A stretch of DNA of 62,243 bases, filler included, from Collodictyon triciliatum (GCA_043381765.1; 5 parts of 5 records of this genome joined end to end with filler, not necessarily neighbours in it); one strand, 5' to 3'. Shown: positions 1 to 62,243, counted from the whole stretch's first letter. The notes: generated by a model not told the origin, from the letters alone. Program-made: numbers and translations.

Positions 1-731
1 TTTTTTTTTTTTTTTTTTTTCTTTTTTTTTTTTTTTCTTTTTTTCTTTTTTTCTTTTTTTCTTTTTTTCTTTTTTTTTCTTTTGTGCTCTTCAAACAAAA
101 GTTGCAGNNNNNNNNNNNNNNNNNNNNNNNNNNNNNNNNNNNNNNNNNNNNNNNNNNNNNNNNNNNNNNNNNNNNNNNNNNNNNNNNNNNNNNNNNNNNN
201 NNNNNNNNNNNNNNNNNNNNNNNNNNNNNNNNNNNNNNNNNNNNNNNNNNNNNNNNNNNNNNNNNNNNNNNNNNNNNNNNNNNNNNNNNNNNNNNNNNNN
301 NNNNNNNNNNNNNNNNNNNNNNNNNNNNNNNNNNNNNNNNNNNNNNNNNNNNNNNNNNNNNNNNNNNNNNNNNNNNNNNNNNNNNNNNNNNNNNNNNNNN
401 NNNNNNNNNNNNNNNNNNNNNNNNNNNNNNNNNNNNNNNNNNNNNNNNNNNNNNNNNNNNNNNNNNNNNNNNNNNNNNNNNNNNNNNNNNNNNNNNNNNN
501 NNNNNNNNNNNNNNNNNNNNNNNNNNNNNNNNNNNNNNNNNNNNNNNNNNNNNNNNNNNNNNNNNNNNNNNNNNNNNNNNNNNNNNNNNNNNNNNNNNNN
601 NNNNNNNNNNNNNNNNNNNNNNNNNNNNNNNNNNNNNNNNNNNNNNNNNNNNNNNNNNNNNNNNNNNNNNNNNNNNNNNNNNNNNNNNNNNNNNNNNNNN
701 NNNNNNNNNNNNNNNNNNNNNNNNNNNNNNN

Positions 732-15129
<14,398 letters not shown>

Positions 15130-15485
15130 GGTCGGCTCAGTTGTGTAGGAGCAGCAGATCGAACCTTTAAACTCCTGCGCGCTCTTTTAAATCGATCGGG
15201 TCTGACGAGACCTTTTCTATAGGGATTAAAAAGGAGGAAAACTGCGGTTTTCTTCAAGGGGTTATACGGCTTCTCCTTTCTTTTTTCGGGCAGAGCGAGG
15301 TAGTTTGGTTCTGTTTGGCCTAGTCGCTCCCTGACAAACTTTATCTGGTAAAATCGATCAGATTGTTTCAAAACGGGTCCTTTTCTGTTTTTTTGTTTTT
15401 TGTTTTTTGTTTTTGTTTTTGTTTTTTGTTATTTTTTGTTATTTTGTTATTGTTTATTGTTTATTGTTTTTGTTTTTTGTTTTTT

Positions 15486-15568
<83 letters not shown>

Positions 15569-15668
15569 NNNNNNNNNNNNNNNNNNNNNNNNNNNNNNNN
15601 NNNNNNNNNNNNTTAATTAATTAANNNNNNNNNNNNNNNNNNNNNNNNNNNNNNNNNNNNNNNNNNNN
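15569..15668. other. Artificial contig-joining spacer (44 N + TTAATTAATTAA + 44 N)
   Basis: Six-frame-stop palindrome at 15613-15624 centred in exactly 100 bp; recurs identically four times. Confidence 0.95.
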
Positions 15669-15772
15669 TTTGTCTTTTGTCTTTTGTCTTTTGTCTTTTG
15701 TCTTTTGTCTTTTGTCTTTTGTCTTTTGTCTTTTGTCTTTTGTCTTTTGTCTTTTGTCTTTTGTCTTTTGTC
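15669..15772. repeat. (TTTGTC)n microsatellite at contig start
   Basis: 6-mer tandem repeat. Confidence 0.9.
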
Positions 15773-16019
15773 ATGGCGGTAATTGAACCCTCTGCTGATT
15801 GTTTATCATAAATTTATCGCAGATCTTTTGCTCTTTCCTACTGTTTCTGCTTTTCATTCTCCCACACCTCACCTCATGGTTGAATCAGAACAAACACAGG
15901 GGAAATTACACATTGCAGGCCCCACGATATCCTAGTTATCCAGCACCCATCACTAGAAAGCATTACCCTACATAATAAATACTCATTGTTAAACATGTAA
16001 AAGCGACGCTGGCTCCTGC

Positions 16020-16122
16020 GATGTGATGTGATGTGATGTGATGTGATGTGATGTGATGTGATGTGATGTGATGTGATGTGATGTGATGTGATGTGATGTG
16101 ATGTGATGCGATGTGATGTGAT
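16020..16122. repeat. (ATGTG)n microsatellite
   Basis: 5-mer tandem repeat. Confidence 0.95.
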
Positions 16123-16932
16123 GCCATGCCATAACTCCACGCAAACTGTTTGCGGTTTTGTCCATCGGGTCGAACGCCCGCACTTGCAGAGCACATGTTT
16201 TTATTCGATTCAAAAAAAGGCCAACACGTCGCCCGTGGGTCGTTAGACTGCTTATTTTTTTTTGTTATTAATTATATATATTGATAGAAAATGTCATCAT
16301 TATAGACATATCTATTGAATTAATTGTCTTTAAGTTGTTATATCATTATTTTCCACAATTACGAAAACGGTTAAAGCACGTATTAGCATCACATAGCCAA
16401 CTTTTGCTACCCTAGCTAACATCTTGCGTTCCCACAAAATATTCATAGAAAAATATCAATTTAGTTCAATTTTATCACATATTCTCTGTCTTTTTTGTAC
16501 CTTGTCCATTCCCACAAACACCGCCGCCTTGAAGCAGTCTTCCGTGTCTCCGTACCTTTTTGCTCCTATTTTCCGGATATGGCTGGCCGAAAGTCATCGA
16601 TGAATCAAAGGAAAGCGATAGAAGGGGATCGCATCGCGGAAAGAAAAGCGCGGCTGCGGCGATTCCAACCCAGTTCCTAAGTCTGCAAAGAGAAAGAGAA
16701 AGGGAGAAAGAGAGAAAGGGAGAAAGGGAGAAAGGGCAAAGTGCCTAGGAAACTAAAGAAGGATGGAAGAAGCGCAAGGCTGGCTTTGCTGCGTGTCTAC
16801 TCAAAGACTTGCCTTTTCTCTCTGCCTGTTTTGTTTTGTTTTGTTTTGTATGGTCATGTGTGCTCTTGGGAAACTGGGCTCTGTTTGACCCACGCGATTC
16901 TATAGGAAACATCTGGCTCTTGTGCCGTCCGT

Positions 16933-19900
16933 ATGGAACGAAAAGCCCTCGCTACCAATTCTCGACCCACCAAGCCTGAGAAAGGTGTGCAGCTCCGTTT
17001 TATTACGTGTCTATACTTTGTTCATTCGATTGATCTGGTCATTTTTCTAGTGTTGTTATTTTCTCATCTAATCTTGGAGTAGTCTCGCACAAAAAGAAAA
17101 AAATGAAGCACTTTATTGCTAGAACTCGTCTCCCATATCTTGCTGGCTATTCTGCGGGAAGCTGTTCTCTGACTTTGAGACGTCAACTGCTACGCTCACT
17201 TCTTTCTTTCCCTTTTCAACAATATTTATATTGAAATACTCCCCAAAACACTAAAAGGAGATATGAGGCGATCTACCCCGAAGCAAGAGTTCCCCTCACC
17301 AAAGCTACCCGCCCGCAACAAGAATATGACTCGTCAACTCAAGATGCCCACTAGCCAAAGCGACTTCCGCTCCACACATGACTTCCCACAGGAAGATGAA
17401 TTCAATGATCCTGACGAGTTCCTACCAATACATGAGCGCGTCAAAACTGTAGAGTACTAAATATCACAACATCTTTCTCCTTTCGTTTTATGAACATGTG
17501 TGGTCTGCTCTTTATTGTAATCTTAATGATATAATTACCATGGTATATCATTGTCTCGGAACTTATATTATCCCTCCCTGGATCCCAAACTCCAACGTAC
17601 TTCATCCTCCTCCTTTTGGTTTTTTGTTTTTGTTTTTGTTTTTGTTTTTTTGCTTTTTGCTTGTTTCCTTCTATTGACAGGTGTTTTCTTTGCAAAGAAC
17701 CAAGGTCGTAGTCCTGCATTAGAGTCTGCTCCTGATGTATCTGACTTGGATATTTACCTGATTGAGCGAGCATACACACAAAAACCATCGGTTCTTTTTT
17801 CTCCTTTTTTTTTATTACCGACAAAGTCTCCCTGCCTCTCTGAATAATATAAAATTTTCTTTTGCGCCCCTTGAAGCATATGATTTATTTTATTCAGTTC
17901 AGAAGTACATGTTTTTACCCTGTTTTGTCTATTCTTGTTGAACACATACTTTTATATGCTAGATTATGGTACGACGCTTGGTTTTATTGTAAAAGAAACC
18001 CTTACTTCATTCATTTGATAGAAGGGAAAAGGACATCGTGCCAAGTTCACATCTATCAACCACCTGCTCCAATTTAACATGACTCCAGCAGAAGTCTTTT
18101 CTCCTCCTCCAAAGAGATATGTGCCCAAACCAAAACCTTTTGATAAAGAACAATTTGTGCAAGCCAAGTATGTCTCATTAAATTTTAAGGGCATAACATT
18201 AGCCCCTGTCTATTTTACTTTTCTTTTCTCTGTATTACACTACTGTATGCTAAATTATATCGCCACAAATCTATGCAGTTTTCAGTTCTTTGTACATCCA
18301 GCTCGCAATTATTTGGAGAATATAATTGATCCTGATGCGCTGGTACAGTGGGATGACATTCTCTATGTGAAATATGGCACGCCCGACTCTATAAACTGCT
18401 CCATATGCATATCATTCCCGGTTGCTGCGTAGGACTTCTTTTTTTTTTTTCTTCCAGTTACACCAATTTCAAGTAGTATCCCGTTTCATGTTACTTTTAC
18501 CATATCCTCTGAGTGGACAATCACATAGACCAATATTGATTGACCGATCCAATTACTTCATTTTTTCTCTTTCCTCTCGCGATGTGGTATTTATTGTTGA
18601 ACTTTGGATAAACTTGCCTCAATCCGCAGACAGGTGCGTGACTAATCGCAATTCTATTTCTCATATCGATATGCATTTATTGGGAATTAAAGAGTATATT
18701 CATGAAGAAAATATACACTTATTTACCGAACTTTTACTTTATCCAGATGACAAAGTGCGGTCATATTTTCTGCTCGTCATGTATCCAGCAATATATCTCC
18801 TACGGTCCAAAGCATCTGCGATGTCCTTTGTGTTTTGTGAGTCTGGAAATACAAACCATGAAACCCGTTGTGATTGAGAATTTGTCAAAGTTTCGCGAAG
18901 GTCAGCATATCAAATTTTCTCTGTTGAAGCGCTCAAAAGTATGTAATCCTTCCTTGATTATTTAGAAACTTTTTCCATTATTCGACAAACATATTCAATT
19001 TTCTCTACAAGAGCGATTTATTCGCAATAAAATCCTTACGTCCCTTTTCATTTTCTTTTCTTTTCTTTTCTTTTCTTTTCTTTTCTTTTCTTTTCTTTTC
19101 TTTTCTTTTCTTTTCTTTTCTTTTCTTTTCTTTTCTTTTCTTTTCTCTTGCAGGGTAGCATCACACCAATGCGTAAGCTTGAATGGGACCCCATCATCCA
19201 AGATCAACTTCTGTGCGATGAAAATAATGAATCAAGATTCGGTCGGCTGTGCCTGGGCACAAACTATTTGGAAGTCCTGAACCATCAGGAACATGACATT
19301 GACGACGCCATTTCTCTTGCTGACGCATTACCAGAGGAGCATGATGGAGTCATGGAATTTTTAGAGGCTACTAAAGAAAGATTAAGGGTATGATACTACA
19401 CCACTGCTTCCTTCGCTCCTCAACTAACTTTTATTTCTGGGGCTTGACTCTTTCGTTCATTTATCTAGATTATGAAGGAGTTTGCCCTATCAATCGCCAG
19501 TATGGAATACATATCAAGCTTATCGAAGAAGCCGCCCACTTCAAAGATACCTCCAGAAAGTCAACTCCCGTCCCCTGCAAATACTCATGTTATTGATTAA
19601 AAATTCGTTGATTTATATGCGCATACTATTTATCTAATTATCATATTGTCACTTATGGTTTCGTATATAAAAATGCTCTTTGGTTATATTTAGGACACAC
19701 AGATAGAAATTAAAGAATATGTATATCTTAGCCCGAAGTGATTACACGTCCTGCAAAGTCGTCACCTTGGTCGTGTCCTCCATCTCTATCAACTAATTTG
19801 TATCGACACGTCGATGGCGGGGAACTCATTTGTGATGATGAAAATGGAGAAGAACAAGTTCCAGATGAATGGTTCTCCCAAACTACAGAAACTGTAATTT

Positions 19901-21454
19901 TCTTATGTGCTCCAACTGTCTTCAAACCTACGCTTTGGTCCATTTCAATCAATTACATGAAAGTATTGTCTGCTTCAGAATATAGCGCCTCAAAATGTTG
20001 AACAATACGAAACGTCATTAGGATGTCAGCGGCGATGTTTTAAGGACTGGAGCGACACCAAACAATCATAGTGCGGGTGAAGATGAAGAGGAGAAGCTAT
20101 CTGAAGCTGCAAACCCTAGCCCGCATATGCAGTCACAAGCACAAACACACTATGTGATATATCAGTGTATGGCGTTTCTTCTCTTCTTTTTTTTTCGAGT
20201 TATACTTTAGACATATCTGCATATAAGTTTGATGAATTTCTCGTTATGATGCTCTGAATATATGGCTCTAATACATAACTGTGCAGCTGATGATGGTCAG
20301 AGAATATTTCTTCATCCCTTCTGCATGAAAGTTCTGAAGCACGAGTACGGCGACGCTGAAAACTTCCCCTCCGAAGTCGCTTCGACTATTAAGCATATCG
20401 AATTGGTGACAATGACCGAGGTAACTTTATGTTTGTATTAATTTGTTCTTTTGTTCTTTTGTTCTTTTGTTCTTTTGTTCTTTTGTTCTTTTGTTCTTTT
20501 GTTCTTTTGTTCTTTTGTTCTTTTGTTCTTTTGTTCTTTTGTTCTTTTGTTCTTTTGTTCTTCCTTTTGTTCTTCCTTTTGTTCTTCCTTTTGTTCTTCC
20601 TTTTGTTCTTCCTTTTGTTCTTCCTTTTGTTCTTCCTTTTGTTCTTCCTTTTGTTCTTCCTATTGTTCGCTTTGAAGTACGAATTTCCCTTTGAATAAAT
20701 TCTCGTGAAACATTCCCTCGTATCCCCGAACCACTCGCCTGGGTATATATTAACCGTCTTTACACATAATACACCTCCTCTATCATATATTCACCCTCAC
20801 ACGTCGCTGCTCCAGGACGCTCGGCGCCGATACCGGTTTCTCGGACATCTCCCACTGACCACCGAGTTCCAGTTTTGCGAGATAGACATGAGCAAACTAG
20901 TCTCTGCCCAGACCATGCGCCGATTCTCCTCCGAGCTGAAGCAGAGGCGAGCCAAGCACAGCAGCCCGACCGCAGCAGCAACGACTTCCACACGACAAGA
21001 GTCCCAACCATCACAATCACTATCCCCATCACAACCAGCATCGACCACTCAGACATCACAAGGCTCCACCCCGTCGGCCTCACCAACAACAACAGGGCTG
21101 CATCGAGTGGGCGGCTTGGACATTGAATATCGCCTCACAGACTCTATGACTTTCCAGCTCGACGCATCGTCGGTCGTGGGGCCTCATCAAGACACGCGGG
21201 CATCACCGGGCATCAGCGCAGCCGCCCCTAGCGCCTCTGCTGCTCCCATCATCAGCCTCATCACCGAGCAACCCACGTCTCGCCAGCCACCATCTCGTCC
21301 AAGCTTTGCCGATGCGCTGCTGCAGAATCCTCATGAAGTCCAACTTCGTCGCCAGCAACAGCAGCAACAGCAGCAATCAGGGAAATCCTCCAATGCGAAA
21401 CAAAAGAAAGGAAAGGCCCTTCTGTTTTCGACATCCGCCAATCATCGGTACTGA
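16933..21454 (+). CDS. RNF10: RING finger protein 10 / Mag2-like E3 ubiquitin ligase (multi-exon)
   Basis: Motifs SINHLLQF, FDKEQFVQAN-FQF, DPDALVQWDDI, RING CSIC..PVAAQMTKCGHIFCSSCI..CPLC, YQSDDGQRIFLHPFCMKVL..EYG, RRRYRFLGHLPL and C-terminal KKGKALLFST. The 5' exon choice (16933 vs 17263 start) is uncertain. Confidence 0.92.
20443..20660. repeat. Compound (TTTTGTTC)n / (TTTTGTTCTTCC)n repeat in last RNF10 intron
   Basis: 8-mer array switching to a derived 12-mer array. Confidence 0.92.
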
Positions 21455-22550
21455 GCCTGCTCCGTTTTGTTTTGTGATTTGCTGTATCACGCCCCCTTTT
21501 TCTTTTTTTCTTTTGATTCTTGGAGCAGTGTCTGTGTCATCCTTGGTTTTTCTGGTGTCCAACGGCGCTCCGATGCCAGAGGCTGAAATACCTCGCGATA
21601 ATAATGATTTTCTTTTTCTTTTTCTGTTTCTGTTTCTGTCTTCCCCTCTCCCCTTTCTTTTAATTCTTTTAAAATACATGAATTACAATAATAATAAAAA
21701 TATAATAATCACATATTGCGGAGTTAAGCGAGCATTGAGCGAGGAGGAATGGTGGTTTGGGAAGGATTTGCCCAGCGCGTGTGGGTGCCTTGACCGGAAA
21801 AAGAAGAAACATAATTGTGGAAAATAACAATAAAATACTATTTTATTTACAATTAGGTGCAATTTTGCAATTACTAAGTTAATTTTAATGTCACTAACAC
21901 AAATTTATATGAAAAATGTTTTTCAGAGACAATAACCGCATTATCAACCAGGTTATTTCTTTATAGCGGCTCACACACAATCCGCAATGCACAATTTTGG
22001 AGTTTGTCGTCAACAACACAACGGAAAGTAACGGAATCCAACGGACTTCCATAAGAGAGATAATTCCACGGAAAAACAAAACCAATAAAGCCAACGGAAG
22101 CCGACTATATCCGTTGAGCGGCTAGTCTGTGGTCGCCAGGGCCAAAGTGGAAAAACGAAAACCCCCGTTCAACAGCCGCACGGGTGACTATTTAGCTCGG
22201 CCAGAAAAAACACTGGTCAAGACGAATGCAATCAAAGCTATGATTCCGCAAGTCATTCCCTACAAACAGACAAGCAAACGAGCGAGCAAACAAACAAACA
22301 GACACACAACAGCAGCTAAGCAGAGAAATTGACTGCAAGTCCCAAACCACACGGGTTCAACATCCGTGCACCCATCCCCTCATGACGCACAAGCAGCGCC
22401 GATCACAATACCCAATAGAAACCACCGACCTGGCTAACACAAATATCCCACATTCGCCACACACAGCAAGCGCGCCGACGAGCTAAAAAAAAAACAAACA
22501 AACCTAAAAACCCCACAAGTACAAGACCGAAGCTCAGAAGCAAGCCAGCC

Positions 22551-23018
22551 ATGGAAGACCTCGAAGTGAAGCCGCAAACCGACCAAGTGCTCCGCAAGCA
22601 GGGCCAGACTGTGAAGATCATCAAGGAGCACAAGCGCCACGTCCTGTTCCACGTGCCGATTGTGTCCATGTTCCTCGGGTCCAACTGCGGGCTGCCGTGC
22701 TTTGCCAGCGAGGACGGGCTGAAGCGCATGTACATCCACACACAGGACACGCGCCTGGAGTGGAACGACGTGATGGACTTCTACTGCTGCACGCTCTGCC
22801 ACCGCATCTACGACGGCACCGGCGTGGTCTACTACGACTCGCCCTTCATGCAGCAGCTGCTGCCCGTCGATCTGGGCGTCTGCAAGTTCATCTGCCTGTG
22901 CGACACCTGCTTCAAGGTTGTCCCGTTCCGCTGCGGCTGCGTCTGCCACGTGGACGATCCCAGCGGCCTCGTGGCCGACATTGAGGAGAAGAAGGCTGCT
23001 GCCGTCCGCATGTCATAA
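22551..23018 (+). CDS. Intronless Cys-rich hypothetical protein, 155 aa
   Basis: Clean ATG-to-TAA ORF with strong GC3 bias, GCCATGG start context, A-rich leader and 12 Cys. Confidence 0.8.
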   Translation: MEDLEVKPQTDQVLRKQGQTVKIIKEHKRHVLFHVPIVSMFLGSNCGLPCFASEDGLKRMYIHTQDTRLEWNDVMDFYCCTLCHRIYDGTGVVYYDSPFMQQLLPVDLGVCKFICLCDTCFKVVPFRCGCVCHVDDPSGLVADIEEKKAAAVRMS

Positions 23019-23382
23019 CCCTGCCTCTGTCGTATTCCCTCCCTCCCTCTTTCTCTCTCCCCACGTCCGTCTCCCTCCATATTGGATACACTCCTGTGAT
23101 TCCTCCCATAAAGACATCTCCCAGCCCAAATCCCCGCGCGGTGTAGAGGACGCTTGTGGAGACTTCCTATGAGCCTTTTGATTGGGCAGCCTGCCGCTGG
23201 TAGTTGTTGGGAGAAAGCAGGAGCAGTTGTCAATGTCGTGTGCCTCTCTCGTCACCCTTTTTTCTTTGCAGGAAATGGCAGAATGCTTGCCAAAAGAATG
23301 AGGGGACGCCAACATGATCGATCGTTACAACGCCGCACCATGGGGCGTTTAGAAGGGGAACCCGACAGGGAGCAAAAGGAGT

Positions 23383-23455
23383 CGCCCACCGTGGGGCTCG
23401 AACCCACGACCGTGAGGTTAAGAGCCTCACGCTCTACCGACTGAGCTAGACGGGC
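23383..23455 (-). tRNA. trnK-CTT: tRNA-Lys (anticodon CTT)
   Basis: Reverse complement GCCCGTCTAGCTCAGTCGGTAGAGCGTGAGGCTCTTAACCTCACGGTCGTGGGTTCGAGCCCCACGGTGGGCG: 73 nt, A box, B box GGTTCGA, anticodon stem TGAGG/CCTCA, loop CTCTTAA, downstream TTTT. Confidence 0.97.
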
Positions 23456-23579
23456 TTACTTATCATATATTGAAATGTAAAATAACATAGTTTGTATAAA
23501 TCTTATTTCCTTGAGTGTTTTATTTCCTGCATATTTTTTTTTATTATTTCATTTTTTCAAGCATCAAGACGACGGCCTC

Positions 23580-24605
23580 ATGGGGGAGCAACAGGAGAAG
23601 CGCAAAGGAGCATGGGGCAGAGTTCAGGGACACATGAAAGCGGTGGTCCATTTTCTCAGCACAAACAGGCTTTGGATCGGCATTGGGCTCTTTGGAGGAC
23701 TCAGTGTGGCGGCCAATCTGGCTGTGTGGGTGTTTGGGATGGGCGTGCCTACGATTGTGTCTGGGTTTGTCGGGCTGCGTGTCTGGGAGGAGAAGCTTTA
23801 CTTTGACGCTTTACTGTCTGTCTCCAATCCCAACCTGGTTTCTGTCAGCATTCGGTCTCTGTCGTACGATCTGTCCTTGGGTGAGTGACTCCCCCTTTTC
23901 ACCTGTTTTTTTTTATAAACACATTTTATACCCCCTTTTTGAACACATGGTTTGGTGATAAAAATAAGAATAAAAAATAAGAATAAAAAATAAGAATAAA
24001 AAATAAGAATAAAAAATAAGAATAAAAAATAAGAATAAAAAATAAGAATAAAAAATAAGAATAAAAAATAAGAATAAAAAATAAGAAAAGTAAGGAAACA
24101 CTGTATCATCGACTGCACAGGGGTCTGTTCACAAACCCATGCACATTGACAAACAAAGAGAGAGAGAAAAAAAAAAGAGAAAGAAGGAAGATAATTAAAA
24201 TGACAATGGAATGACCATAATGGAAGAGCCAAACATCAGACACAGCAAACACAAGCATCCGACTGGGACGAGTGACCTACGAGAGAGACGAGGAGCTGAA
24301 AGTGATGTCCCAGAGCGCCGTCACGAAGCGGATGCCAAGCACCATCGCTTTGGGAGAGCACCCAGCCCAGTGCGAAGTGTTGCGGTGAGTCCCAGCGCCC
24401 AACTGCAAACCCGAATGCAAACTGACCCCGAGACAGCATCCTGAGGGAGGAGACGTTCCGACTGTCTGCAGACGGCTCCTTCCACCTGACGCGGGCGGGA
24501 TTCACACAGCGCAGGCGGCTGCGCGGCACCGAGATCATCCCGAAGCTCAACCGCACCGCCATCATCCAACCCACCCCCGGCCGCCCCCAAACCCAACAGC
24601 CATGA
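23580..24605 (+). CDS. N-terminal TM + LEA_2/WHy-like domain protein (exons 23580-23880, 24246-24384, 24437-24605)
   Basis: Hydrophobic segment WIGIGLFGGLSVAANLAVWVF followed by LSVSNPNLVSVSIRSLSYDLSL (NPN motif of LEA_2). Both donors are GTGAGT and splicing keeps frame to ...QTQQP*. Confidence 0.68.
23961..24087. repeat. (AAAATAAGAATAA)n 13-mer intronic repeat
   Basis: Direct tandem repeat. Confidence 0.9.
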
Positions 24606-24746
24606 ATCAGCAAAAAAGAAAAAAAAGAAAAAAAGAAAAGAAAGAAAGAAAAGAAAAAGGAGGTATAAGAACGAACCAAAAAAAAACAAAACAAAAAGAA
24701 GCAAGGATCGAATAAACAAAAACCCCATGGGTGATCCGCAGGGGCG

Positions 24747-25886
24747 ATGCGGGATCTGTGCCTGGAGGCCCTCGGAGTGCGGGCGGAGAGCAGCACGCCG
24801 CACCAGGACGCCTTCTCCCTCGGCACGCTGCTGCGCCCCGACAAGCACACGCCCGCGGGCTTCCTCGCCGCCTCCTTCACGCAGCCGCCCGTCCGCATCG
24901 CCGTCCACTTCCCGTATCTGCACACACCGACCCCCTCCGCACACACGCACACCACCAACCAGCCCCACCCGCCCCTGCAGGTTCCTCGTCCGCATCGACG
25001 CCATCCGGCTGGGCCTGAGGCTGCACACCCACACCACGGCCCGCTTCGCCCTCGCCCTGCAGACGCACACGGGGAGCCTCTACCGCCTTCCCGCCCACAC
25101 CGCCACCGCCACAGACACCGCCGCCTGCATCGCCGCCGACGCCTTCCCGCTCGCTGCCTGCGCCGCCGTCCGCACGGTCCACATCACCCTGCTCGCCCCC
25201 GCACGCACCGGCGACCCGTGCTGCCTGTCGCAGCTGTTTATTCACGGCGCCGTCTCCGCGCTCGAACCCCCCGCCGTCCACCGCCACGTCGACGCGCTCT
25301 ACCCGCCCCTACCTGATCCCCGGCCTGCCGACCACAAGGCCCGTCCCGCCCCGCCCCCCGTGCGCTACGAGGTCTGCCCTCCCCTGCCCCTGCCCCTGCC
25401 TCTGCCCGTCCTCACCGCGTGCCCGCCGCAGATCCTCGACGTCTTTGCACCGCGCGTCCCGGCCGCAGACCCTGCGCCCCGCTGCGAACCCCCGCCGGCC
25501 CCCGACGAGTTCCTCGACATGATCACGTGAGCTGCCGACCTATTGGACGCACAGAGTGCGGTGCGCATCGACATGTACATCCGTGAGTGTCTGTCTGCAT
25601 ATGGAATGGCCACTCACCGCGCTCCCCCGTCTGCAGCTTCGACGTGATGCGCGACCCGGTGCGCCTGCCGAGCGGGGCTGTTGTCGACCGCGCCACGCTG
25701 GACCGCCACCTGGCCACGCGCCTCACAGACCCGTTCACAAACGCCCCGCTCGACCCCGCCGCCGTCTGTCCGCTCCCCGCCCTGCGTCTGCGCATCCGGG
25801 CCCACCTCCTCGCCGCCTGCCCTCCGAGCCCCGTGTCCAAGCGGCGCCGTTGCGATGCAGACCCTGTCCATAAAGCCCCCGAGTGA
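24747..25886 (+). CDS. UBOX5: U-box protein, UBOX5/RNF37-like (4 exons)
   Basis: N-terminus DLCLEALG..GFLAASFTQPPVRIAVHFP-FLVRIDAIRL parallels the UBOX5 N-terminal domain. Spliced U-box PDEFLDMIT-FDVMRDPVRLPSGAVVDRATLDRHL..TDPFTNAPL. Confidence 0.82.
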
Positions 25887-26752
25887 ATCCCGTGGTCTGC
25901 CCTGCAGCCGCCCGAGAGAAATGGTTATGGCCGCTGGGCGGTGGGTCGAGTGGCTCTTCACTCCCCCGCACGCCGCGCCGCCGGATGTGGTGGTGGTTTA
26001 TTGTGCCCTTGTGCGAAGGAGAGTGAGAGGAGAAGGAAAAGTCCCAGAAGAAAGCAGATGGTGTGAATTCAGAGTTGAGGAATCAGTGTTGGTAGATGCT
26101 GGAGGAAAGGTTGTGTTTTTTTCTTCTTTTAGGTGCTCATGTGGGTGTCGTCGAGTTGGGCTAAGCTCTTGGCTTTTGGCTGGTTGGTGGGGCAGGCATC
26201 CCCGTTGTTGGATTTGTGAGACAAAGGATATAGTCATCGAGTATAATAAATTGTTTCTTTCGAATGAAATGAAGAAAATAATAGGATAAAATAGAGATGA
26301 TAGGAAAAATTGAGTGGCTGTATAGACAAAAGACAGATGTAAAAGTAGACTCGGTCATCAGTCTGAGATATCAGAGTGAGCCAAGTGCAAGTCCCCTCCC
26401 CCGCGAAGAAAGAAATTCCCATGAAAGAAAATAGAGATGAAAAAAGAAAAAAGAAAAGATAGAGCCCATAGACGTAGGAAAAAAAAAGAAAAGAAAATCA
26501 AAAGTTAAAGCAGTGTATCAAAGATGGATTAACAGGTAGCGTGCAGCCTCCGTTCTAAGCCCGTCCCAGCCAACAAACCAATCAGCCTACCAGCAAAAGC
26601 CCAACTAGCAACGAGTCATGACTCATAAGGCCGACTCAACCTATGATTGAGAGTGTCAGCAGAGGCATCAGGGAGCAGTGCAAGTGCAAGTGCAAGTGCA
26701 AAGTATCTCGAGATGTGAGTTTCAGGTATTCCTGTGCGATGCTTACATAGAG

Positions 26753-27893
26753 TTAGGCCGAGGGGCGTTGCCTGCGGACAGCGACACGTGGACCAGGCGC
26801 CAAAGATGTGGTGGTCAGAAACGGCGCCGAGCGGTTCGGTTCGGGTTGAGAAGGCAAGACGTAAGTCCGATGATTAGCAGGCATGTGATGAGGTGTGGGA
26901 AATGCAGTGCTGACAGGTTGACTCTGGGTGTGGCGCATGGGCTGGAAAGTATGAAAGGACAATGCCTGTCCAGAGCCAGCCAGCGCAGGCGGAAAATAGT
27001 CCACGTTGTCTGGGGCGTAGTACGCAGAGAGGGCCTCGGTCGGGGTCTCATGCAACTGTGGGAACCGAGGGATCGGGTCGTACGGGTAGCTGGAGACTGA
27101 GACTGGGAGAGGTAAGTGGTATGGCTGCCCGGGGGCGTGCAGCTGGCTCGGAATGCTGTCTGCATGTTGTCGTAGAGACACGAGCTCCTCCTTCATTTGT
27201 CGGATCAACCCGATGGACTCTGACAGTAACCTTAGCCGGTCGGATCGCACCTCTCCGTCCAAGTCCAGAGCGTCAGCCAGCTCCGTGAAGCGCTCCTGAA
27301 GTCGGGCCCGGCGATCCCGCTCCTTGATGATCTTTGCCTCGCGCTTGTCCTCCTTCATGACGCGTGTCNNNNNNNNNNNNNNNNNNNNNNNNNNNNNNNN
27401 NNNNNNNNNNNNNNNNNNNNNNNNNNNNNNNNNNNNNNNNNNNNNNNNNNNNNNNNNNNNNNNNNNNNNNNNNNNNNNNNNNNNNNNNNNNNNNNNNNNN
27501 NNNNNNNNNNNNNNNNNNNNNNNNNNNNNNNNNNNNNNNNNNNNNNNNNNNNNNNNNNNNNNNNNNNNNNNNNNNNNNNNNNNNNNNNNNNNNNNNNNNN
27601 NNNNNNNNNNNNNNNNNNNNNNNNNNNNNNNNNNNNNNNNNNNNNNNNNNNNNNNNNNNNNNNNNNNNNNNNNNNNNNNNNNNNNNNNNNNNNNNNNNNN
27701 NNNNNNNNNNNNNNNNNNNNNNNNNNNNNNNNNNNNNNNNNNNNNNNNNNNNNNNNNNNNNNNNNNNNNNNNNNNNNNNNNNNNNNNNNNNNNNNNNNNN
27801 NNNNNNNNNNNNNNNNNNNNNNNNNNNNNCTGGTGTGTAAAATGTGGTGTAGTCGTCGTGTTCAAAGAATCCCGCTTGTGCTTCGAAGGCCAT
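26753..27893 (-). CDS. bHLH transcription factor (interrupted by N gap 27369-27829)
   Basis: KIIKERDRRARLQERFTELADALDLDGEVRSDRLRLLSESIGLIRQMKEELVSL is a basic helix-loop-helix with a short zipper, followed by a Pro/Ser-rich tail. The start at 27893 (MAFEAQAGFFEHDDY) is inferred. Confidence 0.78.
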
Positions 27894-28799
27894 CCAATTC
27901 CTCGCCGAGCGGGCGTGTGTTGTTGCGTTGATCGGTCTCCCTGGTTGCGTGTCCTTGTCGGCCTCTTCTTCCTTGGTGGGCCCTCGGGTCTGTGTGAGTG
28001 TGATCGGGCTTCGGCTGGAGTCCTGCGTTGGTAGAGAAAGTGGGTGGCTTTGTTGGTGAGTAGCCCATATACTCGGCTGGTGGAGAATAGTCGCGTGCGG
28101 AGGGGGACTGTTCGCCCATCAGGGGTTTATGATAAGGCTGGTGGAGGGGTTGTCGTGTCCATGCTTCGGTTTGGTGTGTGCGGGATGTGTTTTAGGCCGT
28201 CCAGACACAAGCGCATTTCCCGTGCTTTTCTCATTTCCAATGGCTGAATCCTGGCTGAATGTGCCTTCGCGCGCTGGATTGTGGAGCAGGGCAACGTGTT
28301 TTTATATGCGGTTGGGCGCAATCGAATTTTCTTCGGTTTGAATTGGTGCTGTTCTTCTCCCAGAAATTTATCCATATATGTCTATATTTTCCCGCAAAAT
28401 TCAAACTAAGGCAAAGTGCACATGTGGTCACTATCCATATATGAATATTTGACGCTAAAGTACTAATTATAGCTATGTTTTGCCTGAACAAAAGTTGTGC
28501 CACGTCAGAGACAAGCATGAAAGGACGAAAAATAGGTTTCATTATTGACATCTATAAATGTATAATTATATAATTATATATAATATATTGAGATTTATTA
28601 TATAAATTATAGTCATTATTAATAAAATCCGCAATTAGAAAAAGATGTTCTGGAAGCTTCCGGCTGGCGGCGTATTGGAGGGTGGAGCAGCCCATACGAA
28701 AGATTAGCACGCTTGCACACCAACCAAAATGTTCAGTTTGGTTTATACGTGCCAAATCCCGACTGTGATTCACTTTGTGTTTGCTATGGACACCCGTGC

Positions 28800-29603
28800 T
28801 CACGGCTCGTGTCCCGTGCTCTTCATCTCCATCTCCTGTAACTCGAACCCGTTCAAGTCATTCTAGAAATGACCCTGAGGTATGGTCGACGACATCATGA
28901 GGAATTCTTTGGAGACTTGCCTCATATATGGAAAAGTTTCTATGTTTTGGGATGTATTCGACTCAGTAAAGTTGAGATAGCCGATGTTATAGAAGCATTG
29001 TCAGATAAAGTTGGGTAGAGGTGGTTAAGGTGTATAATAGATATTGCTTAGCAAGACAAATGGATCAAAATGATTTTATTTGTCAGATTCTTTTATTGTA
29101 AAAATGAACAGTTCATACTTCCGCAACAAATAGTTGTAAGAAATTATGATATATCCAAAGTGAAAAACAAAATATTTAAACAAGCTATCGATTTTGAAAT
29201 TTCCTTGTAATTGTATCGTGATAGGGGTTCACACTTACCACGAATGCGCATAATGTTCAATAGTGTGTAAGAATAATGAAGTCCAAGGAACTACAAAATT
29301 TATTGGCAGGTCGAATTAATATCCATAATGTTTATTTCCTTAAAACTTAATTTCTATAACATCTTAGCTTCAAAAAGAAAGATGAGACGATTTTTTTTTT
29401 TTTTTAATGAATAAAGGTCCTTTATCCTAATATATTAAAAAAAAAGTCGTCTCAAAGGGTACCATTTTAAAATAAACACTAAAATTACTTACAAATAGTA
29501 GAGAAATGATGAGGGATGACAGGATACAACCGTGACACTCATAATCATTCTTGATTATGTAACATGTACTGGCGCTCCACAAGCCAGCCATCAAAGCAGA
29601 TGT
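28800..29603 (-). CDS. Possible small multi-exon hypothetical membrane protein (3' part)
   Basis: Five short exons splice in frame: YVFTSALMAGLWSASTCYIIKNDYECH / VPWTSLFLHTIEHYAHS / CLFKYFVFHFGYIIISYNYLLR / KNFSIYE / NDLNGFELQEMEMKSTGHEP*. Donors are GTTGTA, GTAAGT, GTATGA and GCAAGT. No family recognised. Confidence 0.4.
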
Positions 29604-30824
29604 AAATACATACTTTATTCGTAAAGGATAAATAATATTCTTCTATATTAATACCAATAAATACAAGCTAATTCTGAACTATGTAAAAGCAAGAGAGAGA
29701 GAACTGTTTCTTCTCAAGTTAAAACTGCCTCTGTAACTCGTACAAGTTGAAAAATAAAAAAGAATTAAGAACAAAAAAAGCCGACTATATCACATCATAA
29801 TAATATTGAATTAAGCCGAGAATCAAATGTCTCCACAAAAGCAAAGAAAAGAAAAGAAAAGAAAAGAAAAGAAAAGAAAAGAAAAGAAAAGAAAAGAAAA
29901 GAAAAGAAAAGAAAAGAAAAGAAAAGAAAAGAAAAGAAANNNNNNNNNNNNNNNNNNNNNNNNNNNNNNNNNNNNNNNNNNNNNNNNNNNNNNNNNNNNN
30001 NNNNNNNNNNNNNNNNNNNNNNNNNNNNNNNNNNNNNNNNNNNNNNNNNNNNNNNNNNNNNNNNNNNNNNNNNNNNNNNNNNNNNNNNNNNNNNNNNNNN
30101 NNNNNNNNNNNNNNNNNNNNNNNNNNNNNNNNNNNNNNNNNNNNNNNNNNNNNNNNNNNNNNNNNNNNNNNNNNNNNNNNNNNNNNNNNNNNNNNNNNNN
30201 NNNNNNNNNNNNNNNNNNNNNNNNNNNNNNNNNNNNNNNNNNNNNNNNNNNNNNNNNNNNNNNNNNNNNNNNNNNNNNNNNNNNNNNNNNNNNNNNNNNN
30301 NNNNNNNNNNNNNNNNNNNNNNNNNNNNNNNNNNNNNNNNNNNNNNNNNNNNNNNNNNNNNNNNNNNNNNNNNNNNNNNNNNNNNNNNNNNNNNNNNNNN
30401 NNNNNNNNNNNNNNNNNNNNNNNNNNNNNNNNNNNNNNNNNNNNNNNNNNNNNNNNNNNNNNNNNNNNNNNNNNNNNNNNNNNNNNNNNNNNNNNNNNNN
30501 NNNNNNNNNNNNNNNNNNNNNNNNNNNNNNNNNNNNNNNNNNNNNNNNNNNNNNNNNNNNNNNNNNNNNNNNNNNNNNNNNNNNNNNNNNNNNNNNNNNN
30601 NNNNNNNNNNNNNNNNNNNNNNNNNNNNNNNNNNNNNNNNNNNNNNNNNNNNNNNNNNNNNNNNNNNNNNNNNNNNNNNNNNNNNNNNNNNNNNNNNNNN
30701 NNNNNNNNNNNNNNNNNNNNNNNNNNNNNNNNNNNNNNNNNNNNNNNNNNNNNNNNNNNNNNNNNNNNNNNNNNNNNNNNNNNNNNNNNNNNNNNNNNNN
30801 NNNNNNNAAAAACAAAAAAAAAAC

Positions 30825-30868
<44 letters not shown>

Positions 30869-31305
30869 AAAACAAAAACAAAACAAAAACAAAAAAAACC
30901 AAAAAACCAAAAAACCAAAAAACCAAAAAACCAAAAAACCAAAAAAACAAAAAAACAAAAACAAAAACAAAAACAAAAACAAAAACAAAAAAAACCAAAA
31001 AACCAAAAAAACAAAAACAAACGAATATTAATACTCTGCAGATTCTGTTCAGAGTCATGAGTACTTGGCGCCCAGCGAGTGAGTTGCTTAAACGAATGAC
31101 TCTTGGCAACCCAATATCAAACATTTGTCGAGGATTACTTGGGTTACTGACCTTTCTCACAACTTTTTTTGGACTGAAAGCATTGTAGTTTAGTTAGGGA
31201 CGAGAGTTGCAGTTAGGGGATGGGTATGCGGGACTGTGAATGGTTCAAAAACAGAAAAGAATAGGAAAATAAGCGAACAGAGTATAGAGGGGATCGACTC
31301 CAATA

Positions 31306-33345
31306 TCAAAGATTTGGAAGTGGGTTGACTGGAATACAAGTAAAGACACATTTTCCAATCAGGGTTTTAGTTTTCGATTGATCCTCTTCACGATGAATTT
31401 CGAAGCCGATTCCATTTTTGTGAGACTTCATATTCCAAGTCACGATTGATAATAAATCCCCTTCAAAGGACTAGGACACAAGGGAAAAACAGTAAGAAAG
31501 GGGGCGATGTAAGGGTAAATTTATCGCGTTGAATGGCATGTCATAACTCATTTATTATTTTTCGAAATGAGTAAAGGTGATGAGGAATGAAAACGATCCT
31601 CACACTGAAATTACTGACCTCTTTGTTGTACTCTATGTATATTTCTTTAGGGTGTCCTTCAGCGAGCGAAGTGAATGTACCGTATGCATTTTTGAGACAT
31701 GCATCACGAAGAGCCTCCTATGGTAGTAGGAAGTGCAATTTTTTCTTATTATCTCTGTTAGTTTGTTCGTGTAATTGATTCCTATATTTTTGAAAAAGTA
31801 TTCGTATGGGACCCAATGGGATGAAACAGCTGCGAGCGATATAAATTTATGGAAGGAGTAAAAAGGGATCTGTTTGCCTCGTAAATAGTGAGATATGCGT
31901 AATGATTGACATGTGAATTCATCTCCATATCACTATCTCGGACTAGTCTTCTGAAAATATGTGTACTCTCTGGAGTAATCTCATGAATCCTCACTACAGA
32001 GATAGAGAAGAGATGATAGAAAATGTAAAAAAGAAAAGAAAAGAAAAGAAAAGAAAGCTGATATGATAGAACTATAAATAAACCCGATTATATAAAGAAG
32101 GCAAATTTTGGTTCAAAAGACAAGATTATTTTGATTAATTATACATAACACATATACAAGATAAATCAAAACATATTTTCTTTTCATTAATAAAAGAATA
32201 TAAATACATCTTTGAATTGAACATAGCAATAAAAAAAAATAGAAAGAATAGAGCTACATACTTTGATTCATATCCTCCCCATGAAAGCTGGGGGTGAATG
32301 TAATACCTTCCGGAAATTTAATGGGGATGGGCCTTGTGGATTCATAGTCTGTGCAGACGTTTGTGACTATCGCCCTGGCTGAGGGCTTCATTATAATAAA
32401 AAGGGACACATATTATTTTCATCATAACTTATTTTAACAAACTAATGTACTACTGTGCCTAAATTATTCATGATTCTCATTCTCGTGTAAATATTTCAAC
32501 AGACTCCAAGAATCAGATACTAATTCAATGTGGATCAAAAACCTCAAGCGAACCATATACGTAAACCTCATGAGCAAAAGAAACACTGGAACGACCTACA
32601 GTTTTCAATTATTCAACAAAACATTATCTAACTGTATGGTCTTTTTTCTTTCGTGCTGTGGTACTTATTATGCCATTATCTCTACATCACAATGAGGATT
32701 TTATTATCACCCTTTGACCAAAACCAAGTGACAATCCTTAATTTTTTGTCAGAAGTTATTGGACTCAAGAACTGCGAATGACATATAGGAAAATGGTTTA
32801 TATGTTCCGTTCTCCTCATTCTCTTTCAGAATTTATGGGTTGTGAAAATATGATATCAGGATAGATGATCGCTAGTTATATTTAGTGTACAATCTAACTT
32901 ACGCGCAGATATTGAGAACGAACAACAAAGTTTCCATTTTCAAGAACTGTTTGTGTTTCGAGTGGTGATTCGGGATTTGGATGAGGCTTTTCCATCAAAG
33001 ACATCCGACCATATTGTAAATACCTATATTTATACCAGATTATGAAGAGTCTAATATCTAGATACCACTGTATGGGAGTGCAAACAATACTTTGTCTTTA
33101 TACGATAGTCAAGATTCAAACCAAAGCAAATGTTGCATCTATATCTAGATTCTGAAAAGAGAGAATATATTGAGGTATATAAAATAGAAAAGTGATATAG
33201 TAGAGGCCAAATATGTCTTCACAATCGGAAACCTCAAAAGCCATCCGTATCCTGGGGGCGTGTAGTTGCTTGCCTGGACAGTAGTTGGAGGATGTACAAG
33301 CACCTCACAGCGATCAGTGAGTAACTCAAGCTGAAAGTCGGCCAT
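31306..33345 (-). CDS. Double hot-dog acyl-ACP/acyl-CoA thioesterase-like protein, copy 1 (8 exons)
   Basis: Spliced product contains FVVRSQYLRFLSPI..KGRSSVSFAHEV, VRDSDMEMNSHVNHYAYL and EIYIEYNKESFEGDLLSIVTW, and ends PNL*. Confidence 0.8.
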
Positions 33346-34708
33346 AACGCCACGCTTTTTTTATTCGAAGGGGAATGAATGGTTTATTATGAACATAAAG
33401 AGTTAGCGATACGCACATATTCTTCTTTGCAACTACCGAACCGAACAGAAGTAGCCACACGGATCGATCATACACGAGAAAATGATATTGACTGAAGCTC
33501 CTGCAGCTCCTCAGCCACTAAGGAATCAGCGAGTGCCTTCAGCCCGCGGGAGTGTGGGAATAAAGTGAATGGCATGCAGATGCCTTCAAAGAATCGCCCG
33601 CAAACATCCGATTGTTTTTTTTTTTTTCTCTTTTTCTTTTCTTTCTATAAGTTTCCAGGTTTCAAAGCGCGTGTGGCTCGCTTGTTGTGGTTTCTTTGTG
33701 GCGTAAAATGTCTTCATCAAGATAAATGCCTCATTCGTCCCACAAAGGGTGTTGCAGGGTGATGGCAGCGGCTTTGATGAGGGAAACTGCGGTTTACGAG
33801 TTTGTATTTTGGTCAAAAAAAAAAAAAAACACTCGTTATCAATTAAGGCTGCCAAGAGATTTCAGACTTGATATCTATTATTGCTTCTATGAAATCTATG
33901 CCATCAAATGATTTGTATCAGAGGCAATCTTGCATATGTAAAATGGACAACCTCGTTCTTTCAACCTACACACGGGATGTGATTGAAATATTTTTTTTTC
34001 CCCTTTATTCGATTCAAAGTGCAGCGAGGTGGATGTGATTGAAATATAATGTGTTCATATTCATTACGATTAAATATATGGTTTACTGATGCATTTATTA
34101 CTATGTTTGGGGTGGTTTGATTGGGCAATATCTTCTCGGCTGAAGTTAGCCAACATCTCCACTATCTTGCGCAAAATTGAAAGGAAGAATTAAAAAAATA
34201 AAATAAACTCCGCTGGAGTTACAGGTGCTTATTTTGTGCTGTTGCAGCGTGTCGGTCAATGGATGCCCTCAAGGAAATATTCTCAGTCTAGGCCTGATGA
34301 AAGCAATATTGTGCTATTCATCAAATGTATTGTTGACAAGAACAAATTTCAGGGGAACCTTGAAGCCTTTACCTTTTCAAAAATCAATATCAACCGGCAA
34401 AGGCACATATTGCCCGCACAATACATGCATGTTTTAAGTATTGTCAAAATGATGGATGGTATCTTTTAAGAGGTAAAAGTGTTCGCTACATATTTTGAAG
34501 GATTAAAAGTGTGCGTAAGGGTCCTTTGGCTGGGTTGGAAATAAGTTTCCTATAACTTAACACATAGACATTTTCAAATCAACAAGAAGCAATAAATAAA
34601 CGCATACATAAAAAGAATTTTTAGCACTGCGGAAGGGACAGCAAATACATCAAAACGCAATTCTCTTTTATTTTCTCGACGCAAAAACAACGGATTTGCG
34701 ACAAGGGA

Positions 34709-36080
34709 TTATAGGCTAGAATCAGGGGAGTCAGAGTGAAAAGTCATTATGCACTTCCCTATTGGCTTGCGAGATTCTACGGGCTCTGCTTCTCGATGGA
34801 TTTCAAACCCAATAGCAGCCTTTCTACTATTCAATTTCCAAGTACTTATCGATAAACGGTCACCAACATAACACTGCGCAGAACAGCATGGCAGCCAATG
34901 GTATTTAGAAAAAAGAAAAAAGAAAAAAGAAAAAAGAAAAAAGAAAAAAGAAAAAAGAAAAAAAGAAAAAAGGAAAAAGAAAAAAGAAAAAANNNNNNNN
35001 NNNNNNNNNNNNNNNNNNNNNNNNNNNNNNNNNNNNNNNNNNNNNNNNNNNNNNNNNNNNNNNNNNNNNNNNNNNNNNNNNNNNNNNNNNNNNNNNNNNN
35101 NNNNNNNNNNNNNNNNNNNNNNNNNNNNNNNNNNNNNNNNNNNNNNNNNNNNNNNNNNNNNNNNNNNNNNNNNNNNNNNNNNNNNNNNNNNNNNNNNNNN
35201 NNNNNNNNNNNNNNNNNNNNNNNNNNNNNNNNNNNNNNNNNNNNNNNNNNNNNNNNNNNNNNNNNNNNNNNNNNNNNNNNNNNNAAAAAAAAAAAAAAGA
35301 AAAAAAAGAAAAAAAAGAAAAAAAAGAAAAAAGAAAAAAAGAAAAAAGAAAAAAAAAGAAAGAAGTAATGTTATTTATTTCTTGTGGGTATATAATTATA
35401 TATATTAGTTGTTCAAAAACATAAAATTAACAAAATTATCGAATATGAACAAAAAAAAAAAGAAGAAAAAAAGATCGACAAATACCTCTCGGTCATATTC
35501 GATGTAAATCTCCTTGGGCGATTCTCTTGCCACCGATGTAAATGAGCCATACCCATCTGCCTCGCATGCCTCATAGCGAGCATCCTATAGCTTTTTCCGT
35601 TATTTTCGTCACAGATTGCTCCTTCATCACGAGCTGTCAATTGCCTGCATCATATTACATATCCAATCTTAATTAATTCTTTATCTATGGAGCATTCTCA
35701 CCTCATAAAAATCAAGATACACAGACTGGTTAACGTGTCTGTTCATGTCCATGTCGCTCGCCCTAACTGTTGTCTGGAACACAAACGCACTTTCAGATGA
35801 GGTTTCATTGATCCTCACTAACCGAAGAAAGAAAAAACATCAGATATCATTTGCCCAGGGGTATGATTGGATACATATCATTCAATTACTACAGCTTCGG
35901 TCAATTTATTATTGTTGTTAAAATTAAAGACAACTTTGTAATGCGAAAAACCTTACTAGGGGGAGCTTCTTTTCCATGGAATGATGGTGTGAAAGATACG
36001 TGGTCTGGGAAACAAATAGGCGATGGTTTCATCGTTCCAAAATCAGTGCAAACAGCTGTAACCATGGCTCTAACTGAAGG
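34709..36080 (-). CDS. Thioesterase-like paralog, copy 2 (5'-partial, 4 visible exons)
   Basis: Exons PSVRAMVTAVCTD..FTPSFHG / VRASDMDMNRHVNQSVYLDFYE / DARYEACEADGYGSFTS..PKEIYIEYDRE / CYVGDRLSISTW..IGFEIHRE..SSL* align exon-for-exon with copy 1. Confidence 0.8.
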
Positions 36081-36203
36081 CTGAGTTTACGTGAAAAGTT
36101 AAAAATATAATCGGTGAAATGGATTTATATTTCATATTTTAATAAAGGCGCATGAAGGTTAAATTAATATGTACTCTAGATATGGAGACATAAAGACACA
36201 ACG

Positions 36204-37252
36204 ACAAAGAGACAAAGAGACAAAGAGACAAAGAGACAAAGAGACAAAGAGACAAANNNNNNNNNNNNNNNNNNNNNNNNNNNNNNNNNNNNNNNNNNNN
36301 NNNNNNNNNNNNNNNNNNNNNNNNNNNNNNNNNNNNNNNNNNNNNNNNNNNNNNNNNNNNNNNNNNNNNNNNNNNNNNNNNNNNNNNNNNNNNNNNNNNN
36401 NNNNNNNNNNNNNNNNNNNNNNNNNNNNNNNNNNNNNNNNNNNNNNNNNNNNNNNNNNNNNNNNNNNNNNNNNNNNNNNNNNNNNNNNNNNNNNNNNNNN
36501 NNNNNNNNNNNNNNNNNNNNNNNNNNNNNNNNNNNNNNNNNNNNNNNNNNNNNNNNNNNNNNNNNNNNNNNNNNNNNNNNNNNNNNNNNNNNNNNNNNNN
36601 NNNNNNNNNNNNNNNNNNNNNNNNNNNNNNNNNNNNNNNNNNNNNNNNNNNNNNNNNNNNNNNNNNNNNNNNNNNNNNNNNNNNNNNNNNNNNNNNNNNN
36701 NNNNNNNNNNNNNNNNNNNNNNNNNNNNNNNNNNNNNNNNNNNNNNNNNNNNNNNNNNNNNNNNNNNNNNNNNNNNNNNNNNNNNNNNNNNNNNNNNNNN
36801 NNNNNNNNNNNNNNNNNNNNNNNNNNNNNNNNNNNNNNNNNNNNNNNNGAATAAAAAATAATACAAGAAAAAGAAAAAGATATAGAAAAAGATAAAGATA
36901 AGGAAAAGGAAAAGGAAAAGAAAAGAAAAAAAGAAAAAAAGAAAAAGAAAAAAAGAAAAAAAGAAAAGAAGAAAAGAAAAGAAAAGAAAAGAAAAGAAAA
37001 GAAAAAAGGAAAAAAGAAAAGGAAAAAAGAAAAGGAAAAAAGAAAAGGAAAAAAGAAAAGGAAAAAGAAAAGGAAAAAAGAAAAGGAAAAAAGAAAAGGA
37101 AAAAAGAAAAGGAAAAAAGAAAAGGAAAAAAGAAAAGGAAAAAAGAAAAGAAAAAGAAAAGAAAAAGAAAAGAAAAAGAAAAAAAAAAGAAAAGAAAAAG
37201 AAAAGAAAAAGAAAAGAAAAAGAAAAGAAAAAGAAAAGGAAAAAAGAAAAGG

Positions 37253-37323
<71 letters not shown>

Positions 37324-37524
37324 AAAGAAAAAAAAAAGAAAAAGAAAAGAAAAAGAAAAGAAAAAGAAAAAGAAAAGAAAAGAAAANNNNNNNNNNNNNN
37401 NNNNNNNNNNNNNNNNNNNNNNNNNNNNNNNNNNNNNNNNNNNNNNNNNNNNNNNNNNNNNNNNNNNNNNNNNNNNNNNNNNNNNNTCTCTTTCTCTTTC
37501 TCTTTCTCTTTCTCTTTCTCTTTC

Positions 37525-37559
<35 letters not shown>

Positions 37560-37600
37560 TTCTCTTTCTTTCTCTTTCTTTCTCTTTCTTCTCCTTTTTC
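36204..37600. repeat. Complex purine/pyrimidine simple-repeat block with two N gaps
   Basis: (GACAAAGA)n, (GAAAA)n-type, poly-A and (TCTTTC)n tracts. Confidence 0.9.
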
Positions 37601-37898
37601 ATTCTTGCCTATCCAATCTCTTTTTCTTCTTATTCCTGATCCATCTAATTCTAAATATATTTTTTTTGTTTGTTTAAATGATTTACATTTATATTTGTAT
37701 ATATTTTATTTTAGTTTAACTTTTTTTTTGAGAATTTGTATATTTTGTCCTTCTTTTTAAATTGGTCGTATATCCTGCGTATTTTTTTTTTGTAATCATA
37801 TATATGCATATTCGCTGAAGAACAATATTTATTGTAATTATTTTGAGAAAATTGCTATTTACCTTTATTTTTTCTTCTTCCTTTCCACCTATTTATAG

Positions 37899-39011
37899 AC
37901 GAGTTTGATTCCCTTTTAAACAGCATGAAGCAAGATGAAGAAAAGACCGAAGGGATGAAAGCGAAATTAGATGGGAAAAATGAACCTATAGTAGTCACTT
38001 TAAATTCATCTGGAACAAAAACGGCATTATATATCTTTTATTTTTATTCGTAGTATTTCATGCATTTGTTGTTGTTTGTAGTGGCTTGTTGAAAATTGAA
38101 TATTTTTACATCATTTCAATGCAGAGTTTGCAATCTGAGCTACTGAATTTCCAACTCAAGAAGTCATCAAATCCTCCAAAACCAAAGGTTTTAGTTTCGT
38201 TTATTTTCTTCCCTTGCCCTTTCGCTTTTTGGTGGCCCAGTTTCATAATCATTTTCGTTACTTCAATATCACACCCAAAACGCCGGGTTTATTTACCATG
38301 CAAAACAAAATTAACGCATATTCTACTGTGTACCATATAAAAGAAACTAATGTAGCAATCAGTTTACCAATTATGATAATGATGATAGAAATAATAATAA
38401 CAATAATAATAATTATAATAATGGAGAGAATGATAAAGCCCTAATTAAACCTCATGAAGTTTTGCAAGTGGCTGCCAGCGCATAAAAATATTTTTGTTAA
38501 CCTTCTATTCACTCGTTTATATCAGATTTAACTGTTCGTTGATATCTCAAAATAATAATAAATAGGAATTAGATGCCCCGCCACCCACGGAATCAAGGAA
38601 TATGCTTCTGGATGCTATTAGAAAGGGCACGCAGCTACGAAAAGTAAGTGAATATATTCTACTTTAATTGTTATATATAAAACAATACAAAAAAAAAACT
38701 TTACCAGGTCACTGTGAATGCGTTAATGAAAAAAAAATTCTAGGTAGGAGACCCCCAAATCAAATCGGAAAATCTCGGACAAGTAAAAGAGGTATGTATT
38801 TTCATTCTATTTTTTTATTTTATTTTGTTCCTATGTGGTAATGATTACTCCGTTGGATTCTTGGTTATTAATCGCACATACAAAAATCTCTGATTAGGCA
38901 CCCCAGGCAAATACTGGGTTTGCTTCGACCCTGCACTCTGCCCTCCTGCAAAAAATGCAAGCCATGGCACAGAGCAGTGATAGTGAAAGTGATTCCGGTT
39001 CTGACTTTTAA
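37899..39011 (+). CDS. 3' end of a WH2 / WCA (VCA)-type actin regulator (5'-partial, 5 exons)
   Basis: WH2-like SLQSELLNFQLKKS; WH2 RNMLLDAIRKGTQLRKV (exon 38566-38643); central helix FASTLHSALLQKMQAM; acidic tail SSDSESDSGSDF* (exon 38898-39011). Confidence 0.72.
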
Positions 39012-39597
39012 GCGCAGTGCCTTTTGAGCCATATCAGCAGAAATTCTTGAGTATGTCGAGAATTGCAGCCTCGTTGAGTTATCTCTTTCTTCCCATTCCT
39101 CTCTTTTTTTTCTTTTCTTAATAAAAATAAAATAAAAACCAAACAAAGAAGGGATAGTAACATATGAAGTTCCATGGTTGATATCATTGAGAATCATGTA
39201 GCTTTTGTCTGTCGATATCACAATGCGCATTAAAGAGCAAAAAAGAAAAAAAAAGAAATCCAGAAAGCGGTTGATATATTTCACATACTAAAAGCGCATC
39301 AGTCCCTTGTGTTAGTTTATTTACTAATGAACGCTTTTTTCTTATCCTATTCGGCTGGGTCATGGACACCGATTGTAATAATGTATGCGCCGTGGGTTGA
39401 TGCTTATTTTTATTAATATACTATAAATAAAATTAAGCATCATGTGTTTGATTTGAGAGGGACTCATAAAGTCTTCAGCCCATGAGAAGCACAAGAAAGG
39501 ATGTACCATAACTCCAGTATCCAAGTCACGTTTGTTTTGTATGAGATTGCCCGAGGAAAGTTTTCGTAATCCCATCTGATTCAAACAAGAACAGGAA

Positions 39598-41210
<1,613 letters not shown>

Positions 41211-41459
41211 TCTGCTCCGACAGTCAAAGTCCTCGAGTATGTTCCTTTCTGGTTTTTCGACTGGTTAGAGGAGAGATCGCCAAACGAGAAGACCGTCTGT
41301 TGTACCTCCAAAGCGCCAATTGGCTGCTCTTGTATGCCCGCCAAGAGGGAACAAGTCAATACTAAATCAGCTCGGATGCAGAAGACCAACTTCTCTTCTG
41401 TTTCCCCTATTTTTGATTTTTTTTCTGTTTTCATTTCATCAAGCCTCCTTCTAACCAAA

Positions 41460-43175
41460 TAGACAGCGCTGGCGTGTTGGGAGACGCACTCTGTTGGCCA
41501 TCAGCAGTCCCAGTTTCCTTATCTTTCTCCCTTATCCACGCGGTAGGCAGGGCCACCCATGTTTCTACTTTCATTCTGATTCGCTTTCTGGCTCGCTATA
41601 TTCGGTGGTGTACTTGACTGATTCACTCTCTTTTCCTCGGGCGAGGCCTTGTCTTTGACGGTTTCGATCTTTTTTGGTGCGCCAGTGATTGCGCGATGAG
41701 TAACTGGTGTTTTATATTCATCTACGGTTCTTTTTCTTGGATAGGAGGGTGTTTCCCGCTGGGGAATCGCAAGAGTTGCGACAGTAGGTCAACTCTCATA
41801 AACAGTACTTGAGGAGTAATTTGCCGTTCCCGAGGCTTCAAGGTGCTCACTTTCTTCTTCAACAGAATCTTTTATGAAGACGAAAGGTTGGATGGACTGT
41901 CGTTCTTCCTATCCCGAGTCTGGGACGTTGCTTCTTATGGATTGTGCAGTACTTGCTGAAGAAAGAGTCTCTTGAGTTGTCCCAGGAGTCATGCCCTCTA
42001 AGGTGGCAGGCGGGTGTGGTTTGCTGGGTGCCATTATGCTGTTTTCCGATTCTGTTACCGAGTTGGCTTGGGTTTCCCTTTCCTCGGCATCTTCTCCTTG
42101 ATTTGAGGGTGAGTTTGGTGAGATATCATCGGCTTGAGAAAGTTGGGAATCTTGGAGGCTAGTGATGTTTCCTCCACTTGGAAAAAAGTGATTCAAATAC
42201 TGATATTGCCTCGTATGTGCTCATCAGCGAACTTGATGAAGCACATTCGGACAAATCACCTGGTGTTTCGTCCATTATTTTGATATCCATTTCTTGATTT
42301 TGGGGCCGTTCCTGAGCCTTTGTCTTGATTGAGACTTCGAGCACTTCATCCGAGGATGTCTCGTCGTGATTTCTCCCTCTGATATTAGAAGACGAAGCGC
42401 CTTGCTTTTGGCCTTGTTGTTGGGCTCTGGGCTTATTTTGCACAGACGATTCCTGCACGATTGGCCAGTCTTTAGCGCTGAAGTCAGCTACTTTTGTGTT
42501 GAAGCCCGAGAAGCGAGTGGTCGCGTTTTGTTTGTTGGTGGCCGCTTGTTTTTTGGTAATCAGCTTGGCAGCAGTTTTTTTTTTTTTTTTTTTTTGTGGT
42601 TTGACCTTGTGTGGCATTCCCTTCTTTGTTGGGGAGAGTTGATGGGATGTCAGACTCTTTAAAGGTTGCGTATCTCCATGCGACAGAGTCTATCATGAAT
42701 GACGACAAAGGTTGGTTTTTCCCATTTCTTCCTGTTCTTTGTCATAAGTAACGAGTGCATCGTTCATGCATATTCCTCCAGGCTTTGTCCAGTTGATTTT
42801 GATTGGAGTGAAGTATTCACTCCAGGCTTTAGAAATATCAGTCCAGCTCACCCCCAGCGGTATGTTAGACAGGTGCGCAACATTTGTGACGGACTTTGCT
42901 GGAATTGGAGGGTATTGGTGATTGAGGAGCTGAGAAGACCCCTCTTTAATGAAGGCAGCTGCGTTTTCTTTTCTTGGGAAGGCGGTTCTGAGTCAGAGGG
43001 CAGGGTTATCCATCATAAACACCACGTCCTTTTTGTAGCACTTTCGGGCTTCCATTACAGCACGCAGTTGCTTGCACATGTTATTACGATTTGCGAGGGC
43101 AATATATTTTTCATAACCTGCCACGAAGGCGGACAAAGCAGTCTTCGTCTTTGAAGAGTTCGTTCTCAATCGCAC
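41460..43175 (-). pseudogene. Decayed intronless ORF, possibly non-LTR retrotransposon ORF1 (gag-like)
   Basis: About 1.7 kb of coding-like sequence broken by TGA (42993), TAG (41909) and frameshifts (~42710, poly-A ~42585, ~42200). VAHLSNIPLGVSWTDI resembles the RRM motif of Tx1/L1 ORF1 and is followed by a low-complexity S/E/K/Q-rich tail. Confidence 0.5.
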
Positions 43176-43334
43176 TTTTTTTTAATCGTGGTATGTCAGC
43201 AACAAATGGTCTATTGGTGAGTTGTGTTTCCCCATTCAAGTTCGGCCGTGAACGAGGCTGACTGAATTTGGAGTTAAATTGAACCATAAGAGATTATTTC
43301 AACCAATATCACGGATGATAATTTCAAAGAACTG

Positions 43335-43430
43335 AAACAAACAAACAAACAAACAAACAAACAAACAAACAAACAAACAAACAAACAAACAAACAAACAA
43401 ACAAACAAACAAACAAACAAACAAACAAAC
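43335..43430. repeat. (AAAC)n microsatellite (also at ~50868-50962, 54370-54440, 56420-56494)
   Basis: Direct tandem repeats. Confidence 0.95.
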
Positions 43431-43658
43431 ATCATGAATTACATACAAAAAGTGTATTACATGAACCTTTCTCTAAAAGAAAACTGGTAATACGCCTTTT
43501 TTTTTTAAAAAAAAAAATACCAATCATAATGATAAAATAATACCAAATTGATAATAAATTACACTATTATATAAACACAACTGAATACAATCATTGGTGG
43601 ATGAGCGAGCTGATTCCTCGTTTAATGACAGAAAGTGTCTTATATTTGAAGGCCAATT

Positions 43659-44408
43659 TCATTTTGCAGGTGAGACAGGAATTTGGTTCCATCTGTTGAG
43701 CGCAAAGTCGATCCACGGGCGGGCGAGAGAGTCTTTCGAAACCATGTAATTGGAGGAAAACAGTAGCAAAACTAATCGTAAATAAATAAATAAATAAAAA
43801 ATAATAAAAAAAGTCAAAAAAGTCGATTAAAGGGAAAGATTTGTATGAAAAGGATGCATTTGCATTTCGGAATGATACATGGTGTGAAAGGTAGCAGGTA
43901 GATATAGTATTTTTTTTTATTGTAACATATGACACACCGCATATGGACCAAAGTACTTGAGCAGGCAGGAGCTTAATTGTGATTAAAACCAGTGATGATG
44001 CCACCAAGTAGACTTGTGTTGTGAATGAATCTTTCCATGTAATGATGCTATGAATGAATGAATTTAAATCATAAAAGTATATCCATGCACCAGTACTTAA
44101 ATTTTTTTTATTCTGGCTAAAGTATATAGCAGTTTAGTTTTTCTTTTCATGCTTCAAATATTGATTACCATATCCAAAACTTAATCAATATATTACACAA
44201 ATTATTTTTAGAATATAGCTCCCTGTCACAGCGAAAAGAGAAGAAAAACAATGCAAACCTTTTGATCTTTCCTGCAAACTGGTTGCTCGTCTTTGTACTG
44301 GATTCAATTAAACGAAGCACAGAAAATATGGAAGCCGAGTTTGTGTATTTCTGCTCAATTTCTTCGGTAGAAGAGACATGAATGTCAGGCTCGGAACCCT
44401 TGCGTCCG
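43659..44408 (-). CDS. C-terminal membrane (PRT_C/reticulon-like) region of an MCTP/GRAMD4-like protein (5'-partial, 3 exons)
   Basis: Spliced NQFAGKIKS-IITWKDSFTTQVYLVASSLVLITIKLLPAQVLWSIC-VLLLF..FALNRWNQIPVSPAK* follows the W-x-D..T hydrophobic hairpin and terminal W/F..IP pattern of PRT_C. Cut by the spacer at 44409. Confidence 0.58.
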
Positions 44409-44508
44409 NNNNNNNNNNNNNNNNNNNNNNNNNNNNNNNNNNNNNNNNNNNNTTAATTAATTAANNNNNNNNNNNNNNNNNNNNNNNNNNNNNNNNNNNN
44501 NNNNNNNN
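44409..44508. other. Artificial contig-joining spacer
   Basis: TTAATTAATTAA at 44453-44464 flanked by 44 N on each side. Confidence 0.95.
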
Positions 44509-44581
<73 letters not shown>

Positions 44582-44588
44582 TATATAG

Positions 44589-47500
44589 CTTATCAGCTTA
44601 CCACGCTTCTCATCTTCGATGACTTGTCTTCAAGAGCTGATTTTAAATGAAAATCAGGTTATTCCTTATTATTCATTAATCTGTCGCAAATGTCACTATC
44701 TCTTGAGATACTGAATTATAATAAATCTATACAACCGAACTGATTTATCCAATATCTGCCCGCATTAAGTTATCGCATCTACCAGAATCAATAAGCAACT
44801 TAGTATGTCTTACTAAAATGATGGCTGCAAAAAACATGGTCTGTTTCTCTCTTCGTTTCAATAAAAAAGGTGGATAATATTTTGTCTTGGTTTTTCTTTT
44901 TGTACATTACAGATTAATGTAATACAATGATAGATTTCTGAAATCCCGCGGTCAATTCAAAATTGCTCAAACATACAAATCTTAGATTTGCAATCAAATC
45001 AGGCAAGAAACTAGTTAACTAGAATCATAGTATTTGATAGATCGGCCTGTTTACCAGATTACATGAATAGATTACATCCATGCCTCAGGAATTGTGCAAC
45101 GTCACTAGTCTGATTGATATCAATCTATCTGATAATAAGGTTTTTTTTTTTTTTTTAGTATTTTAATTTTAAAATATTCAATATAACTTTATGGAGTAGC
45201 GAAATGACTACACAATTATAAGGACTCACTGACTCATCTGTGATTGTAAATTTAGATATCACACCTACCAGAGAATATCGGCATGTGTCTCAATCTTTCA
45301 ATCGCAAGAATCTCAAATAATCAGGTTAATTTGAGCTTATTTGAAAATGCTCTAAATACCACTTTTATGAAGCCATCAGAGTCTAGGGACAGCTTTTCAA
45401 TTATTAGAATACCCCATCGATAACTAGATGTATCAAATGAGGAATAACAATTACTAAATTAAGCCGAACTTGATGAAATGATACTAATGATAAATTATCA
45501 AGATATCAAGTCTTCCAGAGTCGATTTCTCTCCTTTCCCATTTGAACACGCTGATTGCCGAAAAAAACATGGTGACATATCAGACGTGATATAAGCTGCA
45601 TAATTCAAATTGACTGACACACCAAATATCAATAGTTGTCAGACATACCGGCCCATTTGTGCAAGATTCCTAATATCCGAGATTTAGATATATCAGATAA
45701 CAAGGTACGTAAACGGGACGATGTTGATTATCTTCCAATATCAATTACAATGAGTCTTCTTTTATTCATTTATTGATTGATAATGTTCATTTTTATTTTT
45801 CACTGTATGTGCCGTCTCTAATATAGTTAAATTAATACGATGTAAACACAGATTTACATGATTCCCGAATCAATAACTGTCCTAACCAATCTGAAAATTT
45901 TGGATCTTTCAAACAACAACATCGATCTTTTGGAAAACATGCAAGAACAAGAATACTATTTAACATCTTCAAAAAACCTGCACGATTCCACCATCAATGT
46001 CAATAATGAAGAACTGATTTTATGTCTGTCGATATTTTTATTTATTTTTCTTTTGAATTCAAACTATCGCTCCATCAACATATACGATACAGTTACATAT
46101 ATTATGTGCCGCCATACTGAATCACAATGCTGATCAATATCCCTCCTTTGCTTTTTTCTTCTTCTGAAATAGCTATTCCGCCATCCGTAATGTCTATGAT
46201 TCATTGTGACATCAATCTGGTTGGCAACAGAAATATTCCATCTCAACTCGCTGACGAGGTTAAAGCTCAAAGAAATTATAAAGAGATACCAGTTGTGGAA
46301 AGAACCCTCATCGTTCTTTCTCATCTCAAAAGTATATCATCCATCGACCAAGCCTACCTTAAGGCCTACGAAGAATATGCTGAGATGAAGTTAAAGGAAT
46401 GGATAAAAGGGAGGGCCAATGAAGTAAATCTCGAGAGGATTGTTGACCTAGCAATTAGGGCTGACGCCTTGATCTTTATAGGCAGCAAGCCTATACAAAA
46501 TTACGTTAACACGCAGTGGTCAAACAATTCGACTCTCGCTGGTTACTTGGCAAAACACGAGAAAACGTCGTCTTGGTGGGATGGTGGAATCAAATCAGGC
46601 TTTATGCACCTTTGGATTGCCTCGGAAAAACAATTGCCAAGTTTTAGAAATTCGATGAAGGCCAAGTTTTTCATATCTGCGCTGATGTATGCCATCTATA
46701 TCACAACGTTGATGGCATTTATTGTAAAACAAACGTCATTCTATGAAATAAGCAATTTTTACTCCTCGGATGTTTTGAGGTCATACTATCCTGTTGACCA
46801 AGTAGGTGATGTGGACGGGTTTTGGGGGCTTCTAAACTCTACCTTGCTTGAGTCTATCTACAAGGGACCGAAAAGTGATTACTTTGAATACTCCAGCCAA
46901 CATGACGATTGGGCTGCTCCATATTACCGACTTGTGGCCTCTGTCAGGCTTCGGCAACTAAGATCTAAAACGAAGCCATGCTCAACTATTATCCCGTTGG
47001 GAGGAGAGAAGCAACTGGCGAATCCTGCACAGAGAAGCATTTGCATAGAAAATTATTCACCGAATTCTCAATCGAAGGAGCCTTATGGAGAAAAAGGCCA
47101 GTTTCAATGGGAGTCGCCAAAGTCTGTCGGTTCATTTTCTACGCTTGGTTCTACTGAAACGCTATACGGCGGTGGGGGATATGTCGAATATCTTACACTT
47201 GACTATGTCACAGCTTCTGAGAGGGTGCAGAGTTTATATGAGGATAAATGGATAGATGTGCAGACCAGATTCGTATCTGTCGAGTTACTTGTTGCAAATG
47301 ATAACACCGAGGTAATTAGTCTTGTTTCCCTTATTTTTGAATTTCCACCACTGGCGTTAGTTATCGGCTCAGTAAAGGTTAGCACAAGGAATCAACGATT
47401 ATTCGAAATCGATTCATCTTTTGGGTTATACCAAACAGTCCTGTTGATATATGCGATAGGATTCTTGGTTCATGAGCTGCAACAAATGAAAATCATGAAG

Positions 47501-48607
47501 TTGGAATACTGCCTTGATATGTGGAATTACTTTGACCTTCTTAACATCGCCATCCTTTTCGTTATGATTGGTATACAGATAAAACTAGTCTCATCTGGTG
47601 TCGCAACTATGAACCTTGCCGCGATGCCTCATGGTGGTTTTGTGGAATTGAGTTACCTGATGAATATATCTGATGTTCAAAAGGTCTTGTACGGGATACT
47701 TTTGCTGCTATCCTGGATGCGATTCTTGGCCTTCTTTTCTATTCACACCACATTTGGACCAATAATCATGACAATTTATCGAATGACGATTCGACTGTTT
47801 GAATTTTACTTTATACTAGTTTTATTTTTGGTTGCTTTTGCGTCAGCGTTATTTACTATTTACAGCAACGACATTATCGAATACTCGTCTATGTCGCAGT
47901 CTTTACCGACGATGGCCTTGGCACTTTTTGGCAATACCAACTACGATACCATTAAAAAATATGACACATTTGTGGGTCCTGTTATATTTTTTATGTCGTT
48001 GTTGATATGTGTGATTCTCTTACTTAACTTTCTCATCGCCATATTGAGTGGCACCTATGAGGATATCCGCCAAGATTCTCAGAAACAGTATAGGAAGTTA
48101 TTTGCTGCCACTGTCATGTCTTTCATGAAAGCACCTACACCAGCGCCGTTCAACTTACTCTCGCCGTTGGCTCCGTTTGGAAATGCAAGTGTTGAATTCC
48201 GTCTACAATACTGGTCATTTCTATGGGACGCACGCCAAGTGTCAAACTCATACAATATCCTATTCTTGTTTCCTAGAATCAAGAAAATATGGAATAATCA
48301 CAGATTCACGTGGACAGATTGTTTCTTTATCTGGGTTGATTATCTTGTCGTATTGGTGAATTCCGTGTCGTATACATTATTGGTCATGATACTAATTCCA
48401 ATCCACCATTTAAACAGTTTGATTTCCAATAAACTTGCTGAGGCCTTTTCTTACTTTGTATTCTTTTTCCTTTGGCTAATGCTGATGCGCGGAGTCTGGA
48501 TAGCTACGCATCCTGTATGGATGATATTCTGGGGAGCATCGCTGTTAGCTCAGAAATGCTTAAGCTGTTGCAAAGGAAAGGTTGTTGATATCTCTACTCA
48601 CCCCTAG
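44589..48607 (+). CDS. LRR-containing polycystin-2/TRP-like cation channel (5'-partial)
   Basis: Seven 69-nt LRR exons plus exon 45852-46023 splice in frame to exon 46173-48607. That exon has TOP-domain motifs (VRLRQLR, YGGGGY, WIDVQTRFV), six TM segments, pore ALFGNTNY and S6 LLNFLIAILSGTY. Confidence 0.88.
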
Positions 48608-48608
48608 C

Positions 48609-48968
48609 TTTTCCTTTTCCCCTTTTCCCCTTTTCCCCTTTTCCCCTTTTCCCCTTTTCCCCTTTTCCCCTTTTCCCCTTTTCCCCTTTTCCCCTTTNNN
48701 NNNNNNNNNNNNNNNNNNNNNNNNNNNNNNNNNNNNNNNNNNNNNNNNNNNNNNNNNNNNNNNNNNNNNNNNNNNNNNNNNNNNNNNNNNNNNNNNNTTT
48801 CCCTTTTTCCCTTTTTCCCTTTTTCCCTTTTTCCCTTTTTCCCTTTTTCCCTTTTTCCCTTTTTCCCTTTTTCCCTTTTTCCCTTTTTCCCTTTTTCCCT
48901 TTTACCCTTTTTCCCTTTTTCCCTTGTTCCCTTTTTCCCTTTTTCCCTTTTTCCCTTTTTCCCTTTTA
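48609..48968. repeat. (TTTTCCCC)n then (TTTTTCCC)n polypyrimidine microsatellite, with internal gap
   Basis: Directly visible 8-mer tandem repeats. Confidence 0.9.
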
Positions 48969-49042
48969 TCAATTTCTTGTATCATAGCAAAATTACACTA
49001 TCGCAAAGAAAACATAAAATTTCTAATTTAACTTAATCTCAT

Positions 49043-50580
49043 ATGGCTCCAAAGAAAGCACAGCCAAACATAATAGGTAATTGATAAAATATTCGTACCT
49101 ATGTATAATCAATTCACTCACGAGTAAAACAGAGAATAATATTTGTGCTAAAATAAATTAGGAATGACTCCAATCATATCCGCTCCTTCGCCTACTCAAT
49201 CCACAAATGTTTCGAGAAAAACATCTCTTTCAATTGATCCACAAGCATTACTGGCAGCTGCATCTTCGAAAACAAACCTAACTCATGGGGAATATATATG
49301 TAACAAGGGAAATGAAAAAGTTTTCCATGTGATTGAGGACACAGGTTTCAGCACACAAAGACGCAAAGAGTGCGAGTTTACCTATTTCATTCCTAAAATT
49401 AGTGTCGGCTTCATACTTGTTGAGGATACTTTCAATTACGGGGACACAGTCGATCAATCAACACATCATATTTTATTTGACCTTGACCTATGTGAATTCA
49501 AGACAACGCTAACGAGTGGCATAACGGTTGTCGCACAATCACCAATACCACCATCTTTTGGCTCCATCGTCAAATTTTGTATCGAAAACGGAGACCCAAC
49601 CATTTTTAAAGTCCAATGCGAAGGAGAGAAGACTGTTTGTGAGTTTTATATGCCACAAAATCGTACAGCACTGCCCGTTATTGTTCTTTGTCCTGGAGGT
49701 TCTACAATTAGATTTGATGCAACAAGATCTGTCCAAACGCTTCCATCAAACGTTGCAAACTTAATCGGAACATCGCTAATAGAGTCAGACTTTCTGTTTG
49801 GGAATGGAAACATAGGAGCCTTTTATGTCGATGATGTAGACAAATTAATCCTTCAGTGCGTGTATTCATCGAACTTTGTTTTTGATGCAATAGCTGGAAA
49901 TTCAGACAACGAAGTTTGGGATGCCGATAGATGGGATATGAGCTTTCATGTAAATGAAACTTGTCTATGTAGTGAGTTTCTGGTTGGGGTGTATCTGGCC
50001 TCTGAAACGTGGTCCGCAGGAATTTTGGGCCGCACAGACCATATTTTGATGCGCTGGGCACTGAACGCAGATAGAATACACATCACAGGCCAGATTTCGC
50101 AGTAAGCCTGTCAACCAAAGTTTTTTTTTTTGCCACCACTCCATACGCTTAATGCTACATTATTTTTTTTAAACTATATATATATTTTTTTTCACATGCT
50201 GTAGAGCCAAAGTAGATTTCCATTACCAAATCACAAACACATCACTTCTTTTCGCACCTGTGTTCGGGTTTGCTGTTTGCCAAGAGACAAAGACCGTCTC
50301 GCTATCTTTGGATGACACGTTTGTCCCCCAACTGTGCTGGGAGTTGCCTGCCCAAAGAAACCCTTGGGTTCCCTTCATCCCCGCCTCTGGTGTCGGCTTG
50401 CGAATCCACTTCCGGGCCGATGCACATCCGGACTCTTTCTGGGAGTGCGTCCGAAAGCACATTCGCGGGACACACCGCAACACTCGGTCAGCTTCATCCA
50501 GCTCTGCCGGCCAGCCTGTCGCTTTGCTTCTTCGGGACGGCACTTCATCGTCCTCGTCCTCATCCTCATCTGCCCCTTGA
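49043..50580 (+). CDS. Hypothetical beta-rich protein of about 450 aa, possibly tandem divergent SPRY-like domains (exons 49043-49076, 49162-50101, 50205-50580)
   Basis: MAPKKAQPNII-G splices onto the 313-aa ORF, which splices (CA|GTAAGC..TAG|A) to the ORF ending 50580. Two units end similarly (LPVIVLCPGGSTIRF and WVPFIPASGVGLRIHF). The fold call is tentative. Confidence 0.65.
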
Positions 50581-50962
50581 CTCACCCCGAGCTGTCAGAT
50601 GCTGCCGCACAAACGGCTCATTGCCGAATGTGGAGCACAAGCGTCTGCCCACTCGCAGAAGTGATCTCTTGATTGTTTCCCGCCGGATGTCTGCCTCGGT
50701 TCAAACGAAAAATCTCGATATAAAAGACAAAAAACAATCAAAAGACAAAAAACAAAAACAAGCAAACAAACAAAAGACAAAAAACAAACAAACGATCAAA
50801 CAAAACAAAACAAAACAAAACAAAAAACAATCAGAAACAAACAAACAAACAAAAAACAATCAGATACAAACAAACAAACAAACAAACAAACAAACAAACA
50901 AACAAACAAACAAACAAACAAACAAACAAACAAACAAACAAACAAACAAACAAACAAACAAA

Positions 50963-51062
50963 NNNNNNNNNNNNNNNNNNNNNNNNNNNNNNNNNNNNNN
51001 NNNNNNTTAATTAATTAANNNNNNNNNNNNNNNNNNNNNNNNNNNNNNNNNNNNNNNNNNNN
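50963..51062. other. Artificial contig-joining spacer
   Basis: TTAATTAATTAA at 51007-51018 flanked by 44 N on each side. Confidence 0.95.
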
Positions 51063-51097
<35 letters not shown>

Positions 51098-51202
51098 AGA
51101 GAAAAAAAAAAGAGAAAAAAAAAAAAGAGAGAAAAAAAAAGAGAGAAAAAAAAGAGAGAAAAAAAAGACTTCAACCTCGTCATATTTGAACATCATCTGT
51201 AG

Positions 51203-54200
51203 ATGGACTTGGCCTCTCCTCGAAAGGGTAGTTCTGAGCGGGATGAAGTTACCTGCCGGGCGTTTCTTGATCTGATAAAGAAAACTAGCAGGGAATTGAT
51301 TTCGGATCGAATGAGCAACGGCGGTTCTGTTACAGACGACGATCCCTTTGTCGATCCAGTCATCTCTACAATTGAGTCAACCCTGAAGTTTGGCCTCTCT
51401 GGTATGATCTTTTATTTTTATATTATTTTATCTTTACTCGATTCAAAGCTCTTTGATATCGCCTTATTCTCATCTCCCGGTTATCTTATTCCTCTTGCGT
51501 ATATGCAGCTTTCAACTCAACACAACCAACCACAGAACATTCATTTTCTCCAAAAGTTTGGTGAAGATACACACATCCTTTCTTTCTTTATGCCAGGAAG
51601 ATAAGCTAATATATGCTGATACTCTCGATTTATCATACTGCACACCTTGTTGGCGTCATTTTAATAGAAAATATATTATTAAATTTGAATCGAATAAAGG
51701 AAAAAAAAAAGAAAACATATTATTCAAAATACATAATAACAATTACTAAAGCATGAACCAAATGTTACAATATGCGAGTAGTTTGCGTTTATCGAGCCAT
51801 TCAAAACAATACCTCCACGCCTTTTTTTTTCTCTTTAGGTGACTTTTAAGGTTTTTTTTTTATATCAAATTAGGCACGAGTGATTTTTATACAGTGCTGG
51901 AGGAAACTTGCAAAGGAAACCAATCAATAGCCTATTATGGATTAGTCATGAAAAGCCCAGCAACGTTGAAATGTGTTAAGACAAACCACGGGCTTGGGAG
52001 GTATTTTCTCAGGGCTTCTCTGAATGGTAGAACGCTGAGTGAGCATATTGAAATATTTGTCTCTCAGAAGGAGGTAATTCAGTAAGTACTGAAATCAACT
52101 ACTTTTTCTCACCCTCCATATTCAACTTAACATCTTGGAACAGTTTAGTCATACGTCAAAATACGATCATTCATTCCATTTTCCACTCTTTTGGCAAAGA
52201 GGCTGATGACATTGTGTCCAATTGCTTATAAGTATATTAATGACTTGGGAATCTCAGAATCGAACAAGAAATGATTTAGAATCGTATATATTCATGTGAT
52301 TTCTTTCTTTGAACTATTTGCACACTGTATATAGGACGTGGTACCAACCTGAGGCACTGATTCGCAGTGAAGAGTTCTCTCTGATTCTCACTAGTATTCT
52401 CGTTGGCCTTTCAGCTCTAACATTTGAGCTGAACCTTGACGATCCACGGCTCGATGCCTCTGCTCCAAGTACCACGTCAGTTTTCTTTTTTTTTTTTTAA
52501 AAAAAAAATAATACTTTGAAATGTCATCCAGCAGATCTCAAATAATGATAAGTTTTCATGAACGGTGTCCCTTCTATCTAGTGAATTTTTTGCATCGTCG
52601 AACACCCATTCTAAACCGAAGCGAAAAGCAACAAGAAGAATCATATCCGATATCGAGTCCACAGCACAAACATCTGGAGAACAAGTATCGCCAACTATAC
52701 AATCAGAGAAAGTGCCTAGCAATCTATCAGCATCCACTATGGATTATTTTGTTTCATCACCAAGAACAAGAACGGTTATTCCTCATAAAGAAGGGGACAA
52801 CTATACCATCACCACTAGCGAGACCAGGCCAAGCACAATGAATGAACTAAAGGAGAGTATGAATGACTCGACTACTGCAAAGGATCCCTTAAAGGAAGAT
52901 GATTCTTTTCTTCCGTCATTCGAATCACTGCAGGCAAAGACCTTAGGGTTCTTTCAGTCCATTAAAACGAATACTGAACCACCTAATCCTAGCCCCCAAA
53001 AGAAAGATGGAGAAGAAGTCAGCTGGTTTTCGCAAAAAATTGCATCGGTTTCTCGCTTCCTTGATGAACAAAACATGCCCAAGACTGAAAATGAGAGCGA
53101 TGTATTTGATAAAAAGACTGATGACCATTCATCCATAAATAAAGGTAAACGAAAACTTTTTTCTCAATTATTTTATCAGGTCATCTATGACTTTATTTTC
53201 TTGCGATTACTATTACTACTTTTTTTTTTTTTTTATAGTTTTATTACTTTTTGAGTATTTCTTTTTTATAGGGGATAGTGTCCTTCCAAAAAATGAATCG
53301 AATGCACCCGAAACCACTGAAATGCAAAATGGATTTTCCATCCAAACCTCTGATGAAATGGTTGCTAAAGTTGAAGAGTTCTCAGAAAAAATAGAAAAAG
53401 AAATAGATAAACAAGTTCCAAGCATTCCTCAACACCTTGAATCATTATTTCCAAGAGATACATACCCTGAAGTCATAGAGAACAACGAGGAACCCCAAAA
53501 ATTGATCGAACTCTCATATCCAGAACTCCCTAATCCTATCAATGCCAAACATGACAATGATATTGCTTCTGGTGGCTTAGGGAGTCAAGATGAAGACGAA
53601 GAGCAGGGACCATTATCTTCATTGACCGAACTTGAAGTAGGAAATCAGACCAAGTTAGATATTGAACTTGCCAAGGAATATTCAAATGAAACCGCCCTTG
53701 AAACTGCTGAGGTGAGTAATATAAACCAGAAGATAGATTTCGCTTCGAAATTACCACAAAGCGCACTTGAAAAAGACCCCAATCCAGGAATTGATACGAC
53801 AGAAAATGGTTTCTTTGCAATCGAAGAAAGGAGAATGTCATTGCAAACTGACAATTCTAATGATGAGCCTTCGACATCCAGGATTGACGGACTCAGTGTC
53901 CGCTCGTCCTCGAGTAGCCTCGGTGAAGACCTTGACGAAACTTTTGTTGAGAATGATTCATTTATTGTTGGACAATCTTTCTCGCTCCCTGGACAAGGTA
54001 TATTGCAACAAAAGACAAAGACAGCATCGCTCTTCACCATTGGAAATGTGGCGTCTCCTATGTCACAGTCTGTCAGCTCTTCTGATGTTTTATCATCGAG
54101 GGTAGATAGTGATCAGATTGGAAACCAAGCATTTGGCGGTTCAATTTCAAACTCCACACAGCATTTATCTACTGATAAACTAGCCTTAGTAAGCGCTTTC

Positions 54201-55448
54201 GAAGTGCCGGGTCAAGTTCGCATTGACGAGTCATACTTTTACGAAAAAACGCCCAGGATACGTACAAACAAGGTATGAAGTTCTTGATACATCGCAACAT
54301 GAAAGTAGAACACATAAACAAAACTGAAAACAAACAAAACCAGAAACAAAAACACACCTGTCAACAAAAACAAACAAACAAACAAACAAACAAACAAACA
54401 AACAAACAAACAAACAAACAAACAAACAAACAAACAAACAAAAGAAAAATATCGAAAATATTGCAATTCGTGTATACTCAATCTATATTTAGACAATATG
54501 TTATACGATAGTTCGCTATTTGCACCCATAATCAGTTTACTAGTCTTCATCTACTACATTCCCATCGAATAACAATTGCTCATTTAGTCTTAAATATAAT
54601 TTTTCCCTATGTCTATAATAACTTCACCGACGTTAGGCTCCAGGATGGTCTCCCCCACCTATAAAACTTATCTTGGATTTGAAGGATAAGCCATCTAGGA
54701 AGGAAACAATATGTTACTCGTGCTACAGACCAGCAAGAGGTACAGCCTCCCGAATAAATCAACACACATTATCATCCAATTATTTCATCGCTTTTTCTGA
54801 AAACTTTTCTTTGAGTTTATCTGTAACACGCAGAATATGAATTCGATGTAGCCCTTCATTTTATCTCACCTGACTAAATCCAACAAAACAGGTGCTTTCA
54901 AAACTCTTCAGTACTGTTACTATAGTTGCCATTACTTTTGTCAAAATTGTATTTCTGATGTGAAGATGCCGATACCTGCTTCAATTTTGCATCGATGGGA
55001 CTTTGATGAGTGAGTAATAATCCACAACTTCACAATCCAAAACAGGCCAGTAGTGCATACATATTTTCTTATTTTTATGAATTTAAAAACTGTGTGCAAT
55101 ATAAGAAAAAATAAACAATTAAAAATAAACAAATAAAAAAATAAACAAATAAAAAAATAAACAAATAAAAAAATAAACAAATAAAAAATAAACAAATAAA
55201 AAATAAACAAATAAAAAATAAACAAATAAAAATAAACAAATAAAAAATAAACAAATAAAAAATAAACAAATAAAAAATAAACAAATAAAAAATAAACAAA
55301 TAAAAAATAAACAAATAAAAAATAAACAAATAAAAAATAAACAAATAANNNNNNNNNNNNNNNNNNNNNNNNNNNNNNNNNNNNNNNNNNNNNNNNNNNN
55401 NNNNNNNNNNNNNNNNNNNNNNNNNNNNNNNNNNNNNNNNNNNNNNNN

Positions 55449-55541
<93 letters not shown>

Positions 55542-56897
55542 CACATCTGGATTCGCTTCATCATGGTATTATTGAATTTTTATCTGATTTTTTTTTCATG
55601 TAGAAAAAGAGTGTCCCAAGCAGCACAAAAATTCCTGACTAGCATTAAGAACGACCCATTATTCAATCCTTGCGTAATGAACCCTGTACTGCTAACAAAG
55701 TCTTCAACGCTTCGTCAATCACAGGCGAGTCATCTGTATTTCTTGAAGGCCTTATCCACAGAACCAATATGATAAATTAAATAACCATACCAATTGAAAA
55801 ATAACAACATATAATAAAAGTTTTATTTCAATATATCCAAATAAATAGACAACAAAATATCAAAAAGAATATAAAATTTTAGCTTGAGCAAACTGGGTAG
55901 TCTTGTGGTATTAATTCCTTGCATCTCACTGTAGGAGAAGCGAAAGGTCTTGTCAGCTTTTCGAGAATACATATTGACATGCAGGGACAGAGACATGCTT
56001 ATGAGCATATTTGGGAATCGGATATACATGATGTATGAGGCTGATTTCTATTCGCTTACTGATTTAGTCGACATCAAGCGAAAGAATTTGATTCCTTTCC
56101 TTGAATCTGGTAATGGCCATTTCGGCAATCATAATGACACCAATAGATATTTTGTGTGTACATATACATTATTATTTTTCTCTTACATGATTTTTTTTTT
56201 TGGTAAATCTAGTCATACAAAAATTATCAACTCATGTGTCTCACTCCTGCGAGGTTATTTTTCTTAATTATTGATAAATAGTATTAGCTAAATTATAGAC
56301 TTTCACAGCACCCAATACCCCATTCTTTATAACATGAAGCCTACATTTTACTTTGAAATTGAACATCTTCAAACAAAATAGACCAAATAACAGAAAAAAA
56401 AAACCAACCAACCAACCAACCAACAAACAAACAAACAAACAAACAAACAAACAAACAAACAAACAAACAAACAAACAAACAAACAAACAAACAAAGACTT
56501 GTAGAGGGCACGGTTCTATTTGCAGCATTTGCTCAGACGCAAGGCCAATATACGCCTTCCAGATTGACAGCGTTGTTCAATGTGAAAGTAATAGCCATAT
56601 TTTCAATTACTATTTGCTATATAGAGACAATTTTTAACATTTCATGAAAATTTATGGTTCATCGAGATTTTCAAAAGTTAATTTTTATAAAAAAAATAAA
56701 AATTTAATCTCAGTATCTAATATGTTAATAACTTATCTTTTTCTCGTTTTTTTTTCCCCCTTGAACAAAACGAAATAAAAACGCCAGCTTGCTTCACATA
56801 CTCCCACAAATCCTGCTTCCAAAGGGTGCAGACGTGCTTAAGGTGCCAACGCAGGAATCAACGGTCTGCTAGTTTGTCAGCACCCAAGTTGAAATAG
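51203..56897 (+). CDS. RUN domain + Rubicon-homology (zf-RING_9) protein, Rubicon/PLEKHM1/DEF8 family
   Basis: RUN motifs IESTLKFGL, LGRYFLRASLN and WYQPEALIRSEE..LVGLSALTFEL; long acidic linker; RH domain CYYSCHYFCQNC..IPASILHRWDF..VSQAA..FYSLTDLV..HVSHSCETCRGHGSICSIC..HKSC..CLRC. May be 5'-partial. Confidence 0.88.
55110..55541. repeat. (AAAAAATAAACAAAT)n 15-mer plus (AAT)n intronic repeats
   Basis: Direct tandem repeats flanking a 100-N gap. Confidence 0.9.
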
Positions 56898-57608
56898 ACC
56901 GGGATGCATGGCTTGTCGATGACAAACCCCGTTTTCTCTTCTTCCCTCATAAACAAATAACAGATATATAAAGCCAACGATGGGAATCGAAACATCAAAC
57001 CATTTGCCTCTTTACTTTCTATCAGTCAAATGACCCATTACACCAGCGAAGCAAATTAATAATTTTAAAAATGGCATATTGAAAGATAAAAGTCAAAATA
57101 ATCAAATTTCTACTGGTTTATTTTCCCTCTGGTATTCTTGATTCATTTTTTTTTAATTTTTCTTTAAAGAATGAGATAAAATACAGCTTGAATATATCCC
57201 ATGAATTTACATCACAGCCATGTCAACTTGTGCAGGATGGTGGAGATGCTGGCTTTGGTTCGCTAGCCATCGTTTGCATGGGCGCTACTTGGTGGTCGGG
57301 TGGCCGAGAAGTAGTTGTTAACCAGGAATTGCATCCTGCGGTTTGGCCTGTAGCCTGGGTCTTGTGCTCGCACGAGAGACAAGGCGAGGTTGAACCTCTA
57401 TCTCGACCAAATATGAAATATAATTTCCACAAATAACCACAATGACACGCACCGCTTCCCTGTGGTTCAAAACCAGAGTCCCCAACTGAACCACTCCGCA
57501 AGTTATTCCTTGAATCTGGTTGGTTCACATAAGTTATTGGCGCAGCAGAGCGGTCGCCCAATGGTCGGTCGAAGCGTGTATAGAAAAAAAGGAAAAAAAA
57601 AAAGGAAA

Positions 57609-57708
57609 NNNNNNNNNNNNNNNNNNNNNNNNNNNNNNNNNNNNNNNNNNNNTTAATTAATTAANNNNNNNNNNNNNNNNNNNNNNNNNNNNNNNNNNNN
57701 NNNNNNNN
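57609..57708. other. Artificial contig-joining spacer
   Basis: TTAATTAATTAA at 57653-57664 flanked by 44 N on each side. Confidence 0.95.
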
Positions 57709-58121
57709 AAAAAAAGAGAATAAAAAAAGAGAATAAAAAAAGAGAATAAAAAAAGAGAATAAAAAAAAGAGAATAAAAAAAGAGAATAAAAAAGAGAAAC
57801 GTAGTTATATAAGTAGACATGTGAAAACTTTGAATCTTATTAAGAAAAAGAGTAAATATGTGAAACAAACTATCAAAATGCCCTACTCTCGTATCATGGA
57901 CATATTGACAGCTTGCATATGATTCTTATGAAACACTATCACATCATATTTTTTTTAGTTTTGACTTACCGGGAGCCGCTGGAGTTGAAATAATCAATGT
58001 TTTTTTTAGTTTCATGATTACCACTTTGATTGAAAATTTAAAGCAGCATATAATACCAAAGTATTTGGTGGATTTGACGTTCTTAAACAAAAAATTTTTT
58101 TAAACAAAATCACTCCTTCAG

Positions 58122-61100
58122 GCATTAGAAATTGACTACTTTCGTTTCGGCTTCATCTACTCAATATATTGCGTTCCTAATGCATTTTTGGTATTTTATG
58201 GCAGTCAGGTTTTGTTTTGTTCATGATGTATACCATAGACACAAAAACTCGTACACACGATATGATGCTACCCTGATAAAGATTTTGATATTTTCAATTG
58301 TTTTCGAATAGTTATAATACTGTTAGCTTAATTTTGTTGTTAAAGATGTACAACAAACTTGGGCTTCGATGGGTTGCTGTTATATACACCTTATGCGTGG
58401 CTCTTGGACAACTAATTTCATCGATTGGAATTCGCACTGAGATATATGAGATAGTCCTCATTGGTCGCGCAGTATTCGGGTAATTTTGATTTTGTCAACG
58501 CTGCCTTTATAAATATATAATCCTTTTTCTTTTTCTTATATATTAAAATCCATGAACAGCGTTTCCGTTTTTGTTTGTGTAAAATTACAATTACTCGCTA
58601 TTGAGCCTTATATTACCCTCGAATGAACATAGAATTGGAGGGGAATCGCTTGCTGTAATGCAAAATTATACTGTCGCTCGGTGGTTTCGTGGGAGAGAGT
58701 CACAATTTGCCTTCAGCATTACATTATTTGCATCTCGAATGGTATATAATAATAGGAATAATGGAAATATCCTGCATCTCACTATATCCCATACACCTAT
58801 TACGAATAATTGGTTTTCATTTGTATTGTACTCCTTGTAAGAAGAGCCCCTTCCTTCATACCTTTCTTTTTATGAGTATTTCTCTTATTTTTTTTTAAAT
58901 GGAGCTAGATGGCACCCGAAAGCATGCGTTTTAATTTTGAATGATTTGAATGGAGTTTTTTTTTTTTGACTTTTTATTGCTGATATACACATAGGGAAGC
59001 ATAGTCTGTTTTGCAACTGTGCCCACTTTAATTGATCAGTTTGGACATGACACTGCAGAATGGATAGGTTTTTGAATATTATAAAAATTCAAGTATTATT
59101 ACAGCGTCTGAATAACATGCATAATATAACTTTTGATTTTCCCGACTTTTCGAAATATTATGAAGTCAAGGTATTTCACTAGTCAAAGATAAACCACATA
59201 TTTTTTTTTATTTATTTATTCTTTTAAAAAAAATCAGGCGCGTGGGTTTGTGTGTGTTCTTTCGTTGCTGTTCTGCTTTATGTGATGTTGGATACTTGGG
59301 CAGAATCCAAAGGAATGATTCGTGTATAGTTAAATAGTTTAACAAGTCAAAAGAATCCAATTTATTCCATTCAAACTCCTATGCTCCATTGCGTTTAAGG
59401 GCAACTCCTTGATGATATATGCAGTCTTTTTGAAAAAAAATAGGGAAAATAAAAACTGATGAGCATGGAAAGAGCAAATCAAAATATCATCGGTATATAT
59501 TCCTTCGCATTTAGGAAAATCCCATCACTGACGATATTGATTTTGAGGAACTTCAGTTTTTATCAAAGACATTTTGGTGGCTGGCCGCAGGTTTTTACCC
59601 TCAGTTTTGCAGTAGAGTAATTCGAGAGAAAAACGGAACAAAAAACAAAACAAAACAAAAACAAAACAAAAAAANNNNNNNNNNNNNNNNNNNNNNNNNN
59701 NNNNNNNNNNNNNNNNNNNNNNNNNNNNNNNNNNNNNNNNNNNNNNNNNNNNNNNNNNNNNNNNNNNNNNNNNNAAAACAAAGAAAAAACAAAAAAAAAC
59801 AAAAAAAACAAAAACAAAAAAAAAACAAAAACAAAAAAACCAACCTAGACACTCAACGGCTGTAAAAAAAAGAAAGAATTAAGGTTTTTTCTGAATAACA
59901 AAATTATTAAAAGACTATGGAAATTAGTTGCAGTTACATTCTACATGGCTGTTTTCCCCTTTGTTTCATTTTCCAAGTAATTATGCAGTTTATTTTGAAC
60001 TTTAAACCGATTCCGTTATGTAAGATGACATAAGCAGTATTTTCAACAAAAAAAAACTTTATGATTTTCATATTTATTGTAGCTTTCAAAAGAAAAAAAA
60101 CATGTACTGATTACTACTAACTCCAATACTTCACAGCATTTTCCTGAGAGAACAGGCTGGGGTTGGCAGAGTAGAGGCTGGGTTCTATACTACAATGGTT
60201 TTTGCCATTCCATGTCTCGCTGAGTAAGTTGCTTTTTTTTTTTCCACAAGAACTTTGCAGATAGCAGAACATGTATAAAAAATTTGCGCAAAAAAGATTT
60301 CCAAGGCATGTGAAGCGTATATAGTTATCATAGATTGTGATTAATCGATCTTTTTCTTTTTCCTTTACTATTACTATAATTATTTTTGTAATACTGCAGG
60401 CCATTTTTACGCAGATTGGTCGATCGGTACGGATTGAGGGGAATGCTTAGTATGTAGTTTCCGGTTATCAATAGCATATACTGAAATAATCTATTATAAC
60501 TTTGTTTAAAATGCAATGTCGCCTGCTTAATTTGGTTTTTTTTTGAGATAGTTTCTTTGGCTATGTTTTTGCTAATGCCGGTGTATTACACTTTCGCATT
60601 TTCGACTATTTATCCTGGGGCTGGGTTGGTAGGGAAGACTCTATTGTTACAACCGAATACATTTCGGTCACATTTAAAATTTCTATACATGCGTAATTGT
60701 TGCATCCAGTTTATCTAAATCATCTATTAACGAACTTCAATAAAATAGTTTTTCATCGGCGTGTCCCATGCATTGATATCAGTTTCCCTGTTTCCATGCT
60801 TGCCTCTTCTAATCGAAGTTAGGCAGCTTGGAACTGCGCTTAGCATGCAGCAGGTTTGCCCATTTCGTAAACCTTATCACTAATTCTTGCCTTTGCTGAA
60901 AGCATTCGTCGATGAAATGAAAACAACTTTGGTGTTTGACTCAAATTCTTTTCAAAGGCTCTGATCGACTTGGGTCTTGGGGTTGGACCAGTTATTGCAG
61001 GAACGCTCATTGAGCATGTCAGCTACGAGAGTATGATGATTTTCTTTGGGGGAACAGCTCTTGTTGGTAAGATTATTAATATATCAAAGGAGTAATATTC

Positions 61101-61761
61101 ATATATTCACATAAATCTTTCATTTATTACATGCTCACATATTCGAAGCATTTTGTTCTCAGAAAGATTTTGTTCACGAAAAATTAACTGTTAGGATTTG
61201 TGTTCTCACTTTTCTTGAATTTCTCTGACCAAGCTCGGATGGTTAATAGACCAGTGACCGAGGCTTTGACACAAAGTAACTCTTGACGTACAGACTCGAA
61301 GCTATACGAAATGATCAATTCATTAATCCTTCCCCTCCACTCTCCTGATTCTTTCATCGTTGTGTGTCATGTGGAATATATATATATTTTTTGTCGAAGT
61401 GTGTCGTTTCATGATTTTGCAGGCTTACCCTGTCACTTTTTCATTTCGTAAAACGACCAGTCGAGCCTGTTTTGTCAGAAGACTTCCTCAGTCGTCATTC
61501 TACATCTACAGAAAGCAGTGACATATCAACCAATGAGTCGGTATGTGCAAGTGGACTATATCTGAGCTGATTGGAATGACTCATATCAGTTATTTATTTA
61601 TTTACTTATCACACATGATTTTTAAAATAAATTAACAGGTGCAGACGTATAATTACCGAAGAACAACCCATGCAAAGCCACCATCGTCACAAAGAAGTCG
61701 TTCTGCAGTTGCGCACCGACAAGACTACTTTTCAAAGATTGGAATCACTCTGGGCTCATAA
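58122..61761 (+). CDS. MFSD1: Major facilitator superfamily transporter, MFSD1-like (5'-partial, many short exons)
   Basis: Motifs IYSIYCVPN, IGRAVFG-IGGESLAVMQNYTVARWFRGRE..SRM-GS, TFYMAVFPF and LVDRYG; ends ..DYFSKIGITLGS*. Confidence 0.88.
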
Positions 61762-62133
61762 TACTGCGATTGGTGGATATTTGATTTTGCCGATTCGTTC
61801 ACAAGTAAAGCATGCCTTTTAATTTTACTCCAAATGCAAATCATATGTACTTCTGTTGAAAACAATATTGACTTTGTCAATCAATCCTGAAATCTTCACT
61901 ATCACCAGAACCCGATGGAGGTCTTTTTGCGCAACAGACTTTATACTATATACCAATTTAGCCTGCGGGCAACCAAAAATTGCACTCAACTACCAATCTT
62001 GTAGCCTTTTTTTAAATCAAACGTCCCATTCCTTTTCTTTCCTTAACAGGATGTCATTTCCCCACACAACCGCAATTGAAATCATTTCCCATCTCCGTTC
62101 TCTTTCACATCAACAAAAGGATTCTAGACTGTG

Positions 62134-62243
62134 AACAAATAAAACAAATAAAACAAATAAAACAAATAAAACAAATAAAACAAATAAAACAAATAAAACA
62201 AATAAAACAAATAAAACAAATAAAACAAATAAAACAAATAAAA
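62134..62243. repeat. (AACAAATAAA)n 10-mer at window end
   Basis: Direct tandem repeat. Confidence 0.9.

Follow-up and report, generated by a model that had tools for sequence, protein, structure and literature searches.

Does a stretch of the Collodictyon triciliatum genome in which LRR exons precede a polycystin-like channel exon encode one fused ion channel subunit, and of what kind would it be? The window in which we addressed this question, meaning the whole stretch of DNA analysed (62,243 nucleotides), contains a real, expressed protein-coding gene of this flagellated protist, which has no close relative in the databases searched. We consider it quite likely that its product is a TRP-superfamily cation channel subunit with a polycystin-2 core, cytoplasmic LRRs and cytosolic parts like those of group-1 channels. 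Such a protein would be a new architectural variant of TRP channel, otherwise seen only in the unannotated transcripts of one other protist.

Gene structure and transcript evidence

Eleven exons of the gene lie in the window, all on the + strand, and their product has 1342 residues or more. A single gap-free stretch of this strand (44509-48697) holds both the LRR exons and the channel exon. A strict LRR regular expression applied to all six frames of the 62-kb window gave six matches, every one of them in the interval 44770-45917 of the + strand, while reading of the sequence delimited eight exons with 23-residue LRRs (44589-46023), gap-free and upstream of the 2.4-kb channel exon, in agreement with the original prediction of at least eight such repeats ahead of the channel. 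LRR exons 1-7 are each exactly 69 nt long, in phase 0, and carry one LRR apiece; exon 8 is longer. At least nine LRRs are encoded in the window, and two more probably lie in 141 upstream bases known only from a spliced contig of the public run X1. The 5' end of the gene is missing because the gap-free contig begins at 44509, after an N44-TTAATTAATTAA-N44 linker, and the true first exons lie beyond this edge.

The spliced X1 contig, 597 nt long and at least 99% identical to the window, joins LRR exons 1-7 with the introns skipped. The library kind is only guessed in the run record; we read the run as cDNA because of its spliced joints and the SMART-type letters at its contig ends, which we take to be the SMART template-switch adapter. 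With its 141 extra bases upstream of 44592, the contig passes through exon 1 (44589-44657, LISLPRFSSSMTCLQELILNENQ; 69 nt, phase 0, placed by its sequence, splice sites and X1 joint) and connects 44655 to 44768, leaving out 112 nt that begin with GT and end with AG. Exon 2 (44770-44838, LSHLPESISNLVCLTKMMAAKNM), also a regular-expression match, is bounded by the joints 44655/44768 and 44837/44933, and exon 3 (44934-45002, ISEIPRSIQNCSNIQILDLQSNQ) is left at 45000/45069, with 68 nt skipped. The donor of exon 3 is GC rather than GT. Exon 4 (45071-45139, ITSMPQELCNVTSLIDINLSDNK) occupies positions 344-412 (69 nt) of X1 record 1, between the pieces of exons 3 and 5; its joint lies at a poly-T repeat, and X1 depth is 1.5 in the bin 45080-45219. 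Exon 5 (45256-45324, ISHLPENIGMCLNLSIARISNNQ) is joined to exon 6 (45503-45571, ISSLPESISLLSHLNTLIAEKNM) at 45322/45501, over 178 skipped nt with GT..AG ends, and exon 6 continues through 45570/45635 into exon 7 (45636-45704, LSDIPAHLCKIPNIRDLDISDNK), where the contig ends at 45657 in adapter-like letters. Exon 8 with its linker (45852-46023, IYMIPESITVLTNLKILDLSNNNIDLL...EELIL) closes on a phase-1 donor, T|GTCTGT, and gives a weak Pfam LRR_8 match (E 0.002, under the gathering score). Over the channel exon (46173-48580), X1 contigs cover 46360-46940, 47119-47556 and 47549-48580.

The gene had been predicted to end at 48607, which did not hold: X1 record 4 departs from the genomic sequence after 48580 (AAG|gttgtt), its next letters match 49055-49076 and those after them start at 49162, and the frame stays open up to a TAA at 50103-50105. 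The TAG at 48605-48607 is thus intronic, and it lies in intron 9 (48581-49054) together with a (CCCTTTT)n-type microsatellite and a 100-N gap (48698-48797). Micro-exon 10 (49055-49076, 22 nt, encoding KAQPNII plus one base), flanked by ..aaag| and |gtaatt, corresponds to the initial 22 letters of the contig's loose end; letters 23-30 match from 49162, the start of exon 11 (49162-50105, about 314 codons), and the reading frame is open across the join of these two exons. This true C-terminal region adds about 320 residues, strand-rich in a very low-confidence model. It contains no recognisable family (zero Pfam families at E ≤ 10), and its 313-321 residues show no similarity to the tails of the Diphylleia relatives described below.

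A polycystin-2-type membrane core

The channel exon, characterised by Pfam, PDB sequence search, an AF2 model, Foldseek, VIA and the X1 contigs, encodes in order a last LRR-like turn, a linker helical region, S1, a TOP domain, and S2-S6 with the pore, and after S6 a TRP-like helix, a P.P.N motif and two hydrophobic helices. Residues are numbered here on the window channel protein, P0001. S1 (FISALMYAIYITTLMAFIV, 46670-46726) is the first Kyte-Doolittle segment of at least 1.6 in the spliced model. Between S1 and S2 lies the extracellular TOP or polycystin domain (46799-47386), about 200 residues with AF2 strands at 251-406, which matches Pfam Polycystin_dom (E 2e-22, 80.1 bits against a cut-off of 23.6). 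Its cysteines C269 and C290 are invariant (10/10 sequences) and align to two cysteines of PKD2 (RQLRVRNGSC...KEC), where this pair forms a disulfide. S2-S6 and the pore loop (47426-48064), placed also by alignment to PKD2, match PKD_channel at residues 418-630 (E 6.4e-20, 72.0 bits against a cut-off of 22.4), and L616, N618, L620, A622 and I623 around the gate motif LLNFLIA are likewise invariant in the ten sequences.

PKD2 chains were the best matches in the PDB sequence search (E 4e-32). The AF2 model, built from a 10-sequence alignment, has a pLDDT of 72, its C-terminal third lying below 56, and matches PKD2 in Foldseek (E 7e-22, TMt 0.79) and in structure alignment with VIA (Z 31.2, rmsd 3.7, 444 residues aligned), in which PKD2 chains score Z 29-31 over residues ~158-644. 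With both Pfam gathering cut-offs passed and PKD2 ranking first in the PDB, the predicted PKD2/TRPP-type TOP domain and pore were confirmed, and the membrane core is shown to be of the polycystin-2 (TRPP) type, comprising S1, a TOP domain with its cysteine pair, S2-S6 and a pore loop.

Cytosolic regions resembling TRPC and TRPM channels

The cytosolic pre-S1 region (46175-46669, 165 aa) was delimited by profile search, AF2 and structure alignment. It opens with a conserved IPP..L.GN..P block, followed by helices similar to the linker-helical region of TRPC and TRPM channels, including LAIRADALIFIGSKPIQNYVNTQW. A pre-S1 profile of seven family members retrieved only TRPC and TRPM chains from the PDB (53/53 at E ≤ 10), the best being TRPC3 (4.3e-4; profile positions 31-164 against residues 214-373); with single sequences, none of the seven members matched a TRP-related Pfam family. 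AF2 places helices at 23-158, with block pLDDT mostly at 73-90 (residues 21-120) and at 56-61 further on (121-160). In the VIA alignments, TRPM and TRPV chains extend from model residues ~1-38 to 654-673, whereas PKD2 covers only ~158-644.

After S6, the TRP-like helix (residues 627-651) and the PTPAPFNLL motif (654-662) together span 48053-48160, the AF2 helix 627-651 following directly on the S6 helix (600-624). A 110-aa query of S6 and the tail aligned to TRPC4 at E 1.2e-3 (QKQYRKLFAATVMSFMK--APTPAPFNLL), with PAPFNL opposite PPPFNI; the best 60 matches listed included TRPV, TRPC, CrTRP1, NOMPC and TRPM-like chains plus two voltage-dependent-channel chains, with no PKD2 among them. The P.P.N motif, 33 residues past the S6 motif, is present in all seven core-clade proteins and in 0/105 other polycystin-like matches. 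The TRP box position reads QKQYRK, and the tryptophan of the canonical EWKFAR is absent. Two hydrophobic helices then follow (713-748 and 753-799; 48311-48571), found by Kyte-Doolittle (residues 938-956 and 977-995 of the spliced model) and by AF2, the latter with low confidence (pLDDT about 40-56); they have counterparts in the relatives and possibly form a membrane hairpin. The prediction of two to three extra hydrophobic segments at the C-terminus was therefore right as to two segments after S6, but the C-terminus of the protein lies further on.

These similarities support a group-1-like character of the cytosolic parts, the TRPC/TRPM resemblance being weak at the sequence level (4e-4 and 1e-3). 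The sequence does contain KPIQNYVNTQW and QKQYRKLFAATV..PTPAPFNLL, the motifs read originally, and the description of the protein as a hybrid polycystin/TRP channel was upheld by the TRPC/TRPM-only pre-S1 profile and by the TRPC-like helix with P.P.N after S6. The accompanying claim that Q...W and PPPFN motifs typify TRPC/TRPM and not TRPP channels stands insofar as similarity to TRPC/TRPM is measurable, but draws the contrast too sharply, since animal TRPP channels are reported (PMC6483072) to carry a tryptophan before S1 as well as a 'TRP-like domain'. What is special in this protein is the measurable sequence similarity of its cytosolic parts to TRPC and TRPM.

Relatives and comparison with known channels

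A homology search of 1.84 billion representative proteins returned as its six best matches (E about 2e-110 to 4e-86, 29-32% identity, aligned from channel-exon residue 1-3 onward) Trinity transcripts of Diphylleia rotans, in which Pfam LRRs lie directly upstream, followed by Polycystin_dom and PKD_channel. These relatives are unannotated (EukProt EP00002: P025998, P011439, P035109, P022273, P033110 and P032529; also P026996), and at least seven D. rotans transcript clusters have the LRR plus TOP-channel architecture. The architecture had been called unusual; we found no paper that describes an LRR-bearing TOP-domain TRP channel, but this genome is not the only one to have it. The tree, with 112 rows, grouped the window protein with six Diphylleia LRR proteins (SH-aLRT 96), nested in a 21-row clade (SH-aLRT 95) whose other members have Ank, WD40 or other long N-termini; P.P.N occurs in 0/14 of the other rows of this clade. 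The LRR-bearing clade, which has no named family, combines LRRs, the IPP block, a helical linker, a TOP channel and P.P.N on one polypeptide, a combination also found in the window protein given its predicted LRR-to-channel join. The Diphylleia transcripts share with it the whole order of LRR, IPP block, linker, S1, TOP domain, S2-S6, TRP-like helix, P.P.N and two hydrophobic helices, and differ in that Pfam detects SPRY towards the C-terminus of four of the six closest. In a metagenomic relative (P0009) with the same post-S6 motif and spacing, ankyrin repeats precede the TOP domain; this, along with the Ank or WD40 repeats of the wider clade, bears out the proposal that the LRRs occupy the ankyrin-repeat place.

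PKD2 and PKD2L1 resemble the window protein in their 6-TM core, the TOP domain between S1 and S2, the cysteine pair, the pore helix and S6. PKD2 differs in having no LRRs, no 160-residue helical pre-S1 region, no P.P.N, and neither the extra hydrophobic helices nor the C-terminal 320 residues. Its cytosolic termini are without repeat domains, and its C-terminus has an EF-hand and a coiled coil; no EF-hand or other Pfam domain was found in the tail of the window protein. The linker helical domain of TRPC3 aligns with the pre-S1 helices, including a 25-residue stretch, and TRPC channels (TRPC3/4/6), and more loosely TRPM, place S6, the TRP helix and PPPFN at nearly the spacing of the corresponding parts here and likewise have a repeat domain at the cytosolic N-terminus. 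They differ in an N-terminus of ankyrin repeats or MHR, a short S1-S2 loop in place of the TOP domain, and the EWKFAR tryptophan, and the whole-protein match to TRPC (2.6e-11) is far weaker than that to PKD2. Polycystin-like channels of Amoebozoa and metagenomes, which fall in the 21-row clade, also place a long cytoplasmic repeat domain ahead of a TOP-domain channel (Balamuthia 'TRP-like ion channel Pkd2' KAL6042513.1, Planoprotostelium 'polycystin 2' PRP81470.1, a Cavostelium transcript and the ENA protein P0009), but with Ank, WD40 or CVNH in place of LRR.

The volume-regulated anion channels of the LRRC8 family carry a cytoplasmic LRR domain on each subunit, and by analogy an LRR ring under the pore could regulate gating; LRRC8 differs, however, in its unrelated, pannexin-like membrane fold, its anion conduction and its C-terminal LRRs, and no sequence relation to it was seen in any search made. 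According to the main texts of two preprints (bioRxiv 10.64898/2026.06.15.732144,.732245), TRPW are WD40-bearing TRP channels of choanoflagellates. As presented there, they resemble the window protein in being TRP channels of unicellular eukaryotes defined by non-ankyrin cytosolic repeats, and set a precedent for a repeat-domain swap marking a distinct sensory channel family. By the preprints' account they are of type I, have little extracellular surface and carry WD40 repeats, in contrast to the TOP domain and LRRs of the window protein; neither main text contains 'leucine' or 'LRR', and Pfam found no WD40 in P0001 or its closest relatives.

A probable single polypeptide with cytoplasmic repeats

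Both sites of the in-frame splice proposed between exon 8 and the channel exon are present: T|GTCTGT as the donor (46023/46024) and AG|CT as the acceptor (46172/46173). The donor is the sole phase-compatible GT within 45900-46133, the acceptor is, by reading, the sole AG from the opening of the channel frame (46121) to the IPP block, and together they are the only GT/AG pair that restores the frame. The junction falls in that conserved block, which follows the LRRs in the six Diphylleia transcripts. We infer it from frame logic and homology; no transcript bridges 46023|46173. That gap would also suit two adjacent genes, an LRR-only protein stopping at 46131-46133 and a separate channel gene, given that the exon-8 frame is open as far as 46133 and that the channel frame has an ATG at 46127 from which a channel protein of its own might in principle be translated. 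Such a pair is improbable: its reading frames would share 7 nt, the GTCTGT donor between them is the same hexamer as in the contig-verified intron 2, and the intervening stretch also has a pyrimidine-rich tract with a single AG. The channel exon, moreover, opens within a block that, in the transcripts of 6/6 closest relatives, comes after LRRs of one and the same polypeptide, and tblastn of the closest relatives against the window gave weak LRR matches (E 0.019-0.98) in 45497-46130 with the channel directly after, and nothing else relevant. The locus very probably holds one fused gene with cytoplasmic LRRs.

The side of the membrane on which these LRRs lie follows from hydrophobicity. No Kyte-Doolittle segment of at least 1.6 precedes S1 in the window model, as had been predicted for the interval between the LRRs and S1. 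Of the six complete relatives with LRRs that we examined, P0006 and P0155 have between them three such segments ahead of S1, at 1.61-1.69 and within LRRs, and the others have none; all six begin with Met, without a hydrophobic leader or other N-terminal hydrophobic segment. The LRRs are therefore placed in the cytoplasm, on the pre-S1 side and opposite the TOP domain. Polycystin-1, too, is a single protein with LRRs at its N-terminus and a channel-like membrane domain of the polycystin type, and since the 5' end is missing here, a leader peptide could have led to a PKD1-like receptor arrangement with extracellular LRRs. In polycystin-1, however, the LRRs are capped and followed by REJ/GPS/PLAT and 11 TM segments, whereas Pfam found no PKD1 hallmark families in the window-encoded P0001 and no LRRNT/LRRCT, REJ, GPS or PLAT at E ≤ 1e-3 in the seven LRR-bearing relatives. 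The Pfam-checked REJ/GPS/PLAT proteins (P0092, P0137) fall outside the 21-row clade, in another part of the tree, and together with the hydrophobicity and the leaderless relatives this makes extracellular LRRs extremely unlikely.

Probable conduction and possible gating

A fused subunit with cytoplasmic LRRs would assemble in fours into a cation channel of the plasma or flagellar membrane, in which the LRR solenoid would replace the ankyrin (TRPA/C/N/V) or WD40 (TRPW) repeats of other TRP channels. The solenoid could bind a protein or ligand as a platform in the cytosol, or act as an anchor, and the linker helices and TRP-like helix may relay the state of that platform to the S6 gate. That the LRRs directly control gating, rather than only anchoring or targeting, is conceivable but somewhat doubtful; a ligand- or pathogen-sensing role for them and Ca2+ permeability are guesses.

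The selectivity filter L-G-D of TRPP channels is not found in P0001, where F585-G586-N587 (47927-47935) aligns to L-G-D of PKD2 and asparagine takes the aspartate position. This substitution puts ion selectivity, and even homomeric conduction, in question, and the protein might instead be a non-conducting, auxiliary subunit without a pore of its own that joins a canonical PKD2-like subunit, its LRR and C-terminal modules acting as adaptors in the fashion of the PKD1 family. The lost aspartate, the variation at this position among paralogues (GD, GN or GE, and one AD) and the PKD1/PKD2 and PKD1L3/PKD2L1 heteromers in the PDB (by titles) would fit such a role, which we nevertheless regard as unlikely. 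A working cation-conducting subunit is the likely reading: the layout is that of 6-TM PKD2, not 11-TM PKD1, conservation is high in S5, the pore helix, S6 and the gate motif LLNFLIA, and the filter asparagine is a family variant and not decay, because the Diphylleia paralogue P0003 has it too.

Gene structure and the junction between LRR and channel exons

A strict LRR regular expression applied to all six frames of the 62 kb gave six matches, all on the + strand at 44770-45917 and none elsewhere. The LRR exons (44589-46023) comprise seven of exactly 69 nt, each in phase 0 with one LRR apiece, and an eighth of 172 nt, bordered by AG acceptors and GT donors except for a GC donor at exon 3. Four contigs of X1, the only public sequencing run containing the locus (it shares 0.44 of words, and its run type in the record is a guess), align here at ≥99% identity. 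We treated X1 as cDNA because its contigs have intron-skipping joints and two of them end in letters that we take to be the SMART template-switch oligo. Exons 1 to 7 are joined by one 597-nt contig, with joints at 44655/44768, 44837/44933, 45000/45069, 45322/45501 and 45570/45635, and, by the contig's own numbering, the space between the pieces for exons 3 and 5 is exactly the 69 nt of exon 4. Upstream of 44592 it carries 141 bases absent from the window, which we read as 3 bases of exon 1 plus 138 bases making up two more 69-nt LRR exons; judged from these 138 bases, the assembly lacks two or more 5' exons. The spliced contigs rule out a prokaryotic reading of the open reading frames, and open frames together with spliced transcripts at ≥99% identity rule out a pseudogene.

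Exon 8 and the channel exon (46173-48580) lie in different reading frames, so that an intron or a frameshift is required between them. A single right-phase GT occurs in 45900-46133, at 46024, and a single AG (46171-46172, after a pyrimidine-rich tract) lies between 46121, where the channel frame opens, and the start of conserved homology; the donor hexamer GTCTGT is common to this junction and the contig-verified intron 2. The predicted splice product, ...NNEELIL-S-IPPSVMSMIHCDINLVGNRNIP..., aligns (MAFFT, six closest relatives) in the conserved block IPPE.C....I.L.GN..P, which is preceded by an LRR array on the same polypeptide in all six of these relatives. X1 contigs are absent from 45658-46359, a stretch that takes in exon 8, intron 8 and the channel exon's first 190 nt, and X1 therefore neither bridges nor contradicts the junction at 46023/46173. 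The in-frame splice of the original prediction thus stands on its sole donor, sole acceptor and homology block rather than on a bridging transcript, and the sequence makes it very probable that LRR and channel exons are fused in one gene.

The gene had been thought to end at 48607. A 1125-nt X1 contig follows the window over 47549-48580 and continues with 93 letters unlike the following window bases. The first 30 of these are nowhere contiguous in the window and match in two pieces, at 49055-49076 (flanked by ag and gtaatt) and from 49162 onward after ag, which places the end of the channel exon at a codon boundary, 48580 (AAG/gttgtt). The TAG at 48605-48607 lies in intron 9, which also contains a microsatellite and a 100-N gap, and the contig splices past it; the earlier stop must be abandoned. 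The corrected + strand gene model continues with micro-exon 10 (49055-49076, 22 nt, frame maintained) and exon 11 (49162-50105, 944 nt, TAA at 50103-50105), which together lengthen the spliced coding sequence by about 320 codons and give a 5'-truncated model of 1342 residues. Eight single-base differences between X1 and the window in the channel exon (46837, 47223, 47313, 47476, 47519, 47620, 48167 and 48490; depth 5.9-7.8) point to a second strain or allele of this organism, or else to errors at low depth.

A polycystin-type channel with group-1-like cytosolic parts

In the translated channel exon (P0001), Pfam placed Polycystin_dom at 209-404 (2e-22) and PKD_channel at 418-630 (6.4e-20), both above gathering scores, and among PDB sequences PKD2 was best (4.2e-32), followed by PKD2L1 and PKD1L3, with TRPC6/3/4/5 at 2.6e-11 and weaker. 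The AF2 model, built from a 10-sequence alignment (pLDDT 72.2, pTM 0.61), matched PKD2 by Foldseek (6.7e-22, TMt 0.79) and by VIA-align (Z 31.2, rmsd 3.7, 444 aligned, model 160-638). These results bear out the PKD2/TRPP-type TOP domain and pore proposed originally. Two cysteines aligned to those of the PKD2 TOP domain are invariant in 10/10 family sequences, whereas the pore loop reads FGN instead of the LGD of PKD2, the filter-aspartate position being D, N or E in the paralogues. A word-indexed protein search with the channel exon gave no match at E≤1e-10, and an Atlas search with P0001 returned only ordinary PKD2-like and mucolipin clusters, none LRR-bearing.

The cytosolic parts next to this core resemble other TRP channels. 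Single-sequence PDB searches with the 81 post-S6 residues gave no matches and with the 192 pre-S1 residues one chance match; meaningful matches came with a longer query of S6 plus tail and with a family profile. The 110-residue S6+tail query matched 163 chains at E≤10, and the best 60 of the 163 included TRPV (Inactive at 3.1e-4, TRPV3), TRPC4/5/6/3, Chlamydomonas 6pw4, NOMPC, TRPM-like and two voltage-dependent channels, with no PKD2 chain among these 60. The TRPC4 alignment spans the TRP helix to the proline motif (QKQYRKLFAATVMSFMK--APTPAPFNLL in the window protein), and in the AF2 model a helix at 627-651 directly follows S6 (600-624). With a pre-S1 profile (165 residues, seven family members), all 53 chains found at E≤10 were TRPC or TRPM; the best, TRPC3 (4.3e-4), aligned profile positions 31-164 with residues 214-373, including the family consensus LAIKADALEFLSNKLIQEQVKEIW. 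When structures were compared, the chains of TRPM2/4/8/3 and TRPV could be aligned from model residue 1-38 as far as 654-673 (Z 14-15), whereas PKD2 chains cover only about 158-644.

The sequence resemblance of the cytosolic parts to group 1 nevertheless consists of weak similarities. No single pre-S1 segment (0/7) matched a TRP-related Pfam family, and the window protein has no counterpart of the tryptophan of the EWKFAR TRP box. A tryptophan before S1 and a 'TRP-like domain' are reported for animal TRPPs as well (PMC6483072). The "hybrid polycystin/TRP channel" of the original prediction is supported by the TRPC/TRPM-like linker, the TRP-like helix and the PAPFNL motif, but its contrast with TRPP was drawn too sharply. 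For these reasons "hybrid" is best taken to mean a TOP-domain channel in whose cytosolic parts TRPC/TRPM-like sequence is still recognisable, rather than a chimera of two genes.

Topology and the C-terminal region

On the Kyte-Doolittle scale (threshold 1.6), the spliced model shows no hydrophobic segment ahead of S1 (model 385-403). A later segment, 599-617, falls within the TOP domain, and we did not count it as a membrane span because the corresponding stretch in the PKD2 alignment belongs to that domain. The six complete relatives start with Met and a polar N-terminus, and before S1 they have no hydrophobic segments except marginal values within the LRRs. Pfam found no LRRNT/LRRCT, REJ, GPS or PLAT domain at E≤1e-3 in seven LRR-bearing relatives. 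With the TOP domain outside, as its conserved cysteine pair indicates, and no span before S1, the LRRs and linker are cytoplasmic, in agreement with the predicted lack of a transmembrane segment between LRRs and S1; extracellular LRRs were rejected on this topology. Of the extra hydrophobic segments predicted at the C-terminus, two do follow the proline motif after S6, at a position conserved in relatives and with low AF2 confidence, but exons 10-11 come after them. Were these helices to form a hairpin, the C-terminal region would be cytoplasmic.

The C-terminal 313-321 residues (exon 11 region) matched no Pfam family at E≤10, no protein among 161 collected ones with an E below 1.5 (phmmer), and nothing in the Atlas above a score of 0.86, which is under the trust level; the single-sequence AF2 model (pLDDT 33.7) was too low for use. 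In four of the six closest Diphylleia rotans relatives (P0002, P0003, P0004, P0006) a SPRY domain occupies the C-terminal part, after the post-S6 hydrophobic helices. The tail of the window protein is similar in size to these SPRY-bearing tails and unrelated-looking in sequence, and against a profile of six Diphylleia tails it scored E 0.082 (HMMER) and a probability of 0.2% (hhalign). It might be a divergent equivalent with a SPRY-like fold.

Family, distribution and module exchange

A HMMER search of 1.84 billion representatives gave 3325 proteins at E≤1e-3 and 14 at E≤1e-30, the top six at E 2.3e-110 to 4.4e-86 with 29-32% identity and lengths of 1263-2106 aa. These six and P0010 carry N-terminal LRRs by Pfam, and all are Diphylleia rotans Trinity transcripts in EukProt; the combination of LRR, Polycystin_dom and PKD_channel thus recurs in a second organism. 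In Diphylleia, the paralogues fall into at least seven diverged clusters, with 21-29% identity to the window protein in the family alignment (A1). At least two LRR regex matches were found in 11 of the 161 proteins collected, all 11 in these clusters, yet P0002, with LRRs by Pfam, falls under the regex count. P0153 (395 aa, a cluster mate of P0005) had no PDB match for LRR typing, and an A1 search confined to proteins of 3916-5000 residues found only two unrelated giant LRR proteins.

A quick tree (IQ-TREE, LG+G4, SH-aLRT only) was calculated from 112 rows, namely the window protein and the 111 of 150 listed matches that span query 260-625, the other 39 being left out. The window protein grouped with six Diphylleia LRR proteins (SH-aLRT 96, branching inside unresolved); the next clade added P0008/P0010 (SH-aLRT 97), and a 21-row clade (SH-aLRT 95) included Ank-, WD40- and CVNH-bearing channels. 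Pfam on 15 further matches identified Ank with a TOP channel in P0017, P0019, P0055, P0058 and P0067 and WD40 with a TOP channel in P0025; the named carriers are Amoebozoa (Balamuthia, Planoprotostelium, Cavostelium, Pyxidicula, Difflugia). P0025, a Cavostelium transcript, has WD40 propellers, and P0058, a Planoprotostelium 'polycystin 2', combines three CVNH (cyanovirin-N homology) stretches with ankyrin. The motif P.P.N lies exactly 33 residues after the S6 motif in 7/7 core-clade proteins and in the ankyrin-bearing metagenomic relative P0009. It is missing from the remaining 14 rows of the 21-row clade and from the 91 rows outside that clade, of which 71 matched the S6 regex at all. With ankyrin in the LRR position, P0009 suggests an exchange of repeat domains on a single channel chassis, on which module swapping seems common. 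The proposal that LRRs sit where other channels have ankyrin repeats gains from P0009 and from the wider clade, which carries Ank or WD40 there.

Possible function and significance

TRP families are sorted largely by their cytosolic modules, and the TOP domain is a hallmark of group-2 TRP channels. The LRR-TOP-TRP proteins (our working name for the window protein and its Diphylleia paralogues) join this domain with group-1 traces (linker helices, TRP-like helix, PPPFN) and provide a test case for the divergence of the two groups. The searched literature contained no description of an LRR-bearing TRP or polycystin-type channel, so the architecture appears not to be an already described family, and the LRR-bearing form is new among TRP channels within that literature. 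A precedent for a module-defined family is TRPW, the WD40-bearing TRP family of choanoflagellates, presented as a distinct ancient sensory family in two June 2026 preprints (bioRxiv 10.64898/2026.06.15.732144,.732245); one adds that many type I features are missing from the type II channels TRPML and TRPP. Neither 'leucine' nor 'LRR' occurs in the main text of either preprint, nor any LRR-type term in that of the eLife survey PMC9242649.

The window protein would form a tetrameric cation channel, with a cytosolic layer of LRR solenoids on TRPC-like linker helices. Coupling from linker to gate via the TRP helix is known in other TRP channels. By such a route, the LRRs and C-terminal module might bind a partner or an anchor, and the bound or anchored state might pass through the linker, pre-S1 and TRP-like helix to the S6 gate, much as PMC6483072 describes for other TRP channels. 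An asparagine at the filter position makes any assignment of selectivity tentative, and it would also be consistent with a possible role of the window protein as an auxiliary subunit. A bolder reading, which we regard as improbable, is that LRR-TOP-TRP proteins are receptor-channels whose cytosolic LRR solenoid, on directly recognising an intracellular protein or a product of a microbe or virus, would open a pore permeable to Ca2+, the family also being a living intermediate between group-1 and group-2 TRP channels. The C-terminal SPRY would participate in the Diphylleia paralogues, and the fast-evolving C-terminal module here. The Diphylleia clusters, at least seven and diverged, with recognition-type modules (LRR, SPRY) at both cytosolic ends, are compatible with this reading. 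If true, it would supply a protist counterpart of LRR-sensor-coupled Ca2+ signalling on a TRP scaffold, and the intermediate status would bear on the features of the ancestral TRP channel.

Scaffold context and neighbouring sequence

The window is eukaryotic DNA with 18 N runs. Two gaps, 44409-44508 and 50963-51062, read N44-TTAATTAATTAA-N44 and look like artificial linkers, arbitrary joins of unordered contigs; the same form is inferred for 15569-15668 and 57609-57708 from identical gap geometry. Adjacent genes in the window therefore need not adjoin in the genome, and the linker form of the flanking gaps puts the locus on its own small scaffold (44509-50962). This scaffold has a single 100-N gap (48698-48797), and LRR and channel exons lie within one gap-free stretch, 44509-48697. 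A (CCCTTTT)n-type microsatellite within 48608-48965 flanks the gap inside intron 9, a (TAA)n microsatellite (44509-44580) forms the contig start immediately 5' of LRR exon 1, and (CAAA)n microsatellites lie at two contig ends (50860-50962 and 43330-43420). Long microsatellites probably caused the assembly breaks.

Elsewhere in the window, a hydin (hydrocephalus-inducing, flagellar central-pair) gene occupies 2-13401 on the - strand, with one exon of >6 kb and several more upstream. It has Hydin_ADK and CFAP65/ASH Ig-like domains by Pfam, its best database matches are chytrid and oomycete hydins at no more than 36% identity, so that the searched databases yielded no near relative of the organism, and its presence shows that the organism builds flagella. 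In an open frame at 26756-27367 (- strand), the stretch KIIKERDRRARLQERFTELADALD resembles a basic helix-loop-helix, an assignment left unsupported by Pfam (no family at E≤1e-3). A G+C island at 24001-26000 (0.62, compared with 0.30-0.45 around it) contains long low-complexity open frames on both strands.
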